Positions 1 through 64,000 of a DNA stretch of 64,000 bases are shown here, piece after piece. The translations under genes and the position numbers were made by a program. The stretch spans positions 47,616,001 to 47,680,000 of the forward strand of contig NC_090335.1 of the NCBI RefSeq assembly GCF_035084215.1, in the 5' to 3' direction. This DNA comes from Heptranchias perlo. Its lineage: Eukaryota. The notes beneath the pieces were generated by a model that worked only from the letters and a program-made list of their open reading frames with translations, was not told the origin of the DNA and did no database searches. Every line of letters starts with the position of its first letter. The stretch's first letter is position 1.

Positions 1-2365
1 ACTCATTCTGTAAGGTGTGCAAGCCACCAGGAGAGGTTGGAGAGTTCACCACTGATACCTGCTGCATGAGAGTAGCTTCCTACGGTGCCCCGTGCTGTGC
101 TGCCGCCTTAGCATGTTGATCAGCCAGCGAGTTTCCGTGGGGAAACCATTCTGCTATGAGCCCTGACTTTCCCAAGGTAGATTGGCACCTTCCTGTCTTG
201 TAGCGCCACCCAAAATTGGGAGAGCATTGCTGCGTGTTCCCGATCTGCAGTACAGAAGTTATTCTGGTGATTCAGTAGTAACAATTGTACTGTTGACGAC
301 ATAGACACACTCCGAGTAGATGTTGATAGCCACATTAGATATGATGTGAACGGCCGTCAGAAAAGCTGCCATTTCAGCCTACTGTGCACAGTGCATGTTG
401 CATTTATACTAGTACACCTGCTTGGGTAACCACTGCCAATCCAGTATGTGGTTTCCCATTTACGTGGTAGGCTGAGTTGTCAATGTAGACACTTTGCGCA
501 TTGCCTATTGGGGTCTTCAGGACTGGGTGGTGATCAAACTGTAAAATGGGCAAGGGACACGTATGTGTCTCCCCTTGGTACAATAAAAGATACGGAATGA
601 GCATTGTCTTTTTAGGGGTGACCTGGAGGTTACGTTCCATCAGCAGCAATGTCCGGTGGTTCAGTCGTTGTGACGCGACCAACGTGTTGCCAGGCTTTAG
701 CAGCAAGTGCAGAGGTGTGTGGGGAGAATGCAACACCAAAGTCTGTAGCCCAGTGATATAAGTAAAATGCTTGACTGCCCAGAAGGTTGCCAAAAGGTGT
801 CGCTCACATGGGTCGAACATCTTCTCCACTCTAGTCAGGATGCGGGATGCATAAGCAATTGGATGTGGCCGCCACTTCCAGGTAAAATGGCTGATTTGGG
901 CCTGGAGCGATTAAGCACGTAGCATGCCCAACTGCTTGCTTCAGCTCGGTTGCTGCATCGGTATGTTTGTTCTTCCAATCCTGCTGAACTGAATCATCAT
1001 TTCCCTTGAGTAAGTCATACAGCGGCTTAGCAAGTTCTGCAAATTGTGGAATGAACGATTGTTGGTACCCCACCAGCCCCAAAAATGACCAGAGAGTTGT
1101 CTTTGACACTGGCTATGGTAGCCTCTGTGTAATCTCCACTTTGTGGGTGTCAGGCAACTTTCCGTTGTGCTATAAACTGATCCCCAAAAAAATACTTCTA
1201 ATGTAGTAGCTGAGCTTTCTTGGGATTGATCTTTAGACCAGCTGTCCTTAATACTTCAGGATGTTCCGGGCAGACTATCAGATGTTGTTCTCGTGTCCTG
1301 GTGGCAATCAAAATATGATCCATCTATTGTAGAACAGACTGAGAACATCCCTTCAGTATAGATGCCTTACAATTGTGGAAGCTTATAGGGGAGTTATGGA
1401 ACCCCTATGGTAAGCATGTTCAGCTATATTGTTGGTCGTTGAATGTAAATGTGAACTTAAACTGATCCTCTGGGTGAACTGGAACACTCAATGTATTGGA
1501 GATATCGAGGGTTGTAAAGATCTTGGCTGTCCTTGGAATCTCTGCCAGCAACGTGGGTGAATTGCTCACAACAGGTGTGCATGAAGGTGTGACTGAATTC
1601 AGTTTTCTGTAATCAGTTGTTAATGGTCAACTACCATCTGGTTTCTTTACCAGCCAAATTGGTGACTTCACCATGAATGATCCCTGATGGATCGCAATTT
1701 GCTCTTAATTCAATTGCAGCCTGTACATAAGGATGGCCTTCAGTGGGCATTGGATATTGTTTACATTTACCACGAGGTAGGCCGTTAACCCTTATTTCCT
1801 TGTCTAGCCTACCACAATCATATTTATGTTTAGCCATCACCCCATCAATCTTGATTAAGATCACTTGAATGCCTGGGTCAGAATGAGTGAGGGGAGGATA
1901 TGGTTCAAGTTTCTTAATTGCATACACGGTAAAAACATCAAATATAATCGTAGAAGACATATTACCCTGTTGTCCTGTTATAGCTCTTATCCACAAACAT
2001 TGGTTAGTATAATCAATCAATATCCTGTACCGGGTTAATGCAGCAGATCCCAATAGCCCCCTATTCATTGGCATAGTCATTGCGGCTGGATCAGGTATTA
2101 GCATTTGAATACTATCCATATTCAAATCAACATGAGTTAATTGCATAGATTCCTATACAGAGCTGTTAGAGCCTTGCAGTGAATGAACAACCCTTCTGGC
2201 TCCTGCAAAGTCAGAGGGGTATAAGGTACGTAAGACAGTGACATTAGAACCAGTGTCCACTAATAACGTCTGCTGTGGGCTCCCTTTGATCACAGCAGTG
2301 ATGAAAGGCCGATTGTCACATGTCCTCCGGAACCTTATTACTGGATAATTATGGAAGCCAGAAGC
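1..2365 (-). pseudogene. pol: Decayed pro-pol of a retrovirus-like LTR element (protease, RT, tether, RNase H); integrase expected beyond the window edge
   Basis: Minus-strand translation: protease RPFITAVIKGSPQQTLLVDTGS (~2245-2315); RT FTTLDISN..QFKFTFTFNDQQYS*TCLP*GFHNSP (~1385-1520) and VLQ*MDHILIA (degenerate YMDD, ~1303-1335); SFLGLVGY thumb; tether FDPCERHLLATFWAVKHF; RNase H VYIDNSAY..AQ*AEMAA..KVRAHS..GNSLADQHAKAAA (~100-490). Many stops and frameshifts. Confidence 0.92.
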
Positions 2366-2368
2366 TTA

Positions 2369-3600
2369 TCATTGTGAGCCCGGACGAGTTGGCTCACCCT
2401 CAGACGCTGGCGCTGAGGCCTCGAATGGACCTGAGGGAGGCCACCCCGGTTAATTGCTGAGTAGCCAATAATGCAATTAATTTGTCCAATTTTAATTCAA
2501 GCAGTTTTCTCCTGGCCTTGTACAATTTAGATTAAAAACCCAAATTTCATTAAATCATTTTTATTTTGTACTCTGGTTGATTTTGTGATTGACTGGTGTA
2601 AACCAAAAGTGAAGATTGTAGGTAGTCTCCTGATCGTTAATGCATTTTAATAATTTTAAACAAATATAATCATGTCAAAGAATTTGAAGGCACTAAATCA
2701 AGTCAAAATTAACACAACTAGAGACACACTCATACACCTTAAAATATTGATTCCTTGCATTGAGTTCATAACCAATGATTCAAATTCAGTTCAAAGCTAA
2801 AAACAGAAGGACTCTATCGCAAACAACTCGAGCTTTCGCACACGCACTGAGAGAACAAACGTAAGACTGCTCATGGACTAGAGTTAAACTGCTTTAGCTC
2901 TGTAAGGGCGGAGCTTAAGCAAACATCAGAGACACATTTAACAGTAGAAAAGGAACATAATATTTCCCCCTCATGTATTCCATCAAAACTAATTTATCCT
3001 TTTTCTCTCGGACCAATTTTAAATTTCTGAAGTTTGCTACTTAAGCCAAATTTAACCCAATTTAAAATCTTGTATAGGGAAGACCCTTTTCTTAAACTTG
3101 TATGTTTCCTTCATTTGTGTGCTCCCTTAGGAGGATCATCAACATAGTTATGAAACGCCACCTCCTCCAATGCTCCCTCATTAATCTGATCATCTTCATC
3201 ACTTTCAAAACCACAACTTCTGAGTCACTGCTTCTACCATAACTGTTCACTGCCCTACCTGACTTCTGAGCGTTTGTATCTGGTTTTGACACTTGCGCTC
3301 CATTGTCTCCTCCTTTTAAACATTTCACCCATCTTAATTTTTAGTTGTGCAGAACCATATAGCATATCTGCACACATGCTCTGCTTGCCTGGTTTTATTT
3401 CCTTAGCCCTGACCTGTTCTCGTATCCAGGCACATGCCTCCTTGTTTGGTTCATCCCCTTTGGACATAACCAGGATCATTGCCTTACCTAATTTTACGAC
3501 ATCACCTTTTACTTTCTCTTCATATTGGTGGATGCAGTCCTATTCCCCTTTATTACTTGTGCTGCCTAATTGTCTAAGGGTAGCGCACTGCCCTCTCTTA
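2369..3600 (-). pseudogene. Putative gag remnant of the same element
   Basis: Lies between the PBS and the protease; ORF fragments 3255..3479 and 3092..3328; ends CAA-TGA in frame with the protease. No recognisable capsid or CCHC motif. Confidence 0.45.
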
Positions 3601-3697
3601 GTCTCTTCAACTAGTTCCCTCCCCCAGTAATTAGATTATGACCCATTACAACCTGAAGGGATTCTGCTTCTGTTACATATGCCTCGCTATTTGCCAA

Positions 3698-3715
3698 GTC
3701 CCACCAGAGTTGCCA
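3698..3715 (-). promoter_or_regulatory. Primer-binding site complementary to tRNA-Arg(TCT)
   Basis: Plus strand GTCCCACCAGAGTTGCCA matches the recalled vertebrate tRNA-Arg-TCT 3' end GTCCCACCAGAGTCGCCA at 17/18; lies 3 nt from a TG (minus-strand CA) LTR edge at 3719. Confidence 0.8.
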
Positions 3716-3724
3716 ATTTGTTGA

Positions 3725-4120
3725 GATAGAATCATAGAAGTTTACAACATGGAAACAGGCCCTTCGGCCCAACATGTCCATGTCGCCCAATTTATACCAC
3801 TAAGCTAGTCCCAATTGCCTGCACTTGGCCCATATCCCTCTATACCCATCTTACCCATGTAACTGTCCAAATGCTTTTTAAAAGACAAAATTGTACCCGC
3901 CTCTACTACTGCCTCTGGCAGCTCGTTCCAGACACTCACCACCCTTTGAGTGAAAAAATTGCCCCTCTGGACCCTTTTGTATCTCTCCCCTCTCACCTTA
4001 AATCTATGTCCCCTCATTATAGACTCCCCTACCTTTGGGAAAAGATTTTGACTATCTACCTTATCTATGCCCCTCATTATTTTATAGACTTCTATAAGAT
4101 CGCCCCTAAACCTCCTACTC
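3725..4120 (-). mobile_element. CR1 LINE 3' fragment
   Basis: ORF 3805..4077 RGHRFKV..NFFTQRVVSVWNELP..FKKHLD (CR1 ORF2 C-terminus) and (TTCTATGA)-like tail. Confidence 0.9.
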
Positions 4121-4573
4121 TGGCACCCAGCCCTAGGTTACCCTTCCAATAATTTGCTTGACAGTTCCAATTGGGTATAACAAGGCTTTATTATAACATC
4201 AGCAAAATCATCAGTACACACAGTATTTAAGCGACAATAACAGAATGCAAGATTGGTATTACGAGGCTCCAAGTCTTCTGGACAAAAGTGCAACACAAGT
4301 AGATCTCGTTCTCTGTTTAGATTTTTTTATGCTTTTTGATTTATATCTTATACTTTTGTTGGATACGCTCACTGTTGCATTTGCTGCAACTCATCTAAAA
4401 TGCATAGACTGAGTATCTTTGCTCGATTTGGCTTTAAGTGGCTTGTTGCTTACATAGATTGCTGTGTCTTTGTTTGCCTCAATTAGGTGTGAATTTCCTG
4501 TACATGATTGATCTTTGATCTTTGTTTATCAAGTAACAAGGTCAAAGGCCCTTAAAATAATTCAACAGTTAAC

Positions 4574-6562
4574 GGTTTCCCAGACCATCGCTGACCTCAT
4601 CATCTTCGGAGATTTCTTTTTCTCCTCTCCTCCTCCTTTCTCCTAGCCCTCGTGCCCCCCCCCCCCACCCCCCAAAACTGCCTCCAACCTCATAGTCCTC
4701 TAACCCCGTACAGCCCGCTTCTACCTCCTTCCCAAGAGCCACAAATAGGACTACCCTGGGAGACCCATTGTTTCAGCCTGTTCTTGCCCCACGGAACTTA
4801 TCTCAACTTTTTTTTTCTCCTTGTCCAGTCTCTTCCGACCTACATCCGTCACCTTTCTGACACCCTCCACCACTTTAACAGTTTCCAATTCCCTGGCCCA
4901 AACTGTCTCCTCTTTACCATGGATGTCCAGTCCCTCTACGCCTCCATCCCCCACCAGGAGCTCTCTGCTTCTTCCTTGAACGGAGGCCCAACGAGTCCCC
5001 ATCCACCATCACCCTTCTCCGCCTGGCTGAACTTGTTCTTACGTTGAACAACTTCTTTTGAAATAAAAACAGAAAATGCTGGAAAAGCTCAACGCTCACT
5101 TCCTCCAAATAAAAGGTGTAGTTATGGGAGCCCATATAGGTCCCAGCTATGCCTGCCTTTTTGTGGGATATGTGGAACATTCCTTGTTCCAGTCCCACTC
5201 AGGTCTCCTCCCTCGCCTCTTTTTCTGGTGCGTTGATCACTGTATCAGTGCTGCTTCCTGCTCTTGCCCTGAACGGAAAACTTCATCAACTTTCCTTCCA
5301 ATTTCCACCCTTCCCTCGCCTTCACATGGTCCATCTCCGACTCATTCCTTCCTTGGCTTCTTTATCTCCATTTCTGGGGATAGGCTGTCGACCAATATCT
5401 ACTATAAGCCTACCAACTCCCACAGCTACCTTGATTACACTTCCTCCCACCCCGCTTCCTGTAAGGGCTCTATTCCCTTCTCCCAGTTTCTCAGTCTCCA
5501 TCACGTCTGTTCTGACAATGCCACCTTCCATACCAGTGCTTCTGATATGTCTTCCTTTTTCCTCAACTAGGAATTCCCCTCCACTGTAGTTGACAGGGCC
5601 CTTGACAGTGTCTGTCCTATTTTCTGCAATTCTGCCCTCACCCCTTCCCTCCCAGAACTATTGTAGGGTTCCCCCTTGTCCTCACCTTCCACCCCACCAG
5701 CCTTGACATTCAACATATCATCTTCCAGCATGATCCCACCACCAAACACATCTTCCCACTCCCCTTTCGGCACTCCGAAGGGACCGTTCCCTCCGCAACA
5801 CCCTTGTCCACTCTTCAATCACCCCAAACCCGCTCTCCTCCCCACTGCACCTTCCTGTGCAAGTGCAGGAGATGCAACACCTGCCCTTTCACCACCTCCC
5901 TTTGCACTGTCCAGGGCCCCAAACACTCCTTCCAGGTGAAACAGCGATTTACTTGTACTGATTTCAATTTAATATACAGATTGGCTGATCGCTTTGCTGA
6001 ACACCTCTGTTCTGTCTGCAAGCGTGACCCTGACCTGCTGGTCGCTTGCCATTTTAATTCCCCTTCCCACTCTGACCTTTCTGTCCTCAGCCTCTTACAC
6101 TGTTCCAATGAAGCTCAATGGAAGCTCGAGGAACAGCACTTCATGTCTTGTTTAGGCACTTTACAAACTTCCAGGCTCAACATTGATTTTCAATAACTTT
6201 AGATCGTAGCCACTGCTCCCACTTTTTTTGGACAGCAAGTGCTGGTAATGTCTGCTGTTGCCATTTACAGCTACTCTAGACCAACCTTTTGTTTCTTAAC
6301 TTGTCCCATTATCACCCTCCTTGCCTTGCACTATCACTCTTGCCCTCTACCCTATCGCAGACCTTCCCTTTTGTTCTTTCCTCCCGCCCCTTTCCTTATC
6401 TCTGTACTTGCTTAAAAACTTTAACTCATTAACATCTTCCAGTTCTAACGAAAGGTCTTCAACCTGAAACGTTAACTGTTTCTTTCTGCACAGATGCTGC
6501 CTCACTTGCTGAGCTTTTCCTGTTTATTTCAGATTTCCAGCATCCGCAATATTTTGCTTTTG
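4574..6562 (+). mobile_element. Penelope-like retroelement (RT plus partly deleted GIY-YIG), 14-bp TSD
   Basis: LFTMDVQSLYASIPH, QIKGVVMGAHIGPSYACLFVGYVE, YYKPTNSHSYLDY, CRRCNTC..FTCTDFNLIY/RLADRFAEH (the YIG segment is missing); TSD ATTCAACAGTTAAC at 4560-4573 and 6563-6576. Confidence 0.9.
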
Positions 6563-7233
6563 ATTCAACAGTTAACAGGATTATCTTTTTTTTAATTTCC
6601 TTTGTTTGATAAGTTTTGACTAGCTTTATCTTCTCCTTTCCTGGGCAAACGTGATCTTGAGTGACACCATTTGCATCTATACAACAGTCAGTTGATAGGC
6701 AGGGACATGTTTTGACTACTTTGATTTGACAATTACCTTGTACAGGACATACATTGTTGACATCTGTTCCCTGATCAATAGAGATCTCTTATCAGCAGAA
6801 CTGCCAATTCTTGTGTTTTTTAATATTCCATTCTTCTATCTGACCCTTTTGGGCACTGGGCACTTTTTTAGTATAAGCTAGCTACTTTTATTCTCTTGCA
6901 ATATTATCTTCGAGCCGGTCCACAGTATTCCTGGCCTATGTCCACATTTTAAAATAGGTTCGATAGGTGGTTAAAGGAAAGAGGGATATGGGAACAGAAT
7001 GGGCATATGGAATTAAGACTACTGCTCATGTGCAGGAAATATAATTCAATGCAAGCTAACTCCCTTCTAACTTAAATATATCTTGTTCCTTTGAGACTGA
7101 CTTGATGATGTACCTCATGCATGATCTCGGTCAAGGTGTACTGCAACACCCTTCAGACAGAATGGCCAAGTTCAGATAACTGTTGGGGTTTGGAATGCAC
7201 TTGGGAGAAACCTTACTAATTTCTGTATTACAG

Positions 7234-7620
7234 CCCAGATCCTAAAGGTCACTACAATCGGAGGGAGCCTCACTTTGAACAAGGGTGACTGGATTGATCT
7301 CATCTGCAGTGTAACAGGAGTTGAAGACACGGTCACGGTTGAGGTCAGCTGGTATTTAAGCACATCTCCAGCAACTGATGCTCCAAACAAGAAACCTCTT
7401 GTGCACATGAACCGTGCAGCAGTAGTGAACAATTCAGATTTTGTCTCACTAAGCAGGAGTAGTGGCAGCGACTACAGACTGAGAGTGCTACAAATTGATG
7501 AAACAGACAGTGGATATTACTACTGTGCAGCCTTTGTCTGGATCCAGTATGCTAGTGAAATGTGGCACAAAGCAGCAGAGAGAAGGTCCAATCCTGTCAG
7601 TGTCGCTGTTAATCTTCTAG
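7234..7620 (+). CDS. PTGFRN: PTGFRN exon, Ig domain 3
   Basis: ttacag|..ctag|gtaatt; 387 bp, phase 1-1; LICSV..VSWY..DSGYYYC..W..WHKAAE. Confidence 0.93.
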
Positions 7621-7689
7621 GTAATTTCATTCTTCAGTGTTTTACAAATGCTAGAATAATTGTTGATTATGCCCAATGGTACATGTGAA

Positions 7690-7800
7690 GTAACAGAACA
7701 TTTACCTGGAATAGGAATGGGAGTAGGCCACTCAGCCCCTCAAGCCTGTTCTGCCATTCAAATTAGATCATGGCTGATCTGCATCAACTCCATTTACTTG
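7690..7800 (-). mobile_element. Short CR1-type 3' end
   Basis: GAGTAGGCCACTCAGCCCCTCAAGCCTGTTCTGCCATTC..ATCATGGCTGATC, same as the termini at 23500 and 41340. Confidence 0.65.
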
Positions 7801-8336
7801 CCTTGTGTCTTGTGTTCATTACATCTGAAAATGACACCTTGACACATACATTGTACAATATTAAAATGGAAAAGATTCTAATTAAACCACTTACATAAAG
7901 CTAACTCACATTAGCTGTCTTTTTGCGAAGAATGGTGGTTGCAAGCGGGTTTACGCTATTGGAAAGCACATTCCAACAGTATCCTTTACGCTAAAAGGAA
8001 GGCACCCTTTGAATAATGGACATCCTACATACTAAGGGGACCCGAGGCTGTAGCTGGTCAGCTGCCAGGTTCATATTGATCGGGTCACAGATTGTAGGTG
8101 GACATTCATAGTATAAAAATCCTATTCTAAGTGAAATGTTCTTATAACAGGATTTCGCCTGCTTAACATGTTTATTGATAAAAATCCAACAAACTTTTTA
8201 TATTAATTTAAAATAGTTACATATGGGATCGCGTATAAGTACATTGAACTGTATCCAGTGGCTTTTCTGTAGTTAGTTAGTGTTAATTTCGAGGTTCACA
8301 TTACAGAGGTAAACTTTGTTCTAATCACAACCACAG

Positions 8337-8759
8337 CTCCTACATATACTGTTCAGCTAACCTCCACGAAGATACCTAGTTCCTCGGGGGAGGCAGCAGA
8401 GCTTGAGTGCCGAGTGTTGGATTTACAAAATGCAGACGATGTGAAGCTGACTACGACCTGGTATTTCAACCCAAAAGGGCAGGATGGTGTTGCCAAAGGA
8501 AGTGTTCCTATAGCAACGATGGATCAGGATTGGACACTAAAATTGGACGATAAGTATAATGAGCGAGCAGAAAAGGGAGAGATCATTTTTATGAAGCCTG
8601 CGCTACATGTTTTCAAGTTTCAGATGCAACATGCTCTTGTCTCTGACAGAGGAGAATATTTTTGCAATGTTTCTGCCTGGATTAAACAACGAGATGATGC
8701 GTGGTTGAAAAAACAGGAAATCTCTTCAGTCGCCATTGATGTGTTTTGGAAAACGGAAG
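8337..8759 (+). CDS. PTGFRN: PTGFRN exon, Ig domain 4
   Basis: ccacag|..gaag|gtaaaa; 423 bp; MDQDWTLK..DRGEYFCNVSAWIKQR, matching recalled human MDGDWTLK..DRGNYYCVVSAWTKQR. Confidence 0.95.
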
Positions 8760-9277
8760 GTAAAATGTTCCTACAGTTTCTGCAAGGTCTCTGGTTTGTT
8801 TTTTAAATCCTGTGTTTTGCTGTCGTTTTAAAACTTTTTTTTCTTTTTAAAAATATAGAACAATATTTAAATTCTTGGTCAACACTTGTAAATGCTGTTG
8901 CAGACAAGTTTGAGGATGTTTTTTCTTCTGTGAAAGTTATTTTTGAGAATGTTTAAATGGTTTACATTGGCCAGATTTTTTTTAAAATCCCCTCCTTTTC
9001 CATGCTGCCAACTCCTAGGGAGGTGCCTAACCTCTGCTCATTCTCCATGACAACATGGTTGAGATTGGGCGAACAAGTTGTGGGGTGCTGTGGGCACTAA
9101 CTCTCATCCTACCCTTTCATTGTGCACTATACCCTGCTATCTCTAGTAGAATAATTCATGACTAAGGTTAGTATGTAGTATACATCATATATAATGCCTT
9201 TAGATAGTAGCAGCTGCTGGTTTAGAATTACAATGAACCTGTCTTTCATTGCATTTAACGTTCCCTTAATTTCTTAG

Positions 9278-9691
9278 ACCCAAGCCTGAGTATTACAGCG
9301 ACAGAGGAGAAACCAGTATCTACGAGAGGCAACACTTTTGAGATGACTTGTAGTGTTTCTGCAGAGCATGTTGAAGTGCCTCATTACTCAGTGGTTATAG
9401 CAATGAATGAACCAGCCTTTACTGATGCAAAGGATAGCAAGAGGCTAATTTCGTTGACTCGAGACTCAGTGGTCAAACTGGAGAAGTGGGACATCAAGGA
9501 TCGGTCGGAGGATGTTGTTCTAGAGAAAGTCGGTGACAAAGAATTCCGTTTCCGGCTGTACAGGACCCAATTTTCCGATGAAGGATCGTATTACTGTATT
9601 GTCCATGCTTGGGTTCCAGATACAAACGGAGGGTGGTCTGAAGCAGTTGCAAACTCATCCAACACAGTAGCTGTTGCCTTTAAAACAGCAG
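9278..9691 (+). CDS. PTGFRN: PTGFRN exon, Ig domain 5
   Basis: tcttag|..gcag|gtggtt; 414 bp; GNTFEMTC..DSVVKLEKW..VVLEKV..EFRFRLYRTQFSD. Confidence 0.95.
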
Positions 9692-10324
9692 GTGGTTTCT
9701 TAATTTAATCAACAAATTGAGGGTCATTAACAGATGAAATGGTGGTGTAGGCATGTGGATCGACAGAAGACTGCTGACCTTGTAATAATATACCATATAT
9801 AATGTGTGGATGGTTTGATTGTAGTTTAGAATCTGGAAAGCTTACAATCTTGGGTACAGTAGTACAGGTAGGGAGGGAGATAATGCAAATTGACCTAGAC
9901 AACGTGCATCTCCAGTAGCGGGCTGAATTGGTAAACTGGCAAAGGCTTAGGAGTAACTTACCTGACCTTCTCTCAACTAACAAATCATGGGCAATGTGGA
10001 AGACCTAAAGAAGGAGTGGTAAACATGTGAAAGTAACTAGTTTTTAAATTAAAACTCATCATTGGGAATGGATCTTAATTTTAAAAGAAACCAGATTTAC
10101 AAATACAAAGCGATATTGAAGAAGGGTGGGAGGAAGCTCACATGGAGCATAAACACCAGCATGGACCCATTGGACGGAATGGCTTCTTTCTGTGCTATAC
10201 ATTCTTTTATAATTCTTTATTATATAGTAACTAAGGGAACATTTTTCTATAACTGATTAGATACTTGAACTTTTTGCAGGAGTGTCCCAGCTATTTAACT
10301 TTGTGCCTATCATGGAGCTATAGG

Positions 10325-10590
10325 TATCTCTCAGGTGGATGTAAAAGATCCCATGGCGTTCAAAGAAGAGCATGGGATTTCTGCCAGCGTCCTGGCCAAC
10401 ATTTGTCCCTCAGCCAACACCACTAAAACAGATTATTCATTTTTCTCATTGCTGTCTGTGGGTGGGACCTTGTGCACAAATTGTTCACTGTGTTTTCCTA
10501 CAGTACAACAGTGACTACACTTCAAAAGTACTTCATTGGCTGTGAAGTACTTTGAGACCTCATGAAGACATTATAAATGCAAACTTCTCC
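10325..10590 (+). mobile_element. DeuSINE (SacSINE1/AmnSINE1-like)
   Basis: CAGGTGGATGTAAAAGATCCCATGGC..GTCCTGGCCAACATTT..CAGTGACTACACTTCAAAAGTACTTCATTGGCTGT. Confidence 0.8.
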
Positions 10591-12399
10591 TTCACTGCCT
10601 CAAAAATTCAACCAATACAACATACAAGCACAAATAGGACTGAGTTGCCTGGACTGTGCTGCATATGGCCCATGGGCTGTAGTTATGACATCTGTTTTAT
10701 TGTGTGTACATATAGAATCAGAATTTTTATTTGTGATCTGGAAATTGTAACATTACCTAATTTCCTGGCCCCCATTCATCCCAATCCTACCAGGGATCCC
10801 AGTATTGCTACGTAGAAAATCTTCACCTCCTATCTGTAGCCCTTTTGAGGAGTTAGAAAATTCCAAATATTATGGCAAACATTTTTTTGGCATATCCATT
10901 GGTCTCTGTCAGGGGTTGAGGAGCTCAGTGTTATATTAGGGGTGTGGTGTTGGCCATTCTTTGGTGGGTTGAGAAAGATGGTAATGATGCACAATGTTGG
11001 AGATTTGATCTAAAATGGCTTGCTATGGGTCTTCAACCCTAATATGCAGATACCAGTTTACTTTTGCTATTAAAACTTTTATATGCAAATTTCACAAATT
11101 TTTGGTGTGACCAGAATGCATTGCTCAATTCTGGAACATAACCTGCTGCTTTGTTTTTGTTTTTTATGGTTTCCCCCATTGGGCCTTTTTTCCACCTTTT
11201 TTTTGTTTTTCATTATTCTCCAATTCCACCCCGCCCCTTATCTTGCCTGGATTGGAAGTGCAAATATTGCATCTGTATTTCCAAAAACCCATGCTTTTTC
11301 TTCTTGCCCTACATTCAGCTGTGTTAAAATAACCATTTTTCTTGAACTCATCGAACTTGCCTCCTGGGGTGGGTGGGGGGGAATGAAAATTCAAAAATAA
11401 AGTTTTCTGGGAATTTTTTTTTTAAAAACAAAATTGTGGAACTCTTTTTATAACAAAGTCCTAAATCCTAATGAAGTTTCTGTGTGAATGAAACTTGTGA
11501 AACAAACCTTAGCATTTTATGCTTATGCAGACAAGTGCTGAGTTCACAAAATTACAGTATACAAGCCTGTAACAGCTTTGATCAAGAACCAGGTCCTGGA
11601 CCTATCCCACTACCAGTTCAGCAAGTTGAGTGGATTTTCCAAAAGGAGGGTGGGGGTGATTTTTCAGTTGGGAATGATTGGCTTTTCAAGTATGTTGTTT
11701 TCCTAAAAGCACAGTGCAGTTGAGCTTTTTAAACTGCTGATTGTACAGAAATCTTACTTGCTCTAAATCAGTGCTCTAAATTGAATAGTCAAACACTGAT
11801 AACCTGTAAATGATTAACCCACCTTCACTTCACCAGGATCTTTACAGTGTGCTGTGATGAAATCTAGTCTATAAACTGGGATTTGTTTTTGAAACTAAAA
11901 TCTTACTATATTCCTACAATAAATAATGGAAAGACTATAGTTATTGCTGCTTGTCCTAGTCCCTGTGCTTCAAGTTCCAAAGTCACTTCTGAGCTTTGAT
12001 CCCTGTGACAGTGTATAATTGTGCTCTGTTCTGCCCTTTCAGCTGTACATTACTATTTTTAGGTTCTCTGACTGCTTATCAACTCACTTTCATTTTTGGC
12101 AGTCCAGCTAACTTTTATAAGTGAATATTCTGCCCAATGATCTTGTTAGCATTCATTTAATACAGAGGATTAATGGATATGCTGTTTAATCAGTTTGCAA
12201 CCACTACTCCTGAAAGGGCACAAGCTGCATTAGGGCTGTAGTAAGTGGGGTTTTCCATGGTGCTATGAAGTTCAAGTTAATTTGTCACTGATTCAAATGT
12301 GGTTGCTCTCACTTCACCTCTGGGAGCTTTTAATTTAGCCCAAATGGAGGAAATGAAAATCTTCTGATACAGGACTAGATAGCGCAGCGTGTTGGAACA

Positions 12400-12670
12400 T
12401 TGCTATGGTCAAATGGGTAAAGGCACCACCTGTGACACCGAGCTGTACAGACCAGAAGGTTGAAAGTTCGATTTCCAGTCTGTTCTGAGTTAGCTAAAGG
12501 ATTGGGCTTAGTTGCAAGGTCATCTATAGTTCAATAGCTTGCTGACAATCACCATCCAAAATTCTAAATGAAGAATGGGCACTTTAATGAAGTGTTGGAG
12601 GCTAGCCAGTGCCAACAGAACTGTATGCCAGCAAGAGTCAGTGCCTTCAGGACAGGATGGGAGAAAAAAT
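12400..12670 (+). mobile_element. Old tRNA-like SINE, unclassified; related copy at ~45875-46235
   Basis: Both copies share GAGCTGTA..GACCAGAA..GTTC..CTGAGTTAGC..ATGAAGAATG. Confidence 0.5.
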
Positions 12671-12915
12671 ATTTGTTAAAATAAAATTTAGCATTTCACT
12701 TATGATCTGGGTTCTAATGCTGCCCAACCACAGAGTGAATGTTCTCTCTTATTTTCTGTCTGTTAAGCTCATAAGTTATATATGTAAAGCATTTTCTGTC
12801 CACCTTCTAATATGTGCAGTTCCAAAGTTTTAAAATTGCACTTAAATTTAATACGGAGTATAATAGATAATGACTTATTTTCTTATCTATTAACTTGTCT
12901 CGTGTTACACTCCAG

Positions 12916-13023
12916 CTCCCCGGTTTAATGTAACTTTGCAGTCTGAGAAGACTCGTGTGTATCAAGGTGAGACTGTGGAGATGAACTGCACTGTTGACCT
13001 GTCGGAGATACCTAACAACTCAG
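12916..13023 (+). CDS. PTGFRN: PTGFRN exon, N-half of Ig domain 6 (not in the ORF track)
   Basis: ctccag|..tcag|gtaatt; 108 bp; APRFNVTLQSEKTRVYQGETVEMNCTV. Confidence 0.9.
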
Positions 13024-14424
13024 GTAATTTTAGGAAAACTATCCCAGATCTGTCATGGGTATCATTCTTTTTTCCCCAAGAGTATGTTCTTCTGATGGGC
13101 TCTTAGGCTTCATGCAGGTTGCATTAGAAATCTTCCAGGCAGCCATGGTGAGTCCTTCTATTCAACAGCTACTGCTGTTCAGGAATCTGCTATGGCTTCT
13201 ATCCATACAGCTTCTCATACTCCTCCCAAAGTATATTATGTAATATGTGTGGGGAGGGGGCACAATGAATAGAGACAACTTACTGAAGGAATAGTACTCT
13301 TCATTCTTCAAATTAAGTTCACCCACCCTATGTACTATAATCAGGACCAAGCAATAAGATTCTTGAGTTCTGTTATTAAAGTCTTCCATCTAAAATAAAA
13401 GAATGTTGACACAAAGAAAGAAGTTAATGAAACAAGTGTTAGCGGCAGAAAGTACTAACAGAAGATTTATTCTTGTATGGCAGGGGTGGTTGAGGTGACC
13501 TGTAGCTCTTGAAGGGAAGAGGAAGTGGAAATATAAATACTTGAAATAAAAATGTAGAATTTTGTTTTGTAAGAAGACCTGTTTTGTTTTCTAATTTGAT
13601 CTCTGTTGGCCGTAAACAATTGTGGGAAAAGTATGGATTGGGTGATGTATGGGTTGGGAAGATCCTGTGGTATATTACCGATGGGAACCCTAAAAAATCC
13701 TCCCCTTCTCTCTGGCTAAATTCTGTTCCCTTTCGATCGATGTCTGTGATGCATAGAGAATGTTGAATGTTGCTTTCTATGAGCCCAATGGACTAGTGAA
13801 TCTTAATTTTTTTTATTATTGTGGATTGTGCAGGCTCATGCTAATTAAAGGTGTATGGTACTCTTGGGCACGATAGCATTGGTATACATTTTTCACATGA
13901 AGTTGTTCCCTGTACAACTCACCCACTACTGCCTCCCCTCTCCGGCAAAACTTTGTTTCAAAGGTCATTTAAAATGCTTCCTCCTGAGAGGGACAGTTGC
14001 ACCTGAAGGTGGTAACCCAAAAGCACCCTCATAGACACTGGCTACATAAGGTCACCTTTCTGGAGAAGTATCTTACATTTAAAGTCCTTTACTTACTCCA
14101 GCCAAGAGTGACATTTCCACTTTAATTTGAACCAACTAAAGCTTTTAATTCAGTCCAAATGAGCAGTGTGCTGTAGTGTAAATGCCTTTGACTTTGTTGA
14201 GTCCATATTTTTGTTTTACTGAGGCTTTTGACTTTAACCCAATTCTGAGTGAGGTTAATCTCTGCTGCACCGAATAATCTATTTGAGCCAAAAGTCAGTT
14301 ATGGTTTCTTTACTCTGCAGTCAATAAAGGTTTATCCAATCTTTTTACTGACAAACCCTTTTAGCTTTCAAATACACACATCTTTGATAAAACTTTCAAA
14401 ATCGACTAATGCAAATTTTTTAAA

Positions 14425-17035
14425 TATTTGTTCATGGGATGTCTGTGTCGCTGGCAAGGCCAGTATTTATTGCCCAGCCCTAATTGCCCTTGAGAAGGTG
14501 GTGGTGAATCGCCTTCGTGAACCACTGCAGTCCGTGTGGTGAAGGTTCTCCCACAGTGTTAGAGTTTCAGGATTTTGACCCAGTGACGATGAAGGAACGG
14601 CGATATATTTCCAAGTCGGGATGGTGTGTGACTTGGAGGGGAATGTGCAGGTGGTGGTGTTCCCATGTGCCTGCTGCCCTTGTCCTTCTAGGTGGTAGAG
14701 GTCATGGGTTTGGGAGGTGTTGTCAAAGAAGCCTTGGTGACTTGCTGCAGTGCATCCTGTGGATGGTGCACACTGCAGCCATGGTGCGCCGGTGGTGAAG
14801 GAAGTGAATGTTTAGGGTGGTGGATGGGGTGCCAATCAAGCAGGATGCTTTGTCCTAGATGGCATCGAGCTTCTTGAGTGTTGTTGGAGCTGCACTCATC
14901 CAGGCAAGCGGAGAGTATTCCATCACACTCTTGACTTGTGCCTTGTAGATGGTGGAAAGGCTTTGGGGAGTCAGGAGGTGAATCATGTGCCTGCTCTTGT
15001 AGCCACAGTATTTATGTGGCTGGTCCAGTTAAGTTTCTGGTCAGTGGTGATCCCCAGGATGTTGATGGGGGATTTGGCAATGGTAATGCCATTGAATGTC
15101 AAGGGGAGGTGGTTAGACTTTCTCTTGTTGGAGATGGTCATTGCTTGGCAGTTGTCTGGCATGATTGTTACTTGCCACTTATCAGCCCGAGCCTGAATGT
15201 TGTCAGGGTCTTGCTGCATGCGGGCATGGACTGCTGCATTATCTGAGGGGTTGCGAATGGAACTGAACTCTGTGCAATCATCAGCGAACATCCCCACTTC
15301 TAACCTTATGATGGAGGGAAGGTCATTGCTGCAGGAATTCCTCAGGGCAGTGTCCTTGGCCCAACCACCTTCAGCTGCTTCAATGTCCTGGGGCTGAGAT
15401 GATTGGCTTCCAACAACCACTACCATCTTTGTGCTAGGTATGACTCAGCCACTGGAGAGTTTCCCCCTGATTCCCATTGACTTCAATTTTACTAGGGCTC
15501 CTTGGTGCCACACTCGGTCAAATGCTGCCTTGATGTCAAGGGCAGTCACTCTCACCTCACCTTTTGGAATTCAGCTGTTTTGTCCATATTTGGACCAAGC
15601 CTGTAATGAGGTCTGAAGCAGAGTGGTCCTGGTGAAATCCAAGCTGAGCATCGGCGAGTAAGTGCAGCTTGATAGCACTGTCAACGACACCTTCCATCAC
15701 TTTGCTGATGATTGAGAATAGACTGATGGGGTGGTAATTGGCCAGATTGGATTTGTCCTGCCTTTTGTGGACAGGGCATACCTGGGCAATTTTCCACATT
15801 GTCAGGTAAATGCCAGTGCTGTAGCTGTACTGGAACAGTTTGGCTAGAGGTACAGCTCGTTCTGGAGCACAAGTCTTCAGCACTACAGCCGGGATGTTGT
15901 CAGGGCTCATAGCCTTTGCTGTATCCAGTGCACTTAGCCACTTATCACGTGGTGTGAATCGAATTGGCTGAAGACTGACTTCTGTGATGGTGGGGATATC
16001 TGGAGGAGGCAGAGATGGATCATCCACTCGGCACTTCTGGCTGAAGATGGTTGCAAACGCTTTAGCTTTGTCTTTTGCACTCGCGTGTTGGAGTCTGCCA
16101 TCTTTGAGGATGGGGATGTTTACATCCTCCCGTTAGTTGTTTAATTGTCCACCACCATTCACGACTGGATGTAGCAGGACTGCAGAGCTTTAGTCTGATT
16201 GTGGAATCGCTTAACTCTGTCTATAGCATGTTGCTTCTGTTGTTTAGCATGCATGTAGCCCTGTGTTGTAGCTTCATCAGGATGGCACCTCATTTTTAGG
16301 TATGCCTGGTGCTGCACCTGGCATGCTCTTCTACACTCCTCATTGAACCAGGGTTGATCCCCTGGCTTGTTGGTAATGATAAAGTGAAGAATATGCCGGA
16401 CCATGAGGTTACAGATTGTGCTGGAAAATAATTCTGCTGCTGATGGCCCACAGCACCTCATGGATGCCCAGTTTTGAGCTGCTGATCTGATCTGAATCTA
16501 TCCCATTTAGCACTGTGATAGTGCCACACAACACGTTGGATGGTGTCCTCAGTGCGAAGATGAGACTTCATCTCCACGTGGACTGTGCGGTGGTCACTCC
16601 TACCAATACGATCATGGACAGATGCATCTGAAACAGGTAGATTGGTGAGGATGAGGTCAAATAGGTTTTTCCCTTGTTTTGGTTCGTTTACCCACCTGCT
16701 GCAGGCCCAGTGTGGCAGTTATGTCCTTCAGGACTCTGCCAGCTCGGTCAGTAGTGGTGCTACCGAGCCACTTTTGATAATGGATATTGAAGTCCCCACC
16801 CAGAGTATATTCTGTGCCCTTGCTACCCTCTGCTTCCTCCAAGTGGTGCTGAACATGGAGGACTGATTCATCAGCTGAGGGAGGGCGGAAGGTGGTAATC
16901 AGCAGGAGGTTTCCTTGCCCATGTTTGACCTGATGCCATGAGATTTCATGGGGTCCAGAGTCAATGTTGAGGACTCCTGGGGCCACTCCCTCCTGACTGT
17001 ATCACTGTACCGCCACCTCTGGTGCGTCTGTTCTG
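14425..17035 (-). mobile_element. CR1-group LINE ORF2 (APE + RT), decayed, in a PTGFRN intron
   Basis: GDFNIH, PWFNEECRRA, NYHPISLFSIISKVME, MFADDC; many frameshifts. Confidence 0.88.
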
Positions 17036-17756
17036 CCTATAAAACTATAAAATATTTCGATGTGTTTGATTTTGTTTAGCAGCTGAATAGTTAAGAAAAC
17101 TTGTGACCTGAGCAGGCCGGAGCTAGTTCAGTACATTGTTGACATATTGCAGTGCAAGATGCACTTTTTACCAGGAAGTTCTGCTACTGTGATTGCTGTT
17201 ATCTACCTGAGCATTGATGCTGTTCTAGTAATACAATATGCAACTGCTTCTACCCTTAATCTAGTGTCCTTTGAAGCCAGAGCATTTTGTTTTATTATGA
17301 AATATTGGTGAAAAACATTTTATGAGCATGACTTGGTTTTCTTGGCCTCCTTGCAGGAAATTCCCAACCTCTCCAATGATCCTTCCCTCTGCCAGCATTA
17401 CAGACACTAACGTCTCTGTCTCTTGCTCTTGTGCGGGCATGGATCTATCCTCTGCTGCTTCCCAATCCCCTGAACTCCTGCACTGATTAAACCAACCCAT
17501 TTTGACTTGAAATCCTTAAAGATTACTCTAATCCTTTGGATACTGACGGCTTTTTTAACTTTCAAAATATGCACATGAAACAAGCTGTTCAATATTTCTC
17601 ACGCCCTGGTGCTTTTATGATAAATGAGGGGAAAGGTTTAAATTTTGGTGCAGGAAATGTAATGCAGTTCTTGAGTAGAATTGAATTTAAATATGTACAT
17701 GGTTGTAATGGACTATTCATTAATTAAAATTTTTGGTTTATTGATCTTCCTCCTAG

Positions 17757-18059
17757 ATGTCTTGTATGAGGTAGAATGGTTCTTGATCCAACAGTTCTCC
17801 GTTAACACAACCCAAAGTCCCCTGGTGCTGGTAGATCAGAGGTCAGTGGTGACACACCTGAAAGACGACATCACCAACGAAATCAGCGTTGAACGAGTCA
17901 GCATGCACGAATTCCGTCTACGAATACACTGTTCTGAGAAGAATATTGCTGGCAATTACTTCTGCAAAGTAACACCTTGGATAAAATCCGAAACTGGAAT
18001 GTGGCAGAAAATGCCACCACAGCAATCTGATTCGCTTTCAGTACGCGTCGATATTTCAG
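17757..18059 (+). CDS. PTGFRN: PTGFRN exon, C-half of Ig domain 6
   Basis: cctag|..tcag|gttagt; 303 bp; SVERVSMHEFRL..GNYFCKVTPWIKSETGMWQK. Confidence 0.95.
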
Positions 18060-18469
18060 GTTAGTTTTGATTTACTCATAAAGGAGATGCCATTAAGCAA
18101 ATCACAAGTACATTGTTCCTTGATATAGTTAGGATTTCTTGCCAGTTTACCTGGAAATTTTTCATTTTTTTTAACGAAAAAAACAAAATCCAAGTGAAAA
18201 AGGAGGGAAGGAATTCAAAAAATTAATTTATGCTCATTTTTCTTGCTGGTTATGTTGGTTTGTTAAATTATGCAATATTTGAAGCAAATTAAGTAGTATA
18301 AGCAGTCCTTTTTCCTGACTTTCATTGGGTACTGGAAATGAGATGCATTACTCTACATCAGATTATTTGTCCATGTTCAATTGACGGAGGTGCACGGCAA
18401 CATAGTGAGATTCTCAATTAGAGAATTGTACATGAGTCAAAAAAAAAGTATTACAATTGTGACTGTCAA

Positions 18470-18640
18470 GAGAATTCGAGCAGGTTGGAATGCATGCCTG
18501 TAAAGGAACCTGCAAGATTTTCTTCCATTAATTTAAATATTGGCAAATTGGGTGGCTCTTTTACAGGCATGTGTTCCAACGCATCCAATTTTCTGGAATT
18601 CACCATGCCCAGGCAATCCAGTCTTGATGGTGGAAAATCT
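18470..18640. repeat. Short imperfect palindrome / old MITE-like element
   Basis: GTTGGAATGCATGCCTGTAAAG..TTTTACAGGCATGTGTTCCAAC. Confidence 0.55.
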
Positions 18641-19402
18641 CCTCTTTTAGTGTCTCAAATCTATTTTGAGATGGTGACATCCTGAAGCAGTGAAACAGAA
18701 GATAAAATGTCATAATCCTCACAATTACAGCATATAACCACAAAGTAGATTCTCCTCATTGATGTTGCTCAGTGATTTTGCTGTATTGCATTTCCAGGGA
18801 TAAAAAATCAGTGGATTTTATCTGTTGCACAGATAAAGCTAGCCTGTCTGACAGTGCATCCATTTAATGTGTGTGTGTATATGTATTAGTTATATTTTGG
18901 ATGACTGAACCAAAATGGGTCAAATGGCCTCCTTTTAGTCATAATTATTTTGTGATTACTCATTTATCACCATGGTTACACTCACAGGATATTCCTGCTT
19001 GTGAAATGCCCTCTTAGGTAATTGTAAAGTTAATTATTAACACATAGGTATGGGATTGGAGAGTATAGTAAAAAAGCAGAGAAAGGTGGTGGGAGAGACA
19101 GAGGTCAAAGATGAACAAATCAAGTGAAACAGTCTGAAATGGTAAAATATAGGTTAATAGAAGATAAGGTAAAAGGCAATATTAATGACCAAGGGAATGA
19201 GAGATAATTAGAGAACTGAGAAGGAGTGAATAAAAGTAGGGCTCAGAAAAATACAATTCAAAGAATGGACAAATAAGGTGCTAGAATGGAAAATGAGTAT
19301 TTGCATAATGGAGAGGAATATTATGAGACCAGAGAAACATGTAGTAACTGCTTGTTTTATTTTCTGCCTTCCTCTTCTCCCTTTCCTCCCCTCCTTTTTT
19401 AG

Positions 19403-19566
19403 TGCTCAATTCCTTTAAGATGCCTTTGATATACGGGATTGGCAGTGCCTTATTAATTGGAATTCTCGCTTGTGCAATCGGATTCTGTGCTTCTCGAACC
19501 TGTGCTAGGGAGAAAACTGCAACAAGATGTGAGCAACACAGGTTAATGACGATGCCCTCGGACTGA
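19403..19566 (+). CDS. PTGFRN: PTGFRN last coding exon, TM and cytoplasmic tail (not in the ORF track)
   Basis: ttttag|; VLNSFKMPLIYGIGSALLIGILACAIGFCASRTCAREKTATRCEQHRLMTMPSD*, similar to recalled human VLNAFKYPLLIGVGL..RRRLMSMEMD. Confidence 0.93.
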
Positions 19567-20934
19567 GATGATCTCTTGCAACATTTCAGGAGTGACCATT
19601 GGATGAACTACAGAAACTACCTACACTGCAATTTGGGGAGGGGGAGAAAGCAGATGTTGTGGAGGTGTCTGATGTCTTTTTAGAATTTTATCACGTGCAA
19701 TGATTGTAATTTTTTTTTTTAAAAAGCCATGTTCAGATTTTTGAATGGGGTAAAAACACTTTGGGAATGTCACACTGTGATTTTTGTGACTTATTTTTTA
19801 AGTGGAGTAAGTGATACTGTGGAGATACTGCCAGTGTTTCTCAATGTCTGCCCATCTCTGTCTGTAGAGAAGACCTGGCTCCAGCCACATTTCCTTGGTC
19901 TCTGCTGGTCAGTCACCATTATTGTGGTTTCTAATTATTGGTATGGGGGAGGAGGGGGAAGTGTGTGTAAACGAAACACAATTCTTCCAATGGTAATATG
20001 GATGGGGGTTTGTTCTGTGAATGTGAATTCAAAATTATCAGTGAAATATTATAGAATGAATTTGGCAGAGTGCCAAGATTCCACTGGTTTGCTTAAAAGG
20101 CTGAAGCTGGTAAAATAAACAGAATGTTTAACACTCTTCTGGGATAGTCTTTCATTTGGAAGAAAGACTGTGACCCGAAAGGAGAAGAGGTACAGCTGCC
20201 ACGGACTAAAATGGGCTGTAACGGAAAAGGGATTTCTTTTAATGTTGCAGGGAGGGGCAGAGGTTCCATTAATGAAGATGGATTCCCAAGATACTGTATT
20301 AAGAGTATAATAAATTGCACAACTTTATTGCTGCCTTTGAGCATGCACAGGGTGAAATTTACACTAGAGGATATCGCCCTTGACACAGCCCACACCAGTA
20401 CAGTCTGTTTCAAGCTGATCTTTGTATGAAGCACCTGGTTTTGTCAGTATATCTCACTGTGTAAATTAAGCTGATATTGAAATTAGATGCAGTTCTAAAC
20501 AAAATAAAAATGCAGCCTAATTGGTGGATGATTGCCACTGGGTTGGCATCAGTGCAGATAAGTTGAAGTGATTTAGGGTGGTGTGGCATCACACAACAAA
20601 TCATGTGAATTTCTACGCATGCGGCACAATTTGTTCTTGGACTATTGTAATTTGCCTTTTGAAAGTCCAGAGCCAATGAAAATGCTGGTTTCTGGGCACT
20701 TATACATCATTTGCCATGAAGATGGTGCACAGTCCAGTCCTGGACTTGCACTTGCAAAATCCCTGGCTAAGCAGTTCTAACTACACACATTCTTCCAGTT
20801 TTACCACAGAGCGATAATGCTCGTACTGGAGAGAGGAACAGAACGAGAAATCTCATTGTCTGCCTCTTCCTCCCATTTTTCACACCAAGTGAGCAATTGG
20901 GGAAGATGATCAATGGCTGAATTTCCCTCCTCCA

Positions 20935-21460
20935 TAACTAGCCGAATTTAGGCAGCGCAACAGTGGAAAAATGAAATTGGGTGAGGAGGCTTACCACCAC
21001 ATGCCCGCCCCTACCAGCACCACCATGGATTTTCCTTACACCACCTGCCCTAGCTGGGAAGGCAGCTGACTGCCCCTTCACCACCTCATTTCATTAATGA
21101 TGGCAGAGAGGTGAAGGCCAGGAAACCCATACAAATTTCCCTGCCTACTATTGGTGATCCAAGGGACTTCTAGGAGAGGGGTGACTATATATATCCTGGG
21201 GTAGCAGTGTCCAGGCCTGTGGAAGCTGCTTTTGGAGGGAGGGCCCAGTAGTGAAAACCTCTTCTTGTGGCTCCATAACCTTACTGACTGCAACATTGCT
21301 GCATCATTATTGGCTCCCTTTTGTTGACAGGAACCCCACCCTGCATAGGTAAATGGCTCCGTCCCATTAAAATGGATCGGAGTTGTGGCAGGATTAGAGC
21401 AGATGTCCTGCCTCAAACCCCCTCAGGCAGTAAACCCACCCCAGAGGAAAGCCCAGGCTT
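20935..21460. mobile_element. Degenerate MITE-like element in the PTGFRN 3' UTR
   Basis: GC-richer island resembling the MITE-like elements at 32.4, 44.5 and 45.3 kb. Confidence 0.4.
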
Positions 21461-22823
21461 AACTTTTTGTTTGTGGAACAGTACAATGGCCATACTCTGC
21501 TAATCTCCCACTTGTAGGAGAAGTGATGCACAATGGTTAACAACCTCTATGGGAGAAAAGCTAAAACAAACAATCGAGTGCAACATGGGTCTTCTGTATG
21601 TCTCCAGCACATGCTAAGAAGCAGATCATTTCTTTCTGTGCTCCAGGTGTGTATACTATTTTGTTCTGTACAGGTTAGTGAACAAGCCAAGTGCCAACAT
21701 TGCTTAATGGGAATTATTACCATAATACTACAAAAAGTCTTCAAGTATTTAATCTGAGTGACTGAAATACACTTTACTAAAAATTAGGATTTGTAAAATT
21801 GATTTTGCTTAGAATTTTGTTTTAAAGTAGTGGCTTTTATATGATAGCACTTAAATGCATAAATTGAATAACTCAAATCACAACCACTGATTGGGTTCCA
21901 GTTTGTTCACTTAGTCAAGTTGTCTTTTTTTTAAAAAAAATTTATATATCAAGGAAATTGTAACACACTTCCTACAGGCCCATAGCAGTGTGCACCAGAC
22001 TTGTACTGACAATATAGTTGTTGACTGACCTGTGTATTCAAACATTTCCTGTTGCTATTTCAGATTTTCAAATTGTGCAGTTTTTTTAAATTTTGAGTCA
22101 AATAATCAATTATTTAGATGATCAAATGCACCAGCCAGCCATCTTGAATACACCACTGTTACGATTAGTGCCACGATGAATGTTGCTGTTCCTAGAATAT
22201 TGCATGTTCTGGAGCTGAGATCCAAGGCACATATTTGAGACATTCAAATATGCAGCCCCAAATTTATTTGTCTGGAACATGAACCAGTTTGCAGTGGCTT
22301 TACTGGTGACTCTTGTAGAATGTAACAAAAATATGACATCTTCTGTCTTCTGTAATGAGGCGGCAGTACTTTAGACCCTTGGGCTGATCAATCCATGAAA
22401 CAGACCCTGCTTAGGAATTTGTCTGTGTTTTTGTGTGTGTGTGTGTGTCCCCTCCCATGTGCCTAGACTTTACAGAGTGATTTTCCCATCAGGATGCATA
22501 GCTTGGATCTCAAGTGGGAAACCCACTCTGATACCACATGCAGGTGCTAGATTGCAAAAAAAACACTTTCCTGTATATTTTCTTAGAATATCACTTCTGC
22601 TCTTAAAGGTCAAACATATTTCCTTGGTACTGATTTCCTAAAGGTATTTTGTACTTCAAATATGTTTAGGAAATCTCTAAGTGAGCGATATATTCTTCTG
22701 CCTATTGCTTTGCACATTTGGGTTAAACAAAACATGTCAGTGTAAGATTAAAAAGACAAAAATTGTTGAACTAAAATCCATAAAACATGCAAACTCTTAA
22801 TGAACAGTTCAAGTTTAATTTTA

Positions 22824-22990
22824 AATAAATGCCCCTCCTATATAAATTTACTTAAATGTTTCTTACATTTGAAAAAAATGCAACTTACAGCTGTATGTAT
22901 ACAACACAAGCTGTGAGCATAGGTTGGTGATACTTGTAATAAGTTTTTTGTTATTAAAGTTTGCTCATGGTTTCTATTTGTGTGGTTGAA
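22824..22990 (+). terminator. Candidate PTGFRN polyadenylation signals
   Basis: AATAAA 22824-22829 and ATTAAA 22953-22958 followed by GT/T-rich sequence; implies a 3' UTR of about 3.4 kb. Confidence 0.5.
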
Positions 22991-23494
22991 TGTTTGTTTC
23001 TAAAGTTTTTATTCTTTGTTAGTTGATCTTTTGTGGCATTGCTTAGAGTCAAAACATTCGTGCCTATCTTCCCATAACTGGCTCTCTGTCTTCTCCCCCT
23101 CCCTGTTTGTCTTCCACTTCTGTCTTTTCCCTTTTCTCTTCACAATGAAAACGTGAAGCAGATCAACTCTAACTCTGCAACGTTTACTTTTCTGTGAGTC
23201 CTTCCCATTGTCTCCTCTTTTCTATATGTATTCCACACTGTCTCACAGCTCCTTCCTTTTTTTTCTGTCTCTATGGGGTAGAAATTGGACCACATTGCAT
23301 CATTTTTCAGCTGCAAAATGGGGGCAAACAGTTTCAATTTCACAGGGCTATGTCCTGGGTAACTATAGACCCATTAGTTTGGCATCAGTAATAGGAAAGA
23401 TGCTAGGGGTATCATTAGCAATGTAATATATGACTACTTGGACAGAGAAGAACATATTGGACAGCCAACATGGCTTCAAAAAAAAAAGGTAATG

Positions 23495-24015
23495 TCCGAA
23501 CATAAGAAATAGGAGCAAGAGTAGGCCATTTGGCCCCTCGAGTCTGCCCTGCCATTCAATAAGATAATGGCTGATTTTTGAACTAAAAGAACTCCATTTC
23601 TGCCTGGTCCCCCATATCCCTTGATTCCCCTAGAATCCAAGAATCTATCTACCTCTGACTTGAATGTACTCAACGACCGATCATCCACAGCCCACTGGCA
23701 TAGAGAATTCCAAAGATTCGCAACCCTCTGAGTGAAGAAATTTCTCCTCATCTCAGTCCTAAATGGCCGAGCCCTTATCCTGAGACTATGCACCCCCCCC
23801 CCCCCCCCCCCACAAGTTCTAGACTCTCCAGCCAGGGGAAACCAACTCTCTGCATCTACCCTGTCAAGCCCTCTCGGAATGTTATGTTTCAATAAGATTA
23901 CCTCTCTTCTAAACTCCAGACAGTATAGGCCCATTCTACTCAATCTGCTCAGGACAACCCTCATCCTGGGAATCAATCTAGTGCGCCTTTGTTGCACCAC
24001 CTCCTAAGGCAAGTA
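23495..24015 (-). mobile_element. CR1 3' fragment
   Basis: ORF 23476..24000 RRNFFTQRVANLWNSL..FKSEVDRFLD. Confidence 0.88.
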
Positions 24016-24019
24016 GATT

Positions 24020-25722
24020 GGATGACAGTTTGGAGGACATGTGTGAAGCATTGTAAGGCTAGTGCTAGTGAATCTGCCTACCTGTTTAAGGCAGCAGAAT
24101 GATGTTCATCCTGAGTCTGAACGGCCATTGTCAGGGCCTGAATGGACTCATTTGTGAGCCGTGCTTGAAGCTCCATGGGGGCTAGCCTTGCCTCCATTGC
24201 AGACATTCCCGCAATTACCCGGGTCAGAGATGGCCTTACATCCCTTTGACGGTATCTTAGAGATTCCCTCCCGTATCTGCTACTGTTCCACTCATGCAGG
24301 AGTTGGACTCCTCCATCCTCTGCACGATTGTGGAGAGTGTGCGTGGCACCTGTTCCAGCACCTCGCCAATGTGCTGTTGCCCCTCGATCATTCTCATTTT
24401 AAAGGATGGCCCCCAGGGTTCAGCATCTGTGTCCAGCTGACCAGAGCCTGAAGAGGAGTGCTCCCACCGACGCAGACTCTCCACAGCTGCTCCTGCCACC
24501 AGTGTCTGCTCGTGCATGTGTGTGGTAACTCACCACGTGCGACCCCAACTAACTGCGGACTGGGACCCACCAAGGTGTGTGTGTCTGCGCTGGCGGATGG
24601 CTCGCTCAGATGTGACGGTGCACCCTCAGAGGCCAACAAGTCCTCTGAGGAATCGCCCTCTGCCGTTACAGCGGTTGCTGAAGGCCTTGTAAGAGAACAG
24701 AAGACAATATTAAACACATTCACGGATGTTGAGGTGCTGACAATGGCAAGACATGTTAACATCAATTCATAGTGTGTGTGCAGAATGTTAAAGTTCTGTC
24801 TCCCAACGTTTGTCAGGTGGCAGTTTCGGCAACCCCGACGGACAGGGACTCGAGGGTGAGGCTCAGCTCCAGTGTCGCCTGCTCTGGGTCTGTGAGCACG
24901 ACTATCTGTTACAGACCCCCTCCGGTCCTCGCCCTCTCCTGTGCATTCTGGGCTCTCTTCTATAAGGGGAGAAAGTACAGACGCATGAGTGAGTGATGGC
25001 GACGTGGCCAACCAATGAATGCATTGGTTTGGGTGCGGCTGACCATGAAAGAGATGCATCAGAGGGTGAGTATGAGACAGAGCCATGATATTGGATGAGG
25101 ATTGGGTTGAGTAGCTGTGGTAGGGTGAGTAATGGGAAGGTGAGGAAGTGCAGGTAAGTTGAGGATGAGCTTTGAGTGGGTGTGAGGAGTGATGTGACAG
25201 ATTAGTGTTGGTAGTGTAGAATGAGTTAGGGGGTGGAGGCGGTGATGTGGAAGATGGAATGTAGGAAAATGAATAAGTGAATTCACTTTTGCTGACCTAG
25301 TTAGGTCATTGAAGCGCTTCCTGCACTGGATCCAGGTGCAGGAGATGTTGCTGTAGTGACCTCCTCTACCACCTCGTGCCAGGCTGCCTTGGTGGCAGAG
25401 AGAGGCCACTTCCTCCCGTCCGCTGGGTAGAATACATCCATCCTGTTGCACCTGGAGTGAGGCTTCGTTGAATTTTGGAGCAATCTTTCCCCTGTGCTGT
25501 TCCATTGTGCTGTTTGGGTTTTTGCCCCAGGAGCAGCCAGTGGAGGACTGCCCCTTTAAATAGAGCTCCTCCAGCTGACAGCCTGTGATGCGGGTGCGCA
25601 GTCCGCCCGCTGCGCAGCTTTCCAACGGCAAACCTGGAAGCCACGTTAAGTGGCTCCAATTTACCCGCGATTGCATGGGGAACAGACAGATTTTATTGGG
25701 CGGGTTACCCACACGCCCAATC
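24020..25722 (-). mobile_element. Truncated Harbinger copy (Myb/SANT-like gene, exons 1-3 partial)
   Basis: Reverse-complement homologue of 35290-37060; MEQHRGKIAPKFNEASLQV..RKWPLSATKAAW..TWIQCRKRFNDLTR. Confidence 0.88.
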
Positions 25723-26120
25723 GCTCGATACAACATATGAACAAGACCATGGAGAGAGGATAGCCCTGCCTGACTCCAGATCTGATCGGAAAGCTCTCCG
25801 ACTCCCACCCGTTGATTAGGACTGCGCTATGGATGTCCGCGTAGAGCAGTCGGATCCAATCACAGATTCCCTCCCGAAAACCCATTTTGAGAGCACGTCC
25901 ATCATGTACGTGTGGGATATTCTGTCAAAGGCCTTCTCCTGGTCCAGGCTGAAGAGGCAGGTGTTCACCCTCCGGTCCTGCACATAGGCGATCATATCCC
26001 TGAGCAGTGCAAGGCAATCAGAGATCTTCCTGGTAGGTTCAGTACAGGTCTGATCCGGGTGGATCAGCCGCTCCAGAGCAGACTTGAGCCTGTTGGCGAT
26101 GGCCTTACACAGAATCTTGT
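25723..26120 (-). mobile_element. Tx1/L1-clade LINE RT fragment (downstream part)
   Basis: YKILCKAIANRLK..LDQEKAFDRISH..INGWESESFPIRSGVRQGYPLS. Confidence 0.85.
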
Positions 26121-29100
26121 AGAACCATAGAAAGATACAGCACAGAAGGGGGCCATTCGGCCCATCGTGTCTGCGCCAGCTCAAAGAACAACCAGGTGCC
26201 CATTCTAATCCCACCTTCCAGCACCCGGTCTGTAGCCCTGCAACTTACAGCACTTTAGGAGCAGGTCCAGGTACTTTTTAAAACAGTTGAGGGTCCCTGT
26301 CTCTACCACCAATTTGGGCAGCGAATTCCATACACCCACCACCCTCTGGGTAAAAAATTTTTTCCTCATGTCCCCTCTATTCCTTCTGCCAATCAGCTTA
26401 AATCTATGTCCTCTAGTTCTTGAACTCTCTGCTAGGGGCAACAGGTTCTTCCTGTCTATCAGGGCCCCTTATAATTTTGCACCCCTCAGCCTCCTCTGCT
26501 CCAAGGAAAACAACCCCAGCCTATCCAATCTCTCCTCGTAGCTGCAATTTTCAAGCCCAGGCAACGTTCTTGTAAATCTTCTCTGTACTCTCTCCGGAGC
26601 AATTACGTCCTTCCTGTAATGTGACCAGAACTACGCACAATACTCCAGCTGTGGCCTTACCAGCGTTTTATACAGTTCCATCATTACATCCCTGCTTTTG
26701 TATTCTATACCTTGGCTAATAACGGAGAGCATTCCATATGCCTTCTTCACAATCTTATCTACCTGTACTGCTACCTTCACTCCAAGGTCTCTCACTTCCT
26801 CTACCCCTCTCAATATATTCCCGTTTACTGCGTATTCCCTTTTACTGTTTGCCCTCACACTTCTCCGGGTTGAAATCCATTTGCCACTTTTCCGCCCGCT
26901 CCACCAACCCATTGATATCTTCTTGGAGTCTACAGCTATCTTCTTCACTATCAACTACACGGCTAATTTTTGTGTCGTCTGCAAATTTTCCAATCATGCC
27001 CGCTACATTCAAGTCGAAATCATTAATATACACCATAAACAGCAAGGGACCCAACACTGAGCCCTGTGGCACACCACTGGAAATGGATTTCTATTCGCAA
27101 AGACATCCATCAACTTTTACCCTTTGTTTCCTGTTACTTAGCCAATTTTGGATCCAATTCGCCACATTTCCCTGTATCCCATGGGCTTTTACCTTTCTGA
27201 CCAGTCTACCATGTGGGACCTTATCAAATGCCTTACTAAAATCCATGTAGACAATGCAGTACCATCATCAATCCTCCTTGTCACTTCCTCAAAGAATTTA
27301 ATCAGATTTGTAAGGCATGACATTCCCTGAACAAATCCATGCTGACTATCCCTGATTAAACCATGCCTTTCCAAGTGACAGTTTATCCTATCTCTCAGTA
27401 TTGATTCTAATAGTTTGCCCACCACCGAGGTAAGGCTGACTGGCCTATAATTGTTCGGCCTTTCCCTCGTACCCTTTTTAAACAATGGTATTACGTTTGC
27501 AGTCTTCCAGACATCCGGTACCTCCCTTATATCTAGTGAAGATTGGAAAATGATCCTCAGAGCATCTGCTATTTCCTCCCTGGCTTCCTTCAATAGCCTA
27601 GGAAACAATCCATCCGGCCCTGGTGACTTATCAACTTTCAAGGATTCCAGTTCCTCAAGTACTTCCTCTCTCGTTATGTTTACCTTATCCAATATTTCAC
27701 CACCTCTCCTCTTTAACTACTACGTCCGGATCATCCATTTCCTTTGTGAATAAGGAGACAAAATATTCATTTAAAACCCCACCAACATCCTCTGCTTCTA
27801 CACACAAGTCACCCTTATCATCCCTGATAGGCCCCACCTTTTCCTTAGCTATCCTCTTGTTCTTATGTACTGATAAAACATCTTTGGCTTTTCTTTAATC
27901 TTACTAGCTAATATTTTTTTTCATGCCCTCTCTTTGCTTTCCTTATTTACTTTTTTAGGCTTTCTGCAGTATTTAGTTTTCTGTGACAGTCATAAGTTTT
28001 CTTTTTCTGCTTTATCTTGCCCCGTATACTTCTAGACAACCAGGGGGCTCTAGATTTGGCAGTGCCACCCTTTTTCTTTGAAGGGACGTGTCTGCATTGT
28101 ACCTGTAGAATTTCACTTTTTAGTGCCTCCCACTGGCTTGTCACTGATTTCTCCTCAAGTAGTTGCGTCCAGTCCACTTCTGCCAAATCACCTCTTGGTT
28201 TTGTAAAATTTGCCTTCCCCCACTCCTGATTTAACTCTGTCCTTTTCCATAATAATGCTAAAAACTAACTGAATTGTGGCCATTATCCCCAATATGGTCA
28301 CCCACTGTCACTTCACCCATTTGCCCATCTTCATTTCCCAGGACGAAATCTAGAATTGCATCCCCTCTTGTTGGGCTTGTCACGTACTGGATAAAAAAGT
28401 TCTCCTGGACACCGATCAAGAATTTTGCGCCCTCTGTGCCCCTCACATTGTTTGAATCCCAGTTGATGTTAGGCTAATTGAAGTCCCCTACTATTATTGC
28501 CCTCTTATTTTTGCACTCAGAAATTTGCCTACATATTTCTTCTTCTATCTCCCTTTTGCTATTCGGGGGTCTATAGTACACTCATAGTAGTGTGACTGCC
28601 CCTTTTTTATTTCTTAGCTCAACCCTCGATTGATGATCCATTTAGCATATCATCCCTTCTCACAACTGTAAATGATTCTTTAACCAATAATGCTACCCCT
28701 CCTCCTTTTTTATCACCCAATCTATCCTGCCTGAAAACTCTATATCCAGGGATATTGAGCTGCCAATTATCCCCCTCTTTAAGCCAGCTTTCCGTTAAAG
28801 CAATGATATCATGCTGCCATGTGTCTATCTGTGCCCTTAGTTCATCTGCTTTGTTTGTAATACTCCTTGCATTGAAGTATATACCCTTTAATCCCGTCAA
28901 ATTCCTGTGCTGGACACTATTTAACCTTTGCTTCTTTTGCCTTTCTGAGTCGCTAACTACGTCACTAACTGCTTTTCTATCTCCCGTTTCCTGGTCTGAA
29001 TTTGTCTATCTGTACCTGCCCTTTGGTTTCCATCCCCCTGCCATACTAGTTTAAACCCTCCCCAACAGAACTAGCAAATGCCCCTGCGAGGATATTGGTC

Positions 29101-30520
29101 CCGGTTCTGCTTGGGTGAAACCCGTCCAGCTTGTACAGGTCCCGCCTTTCCCAGAATCGGTCCCAATGCCTCAGGAATTTAAACCCCTCCCTCCTACACC
29201 ATCTCTCAAGCCACGCATTCATGTGGTCTATTCTCCTATTTCTGCTCTTGCTAGCACATGGCACTGGGAGTAATCCTGAGATTACAACCTTAGAGGTCCT
29301 GCTTTTTAATTTATTTCCTAACTCCCTATGTTCTGCTTGCAGGACAACATCCCTTTTTTTACCGATGTCGTTGGTACCGATATGGACCACGACCTCTGGC
29401 TGTTCACCCTCCCCCTTCAGAATGTCCTGTAGCTGCTCCGTGACATCCTTGACCCTAGTACCAGGGAGGCAACATACCATCCTGGAGTCACGTCTGCGGC
29501 TGCAGAAACCCCTATCTGTTCCCCTTACGATGGAATGCCCTATCACAATTGCTCTCCCAATTTTTTTCCTCCCCTCCTGTGCAGCTGAGTCACTCGTGGT
29601 GCCGCTGTCTTGGCTCTTGCTGCTTTCCCCTGATAAGCCATCTCCCCCAACAATATCCAAAGCGGAATATCTGTTTGAGAGGGAGATGGCCCCAGGGCAC
29701 CCCTGCTCTACCTACCTAGTCCTTTTACTCTGCCTGGCGGTCACCCATTTCCTTTCTGCCTGCATAATCTTTACCTGCGGTATGACCACCTCACTGAACG
29801 TGCTATCCAAGATAATCTCAGCATCGTGGACGCTCCACAGTGAATCCACCCACAGCTCCAGCTCCGAAATGCGGTTAGCCAGTAGCTGCAGCTGGACACA
29901 CTTCCTGCACACATGGTCGCCAGGGACACCGGTAGTGTCCATGACTTCCCACATAGTGCAGGAGGAGCATATCACAGGTGCGAGCTCTGCTCCCATGATT
30001 TGCCTTAGATTAAGCTCGTTAGTTACTCCCTTTAAGGAGTTTACTCCTTTAAATTACTCTTTATTTAGCGAATGTTAACTACACTAGGGACCTTGATTCA
30101 CTAAAAAACGCTGCTTGCTATAAGACCTGCAGACCTTCCCTTTCTTTTTACTTTAGTCACTGCACTGTAGAATAGTAGAAATACTCACCTGAACCTACTT
30201 ACCAATCAGCTGCCTCCCCTGCGCCGCGTCACTTTTTCACTGGTGACGTCACCTCTGGAACTCCACCGCTGGTCTCAGTTTATCCGCCTCTGATCTCGCT
30301 TAGCTCAGCTCTCCCCCTCTCGGACCCTCCTTTATCCGCCTCCGATCTCGCTTAGCTCAGCTCCCTCGCTCTCGGACCCTCCTTTATCCCCCTCCGATCT
30401 CACTTAGCTCAGCTCCCTCGCTCTCGGACCCTCCTTTATCTACCTCCGATCTCACTTAGCTCAACTCCCCCGCACTCGGGCCCTCCTTTATCCGCCTCCG
30501 ATCTCGCTTAGCTCGGAGCT
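26121..30520 (-). mobile_element. Near full-length CR1 LINE: 5' UTR monomers, ORF1 (zinc finger/leucine zipper + SGNH esterase), ORF2 (APE-RT), decayed
   Basis: CSSCTMWE..HVCRKCVQL; VIGHSIVRG..HIGTND..DGFHP; YFNARSITNK..LTESWL; NYRPVSLTSVVGK; PQGSVLGP..KFADDTK; FFTQRVVGVWNSLP. Confidence 0.93.
30279..30514. repeat. 52-bp tandem repeat, ~4.5 copies, in the CR1 5' UTR
   Basis: TTTATCCGCCTCCGATCTCGCTTAGCTCAGCTCCCTCGCTCTCGGACCCTCC units starting at 30279, 30331, 30383, 30435 and 30487. Confidence 0.92.
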
Positions 30521-30850
30521 GACATTTTTGATTTCTTCCCTCTCCCCCTTCCGCTTGTAGATGAGGGTGATGATGCCTCTTTCCTCGTGCACTCTGACAT
30601 GCTGCCTGCCAGAACCATACCACTTCCAGTAGATCTGGGCCTATCCAGTCACAAAGAGCCGCTTCCGGGAGTTCTACTCTTCTCGAAGGATTGGACGGCC
30701 TTTGTCAGCTCGTCCAAGGTCAGTGCCCAATCCATGCTCTCCCGCTCGCTGTCCTCTAAGACTTCCATGATAGAGGACAGGAAGGATTGGGAGTCCATGC
30801 TGTCTGTGGGCTTTGCATCGTAAAGCTCAGCATAAAAAGATTTGCTTGGA
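30521..30850 (-). mobile_element. Tx1/L1-clade LINE RT fragment (upstream part)
   Basis: SFYAELY..LTLDELTKAVQSFEKSRTPG..IYKRKGEREEIKN. Confidence 0.85.
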
Positions 30851-32439
30851 GAAACCACTTTTGTAGGTAGACTGAGGTACCGCCTCGCCTATTTTACAGT
30901 GATGCCACTAAAGTCAGGACTGCCATAACTGAAACCACAATTAACTAATAGCAGCTCTTAAAAGGGTTTCATCTTTTACTCTTGTCTAAAGTTAAGATAT
31001 GGCAATAACATTTTTATTACAAAGAGTCTTCCAGATAAATATACAATGGAAACTATTTTGTTCTGAAAATGTAAACCAATTTGCAATCCCGATGAACATT
31101 AGACCTTAAAAGGGCTGTTGCCATCAAGTTCAACTCGTGTAAAAATCGGACTTTGACAATATTGGAATGATTGTGACCATTGCAGCACAACAAAAGTTAC
31201 TGACTCAAATCTGACCTTCATGTTTGTGCCAGGAATGAGAGCTGCTCAACATTCAACCCTAAAAAGTTTGAACATAATGTCAGAAGCTAAGCTTCTTGCA
31301 TCTTTCTCCTGATGTTGAATTTTGTCCCAGACAGTGTCATTGCCCGGACCGCTGTCACTTACATGGAATACACATTAAACTGATATTTTGGAACTCAGCC
31401 ATTGATTCTCCAGTATAACTTCTCCAGGTTTTCTGTGCACCCAGCACATGTCAGAAGTTATCCTCATCACAGTTATTGTTGGCTGGGAACTTATAGACAA
31501 AGTTAAAAACATTTGTGCAAAGAGTGACTATCTAGAAAGAGATATGGAGTAGAACACGATGGATCAGCTCTATTCTTCATAACAAATCGACAATTTTCAC
31601 TGGAGCCTATAATGTTTATCCAATGACTGGACCCAGCCAAATAATACACAAATAGCAAAAGCATCATTGAACTCTGTTTAATCTGTTTGTTGCATCAAAG
31701 TTTCATTCAATGAGCTCACATTGGTACAGATAGGAGCTGAGGCTGTGTAACAGCTACAAATGACTTCCGTGCAGCTTCGTGATGGCGGTAACCTGGGAAA
31801 CAACTGCACCTCTTAATGGCCGATTTCCAAGCTGTGCTTTACTTCACTTTCTGTTGTGATTGTCTTGAGCAAGGACTATTTAATATTTGATAGATATTTG
31901 TGAACAATCATGAGTTACATGTGTGAACATGAAATTCCCCAGGAAAATTTCTTAAGTTTCCCTTGAAATTTAAGAATGTTCCCATACAGCTATCCAACTC
32001 TTTCCTTTGACTCAGCTAAATGCTTAAAACTGTGTTTCACCACAATGAAGAGGAGTGATTGGTCTGTATTTTTGGCTGTTTAATTAGAATTTATACTGAA
32101 TTCACTGCTGCCAAATATTTTCAATGCCCATAATCGGAGCAAATTTAGTTTTTCAACAGGGCAAAAAGAAACAAAAGCAGTGTCTTCCTGTGTTTCCCCC
32201 TTTAGGGAAATTAAAGTGGTTGAAAGTCAAAGATTATGATTTAGATCTTGCTTTGCTGTGTTTAGCAGTATACTAGAAATTACATTGAATCCCCTTTCAT
32301 CCTCAAAAATAATCCCTAAATTCCTGTTCATCTTTTCCTGTTGGCCTTTCCCTGTTGGCCTTTCCATGTAGACAACTTAATTCATTGGTAGAAGACCGAG
32401 TGAGGGAGTATTGCCAATGACCAAACACATATGTTGAGT

Positions 32440-33055
32440 GGTGGGAGGATATCCCTCACGGGAGTTCAGTGTGAGGCCCAGGCCATTTTAACCCTCAGGC
32501 CTCATTTAAATAATCCAGGACAATCTCCCGGCCAAAACCAACGGGAATTACATCACGGCCAGTGAGATTGAGCAGAAATCGGTTCAGGAACCTGAGGATG
32601 CAGGGTACCAGAGGGAATGGTCCCTGGCATAAAGTTAACACTAGGCAGGGGCTTTAGCAGCTGATATACCAGCGCTGAGAGGGAGAGGGAGAGGAGAGGA
32701 GAGGCTGGGGTTGGGGAGGCCCAAGGGCCCTGCTGCTCCTGGCCCACAAGGATTCCACAGAAAAGTAATTTTTTTAGATTTTTGGCCCCTGAACAACTCT
32801 TGCGATTGTTCAGCTGTCGGGATTGGCCCGATTCCGGCCTCATGAAGTTAAAAAGCTGTCGCGGTGCTGATGATGTCATTGGGCTGCAATGTTTCAATTT
32901 AAAAAGTAGCCCCTCCCGTGCCCAAATTAAGGTAAGTGAAGATGGTGAGGGGCAGGAATGTGGTGCAATTTTCGCTCCCCTCCCCCCCCGGGCCAACCAC
33001 CATCTTAACCCCATGCCCACACTGTTCATGCCAGGCAGGGGGATTAAAATCTATC
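32440..33055. mobile_element. MITE-like non-autonomous DNA element (Harbinger-like ends)
   Basis: CCATTTTAAC..CCTCATTTAAAT, TTAAAATC end motif, shared core CTGCTCCTGGCCCACAA. Confidence 0.6.
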
Positions 33056-33364
33056 ATTTTTTTGCAAAATGTTGATTTCAGGAGATGGTTGTGGATGAAA
33101 GCCTAATCGTTTTAGAAACACTTCTTTAAAGCATCTTTCATTCTTTCTGTGTACACTTGGGAATGAGCTCAAGCAAAACACTGAAGCTTTAACTCATATG
33201 TGTTAACACTAAAAGTAGGCACCAGTGTCACAAAAAGTGACCCATTCTGCTCCACTTTTAAAAGGCTGAAGATATGGTTTGAATTAGATTTTAATCAGGT
33301 TTACAGTTTTTTCTGATGTATACTGGTTAAAAACTACATTTTAAGCACTATTTTTTCTGATTGT

Positions 33365-33920
33365 ACCTCCAGACTGGACTATTCCAATGCTCTCCTGGCT
33401 GGCCTCCCATCTTCCACCCTCCATAAACTTGAGCTCATCCAAAACTCTGCTGCCCTAACTCGTTCCAAGTCCCGTTCTCGCTGACCTACATTGGCTCCCA
33501 GTGTGGGAATGTCTCGATTTTAAAATTCTCATTCTTGTTTTCAAATCCCTCCGTGGCTTCACCCCTCCCTATCTCTGTAACCTCCTCCAGCCCTACAACC
33601 CTCCGAGATCTCTACGCTCCTCCAATTCTTGCCTCTTGCGCATCCTCGATTTTAGTCGCTCCACCATTGGCGCGGTGCCTTCAGCTGCCTAGGCCCTAAA
33701 CTCTGGAATTCCTTCCATAAATCTCTCCATCTCTCTACCTCGCTCTCCTCCTTTAAGAGGCTCCTTAAAACCTACCTCTTTGACCAAGCTTTTAGTCACC
33801 TGTCCTAATACCTCCTTATGTGGCTTGGTATCAAATTTTGTTTGATAACGTTCCAGTGAAGCGCCTTGGGATGTTTTACTATGTTAAAGGTGCTATATAA
33901 ATGCAAGTTGTTGTTGTTGA
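33365..33920 (+). mobile_element. L2 LINE 3' end
   Basis: [24 protein letters not shown]..; tail GGTGCTATATAAATGCAAGTTGTTGTTG. Confidence 0.85.
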
Positions 33921-35507
33921 TTCTAAATAATATTCAGCTAAAATTTAACCCTGCAATCAACAGGAACTAGTTGTGCCTCAGGTAGGCATTGCTGGACTGG
34001 CTAGCAATGATTCTTCAACCTGGTGAGTATATACATTAAATTTCCAAAATATGTCATATATCAACAAAATCCAATTAGAATGAAAGATAAACTCAATTTA
34101 GTAATGGAATGTATCAATGTATTGGTTTTAACCTTGTGGCTTAAAGGACATCATTATGCACATTCCAATCATTCCTCAAGCAATCTGGGCAGTCTAACAG
34201 CAGAAAATGGAAAAAGGAGAAACAAACTTCTCACTCTATTTTATGACTGAGAGTTTTTCCCACTCCTGTAATAACTTACACCGTGGATGGTTACCGGGAC
34301 ACTGCTTGTTTCAGGGAGAATGCAAGTAAAGAAAATCAGATCATTTCAGTTCCTGAGGGTGAAGAAGATGTGGCCCATGATTTTTAGGGATATCAGAATA
34401 CTACTTTTGCTTCCTTAGGCCTCACTACAAATCCAACTGAGGCAGACTTTAGCAACTTCAGATCTATTTGTTCCCGCCCGAATTCCCTTTCATATCCTCC
34501 CGTTGATGTTCCACCATTTTACTTTCCATTTTCAAGCCATTTTACCTACCTTTTGGCTTTCTAATGTCACTTCATGCCGCTGGAGTAAGATGACCTTGGT
34601 ATGTCATCTAGCAGTTATCACTTCTTTTAATCATTTATAATATCAGTTCATAGGCAATTAACACCTATAAAAGTCTTTATGAAAGCAGTTAGTATTCTGT
34701 ACTCTTAACCTTGACATCTATGTTTTGGTCAGTCCTATAAGGAAGCTTCACTAGCCTTTCTGTACCCATTCCAATGAAGGGTCTACATCTGAAACATTAA
34801 GCTGTCTTTTCACTTTCAGATGCAGTTGGACTTGCTGTGTATTCCCAGAAGTTTCTGCTTTTATTACAATCTGGTGATGCCACGTAATCTTGATGACATT
34901 TCTTGCCCGAGTATAAACAACCAAATATATATAATAAATATCTTGTGCCTGTAATATTGTTATGAGTATGTCAGTATGTCTGTAATACTGCAATGGGCTT
35001 ATGTGCTACTGACTTGTCCATGCTAGGTACATGATACCATGAACTAATCACACTCCCATGACAACATTACTGGTTTTATTTTTAAATTTCTATCTTAATA
35101 TGATTTCGAGTGACTTCCCTTTTTTTCTTCTATGCTTCCATCTCCTCACCAGTTCAGTCTCTCGGCTTTTCCCAATTCAAATCGTTCTTCCCCTCCAATT
35201 CCTTTACATACCGAGGTCCTGGCTTGTCCAGCCTCTATGTCTACAACATGGACCCCGATATTAGAATGGAGGCGGGATGGCAGCGGGCGGTGAATGGGCG
35301 CGCGGGTAACCCGACCAAGAACAAACATCCGTTTCCCACACGATCGCAATTCAATGGTGCCACTTAACGTGGCTTCCGGGTTTGCCATCTGAAAGCTGCG
35401 CAGCGGGCGGACTGCGCACCCGCATCACAGGCAGTCAGCCGGAGGAGCTCTATTTAAAGGGCCATTGCTCCAAAGGCTTTTGCTGCAGCAAAGACCCACA
35501 CACCACA

Positions 35508-37412
35508 ATGGAGCAACACATGGGCAAGGCTGCTCCAAGATTCAATGATGCCTCACTCCAGGTGCTACTGGATGGGGTGAAGAGGAGGGGGGATGTGTTT
35601 TACCCGGTGGATGCGAGGCAGTGCCCTGCCTCTGCCACCAAGAAGGCCTGGCTCGAGGTGGCAGAGGAGGTCACCAGCAGCAGCAACATCTCCCGCACCT
35701 GGATCCAGCGCAGGAAGAGCTTCAATGACCTAACTAGGCCAACCAAACTGAGTACAATTATTGATTCTCCTACATTCAGCCTTCCACATCACCGCCCCCA
35801 CCCCCCCAACTCACTCTGCACTGCCAACACTACTCTATCACATGACTCCTCACATCCACTAAGGCTCATCCTCAACTTACCTTCACTTCTTCAGCAATTC
35901 CTCACCTCCCCATTAGTCACCCCACCACTACCACTCACCCCAATCCTCATCCAATGTCATGGCTCTGTCTCATACTCACCTTCTGATGCATCTCTTTCAT
36001 GGTCAGCCGCACCCAATGCAATGCATTCATCGGTTGGCCACTTCACCATCACTCACTCACACGTCTGTACTTTCTCCTCTTATAGGAGAAGAGAGCGCAA
36101 AATGCATGGGAGAGGGCAAGGGCTGGAGAGGGCCACAACAAATCGTCATCTTCACAGAGGCAGAGCAGGAGACGCTGGAGCTCAGCTGAATCCTCGAGTG
36201 CCTGTCCGTCGGGGATGCCGAGACTGGCACCCAACAAACATTTGGTGACACAACTTTAACATTCATCACACACAATATGAATTGATGTTAACATGCCTTG
36301 CCATCTTCAGCACTTCAGTATGCTCATCGCAACATGACACATCTGTGATGATGCTTAATATTGCTTTCTATTCTCTTACAGAGCCTTCAGCGACTGCTGT
36401 GACAGCAGAGAGCGATTCCTCAGAGGACCTGCCGGCCTCTGAGGGGGCACCGTCACATCTTAGCGAGCCATCCACCAGCGCAGATACTCACACCTCGGTG
36501 CGTCCTAGTCCTCAGTTAGTTGGGTTGGCACCTGGTGAGTCACCACACACAAGTGAGCACGAGTAGACACTGGTGGCAGGGGCAACTGCGGAGAGTCCAT
36601 GTCAGTGGGCGCACTCCTCTCCAGCGTCTGCTCAGCTGGACGCAGATGCTGAACCCTGGGGGCCATCTTTTAAAAGGAGAATGATCAAGGGACAGCAGCA
36701 CATTTGTAATATACTGGAACATGTGCCACGGACACTCTCCACAATAGCGCAGAGAATGGAGGAGTCCAACTCCTGCATGAGTGGAATGGTGGCACAGGTA
36801 TGGGAGGTAATCTCTGAGATACTGTCACAGGGACGTGAGCAACTTTCTGAGATAGTGTCAAAGGTAAGTGCGGGAATGTCTGCGATGGAGAGAATGGGAG
36901 CCTCCATTGAGCTTCAAGCATGGCTCACAAATGAGTCCATTCAGGCCCTGACAACGGCCGTTCGGGCTCAGGATGAACAACATTCTGCCACCTTAAACAG
37001 GCAGACAGATACACTAGCACTGGCCTTACACGGCATCACACGTGTCCTCCAAACTACTGTCCAGCAGAGTGGTAGGAGTGATGTGGGCCTGGCCCAGGGG
37101 AGGGATGATGGTGAAAGGGGACATGGAAGTGGGGACGCCACTCAAAGCGCTCCCACGTCTCACCCGTTGCCCCCCTTTCAACCAATACCCGCAATGCTGC
37201 CTCCTCTTCAGGTGGCTGAGTCTGACCCTGCACAGGTGCAGGCGGAGCAGTCTTTGGACGGGCCCTCATGGGCACTGAAACTAATAAGGCGTCGGCCCAA
37301 AGCATCTAATCGGTCAGGGCATGAACAAGAGCAACCTGCCACTACCTCTGCTGCAGCCACAGGGGATGCAACACGTAGAAGTAGTCGGAAGAGAAAGGTG
37401 AAGGTTTTGTGA
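35508..37412 (+). pseudogene. Harbinger Myb/SANT-like DNA-binding protein gene (exons 35508-35747, 36086-36244, 36382-37412)
   Basis: MEQHMGKAAPRFNDASLQVLLDGV..AWLEVAEEV..RTWIQRRKSFNDL; donor 1 reads CT (GT in the paralogous copy); frameshift and stop in exon 2, stop at 36564; C-terminal RRSSRKRKVK. Confidence 0.8.
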
Positions 37413-37750
37413 TCATGAAGGGTTTGCACAAGGGTGTTTGACAGACTGTCATGTTTTTCATTTATATTTGCTTTTTGTTAAAATCATAATAAATATTATG
37501 ATTGTCACCACTACTGCCACGTCTTGGCCATTCTTGGCTGGCTGTTGTGATAGGGCCTTTTCATGAGATTCACCATGAATGGCGACACTTGATGCCACCC
37601 GTTGGGTCACTTGACAGTGGGTGTATGTGTAGTTGTAGGACTGTTTTGTGCAGGGAAGGGTGGGGGCTGGGGGATGGGGGGTGGGGGGGGGGGTGTGGGC
37701 GCTGCTCTTTCCAGGTGGTCTGAGGACTGGACTCGTCACACTTTCTGATG

Positions 37751-38956
37751 TTAGGAGAACTGTTCACATGTCAGTCACTCCCTGGCCTCACGAGCAGCCA
37801 GGTGAGCCACTGCTCTGCCCATGGGTTCGTCCTGTTCCTCCTCCTCTGCCTCCTCCTCAATGTGGATGGCAGATGTGGATGGGATCTCCTCAAGCGGAAC
37901 CCCTCTCTGTTGTGCCATGCTGTGCAGGGCACAATACACGACCATAATGCGTTCCACTCTGTCTGGTCTGTATTGAAGCGTTCTCCCAGAACGATCAAGA
38001 CACCTAAATCATATCTTGAGCAGCCCTGTAACATGCTCAATTGTAGACCTGGTGACGATGTGGCTGTCGTTATATCGACGCTGTTGCTCGGTGATGGGGT
38101 TCCTCAGAGGTGTCATGAGTCACGTGTGCATAGGAGTATCCCTTGTCCCCGGGGAGCCAGCCCTTAAGGGTGTTCAGTGCGTGGAAGAGGGGCGGGATGT
38201 TGGATTCCCGGAGGGTGAAGGAATCGTGGCAGCTGCCAGGGAATAAGACGCACATGTGAAGGAATCTTTTGCGGTGGTCATAAACGAGCTGAGTGTTGAT
38301 AGAGTGATAGCCCTATCTGGTGATGAACAGTCCTGGCTCGTGTGGAGATGCTCGTATTGCTATATGCGTGCAATCGATTACACCCTGCATCCGTGGGAAG
38401 CCAGCCACAGCGTGGAATCCCACTGCCCTCTCCATCTGGCTGAGGTCACCCATGGGGAAGTTGACGTACTGCGAGGCTCTGTGAAACAAGCTGTTGGCGA
38501 CCTGCATTATGCACTTGTGTTCAGATGACTGAGAGACCCCGGCGATGTCCCCAGTGGCACTCTGGAATGGTCCGGAGGTGAAGAAGTTGAGGGCAGTGGT
38601 GACTTTGATAGTGATGGGTAATGAGATGCCGCTCAGCCCAGCCGGGAGCAGCTCGGCATGAAGGAGGCTGCAGATGTCTGCGACAACCTAACGACTCACT
38701 CTTAGCCTCCGTATGCACTGCTCCTCAGAGAGGTCCAGAAAGCTGAGCCTCCGGTCTGTAGACCCTGTGGTGAGGGTATTGCCACCTGCGACATCGCTCT
38801 CTCTGCTGTTGCCCTCCGTGCTCTTGTGCAGGTGTCTGTGGCGCAGCACTGTGTTGTGGAGCACCAAGTGGCAGAGGTGGACGCCATGCCTGGCGAAGCT
38901 GGTGATGTTGCTCGTCCTCGGATGTAGTGGTGAATGCAGCTATCGTGCCCCCCCAT
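37751..38956 (-). pseudogene. Harbinger DDE transposase (HARBI1-like)
   Basis: AGFPRMQGVIDCTHIAI, FPGSCHDSF, WLPGDKGY; frameshifted. Confidence 0.88.
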
Positions 38957-39519
38957 CCTGATGGTATGAGTTTGAGGGGGTCCGAAAAGTAGGTAAGTAT
39001 GTGTGAACAGAAGAATTGTGAGTGGAAAATAAGAACTTTCAGTGAAAATACAAAGATCTCGTAGCCAAAAGTTTGTCTGAAAGAACTGAGTGCCCTGCAG
39101 CAAGAACTCACCTTTTCTCTCCATCTGTCAAACAAGCATTTGAATGTGCAACTGGCTGCTGGCTGAAACACGTCTGGTAGAACGTGGAGTGTTTCCCACA
39201 GCACGGGAAACACGCTGAGGATGCTTCAAAATCGGACCCCTGCCTCAATGTGGAGAAAATTAAGTACTTCAGGTACTTAAACTATCTAAACAACTATGTA
39301 AAGTATCATCTCACCAACTTTAATTGCCGGTGGGACTTCCGCATTCGGGAGGCATGTGTGCACCCAGACGCGTCAGTGGGGAACCCGGAAGTCTGCAGGT
39401 TGAAGCCGGGTTCCGAACCCGATTGGGATTTCCCCAATTTTCGGAGCTCCCCCCGCCCCCAACGCACTTGCTACTTCCCTGCAAAATTGAGCCCAAAATC
39501 TCACTACCCCCGTCTAACC

Positions 39520-39785
39520 TGGTCTTACATTTCCATCGTCCCGCCATTGGTGGCCGTACCATCAGCCATCTAGACCCTAAGCTTTGGAATTCTCTCCCTA
39601 AACATCTCCACCACTCCAACTCTCTCTCCTCCTTTAAGATGCTCCTTAAAATCAACCTCTTTGACTAAGCTTTTGGTTGCCTATCCTAATGTCTCCTCCT
39701 TTTGCTCGTTGTCTGATTACGCTCCTGTGAATCTCCTTGGGACATATTACTACGTATAAGGTGCTACATAAATGGATGTTGTTGC
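39520..39785 (+). mobile_element. L2 3' end fragment
   Basis: IGGRTISHLDPKLWNSLP..SSFKMLLK and L2-type tail. Confidence 0.75.
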
Positions 39786-40744
39786 TGGCCTCTCCACCTA
39801 CCTGATACTAACCCAGCATTGCATCTTTCCACCCACCCTTCCTTGAATTGCATGTATGACGCCAGCCAGTTTCCCACTTGTTCCTTGGCTCACAGTCTCC
39901 TTCAAGACTCTTTAATTTTGTCGCCACCCGTTCTTCCTCTTCCCAGTGGTGGGGAGCCACTGAGTTTCTGCTGTGAGAATAAGGTGCACTTTAATTGCCA
40001 GCCTCCGTGATTTCACTGCCTGACCGTCCTCCAGTTGCTCTGCTCCCCAGCTACACCTTCCTCCCCGCCTGTTTACTCCACTCTCAATCCTATAACCTTG
40101 ACTACCTGTGAGGAATACTACAAGAAATCTACTAGCATTGTTTAAAAATGATCTCTTGAGCCAGTCTGCAGCCTTATTTACACAAGGCACTTCATACCGT
40201 TATGAAAGCAATACCGAGTACAAGTCCAGTTGCCAGTGTAAATGCTAGCATGCCCTATTGACAAAATTTACCAGCTGATTAATGGCTTCACAACATTTAG
40301 ATACAAGTTTTGCATGAGTGTACAGAGGGCAAGGTTTGAAACTGATATTTGACTTTTCTGCCATTTCAGAAAAATATGCCCTTGTGAATTTTAGATATGT
40401 GCACAAGAGTTCTGAAGAACTGCACATGCCATAAACACACATGAAAGCCTGGGGCTGGAGGCCAGAACTACAAGAGACACAAAAAGTAAGTTCCTAAGAA
40501 TAATGAAAACTGCTTCCAGGCATCATACCAGGGTGAGTGATCTAACTCTGGAGTCAAATACAGTTAAAATTACCAGAGGAGGAGAGGCTCCCCTTCAGTT
40601 TAATCAGATTTAATTCTGCTTTTAATTTGTCAATACTATAGCTACAACAGATTAGAATACATGGTAGAAATTAAGCTAATAATATTCTTTTTATTCTTTG
40701 TAACTTTGTTACTGTCTATTTTAGCCTTTTTTTAAGGATCATCA

Positions 40745-41630
40745 GGGGGAGAAGCTCCACTCATGGCCGATAGATTTTCCAACATAAAATTCACAGTAGA
40801 TGTTCAAATTGCATGTCATGATCTGCCACGCCCAAACTGCGCCAGAAGTGAGTCACACACTATATTGACTGAGGTGACTTTTAGTCATCCAGGGCACCTG
40901 CCTGAAATGGGCATTAGGCTCCTTAAATATGCAAATCAAGGTTGCACTGGGTGCAGCAACTCGAATGCTAAGTGCAGATACAAACATGAGGATCTTGCGC
41001 CTCACACACTCCAGTTAGTTGTACCAAGCAATGCGTGGCCTAACCAGCGATCCAAGAACAGGCCCAGGAAATCTTCCGTTTTTATTTTTGTGGGTGCAAG
41101 TAGCAGATGTGCTCCTCCTAGGCCCATAAAAAAATCTCCGGCCCATTGCAGGATAGCAGTTGCTGGTTTAATTGGCAGTCCTACAAACCAACCCTCAAAC
41201 AGGGAGAGCTGGGACAGTCAGAGATCAAGCTGCTGACTCCCTGCCCAGCTGAGGAACAAATGGACAGCTGAACGCATTGTCAGAACTTTGAGCAGAAAGC
41301 CTCCTGAGGGGGATAGACAGGAAGCATGTCTTCCTTAAGAACATAAGAACTAGAAGGAGAAGTAGGCCTAACGGCCCCTCCAGCCTGCTCTGCCACTCAA
41401 TAAAATCATGGCTGATCTTCGACCTCAACTCCACTTTCCTGCCCCTATCCCTTGATTCCCGTGGAGTCCAAAAATCTATCTATCTCAGCCTTGAATATAC
41501 TCAACGACTCAGCATCCACAGCCCTTTGGGGTAGAGAATTCTAAAGATTCACAACCCTCTGAGTGAGGGTTATAGGATATAGCTGACCAGGCCCAGTGCA
41601 AGTCTTGGTCAGAAAATTGAAATTTAGCCT
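40745..41630. mobile_element. MITE-like element containing a CR1 3' fragment (41335-41565)
   Basis: AAATATGCAAAT, core GTGCTCCTCCTAGGCCCATA; CR1 tail AAGAACATAAGAACTAG..GGAGTAGGCC-like. Confidence 0.55.
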
Positions 41631-44468
41631 GCTAACAGGAGGAATGTGGCATATTATATTATTTTCCTTGTTACGAGGAGTGACAGAAAATCAAGTTGAA
41701 GTGCAGTAAGATTTACTACAAATATTTCTCTATTTGTTCCCTTAACAAGTGCAAAATAAACCAAATTGTTGATTTACATTTGGCATCACCTCACTAAAGT
41801 GTGAATCAAGCTGCCTTTTAGAACACTGGAGAAGAGCATATGAAGGCAGTTTCATTGTTACTTTCCACCCCCCAGGATGATGCTGCTGTATGATTAGATA
41901 TTGGGCAGTAACAATAAACTCCTGATCATAAGGGACACAGGATCCATTTACAGGAGAGACTGGTGATGCTGAACCAAAGGAATACCTAATGCAGACATGA
42001 AATTTGTAAGAGACACACAACATACAGTTTCACAAAGTACTGTGGTAAAATACAATGAACACATCTGCACTACACACTAAGTTTTGATTAATCTGTGGGA
42101 ATGATAACTTAATTTTAAGAATAGTCTTCAGCAGATCAAGCCTGTGACTTAGCCATGCAGCCATTTTATATGGGCGAGGTGAGTACTGCGGCGTGAAGCT
42201 AGCCCAAACAATGTGAATTTTGGAGTGGAACTTCATTATTATAACATTTCCTTTGAAAGGAGAATGACCTTCGCCACTTTTTTTACCCGCCGTGAATTGC
42301 AGCACTCAGGATCACGGCTTAAATCTGACCGGCATCGGCCCATGGTGATATCCTACACCACCAGTCACACAATTTGGGGATTTAAGTATTGGTATCCACA
42401 TAATATGTAAATCTTAAGGTTTGTAACATGAGATGGTTTTTCGATGTCACATTTAATAAAACTTTCATATTTAAAATACAAGTCTTTTTCAAAATGGTAA
42501 GATTTAAAGAACAGTTTCTACAATAATCCAGGACTTCAGAGCACAGTGGAGGTACAGCTTAAGTGATTATAAAAGGCTTGAACTAAATGACTTTTGATTG
42601 CATTTTTGACTTTCTTTTCCAATTAATATTTTCAAATTATTCTTTACAGTAAACCTTTTGAGCTTTTGAAGGAAGCAGTAATATTTTAACACTTTCACTC
42701 CCAGAAATAGTAAATCAACATGATTTTATTTCTTTAGGCTTTTCCATTGATCTTATTTTACTGCACATTGCACAAATACTGGTCTATGGTGACGTGTAAA
42801 ATTCCAGATAATGTTTGTCTTGCTGCTGGGCTTTAGATTCAACCTTTATGGGGACGCGGAGACATTTCAATAAGGTGAACTGCACCATTCCCTGCAGTGC
42901 TGATGCTCTTTAAAGTCCACTAACACACAGACTTTGATCACACCACATATTTGATGCTGTAGTAAAGGCAAAGCAATTAGCAGTTTCTTTTGAAGAAAGC
43001 CAGGCAAAGAGTCTCCAAAGATATCTATGTCTTTTGTCCCCTTATGAGGTACGAACATTTTCCTAAAATATGTAATATTGGGAGGAATAACCTTAGACCT
43101 GGCTTCCCTTTGGATAGTCATTAGGCCCATTGCCCAGGATAAGCAGTGGCATGTATCCTTAACTTTTACCATACAGCATTATGCTGTCAGTGATATTAAT
43201 AGTGATCATATAATTAGACTCTGTATTCACACAAGCCTCACCTGACAACTGGAAAATGTTTTATCTGCAGAAATATTATGATTTGCTCAATATGCAAATT
43301 AGTGCATGAAGTAATGCTGTCTTTTAATATAGGTAAACTGTAGAAATAGCAAGCTCCCATAAGTTTTAACAAAAAATAAATATATTAGGTGCCATTACTT
43401 GCTATCTAAGGCACAGTTTCTAAATGTCAACAGCAGCTGCATTTATTACATTTTATTTTTATTTTTGAGTTTTAGGTTCCAATTTAATGCACCATTCACC
43501 CAATTCAGAAGGCGGAAAGCAAAAAGAACTGGAGAAAGGACTCTTCTCAGCTCAGTAGCTCTAATTACCATAGCCAATGCTTTTTTTCTTCATTGCCAAT
43601 GCTGGGAACTCTGACCTACCCTTCATGGCATAGTGTGTTAATACAGAAGCAGGCTCTGCTGCTATCCCTTCTGGAATCAGACACTTTAAGATAGATACTT
43701 TTTTCCCTGTAAGAGTTTTAAAACACACAGTCACACATTTAAATGTGCAGGTCAAAATGAAAATGGTTACCTGTTTTGTGTTTAATGGAAGTAACTAACT
43801 GCTAAATCCGATATTAGCAAATTACTGACCTCCCTAAATAACCTTAAACTGCCTGTTAAAGCCCTTGCTGCATTCCTTATAGCTGATGTCATTTTAACTA
43901 TCTATACTGTGTTGTTCATACTTCAAAAGCCCCCCCCCCTTTAAGGATCTTGGGTGATGTAGGGTCACCACTACAGGGGCACTGAAGTTCTTGTCTGTTT
44001 GGACTGTGTGCATCTCAACAATGGTCTAAAAAGAGCAAAGGAACTGCACTGTAACTAATTTAACTGGAATCCAGATTATTCCCTACAGCAAGCCTTCTGA
44101 GTTTTTGAAGCAGACAGAGAAGAGCAGTGTTATAGAGCCATGGCTGATAACTGTTTTACAATAACAGCACTCATTCCTTTGACTAGGCTTTTTTGAAGTA
44201 TATATATTTCAGTGAGGATTAAATTCCTTCTTGACCTTACATTCAATGAATGGGCACCATAATTGTAAGTGCTGAGCCTCTTATCAGTCAAGTTGTGAAT
44301 TTTCAGTTCATTGATTATTGTGGTGAACACAGTTTTGAGATTGATGGCTGATCACTATTTTAGGACCAAGTGCAGAAACAGTAAGGTCCCCCTGTAAGCT
44401 TCAACAAAAAAAAAATACATGGGAATATTATGAGTTCTTTCTGTGATGTGACTCAATGTTGAAACAAT

Positions 44469-45098
44469 GGGGGCATGTTCGTGATGGACAGGGGGTGCAG
44501 GGCGGGTGTGAAAGCTCCAGGCCTTATTTGAATGAAGCAGGACAGTCTCCTGCCTGAACCGGCAGGAGTGACCTCAGAGCTGGCGGGCGGGAGGAAAAAT
44601 CAGGTTGGGAGTCCGAGGAAGGCGAGGACCCGAGGGAATTGTCCCTGGAATGAAGTTAGTGCTGGGGAGTGGAAGTTGACAGTTGGGAGATGGAGGCATT
44701 GCCGGGGCTGGGTAGGCCCGTGGACTCCTTGTGGGGCCTGGGGGAGCACTCCCGTTCCTCCTGCCCCAAAAGGATTCCACAGAAAAGTTAAATTTTTCAA
44801 CCTATCTTGTCCTCTTCTGGCCACTGCACAAACCCTTACCATGGTTCGGCTGTCGGGGTTGGACTTGTGCGGGCCTCATGCATCCAGAAGTTAAAATGCC
44901 GTTGCAGCACTGATGTAACAGTGCCGCGACTTTACAATGTAGAGTAGGCCCCCACCTGTCGGGGGTGGGCGGCCCTCTTCTTGGGTAAGTTAAGATGGCT
45001 GTGGGGCAGGAACTCGTCAAGAACTCCGCACCAGCCTTCCTCCCTATCTTAAGCTCCCACCCGCAATGATCCCCCAGGGTGGGCTTAAAATCTACCCC
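44469..45098. mobile_element. MITE-like element
   Basis: GGGGG..TTAAAATCTACCCC ends; core GAGCACTCCCGTTCCTCCTGCCCCAAAAG; similar to the 32.4 kb element. Confidence 0.65.
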
Positions 45099-45268
45099 AG
45101 TGACCATGTTTGTCCGTTAACAAATGAGTGATGAAGTTGTTAGTGTGTTTTGTCTGGCTCTGTCCTTCCATTGTTTAAATATTATACCCTAGATCACTGA
45201 GGTTTCTGATATCTGCAATGGATAGGGAATTTTAAAAAATGTAAAATTTAAATTTAGGGAAAATGAAA

Positions 45269-45857
45269 GCCCCAATTTTAACTCAGGGCGGGATGGACGG
45301 AATCCCCGACAGCTGAACGCGAGGCCTGGACCATTTTAACTCCTGAGCCTCATTAGTGAAACCAGCAGGAGTGACGTCAGGGCCGGCGTTAAGGACCCAA
45401 GGGAGTGGTTCCCAATATAAAGTTAGTGCTGGGGGAGGAGTTTGAAAGGAGATGCCACGCTGGGAGGGAGAGGCAAGTCCGGGGCTGAGGAGGCCCACAG
45501 ACTTCTTGCACGACCAGGGGAAAGCACTACTGCTCCTCCTGGCCCTTATGAATCCTCTAATAAGTTAAATAAAAATGCTTGCCTTGGCCTCTTTTGACAA
45601 ATCTGCTGACTCCCACCAGGTCTGGCTATTGGGTTTGGCCTTGTGCGGAACTGCCGATTTTTCTGAGTTCAAATTCCGTGCAACTGTGACTTTTGAATGT
45701 AAAGTATTCACATCTGCCTGCGGCAGGTGGCCAGCTTTGAGGTGAGTCAAATGGCAACAGGCGGGAATTCATCGGGAACGCAGTGCAAACCCCCAACCGC
45801 CATTTTAACAACCTGTCGGCCCTACTCACGCCGGGTGAACTGAGTCAAAATCCAGGC
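45269..45857. mobile_element. MITE-like element with TIRs
   Basis: GCCCCAATTTTAACTCAG / CTGAGTCAAAATCCAGGC imperfect TIRs; core AGCACTACTGCTCCTCCTGGCCC. Confidence 0.7.
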
Positions 45858-46237
45858 TGAAGTGTCAGAGCTCTTCCAATGGATCAGTGAGAATATGCCC
45901 CAATGGTATGGTACTGAGCTGTAAGGACCAGAAAGATCCACGGTTCAATGTAAGGTTTGTGCTGAGTTAGCAAATGTCAACCAGGAAACTGATCTTAACG
46001 GGGCGGGGTGGGTGGGGTGGGGGGGGGGTCTATAAAATTGACTTTGGCATTAATGAGGTGGGGAGAATAAAAATAGCCATATTCCCTCACCTAATCACTA
46101 TGCCATGACATCTAGTGGAATGTTCTCGTATGTGGGTATTGTGTAGGGACAGGACCGAGCTCTGCTTTGATGCCCTTTATGATGAAATACACTGTCAACT
46201 CTGATTGTCAAGGCTCACATATGAAGAATGTTTACTT

Positions 46238-46745
46238 CGGCAATATAGAGAGGGTGCAGAAGAGATTTACTAGAATGGTACCAGGGATGAGGGGCTTTAG
46301 TTATGTGGAGAGACTGGAGAAGTTGGGGTTGTTCTCCTTGGAACGGGGAAGGTTAAGAGGTGATTTGATCGAGGTGTTCAAAATCATGAACTGTTTTGAT
46401 ACGGTAAATAAGGAGAAACTCTTTCCAGTGGCATTCGGGTCGGTAACCAGAAAACACAGATTTAAGGTGATTGGCAAAAGAACCAGAGGCAACATGAGGA
46501 AACATTTTTTTATGCAGCGAGTTGTTATGATCTGGAATGCACTGCCTGAAAGGGTGGTGGAAGCAGATTCAATAATAACTTTCAAAAGGGAATTGGATAA
46601 ATACTTGAAGGGAAAAAAATTTGCAGGGCTATGGGGAAAGAACAGGGGAGTGCGACTAATTGGATAGCTCTTTCAAAGAGCTGGCACAGGCATGCTGGGC
46701 TGAATGGCCTCCTTCTGTGCTGTAACATACTGTGATACTATGAAT
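46238..46745 (+). mobile_element. CR1 3' fragment
   Basis: IERVQKRFTRMVPG..LGLFSLERGRLRGDLIEVFKIM..FFMQRVVMIWNALP. Confidence 0.92.
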
Positions 46746-49700
46746 GTACTAGAGGACTATTGGAATCCATGAAACCATACTGCAGTATAAGATACCAACT
46801 TATGCTGGATAGAGAAGAAAAGAAAGCACAAATGGAGCACTCATTTATATTGATGCATGTCATAACACAGATTTATGCATTGCGATTTGTTTATTAGTTG
46901 TCAGCTGAATGTGATGCTTGAGCTGTCAGAATGCTATGAAGAATATGGGCCTAAAGCCTGGGACTGGATTTTAAGTGTTTGGAATGCTGTGGTGCTGGCA
47001 AGCAGCTAGTGGTAACACGGAGAAGAATAACCATTATTGAAGCATAAAAGTAGTTTGGCAATAAGCTGATAATTATTTTAAAAAGATTATAGTTTATTTT
47101 TAGCTTTGTGGGGACAGAAGTCCCTGCCGCACCAAAGATGAGGCTCAGTTCTGCAATAACAGAAAATCTAGCCCTGTATGTCTATTGCACATTTCTTGTG
47201 ATCATAATTCTCAAGTGTCAGGCTCAAATTTTGGTGTCACACTTCAAGAAAACATATAACTGAAGATAGTCATTTGACACAGGAGGCAAAATGTCTGTAA
47301 AATCTGTCTGACCTTACAAATCACAATTTTGAAAAATGAAAAAGATAGGCAGAGCTGTGACATGCAGTCTGAAGGGTATTAAAACTCTGACCTCATTTAG
47401 TGTTTACTTAACAGCAGCTGGATTTTGTGGCCTTAAAAGGACACAACTTTAAATCAACAGTAGAATAATATTTTTGCATTACATGGTTCTCATATAGCAG
47501 CGTATCCTCTGACATACTGTAATCAATACCATAGGAGATCTATAATACTGTAATAAAAATGGTATGAATGTCCGCATTCTCTTTTGTCCTTCACTTACTG
47601 CATTATACTTCGACATAACAGGGTTTGGAAGCCTCACACCCTCCAATGGATAGTTGCAGAGAACAAAAAACCGAAGAAACCATTTTTAGAACAGTAGAAA
47701 TATCAGCATTTACTTCTTTTGCATAAAAAGGTAGAGCATGACTGTTTCAACTTTTTGAGGTAATTTTTCTGAATAAAACAATTTAAAGTTACTAGATTCA
47801 AGGGATGCTTTGCAGCATGTCACAAACAAAACTTTAAACAATGCCAAATTTCAAAGTGGAATCTTTTGTAATGTATTCTAGAAGGCGACAGTAGCTGTCT
47901 TGCTTTATTTTCTAGCAACCAATAAATAAAAAGCATTTACTGTACTGTACCTGTGTAGGTCTCTTACAAATTTGTTTCCAAATTCTTTCACTGTAGGTGT
48001 GCACAGCTTCCCTGCTTTCACACCCCAATAAAGTACCCACTTGCAACAGCATAGTTTCTGACTCAACACGGGCTGCCATGGATAATCAGCTATATGAAGC
48101 AGTACATCAAGCATGTCATTTGTCTGTCACATTTGGATGTCATACTTGTTTATATGCCAATTTCTGTGTCACACTTTCATACCAAATTTCTTAGTCATAA
48201 AATGTATCAATCAGCAAGGAGCTAGGCAGCCTGGTCTCACATCCCATGTTCCACAAGTGTGATGCTCTAAGGGGGATTTTGATCATTCTTTTCATGGAAT
48301 AGATTTGGGAATGAGTCATGTTTCCATGTTGTGCTTTAAACAAAATGAATTCACACAGGCTTAAAAATTGACAGGCATAGCGACAGAATTATTAATGAGC
48401 CAGGCATTGTGACATTTGTTATAATAATCGGAAACAGTAAACAATTCATTATGTCATTCTGGGTGGCCAATAATACATCCACACTTATTATAATTGGGAT
48501 GATTCTATTCATGTGAGTTCAGCAGATTATACTCTTCGGAGAGGTTGACAGAATTATTGGTGAATTTCTGAATGGGGTTCGCCCTTCCACTCACGTTGAA
48601 TGCAGGGAGAGAAAAGAAACACCGGGGCAGTCAGTCATTAAATGTAGAGCAACGTAAGTGAACACCCATAAAAGTAAGACGCTCAGACAGCTTAAAGCAG
48701 CAACTGACGCCACTGAACCCAAGAAAGTATGTACAGAGACGTGACTTTGTAACAACTGAGAAACCATTTTTATGAATCGTCACAATATGTTTATATAAAG
48801 CATCAGAAAATGTAAAGCATGAACTCTTCAAGTTGCTGTGAGGTAACTTTGAAAGCAAAAACGTCTGCACCAGCTGATGTTCCACAACTACAGTCGGAAA
48901 ATACAGTGAGAGCCAAATATAGATAAAGCTGAGCAGAAAACCGACAAGTTAAGAGTCCCTTGCAGTAGGCTTTTGTTTTAATAAAGTATTTTAAATAGTT
49001 ACAGCAGCTTTATCTATTTATGTTTATGCGAACAATGGTTGTTCTCGAATTCTGACCTTAAAAAGTACCAACTTTAAGAAGGACTGTACTATTTACTGGT
49101 ACAGTAGTTCCTGGACTGCTGGGCTTAGTACCACAATGAGTAATGCAGTTATCCGTTGAGCCATTGGGGGTCTTCACAAACTAAAAGTGCAGTCAGTGAT
49201 GAATTAACATCACCGGCTCTTCAATCATGTCATTTCTCTCTTCCCCCACAACCCACCATTTATAAATGAGACCCTGTGTTTTCATGAACTTTCCCCTTCA
49301 ACATACTTTGAACATTGTTCTGCCAGTGGATCCCAACAATTCAGCAAGATTGACTGATTAGAATTTATGGATCATTACCACAAGGACGTGGGTTACTCAT
49401 AGATTCCTGTGTTCCTCTAATTTCAGTGGCAGCGATGGTCTGCCATTGCTGCACAAGATCTTGATGTAATACAATTTAGATGTGTTTTCATTTTTTGTTA
49501 TATCAAGTCACTTACAAAAATAATAACATTACAACCACTTCATTTTAGAGTTAGGATTTTATTGTGAGAAGTGAGTACAGCTAATACCTTTATTTTTGCT
49601 TTTCTTCCCCAGTAAATGTTGGTCCTGTGATTGAATGTGCCAAAGGGCTGACAGACATACAATAATGCCATTCTCAGCCAGCTGATGGTAGGTGTCCGAG

Positions 49701-51216
49701 TGCAGCATGGGTCAACGATGCTTCTTCATCTAAATTTCTTGTCTTCTATCGGTGCAATGAGCCTGGCTCTGCTCAGTGCTGCTGCCTCACTGTCTGAGAT
49801 TTAGAGCTCAGCAGTATGGGGTAACCTGTAATAGCATTGCATCTGGTGCTCCAGCATACCACACTATGATGCCACCTGTTTTTAATATTATTTATGCAAC
49901 TGGTATTTTTACTGTCAACTGTCACGCCAGAATGTGATCTGAAAAAAAAATTCTTGTATTGCGATGGGATCAATCATGATTTTAAAACGCTGCCATTCCC
50001 CTGTTTACTCTCCATGTTGGTTAAAATCTACTACCAGGCCTTTGATAATGATGCTCTGAACCAGCCAGTAGGATGACCTGCAGGCAGTCCTGCATCCGGT
50101 TTTACATACCCTGTGGAGGTGTGTCATGGCTACAGATTGCCACATTCCTGCAGCAATCTGGCCTGCATCAAAAGCTCAGCACCACAGAGGGTACAAACTG
50201 CTTTCTAACATTACTCTCGCAACATTATGTCCATAATTATAACTTACTGAAGACCAAAAGGAAAAAAAGACTCTAGACCCTGGCACAAGAATCCTGCACA
50301 AGGTTCAAATGCTCTCACGTGGCTTGTGCCGCCCAGCAATATTCAAACCCTGGCCCCTACTTAGTATTCCCTGACAACACTGCATCGCGCTCAATGCTGT
50401 CCCTGGGCTTTAGTCCTTCAATCTTCTCCCTACGCCCACAAATGATTCTCCTACAACTTTCTCGCTTCACAGACTACTCACAGGTTAGACTCCTTCACGT
50501 TTCCAGACATAATGATCCCAACAAAAGTATGCAAAAACAAACTAAAATATAACTTTTTTAAATACTCATTAACAATTTTGTAAAGCGATTGCATGACAGA
50601 AACAGGGGGAGCTACTGTACGTATTAAACAAGTGAGGTAGCGTTTGTGCCTCTTCGGTTATTCAGCTGGTTTTGCGAATGCACTGGGACCTGGCGTGCTG
50701 GCCATGCATAATGGTAACCATGGGCACAATGATCAAGATTTTCCGTCCATCAATTTTAATGGTTGTAAAATCAAGGGCAGTGCACCCACAATTTCCTCAT
50801 ATACTTGGCTGGAGGTCAGGGCCCCCCAATAGTAGTAACGTATATTCATAAAACCAGGCCTATTATGTTGGCTACATGACTCTTCTATGATAACTGATGT
50901 GAATCAGTAGTAATCAGGTGCTTTCCAGCAGTAATATTACACTTGCGAGCTATTATGAAGAATTGAAGCAGTGTTGCTGTACAGAGACTGGTAGGAAATT
51001 GTCAGCATCTTTTATTGTTTTCTTTGTAAGAAGTCACAGAAGTAAACATTTACTGCCACCATCGTGAATCACTCATAAAAGTATTAATATCTGGAGCCAA
51101 ATCACTCCTGTGAATTTCATGCTGTATAAAGAATTTTCAAAAGGGCAGCCTGGTGAGTGAGGTTAGAGATTGTTTGTATAGTTAGTGAAGTGTATTTGGA
51201 AATCTCTCCCAAAATC

Positions 51217-51910
51217 AACAGCACCTTTAACGTAATAAAATGTCCCAAGGCGCTTCCCAGGAGTGTAACCAGATAAAAATTGTTATTTGAAATCTACAAG
51301 CTTTCGGAGGCTTCCTCCTTTCTCAGGCTTCCTCCTTCCTCATTTACCTGAGGAAGGAGGAAGCATCCGAAAGCTTGTAGATTTCAAATAAAAATTGTTG
51401 GACTATAACTTGGTGTTGTAAAATTGTTTACAACAGATAAAAATTGACACTGAGCCAAACAAAGAGACACCAAGACAGGTGACCAAAAGCTTTATCAAAG
51501 AGGTATGTTTTAAGGAAGGTCTTAAAGGAGGAGAAAGAATTGGAGAGGTGTAGGGAGGGAATTCTAGAGGTTAGGGCCTAGACAGCACATAGCTCGGTCG
51601 TCAATGGTGGAGAGAAGGGAGTAGAGGATGGACAAGAGTTCTTGGAGGATTGTAGAGCTAGAGGAGGTTACAGAGATAGGAAGGGGGGAGGCCATGGAGG
51701 GATTAGGATACGAGGGTGAGAATTTTAAAATCAAAACATTCGGGGACCGGGAACTAATGTAGGTCAGCGAGCACAGGGATGATAAGTGAACGGGGCTTGG
51801 TGCAAGTTAGGATACGGGCAATAGAGTTTTAGATGAGCTTAAGTTTATGGAGAGTGGAAAATGGGAGGCCGGCCAGGAGAGTATTGGAATAGTCGAGTCT
51901 GGAGCATAGA
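51217..51910 (-). mobile_element. L2 3' end, interrupted by a Penelope-derived hairpin
   Basis: Reverse complement of the 33365-33920 family. Confidence 0.8.
51283..51433. mobile_element. Penelope-derived inverted pLTR insertion with hammerhead core, 13-bp TSD
   Basis: TSD CAGATAAAAATTG at 51270-51282 and 51434-51446; TTTAC-CTGAGGA-AGGAGGAAGCATCC-GAAA-GCTT-GTAGA. Confidence 0.75.
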
Positions 51911-52636
51911 TGAGGGTTTGGGGCAGTCTCACTTCCTTCAAATACATGTTAAAAACCTATTTCTTTGACAGTTCTATTTGGTTTTTTTCTACCCGTAACC
52001 TTTCCTGACTCTTGCTCAGTGTCCCCTTCTCTCCCTCTTGTAAAGCATTTTCAGATAGAATTCTATGTGAGAGATGCTAAAATTTAACTTGCTGTTGTAA
52101 TGAAGCATCCTCTGTGCTTATAATAACCTGCACTGAAGTGAAATAAAAATAAACACAGCGCACGCTCAACGGTTTATTCTGCTTGTGTGGAAAACTTAAT
52201 TGCAACCTTAAAAGTAAACTCGGTTTTCTACGGTGCTTCACTGGGCAGTCAGGTAAATGCAGTTTCTTTCCTCTAGAGGGTGCTGCAGTAGAAATAATCA
52301 GTTCCATCTCCTCCCTTCCAAAACCGCTCTGCAATTTTTGCAATTATTCCATATTGAACATTGTGCCATTTCATCTGTGATGGAATTTATTCTTTAGAAC
52401 CCATAAGACAGTTACGGAATGGTAAGCAGCCATCAGCAGCATAAATTCAAGTATTACTTACCTGGCTTTGCCAAACTTTTAAAAAGCGAAAGTATTTGAA
52501 TCAGGAAATGAAGAGCCAAAGCCATTGGAACCACACTATAGAATCCTGTTGTCAGTTTTGTGGGGGTGGGTTGAGCGGGACATAAGTATCAAGTTATCAA
52601 GTATACCTACAAAGCAGTAGATTTATTTTTTACCGA

Positions 52637-53513
52637 AAGAAGAATTTGCACTGGTATCGTGCCTTTCATGTCCTCAGGACGTCTCAAAGTGTCTCATAGC
52701 CAATGAAGTAGTTTTGAAGTGCAGTCACTGTTCTAATGTCAGCAGACGGCAGTCAATTTGTATACAGCCAGGCCCCACAAACAGCAATAGATAAATGACC
52801 AGAAAACTTGGGGGGATTCTGGACTTCCGCCCAAAACGGGTGTGTGGTTGGCAGAGCGGGTGTGTCACCTGCCCGAAACCAATATCAAGAACCATTTTCA
52901 GGTTCGGGCCCCATTTGATTGCGGCCAGCAAGCTGTGGGAGCCAAACGGGCGCTCCGCTGCAGCTCGCCAGGTGTGGTAAGGTGAGAAATCGGCTGGCTC
53001 CTATGCTGAGCCCAACAACAGGTCAGTCCTGAGGGGGTGGGGGGAGTCGACCCAGGAGGGGGTGAACATGCGTCGGCAGCAGACTGCAGTATTTTTGCGG
53101 AACCAGGAGGAGCAGTCCTGCTCTTCATGGCCTCACAAAAATAAAATGTAAAGGAAGGTTTGGGGCCTTTTTGTGGACCTTTGAGGACCGCTCGTTAGGC
53201 CGTTCACCGCCTGGTACAAATGGGTGGAGCATGCAAGCCACATGCTCTGCCCATTTGTACTTCAAAACTGCAATCGGGATACTACAACAGGGTAGAACCC
53301 GACTTGCATATTAAAACAGTCTTCCACACAAAACAGACGGGGGTGATGTTCGCCCATTTACAGGTCTGCCTGAGAGTTGCATAAGGTGAGTTTTAGGTGT
53401 CCACGGGGCAGCAAACCCCTGATTTTATCAGGCGAGAAATGGGCAGGCGGCAGTTGTAAATCGCCTCCAATCTGTTTCAGTGGTGTTCGTTGAGGGATAA
53501 ATATTGGCCAGGT
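52637..53513 (-). mobile_element. DeuSINE split by a MITE-like insertion (~52809-53468)
   Basis: SINE halves 52637-52803 and 53469-53513 are colinear with the 10325 copy; the insert has GGGGGGATT..AAATCGCCTCC ends. Confidence 0.75.
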
Positions 53514-54784
53514 CTTATTTCAGTGAGGCTAAAGAAGTTGGTGCATGCACAAAGAGTTGCTTCAAGAATTTTCCTCCAACAGAACCAGAAGTTAAGAGCT
53601 GAGTGCACTGAGACCTTCCTTCCCAATGTGGTGATCTGCATATACTGCTGACCATGAGCAGCTCCCCAAGCACACCAGTGCTCATTTGGCTGTACAGCTC
53701 CTATATAGGCAGCAAAAAGGTTACAAGGGCAGGCAAGGTGAGAAAGACTCGCACGAATAGCAGATATGGCCCCACGTCAAGAAGCTCTCAGTAAATTTGT
53801 TCGTGTCAAAACAGATATACAGCAAAGAAGCACTGAAATAGGTGGAAACAAACACAGTAGCTACTTGCAAGTCCAAACGAGTCACTTTCAGAGAAAGGGC
53901 GCAACATGTTGCAACAGCTTTCCGGTGCAGCGTCCAATTTATATCGGGCCTTAATGAACCATGTGCATAAACTATATGCAAGTTCTCAGCACCACAGCCA
54001 CTTCCCCATTTCATTCTGTTGCACTCTGTACACTAAGTACCGATCAGGTCTCACTAACACGTGACAGGCCCAAACAGCACTCTGACCGCCGAATGGAAAG
54101 TCTTTTTTTAATTAGTCTTGGGATTTTTTTAAATAAATAAAATTGTTCGGGGCTGAAAATTTGGTGGGGTGGGGGGCGTTGGCATTTATGCTGTAGTATT
54201 GCCAGTGGGGCAAGATTCCAGCCATGGGCAAACTGCACCACTGGTGAGCGGACCCCAGATTTAAGAGAGCTCACAGATTTCAAGGACTGTGATGAGGTGG
54301 CTGACTGGGCATGTACAAAGGCAAATTAGATTTACACAAAAATGTTTTCATAGATTAAAAGAATACAATTCTCAGGAAGACAAAAATATGTATCGTGCAC
54401 AATTAAAGGAAACAAAAAGTACAACTAAAGCAGCTAAAGGGTCAATGGAAAAGAGGATAGTGGACAATTGCGGTCACAATGATAAAAGCTTTTTTAGCTA
54501 CGTTAGGAGTTAAAGAACTATTGGGTCATTGAAAGATTCCGTGGGGCGAAAAATTGAAGTCAATGGAAAGGAAAATTGGGCAGGATGTAAAACAGGTGGC
54601 CGGTTCACTCGCTCGTTTGTCACCCGGTGATAAAAGTTAAAACTCCCCCTATCCCGGAGAAATTCAAATGGGACTTCTTTTGACTTTAGGGACATATATG
54701 GCTTCTTTGTACTTTAATATGCTCTCATATGATATGACATTTATCTTCAGAAATAGAATGACCTTTAAAGTGTTTAGTTGCAGA

Positions 54785-56175
54785 ACAACAACAACTTGCA
54801 TTTATATAGCACCTTTAACGTACTAAAACGTCCCAAGGCGCTTCACAGGAGCATTATCAAATAAAGTTTGACACTGAGCTACATAAGGTGGTATTAGGAC
54901 AGATGACCAAAAGCTTGGTTAAAGAAGTAGGTTTTAAGGAGCATCTTAAAGGAGGAGAGAGAGGTCAAAAGGCAGAGAGGTTTAGGGGGGGAATTCCAGA
55001 GCTTACGGCCTATGCAGCTGAAGGAACGGCCGTCAACGGTGGAACGATTAAAATCGGGGATGCGCAAGAGGTAAGGATTGGCGGAGCGCAGTGATCTAGG
55101 AGGGCTGTGGGGCTGCAGGAGTTTACAGAGATAGGGAGGGGTGAGGCAGTGGAGGGATTTGAAAACAAGAAAGAGAATTTTAAAATCGAGGCATTGCCAT
55201 ACCGGGAGCGAATTGAGGTCAGCAAGCACAGGGGTGATGGGTGAATGGGACTTGGTGCAAGTTAGGATACGGGCAACAAATTTTGGATGAGCTCAAGTTT
55301 ATGGAGGGTGGAAGATGGGAGGCTGGCTCAGAAAGCATTGGAATAGTCCAGTCTAGAGGTGACAAAGGCATGGTTGAGGGGTTCAGCAGCAGATGAGCTG
55401 AGGCAGGTGCAGAGATAGGCGATGTTATGGAGGTGGAAGTAGGCAATCTTGGTGATGGAGTGGATATGTGGTCAGAAGTTCATCTCAGGGTCAAACAGAA
55501 AGCCAAGGTTGGAAACGGTCTGGTTCAGCCTCAGAGTGGCCAGGGACAGGGACGGAGTCAGTGGCTGGACAACGGAGTTTGTGGCAAGGACCGAAGACAA
55601 TGGGGGTGATTTTAAACCCCAAGAACGGGTGCATTGGGGGCGGGTGGGAGTTGAAAATAGTTGTTTTTTTGGGTCGCGACCGCAAAATCTTCGGACTTGG
55701 TATTCCCAGTGGGAAGCCTGTACTTTTCCGCGCCGACGTTAAACCCAGAAATAAAACCAAGTTGCGGTCACGTCCCAAAAGACAACTATTTTCAACTCCC
55801 ACCCGCCCCCAACCCATCCGTGGGCCAGGAAGGAAAGTTGGGTGGTCAGCAGTTTGGTGGGAATAGGGTCGAGGGAGCAGGAGGTGGGTCTGACGGTCAA
55901 GATGAGCTCAGAGAGGGCATGACGGGAGATAGGGGAAAAACTAGAGAAAGATGCGAGTTCGGGGCTAGAGCAGGCGGGAACCTTGGGGGAAGTTTGGCTT
56001 GGTGGACTGGGGAAGGGAGGGAAGCAGCAGAGGCAGCTGAACAGATGGTCTCAATCTTAATGACAAAGAAGTCCATGAATTCCTCGCACTTGTTGGAGGT
56101 GAGGGTGGAGGAGGCAGGAGAGATGGGTTTAAGAAAACGATTTGTAGTGGAGAAGAGAAGCCAGGATGATCCTGG
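54785..56175 (-). mobile_element. L2 LINE 3' region with internal deletions and a MITE insertion
   Basis: LDFKILFLVFKSLH..GRKLWNS..SFKMLLKTYFF; KCEEFMDFFVIKIETI. Confidence 0.85.
55601..55825. mobile_element. Palindromic MITE (right end truncated)
   Basis: ~50-bp inverted arms 55634-55685 and 55762-55812 (TTGGGGGCGGGTGGGAGTTGAAAATAGTTGT..). Confidence 0.75.
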
Positions 56176-56317
56176 AATAGTGAGTGGCATGAGTCTCCTG
56201 TGAATATAACTTCTGTCGTTTTTTTTTTCCAGTGCATGTTGTTGTGTTTTTTCTTCCTCCTTTCTTCCTTTCTCTCATTCTGTTTCTTTTTAAATGCCGT
56301 TCCTCTATAATGTCTTT

Positions 56318-56452
56318 CAGTATTGAGGAAGGATCCACACCTGAAATATCAACTTTTGTTTTCTCCATTGATGCTACCCGACTTGCTGAGTGTTTCCAGC
56401 ATTTTCTGTTTTTATTTCAGATTTCCAGCATCAGCAGTATTTTGCTTTTGTT
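56318..56452 (+). mobile_element. Solo Penelope pLTR/3' end; related copies at ~34765-34870 (+), ~22025-22085 (+) and 63478-63610 (-)
   Basis: GATGCT..GACTTGCTGAG..TTTCCAGCATTTTCTGTTTTTATTTCAGATTTCCAGCATC..GTATTTTGCTTTTG, same as 6440-6562. Confidence 0.75.
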
Positions 56453-57081
56453 CTCGCCAAAAATTCCAATTGGAAACAAACCGCATACTCAGCACTATTT
56501 AATATGGTGTTGTATTGCTAGTCTGCTGCAGTCTTTCCAATAACACGGCTGCAGTCTAAACAATGTGATTCTCATATCAAAGCAACCAGAGTCATTCAGA
56601 GACACCACTCAGATACTTTAACACCATTTCATTGTTCTGTGTACTAATGTGTTGGCATATGACCTGCTTTAATTTTTCTTGGAGGTGCTTACTTGTGTGA
56701 TGTAACTGTTTAGAAGGGATTATGAGGTAATTATAATTTTGCTTTTTAACTAGGCTTAGTTTGTTTGACAAATAGTTTTATGTATAGTATCTCCTGTAAG
56801 TATTATGTGGCAAAATGGTATAGCGACTCAACACACTATATGTGTGCATTCTTTTCTCTGAATAAAAAATAGAATAAAGCTTAAATATTGAATTGTACCT
56901 AAACTTCCACAGGATACTGTGGTCCCTGGAGCTGCGTGGTGTGTGATAGATTAACTAGTGAGTACTCTGTTACTGCAGCTAAAATCTTGCTTGCTGTAAA
57001 TAGTCCTATGAGTGTATAGTTCTGTAGCATAAATAAAAGATAGTGCATGGCCCTGTAGCTTAAGCTGTTGAATAAATATAG

Positions 57082-57305
57082 ATAATTTTACAACACCAAG
57101 TTATAGTCCAGCAATTTTATTTTAAATTCACAAGCTTTCGGAGACTTCCTCCTTCCTCAGGTAAATGTTTCTTCTGAGGAAGGAGGAAGTCTCCGAAAGC
57201 TTGTGAATTTAAAATAAAATTGCTGGACTATAACTTGGTGTTGTAAAATTATTTACAATTATTTACAATTGTCAACCCCAGTCCATCACCGGCATCTCCA
57301 CATCA
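57082..57305. mobile_element. Penelope-derived perfect 79-bp inverted repeat with hammerhead cores, 13-bp TSD
   Basis: Arms 57082-57160 and 57174-57252 are exact reverse complements; TSD TGAATAAATATAG at 57069-57081 and 57306-57318. Confidence 0.82.
57126..57166 (-). ncRNA. Putative minimal type I hammerhead ribozyme
   Basis: Minus strand UUUAC-CUGAGGA-A-GGAG-GAAGU-CUCC-GAAA-GCUU-GUGAA: stem I, core, stem II and a palindromic AAGCUU stem III. Confidence 0.6.
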
Positions 57306-57784
57306 TGAATAAATATAGTGTAGGCTTGTACGGCTCCTTGCCAGATAAGGTCTTTCTTACAACTGCAAATAATGTATTAGCATACAAATTGTTACAGGAT
57401 TGTTAAGGCCTTGATGTCTAAATGAATCTTTGTAAATCAAGGTTACCTGTTCTTAAGATTGATGTGGCCTTTATGGTAACATGTGCTTTTAATGACAATA
57501 GTAAGCCTCATATTAGTCAATGCTGGCAGTAAGAGTGCAAGCAGACAGAACAATAACCTGCAAGGAGTAAAAGTGAAGTTCATTCCTAATAATATTGTAC
57601 AGTCCTCGGCAAATGTTGAAATAAAATATCATAAGCAATGACATTCTAATTATTGAAATAATAAGTGCAGAACAATTACACTGTTTTTTTCACTGGCTTA
57701 TTTCAAAGCATGTCTATGTCACATTTCAAACAGAGGAGCCTTTTTAACATGTTACAACTGATATTCTTTGTATTTTGTTTTCAG

Positions 57785-57844
57785 TTCTTTACCTGGGTTT
57801 CGGGGGAGAGCGGCCTTGTCAAACATCATGGCAGCAGTTGTAAG
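57785..57844 (+). other. Candidate exon of an unidentified downstream gene
   Basis: ctgat..ttctttgtattttgttttcag| 60 bp with AACATCATGG |AAG-gtagag. Confidence 0.3.
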
Positions 57845-60109
57845 GTAGAGCTAACATCAGCAGGTCTAGAAGTATCATGGTAGATATCTATGCTTACCTT
57901 TTCCTGTGGATCTATATCATGTATGCCTTATGCATCATCAGAACCTCGCAGAGTGCAATGGAGCACTCATTGACAAATCTACCCCACACCAGACTGCTCT
58001 CGGGACTATAGCATCTTGTAGAAGTTTAGAAACAATTACCACCTAGGCATCAGGGTATGGCAGCCTTGGACAGGTGCTTACTTCATGAACATTAATTTGA
58101 CTATACAATATTATGGGAATTCTTATCTCTGTGGTTAGGATACTAACTATAGGCTCTATTTTTCGTATCCATCCTCCAAGATATGTATATAAAAAAAACT
58201 TTCTACACTACTGTACTGCTATATTTCCCCTCTAAACATTGTTTCCACTTACGATACTTGTTCCTTTTATCCGGGCTCAACTCAGCTCAGATTACCCTTT
58301 CTGGTCCTCGTATGACTTTGGATTGACTTCGCTGTGCTCAAATTAACCCTTTCCATGCCTCCTTTCACTTCCCTCTGTTAAATTCAGATTCATCCTTTTC
58401 AGTCTTCCCTTCTGCTTTTTTACTTAAGGTTAGTAGGATCAGAGTTGAGGCACTGGGGTTGAGAGGACCCTGTTTTCATCCTTGTTTCCAAACTTCATCC
58501 AGGAATGGTCTTTCTAATTCCTTCCTATTATTGTACATTGAAATATAATGACTTCTTCCAAGGGAACGATCCTCATCTCTTACCTTCATGTCTCCATCTA
58601 AACATTCTTCAAAATCCATTAACTTTTGATAAAGTCTCACTACTGCCCATGACCCATGTCACCATATACAGATGACAGACCTTTGTTTATATTGTTCCCA
58701 CCCACGTTATTTGATTCCACCTAATGCCAGCTTTGTTAGGCTATAAAATATTGGAACTACCCAATGCTGATTTTGTATTTAGATTGGAGCAATTGGAATC
58801 AGGACTTCCCTTGGGTTGCATTTTAATACACCTTAGTGTATTACTACATTAGCAGCTACATTGTAAACTGTTAACTTTCATGGCTGGTGGCCCAGCAGGT
58901 CAGCTCAAAAGCCATCTGATGCCACCCAAACAAAATAATTAGCACTAATACTGTAGCACACTTGATGCTATTTTTAATGAATTCCTTGTGGTCAGTATTG
59001 GTGCCGACCTCATTTGCCTGTTCTGATTGCTGTAATCCCCATCATGAAGATGACCAATAGGGCTCATCCAACGTCCATTTTATCTGGTTGACATCCCTAG
59101 TGTGCAAAACTTGTGATAAACACATTTTTTGTTCACTATGGCCTAAATGTTTTATACCATTAAATATTAAACATCTTCATATTAATAGTATTCTCCTAAT
59201 AAAAAAAAATAATTTGCTACTTAAGACAATACAAATACTGATCACTGAGGTTAAATGTTGTACAGCATAAGAACATGGAGTTGGCCAAGATGTCTCTGGC
59301 TGGTTTATTTTAACAGTTTTAACTATTAATCATCTTGACTGTTTCTTGGAGACATTTCTAATCAAATTGCCTTGGCAGTACTTAGTAAAGATACTGCACC
59401 ACGGATCCGATTAAAAAGGCCTATTCTATCAGAAGCCTTGATTGCATAGATGTCAACCATAAGTAATTGTGCAGACCTATTGCTGTATAAATAATTGTCT
59501 AGAAATATCCAGGTCTGAACAGTGACAACAGATAGCTGATATAGTTATTTTGCAAAAAATGATCCCTATGGGCAGTGAGTCTTTGGCTTAGAGGTAGCAT
59601 TCCTGCCTCTGAGTCAGAAGGTAAAGGGTTCAAGCCCTGGCGAGTGGAGTCTAGAACCTTCTAAATACAGGGTTGACATCCAATGGGGTACTCGCTTCCA
59701 GACATAGTGACCATCAGGTTAGTGGAAGTATTCCATCTCTGAGTCTGAAGGATTGGATTCATGCCACCTCCAGAAAGTTAACAGCAAGCAGAGCGCCAGC
59801 ACTGAATATTGGGTTCATGTCCACCGTTTGGTGGCTGCAGGTGGTCTCCCCACTCTAAGGATAGGTGGGACTCTTTAGCCTTAGTTGCAGCCCACCTAGG
59901 AGAAGACAAAAACCATAAGGAAAGCAACAGGAAATCCACCTCTGCTCAAGTGAATCAAGAATCTTATGTGTGAGACTTGAGTCAGGACTTGCCCTAGGGC
60001 AGAACATGGTGGAGGATGAACAGATCTCTATGGCATAATTGGTGCTTTGCAAATAAAAGAAAATAATTTATTAAAATAACTTCTGCTGTTATAGTGTACG
60101 GAGTACGGG

Positions 60110-61290
60110 GAACCCAGGTGAGATAGAGAATGAGGATCTGCAGAAACTGATCCTATCCAACATGTGCAATGTACTTGCTACCTGTGAGGATAAGGATAAA
60201 GACTGTCGGAAAGATAGCCAGAATGCTGACCATGGCACCATGCAGCAGGAGGCTGTCCAAAGCGGGGAGAAGGAGGAGGAGAAGCACGATGTGGTAGTTG
60301 TAGGGGATTCAATAATTAGGGGGACAGATAGTATCCTTTGTAAGCAGGACTGAGAGTCCCATATGCCTACCCGGTGCCAGGGTGAGGGACATCTCGAACT
60401 GGCTTGAAAGGATATTGGAGAGGGAGGGCGAGGATCCAGACGTGTGGTTCATGTTGGGACCAACAACATAGGAAAGAGTAGGCAAGAGGTTCGGTTCGGA
60501 GAGTACCAGGAGCTAGGAGCTAAATTAAAAAACAGGACCTCAAGGGTTATAATCTCTGGATTATTACCCAAGCCATGTGCAAATTGGCATAGGGATAAGC
60601 AGATTAGGGAGGTGAACATGTGGCTGAAGGAATGGTGTGGGAAAGAGGGGTTCCATTTCATGGGACACTGGCACTAGTACTGGGACAGAAACTACCGCTG
60701 GGACAGGCTCCACCGGAACCAGACTGTGACCAGGGTCCTAGCGGAAAGGATGAGTAATGAGCCAGATTTAGTTAACAGCCTAATGGTGCGTGAACATTTA
60801 TCTAATAGCGATCATAATATGATCGAGTTCACGTTGTGCTTGAAAGGGAGTATCAGCTACTAAGATTCTAACACAAATTAGGGTGGTTTTCCCTGGAATT
60901 TAGAACATTAAGGGTTGATTTGATCGAAGTTTTCAAGATATTAAGGGGAATTGATAGGGAGAAAGGGAGATACTATTTCCGCTGTTTGGGGAGTCTAGGA
61001 CTAGGGACATAGCCTAAAAATTAGAACCAGGACTTTCAGGAGTGAAATTAGGAAATACTTCCAAAAGCATTGGGTGGTAGAAGTTTGGAACCCTCTTCCG
61101 TAAACAACAGTTGATGTTAGCTCAGTTGTTAATTTTAAACCTGAGATTGATAGATTTTTGTTAACCAAAGGTATTAAGGGATATGGGGCTTAGGCGGGTA
61201 TATGGAGCTAGGTCACAGATCAGCCATGATCTTATTGAATGGTGGAACAGGCTCAAGGGGCTAAATGGCCTACTCCTGTTCCTATGTTAT
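60110..61290 (+). mobile_element. Internally deleted CR1 (ORF1 esterase, ORF2 scraps, 3' end)
   Basis: VVVGDSIIRG, VHVGTNNIG..VIISGLLP..WLKEWCGKEGF; SDHNMIEF; CR1 3' tail. Confidence 0.85.
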
Positions 61291-61368
61291 CAGATACATT
61301 TAACAACTTACAAATTTTCAAGCTGATGTAACAGTACAAATGCTGAGGTTTGCTTCAGCAGTGATTAC

Positions 61369-62070
61369 GGCCTAGAAATTTAATGGTACGGTGCCCATTT
61401 GTCAGGCACTAAACCTTAAATATGGTGGGCAGGAAGTGCGTACTCATTACAAAATGGAAGTGTGCTGCCCGCCATCGTGGTATAGGCAAAACAATAGGCG
61501 TCTAGCACCCACGCCTGAAACAGGTGTTAGGTCCTTAGCATATGCCGGTTTGAGGCCCCCTGTGCCAAATTGGGTTGTCCTAAACGCAGCCGACACCAGG
61601 TTGGTTGCATTGAGGAAAGCCAAGTCTACATGCAGCCTGACCAGGGGTGCTTAAATGGACCACTGCAGACCGCCACCAAAACAGTAAGTTTTAAAATAAT
61701 TACTTACCTGAATGTAGAGCAGAGAGAGGCAGGAGTGCTCCCCCTCGCTCCACTGCAGTCCTGCAGTCTGTAGCCTTGCCCCTGGTCGCCCCCCTCCTGG
61801 TGGCCTTCTCTCCCGATAGCCTTCCTTCCCAGTCATCTTCCCACCCGATCGCCTTCCCTTCCCCTTTAGGACCTTACCTGAGGCCACTGCCGACGAAGCA
61901 GCAGTCCGAAATTTGAAGCCTCTCTGTCGGCAAGCTGCCTGAGGATGCCCATCAGGTGTCCGCAGCTTGCCAGTCTCATTTAAATGAGGTCCCAGGTTTC
62001 AGGCCTCCCCATTCAGGTGCAGGGATTAATCCTTGCACCCAGCAAGTTGGCACACATGAATTTGTAGGCC
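61369..62070. mobile_element. MITE with 12-bp TIRs
   Basis: GGCCTAGAAATT / AATTTGTAGGCC (11/12); core GCAGGAGTGCTCC; CTCATTTAAATGAG palindrome. Confidence 0.75.
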
Positions 62071-64000
62071 ATTATTTTTGGTTCCATATTTATGAATATA
62101 CTTGGGAGCTAATGTTTGCAATATAAGAATTTGAAGTAGGACTTTTAGCCTGGTTTCGATTTACAAACATGAGTTTTCTTGTTACTGAATGTGACTTTGC
62201 TGCTCTGTCTGAGGAATCTGGACAGATTGAATTACTGTAATCAGAAGTGATGGCTGATGCTGAAAACGTCAACCCATATTTGGATGGATATATTTAAAGT
62301 AAATGTTAATTATAGGAATATGTATTCTGACGGATGTCCCATTATTAACGCCTTAACAACTCTGGCTTCAGGTACTTCTGGAGCTCTTGCCTTGTCTAGT
62401 GCAATCAATTGCACTAGACAAGGCAAGAGATTAAAAATATCATTAATTTATTTCCTTTAGCCGAAGCCATCGGCCATGCTATGCCACAGCAGCCATTGCA
62501 AACATTTCCCTCCCTCCAGCTCAGGCAGGAACCCAGCAGTGATGTAAATTTTGTTGGGAGGCTGCCAACCACATAGAAATGACCTTGACCCTAGGAGATC
62601 TGTTGGGATTAGCATTGACTGGAATGGCCAGGTGAAAAGCCCATCCCACCACTGATTCAGCAGCATTCCCGCTGGATCAGAAAACCCTTCTCACAGTATC
62701 ACAACTACATATGGCGATATGTGACCTTATCCCTGATTTTGCAATATATTGTAAGCAGCAAATTGGAAAATCAGATGCCCTGTGAATCAATAGTGTGAGA
62801 TCAACTGCAAAATTTTCTGATGGATGATTAGGGATGTGAGGTTTGAGAGCCTTTTTGCGCCGTGGAGTTGGGCATTCTTGCATATCTGTACACTAAAGAC
62901 ACTGTAAGACGAGAGTTAAAACTCTTTTTGATATTGTGACATTCAGGGAAAGGGTTAACTTTGTCCCTTAAACCTGCAGAACAAGCTTTTGGTTTGTAAA
63001 AACATTGGAACTTAGCCGGGACAGTGAAGGCAGACAGCTCGGCGATGATCCACATAGTGTGTGGAAAGGATCCCATTTTTTTCTGAGGTGTGTTAATACC
63101 AGAGACCAGCCAGAACAATGGAGGAGCAGAAATTGGTAGATAGCTTTTTCAATGTTACATTTGAACATTTAGGCAATCAATTTAAAAACTGCGAACAGGA
63201 ACTACCAGAAATCGTCTAACAGGTTTTTGATGTGCAAAATTCATTGATGGCCACAGACCACAACATCACACCAGGCCATGAAGAGACTATGAATGTAGTC
63301 AAGTCTCCAACACACACAATAATTAGGCAATAGAAGTTTGAAGCACCAACAGGACTATTGAAGACCAATTCTCTGCCATATGAGATCATGGCATCTAGTT
63401 TTAATTGACTTAACTGTCAATCATTGAAGTATGCTAATGATCAAAGCCTAACCTGTCAATCATGAGGTCTGCTCCAATCAAAAGCAAAATATTGCAGATG
63501 CTGAAATCTGAAATAAAAACAGAGAATGCTGGAAATACTCAGCAAGTCAGGCAGCATCTGTGAGAAAGAAACAGAGTTAACGTTTCATTTTGATGACCCT
63601 TCATCAGATCCTGAGGTCTAATGGTGGTTGAAGCCTAATAAGAGAGGCGATTGGACATGGGTGATGCCTCCCCCAATTCTACATCGCCTTGTTCTAAAAC
63701 AACATTAAAGGAGGCCTCAGGGCAAAAGCTTGGTGTCTCTTACTATGACTGCTGTCAAAGAGCTACAACATCAAAGAAGGAAAAAATCAAAGAAGAACAA
63801 CAGCCTTGAGTGAGGCAGAGTGATCACCCGGTAAACTCAATAACCACTCTTTACTGCGAAAAGGTTATATGAACTTGTACTTGTAATCATTTAAATAAAA
63901 TTGTGTTTAGTCTTAAAGCGATTTGTTCATGTATTTCTTTTCCAAAATTTACCGTCTAGAGTTCAACAACCCCTGGGCACTGGTAGGGACCGGTCTTTGG

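What the first reader, a model, noticed from the sequence alone, without database searches (positions are those of the whole stretch)
1..3720. Antisense intronic retrovirus-like element with dual RNase H, possibly a lokiretrovirus-like lineage in a cartilaginous fish
Seen: order protease (LLVDTGS), RT (LDISN, KFTFTF, LP*GFHNSP, *MDH from YMDD), then a Gypsy-like RNase H/tether (PCERHLLATFWAVKHF), then a second retroviral-type RNase H (VYID.S, AQ.AE, KVRAHS, GNSLAD). Established: tether plus RNase H is the retrovirus architecture and is not seen in ordinary vertebrate Gypsy elements. Inference: the well-preserved first RNase H and the LDISN/FHNSP signatures fit lokiretroviruses or a basal spuma-like lineage better than the epsilon-like ERVs typical of fish. 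From memory, lokiretroviruses were described mainly outside Chondrichthyes, so this could extend their host range.
Basis: partly seen in the sequence, partly recalled or inferred. Interest (0 to 1): 0.72.

Follow-up and report, generated by a model that had tools for sequence, protein, structure and literature searches.

The report
Shark retrovirus fossil, F-type envelope
This is a dead, broken retrovirus copy in an intron of what is likely a shark gene; it is not a lokiretrovirus but a close relative of a known elephant-shark retrovirus, whose family likely carries a measles/RSV-type fusion envelope instead of the usual one, while likely true lokiretrovirus remnants lie elsewhere in the same genome.

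Summary
In detail: protease, RT, tether and a second RNase H lie on the minus strand, followed left of the window by integrase and the first ~450 bp of env. The element sits antisense in an intron of an Ig-domain gene. The loki reading fails. RT lies among canonical retroviruses (100/92), outside loki (100/100), with amphibian and coelacanth class III ERVs near snakehead retrovirus; the AU rejection is borderline (p=0.0497). By eye, a sister copy's RT is ~72% identical to published elephant-shark CmiERV lineage I, so the lineage is already catalogued. The family has about 40 or more decayed copies, LTRs 8-13% diverged and tRNA-Arg primer sites. Two points are new or less known. (1) The family env (~2.4 kb) has a furin site and likely a paramyxo/pneumovirus F-type fold (ESM features, weak Foldseek), whereas CmiERV-I carries a gamma-type env, which implies an env swap within one Pol lineage. 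The scan found this Pol/F-env pairing before on other genomes. (2) Six degraded RT fragments elsewhere in this genome fall in the loki clade, although the loki paper found none in 6 chondrichthyan genomes.

The parts
6564..6910 (-). 5' LTR, first piece (long ~0.9-1 kb LTR subtype); start decayed
   Evidence: 74-75% match to both LTRs of the C12 sister copy
4576..6563 (+). Later insertion splitting the LTR; RT/endonuclease-like ORFs, Penelope-like (label recalled, no Pfam hit)
   Evidence: gap in the LTR match; ORFs; no significant Pfam hit
4122..4575 (-). 5' LTR, second piece
   Evidence: 81-87% match to C12 LTRs
3730..4121 (-). Later insertion, 3' end of a CR1-type LINE (label recalled)
   Evidence: gap in the LTR match; ORF 3805-4137
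3719..3729 (-). End of 5' LTR (...CAACA)
   Evidence: matches the C12 LTR end
3698..3715 (-). Primer-binding site, 17 of 18 nt complementary to a host tRNA-Arg(UCU) 3' end
2369..3560 (-). gag, broken and internally deleted; same frame as pol with a stop between them; a zinc knuckle is seen in a sister copy
   Evidence: zf-CCHC E 1.4e-8 in L005
1990..2365 (-). aspartic protease (LLVDTGS at 2246-2266)
   Evidence: RVP E 0.004; tblastn
1005..1762 (-). reverse transcriptase, with frameshifts and stops; catalytic motif broken
   Evidence: RT trees
620..1004 (-). connection/tether (degenerate Gypsy-type RNase H)
   Evidence: PF17917 E 7e-12 and PF17919
110..500 (-). second, retroviral RNase H, frameshifted
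   Evidence: motifs; PF00075 E 9e-12 and 5e-9 in sister copies; tblastn
1..109 (-). linker into integrase. Integrase (about 1.2 kb) and the first ~450 bp of env lie left of the window in L011; the rest of env and the 3' LTR are missing from this copy
   Evidence: rve E 4e-15; no 3' LTR or env 3' part in 30 kb to the left
7125..9708 (+). Host exons encoding Ig V-set domains (EWI/PTGFRN-like; label recalled), downstream side of the intron
   Evidence: Pfam V-set; upstream exon at L011:7331-7717

Best explanation
This is a dead, truncated provirus of a multi-copy class III endogenous retrovirus family, likely the shark counterpart of elephant-shark CmiERV lineage I, lying antisense in an intron, and its family likely entered cells with a paramyxo/pneumovirus F-type envelope. 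Shown: LTR-PBS-gag-stop-pro-RT-tether-RNase H-IN-env-PPT-LTR layout across copies, tRNA-Arg primer sites, RT outside the loki clade, and an env with signal-like start, basic furin-type site, heptad helices, Cys-rich region and membrane anchor. Inferred: it replicated as an ordinary orthoretrovirus-like virus (tRNA-Arg priming, Pol made by stop read-through, 4-bp target duplication); many copies later lost env internally; this copy lost env's 3' part and its 3' LTR and took two insertions in the 5' LTR. It has no function today. Since CmiERV-I has a gamma-type env on nearly the same Pol, env was likely exchanged at least once in this lineage.
For: RT tree, 64 rows: window with 2 sister copies 100/94, plus P0061 100/97, plus X. 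tropicalis Pol 97/95, in a 98/91 clade of amphibian and coelacanth ERVs; canonical retroviruses 100/92; loki 100/100 apart. Reference labels were checked against the loki paper's named RTs and database names. RT blastp bits: Xenopus 259, SnRV 197, loki 149-155, foamy 141, epsilon 136. CmiERV-I (PMC4422223 supplement 1, part 1): 97 of 134 RT residues identical to P0002 by my manual count, same tether and integrase-end motifs, and a gamma-type ISD/CX6CC env read by eye. LTR pairs in 5 sister copies, K2P 0.077-0.133; a 4-bp flank match with one mismatch in 5 of 5. PBS matched to host tRNA-Arg genes. Env ~2.4 kb in 4 copies. ESM Atlas: family env piece to Baculo_F 0.90; homologous env of another family to Fusion glycoprotein F0 PF00523 0.93 with 205 shared features. 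Foldseek PDB: top 10 rows are all foamy Env, RSV, hMPV or measles F.
Against: The AU test of window family plus loki is only borderline (p 0.0497, delta lnL 31.9). The tie to SnRV itself is weak (90/68, unresolved). CmiERV-I could not be placed in my trees; its similarity rests on a manual comparison. The F-type fold is not shown by a good model: both AlphaFold runs were poor (pLDDT 30 and 38), Foldseek PDB E-values were 0.013-0.16 with TM ~0.1, the VIA search was uninformative, Pfam and PDB sequence searches found nothing, and Atlas recognition values were below its confidence line. The folded proteins belong to other ERV families of this genome, 24-38% identical to the window family's env pieces. 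No alpha, beta, delta, lenti or Odin RT was in the trees.
Confidence: 0.85

Rival explanations
1. It is a lokiretrovirus or a basal loki-like lineage.
For: Dual RNase H; likely F-type env, and by eye the same order of motifs as the loki Env proteins shown; relatives are auto-named NYNRIN-like; AU rejection only borderline.
Against: Outside the loki clade in four trees. Lacks the loki RT signatures. Scores higher to SnRV-side RTs. Real loki fragments from the same genome go to the loki clade in the same trees. Env is ~800 codons with an N-terminal extension; the loki Envs seen lack it.
Confidence: 0.04
2. It is a foamy-like (Spumaretrovirinae, clade Tu) ERV.
For: Best PDB RT hits are foamy Pol (E 4e-38); YVDD motif; the best PDB fold row for env is foamy Env.
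Against: Feline foamy virus branches apart; the PDB holds no SnRV-type RT. Gag has a CCHC knuckle and pol follows gag in frame after a stop; foamy viruses lack the knuckle and splice pol (recalled).
Confidence: 0.04
3. Class III ERV as above, but the env is an unrelated class I fusogen or only superficially F-like.
For: No significant sequence hit; low-confidence models; torovirus spike, baculovirus F and walleye virus Env also rank among the weak Foldseek rows.
Against: Atlas features, Foldseek PDB ranking and motif order agree on the F/foamy type; I saw no ISD or CX6CC in alignment A1.
Confidence: 0.12

Closest known systems
CmiERV lineage I of elephant shark (Han 2015, PMC4422223; whole text and supplement 1 part 1 read)
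   Same: Pol: about 72% RT identity over 134 residues by manual count, same tether, RNase H and integrase-end motifs; zinc-knuckle gag; chondrichthyan host; clusters with SnRV in that paper
   Different: CmiERV-I has a gamma-type env (ISD, CX6CC) and a different PBS, both read by eye; this family has a likely F-type env and tRNA-Arg PBS, and many decayed copies
Snakehead retrovirus and clade Huo / class III ERVs (Xu et al. 2018, PMC6001957; passages read)
   Same: LDISNGFW-type RT, YVDD, tether plus RNase H; RT neighbourhood in the trees. Clade III makes up most chondrichthyan ERV RTs (PMC11089739, passages)
   Different: SnRV itself is only ~39-43% identical in RT and its sister position is weakly supported; SnRV env was not compared
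Lokiretroviruses (Wang and Han 2021, PMC7947760; parts 1-3 of 4 of the text and supplement passages read)
   Same: Dual RNase H; env of likely Mononegavirales F type with a furin site
   Different: Different RT clade and signatures; longer env with an N-terminal extension
Foamy virus Env (Fernandez et al. 2024, PMC11468914; passages read)
   Same: A retroviral Env sharing the paramyxo/pneumovirus F core
   Different: Different Pol clade; a signal-peptide-like start and C-terminal anchor rather than the foamy leader peptide (layout inferred)

Membership tests
Lokiretrovirus | RT within the loki clade, sister to canonical retroviruses | tested here: not met
   AU p 0.0497
Lokiretrovirus | Loki RT signatures (PLSRWP, CPFGYxNSPxEFNIF) as seen in the published alignment | tested here: not met
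Lokiretrovirus | Tether plus second RNase H | tested here: met
   shared with SnRV and epsilon-like Pol, so not diagnostic
Lokiretrovirus | Env similar to Mononegavirales F | tested here: inconclusive
   Atlas 0.90 and 0.93, Foldseek top rows all F or foamy but weak; no Pfam PF00523 hit
Lokiretrovirus | Integrase closest to CGIN1/NYNRIN; RNase H grouping with foamy | not tested
   no IN or RH tree built; IN blastp does not favour loki (81-86 bits against 125 for Xenopus)
SnRV-related class III ERV (clade Huo, CmiERV lineage I) | RT among class III canonical retroviruses near SnRV | tested here: met
   (SnRV sister 90/68, weak; class placement firm); manual 97 of 134 identity to CmiERV-I
SnRV-related class III ERV (clade Huo, CmiERV lineage I) | LTR-gag-pol-env-LTR with tRNA PBS, PPT and short target duplication | tested here: met
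   (in sister copies; the window copy lacks the 3' end)
CmiERV lineage I sensu stricto | Gamma-type env (ISD, CX6CC) | tested here: not met
   present in CmiERV-I by eye; not seen in this family's env
Spumaretrovirinae | RT in the foamy clade | tested here: not met
   only feline foamy virus and one unnamed relative as references
Spumaretrovirinae | Gag without zinc knuckle (recalled) | tested here: not met
   zf-CCHC E 1.4e-8 in a sister copy
Odin retrotransposons | Dual RNase H without env, RT sister to loki | tested here: not met
   env present; RT not on the loki side; no Odin reference was in the tree
Gypsy/Metaviridae | Single RNase H, RT outside Retroviridae | tested here: not met

The most novel reading that the evidence does not exclude
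F-type envelopes are not a loki or foamy speciality but an old, widespread envelope of aquatic class III retroviruses. Several shark Pol lineages carry one, one of them swapped it against a gamma-type env (CmiERV-I), and cartilaginous fishes also once hosted true lokiretroviruses, whose relics remain in this genome. That would put F-type Env near the root of retroviruses and close the last fish gap in loki host range.
Probability: 0.4. Interest if true: 0.72.

Novelty: new variant of a known kind. Interest (0 to 1): 0.5.

Why it matters
The locus itself is an ordinary dead ERV. Its family bears on an open question: whether canonical retroviruses and lokiretroviruses gained env independently, the scenario preferred in PMC9040795. 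An F-type env on a canonical class III Pol, next to a near-identical Pol with a gamma-type env, favours env replacement and an older F-type envelope, and removes F-like env as a loki marker. The loki-clade RT relics would be, as far as my searches show, unreported for Chondrichthyes.

Tried and rejected
Env by sequence: Pfam, PDB phmmer and profile searches and one protein-database search gave nothing significant. AlphaFold failed twice. VIA-align gave only helical-bundle matches, with foamy Env at rank 17, Z 5.0, so the fold test is inconclusive. A viral-contig scan with the env alignment could not run. An early reading that the family is env-less (short gap before the 3' LTR in C5a, C6b and C9) was rejected once copies with ~2.4 kb env were found. 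The apparent LTR pair in C13 proved to be a LINE piece. No loki integrase or tether was found within 10 kb each side of the best loki relic, and a second loki query was crowded out by young class III copies under a stricter filter. The 65-row careful tree did not finish; the quick tree is reported. Literature: searches listed no report of loki in cartilaginous fish (129 was swamped by unrelated papers; 10 of 15 and 2 of 4 papers were listed). Searches listed no report of an F-type env on SnRV-related ERVs. Subscription journals and Repbase were not searched, bioRxiv supplements were not seen, and the SnRV genome paper was not read.

Full report
Observation. Pfam confirms the tether in the window and RT, a second RNase H, integrase and a gag zinc knuckle in the left flank or in sister copies. 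The window is G000:C11:47616001-47680000. Integrase follows left of position 1. Ig V-set exons on the plus strand flank the element on both sides, so it is intronic and antisense. Pol falls into six pieces with 10 stops counted in them. The family motif is YVDD (5 of 10 loci), not YMDD.

Family and anatomy. A DNA search returned 68 matches from 40 scored of 112 candidates; the long matches are 77-85% identical to the window. Ten sister copies were read on both sides. LTR pairs were measured in five copies (C5a, C6b, C9, C12, and C18): TG...CA ends (decayed in some), a polypurine tract, K2P distances 0.077-0.133, and 4-bp flanks matching at 3 of 4 positions in 5 of 5. With the two rates used in PMC4422223 this is 17-30 or 175-300 million years, so the age is poorly fixed. 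Primer sites match host tRNA-Arg genes. In the window the 5' LTR spans about 3719-6910 in three pieces split by two later insertions. Env breaks off about 450 bp after integrase, and no 3' LTR lies in 30 kb to the left. Gag and pol share a frame with a stop between them.

Placement. The nearest named proteins are X. tropicalis, other frog and coelacanth Pol at 49-53%. I identified references by matching them to the named RTs in the loki paper's supplement (SnRV = P0013; Loki-Lca, Loki-Lro and an Aro-like RT) and by database names (feline foamy virus, WEHV1). ERV-L-like labels are my own, from motif likeness to HERV-L. A FastTree of 111 rows and an IQ-TREE of 64 of them put the window among canonical retroviruses (100/92) and outside loki (100/100), sister to an unnamed protein P0061 and to Xenopus, inside a 98/91 clade. 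SnRV is sister to that clade at only 90/68 and is unresolved in the later trees. Forcing the family into loki costs 31.9 log-likelihood units, p-AU 0.0497, a borderline rejection. The supplement of Han 2015 gives CmiERV lineage I, which that paper clusters with SnRV. Reading it by eye, its RT matches sister copy P0002 at 97 of 134 residues, it shares a 16-residue stretch with P0061, and it shows the same tether and integrase-end motifs. The Pol lineage is therefore already catalogued in a chondrichthyan, and clade III dominates chondrichthyan ERVs. The host is inferred to be a cartilaginous fish from this and from env homologues named in a skate and a sawshark; I did not determine the species.

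Envelope. Several sister copies have internal env deletions, but four span about 2.4 kb from integrase end to LTR. Natural open pieces show a signal-like start, a basic furin-type site followed by a glycine-rich segment, heptad helices, a cysteine-rich region and a membrane anchor, with no ISD or CX6CC that I could see. Sequence searches gave nothing. The ESM Atlas placed a family piece with Baculo_F (0.90) and the homologous env of another family with Fusion glycoprotein F0 (0.93), both under the Atlas's recognition line. AlphaFold models were poor. VIA-align was uninformative. By eye the motif order parallels the loki Env proteins. I rate the F-type call at about 0.85. CmiERV-I instead has a gamma-type env (by eye), so env was likely exchanged within one Pol lineage. 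Frequent env/pol recombination in anamniotes is reported in bioRxiv 2021.11.23.469661 (abstract and passages). F-type Env is established for foamy virus and for loki. Four earlier notes of this scan describe the same Pol/F-env pairing in other genomes; I saw them after forming my reading, and they are not independent support.

Real loki relics. A loki RT query against the genome gave one outlier among 150 matches (50% identity, E 5e-58). A DNA search with it gave 10 matches, of which five more yielded RT fragments. All six group with loki and L107 carries the loki signatures. They lie on chromosome-scale contigs and carry stops, as old insertions would. Wang and Han list 0 of 6 chondrichthyan genomes, and my searches listed no later report. 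Only RT was recovered, so these could also be an env-less loki/Odin-type element; no Odin reference was in the trees.

Verdict. The locus is a dead class III ERV of a lineage already known from elephant shark, not a lokiretrovirus. The likely F-type env on this Pol, the implied env swap and the loki relics elsewhere in the genome make it a new variant of a known kind. Interest 0.5.

Noticed in passing
L107 (G000:C6:98784582-98785402), L124 (C5), L125 and L126 (C7), L128 (C6), L129 (C8): Degraded RT fragments with loki signatures. A loki RT query found L107 at 50% identity, E 5e-58, against 33-41% for the other 149 matches. 6 of 6 fragments placed fall in the loki clade (SH-aLRT 99; L107 100/98). 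The loki paper lists 0 of 6 chondrichthyan genomes. No other loki gene was found near L107.
   Followed up: partly
G000, many contigs: At least three younger ERV families carry homologous envs; some copies have LTR pairs 98-99.8% identical and long open frames, and some lack most of pol while keeping gag and env. Two fall in the same class III clade as the window family; one (L075) has a Pol on a different branch, near a horn-shark protein.
   Followed up: partly
L071 and L072 env N-terminal ~200 residues; proteins P0006 and P0009: Weak Ig-domain hits (E 0.1-0.35) at the front of the related env; two amphibian relatives' gene models also run from pol into an Ig-like sequence (by eye). Possibly an Ig-type receptor-binding domain.
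   Followed up: no
sister copies C5a, C6b, C9, C18 against C12 and the window: Two LTR subtypes (~325 bp and ~0.9-1 kb) go with two primer sites, matching tRNA-Arg(UCG) and tRNA-Arg(UCU).
   Followed up: partly
L002 and L047, integrase core: A 27-bp unit inside integrase is tandemly expanded, to more than 2 kb in L047, in two separate copies.
   Followed up: no
Walleye dermal sarcoma virus and WEHV1 Env rank 3rd and 4th (E ~0.007) in the weak viral Foldseek list, a hint that epsilonretrovirus Env may also be F-type.
   Followed up: no
L050 and L052 (G000:C38): An env-to-LTR fragment of this family is repeated at about 10 places on C38, beside a GPCR-like ORF in the two loci read, suggesting segmental duplication.
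   Followed up: no
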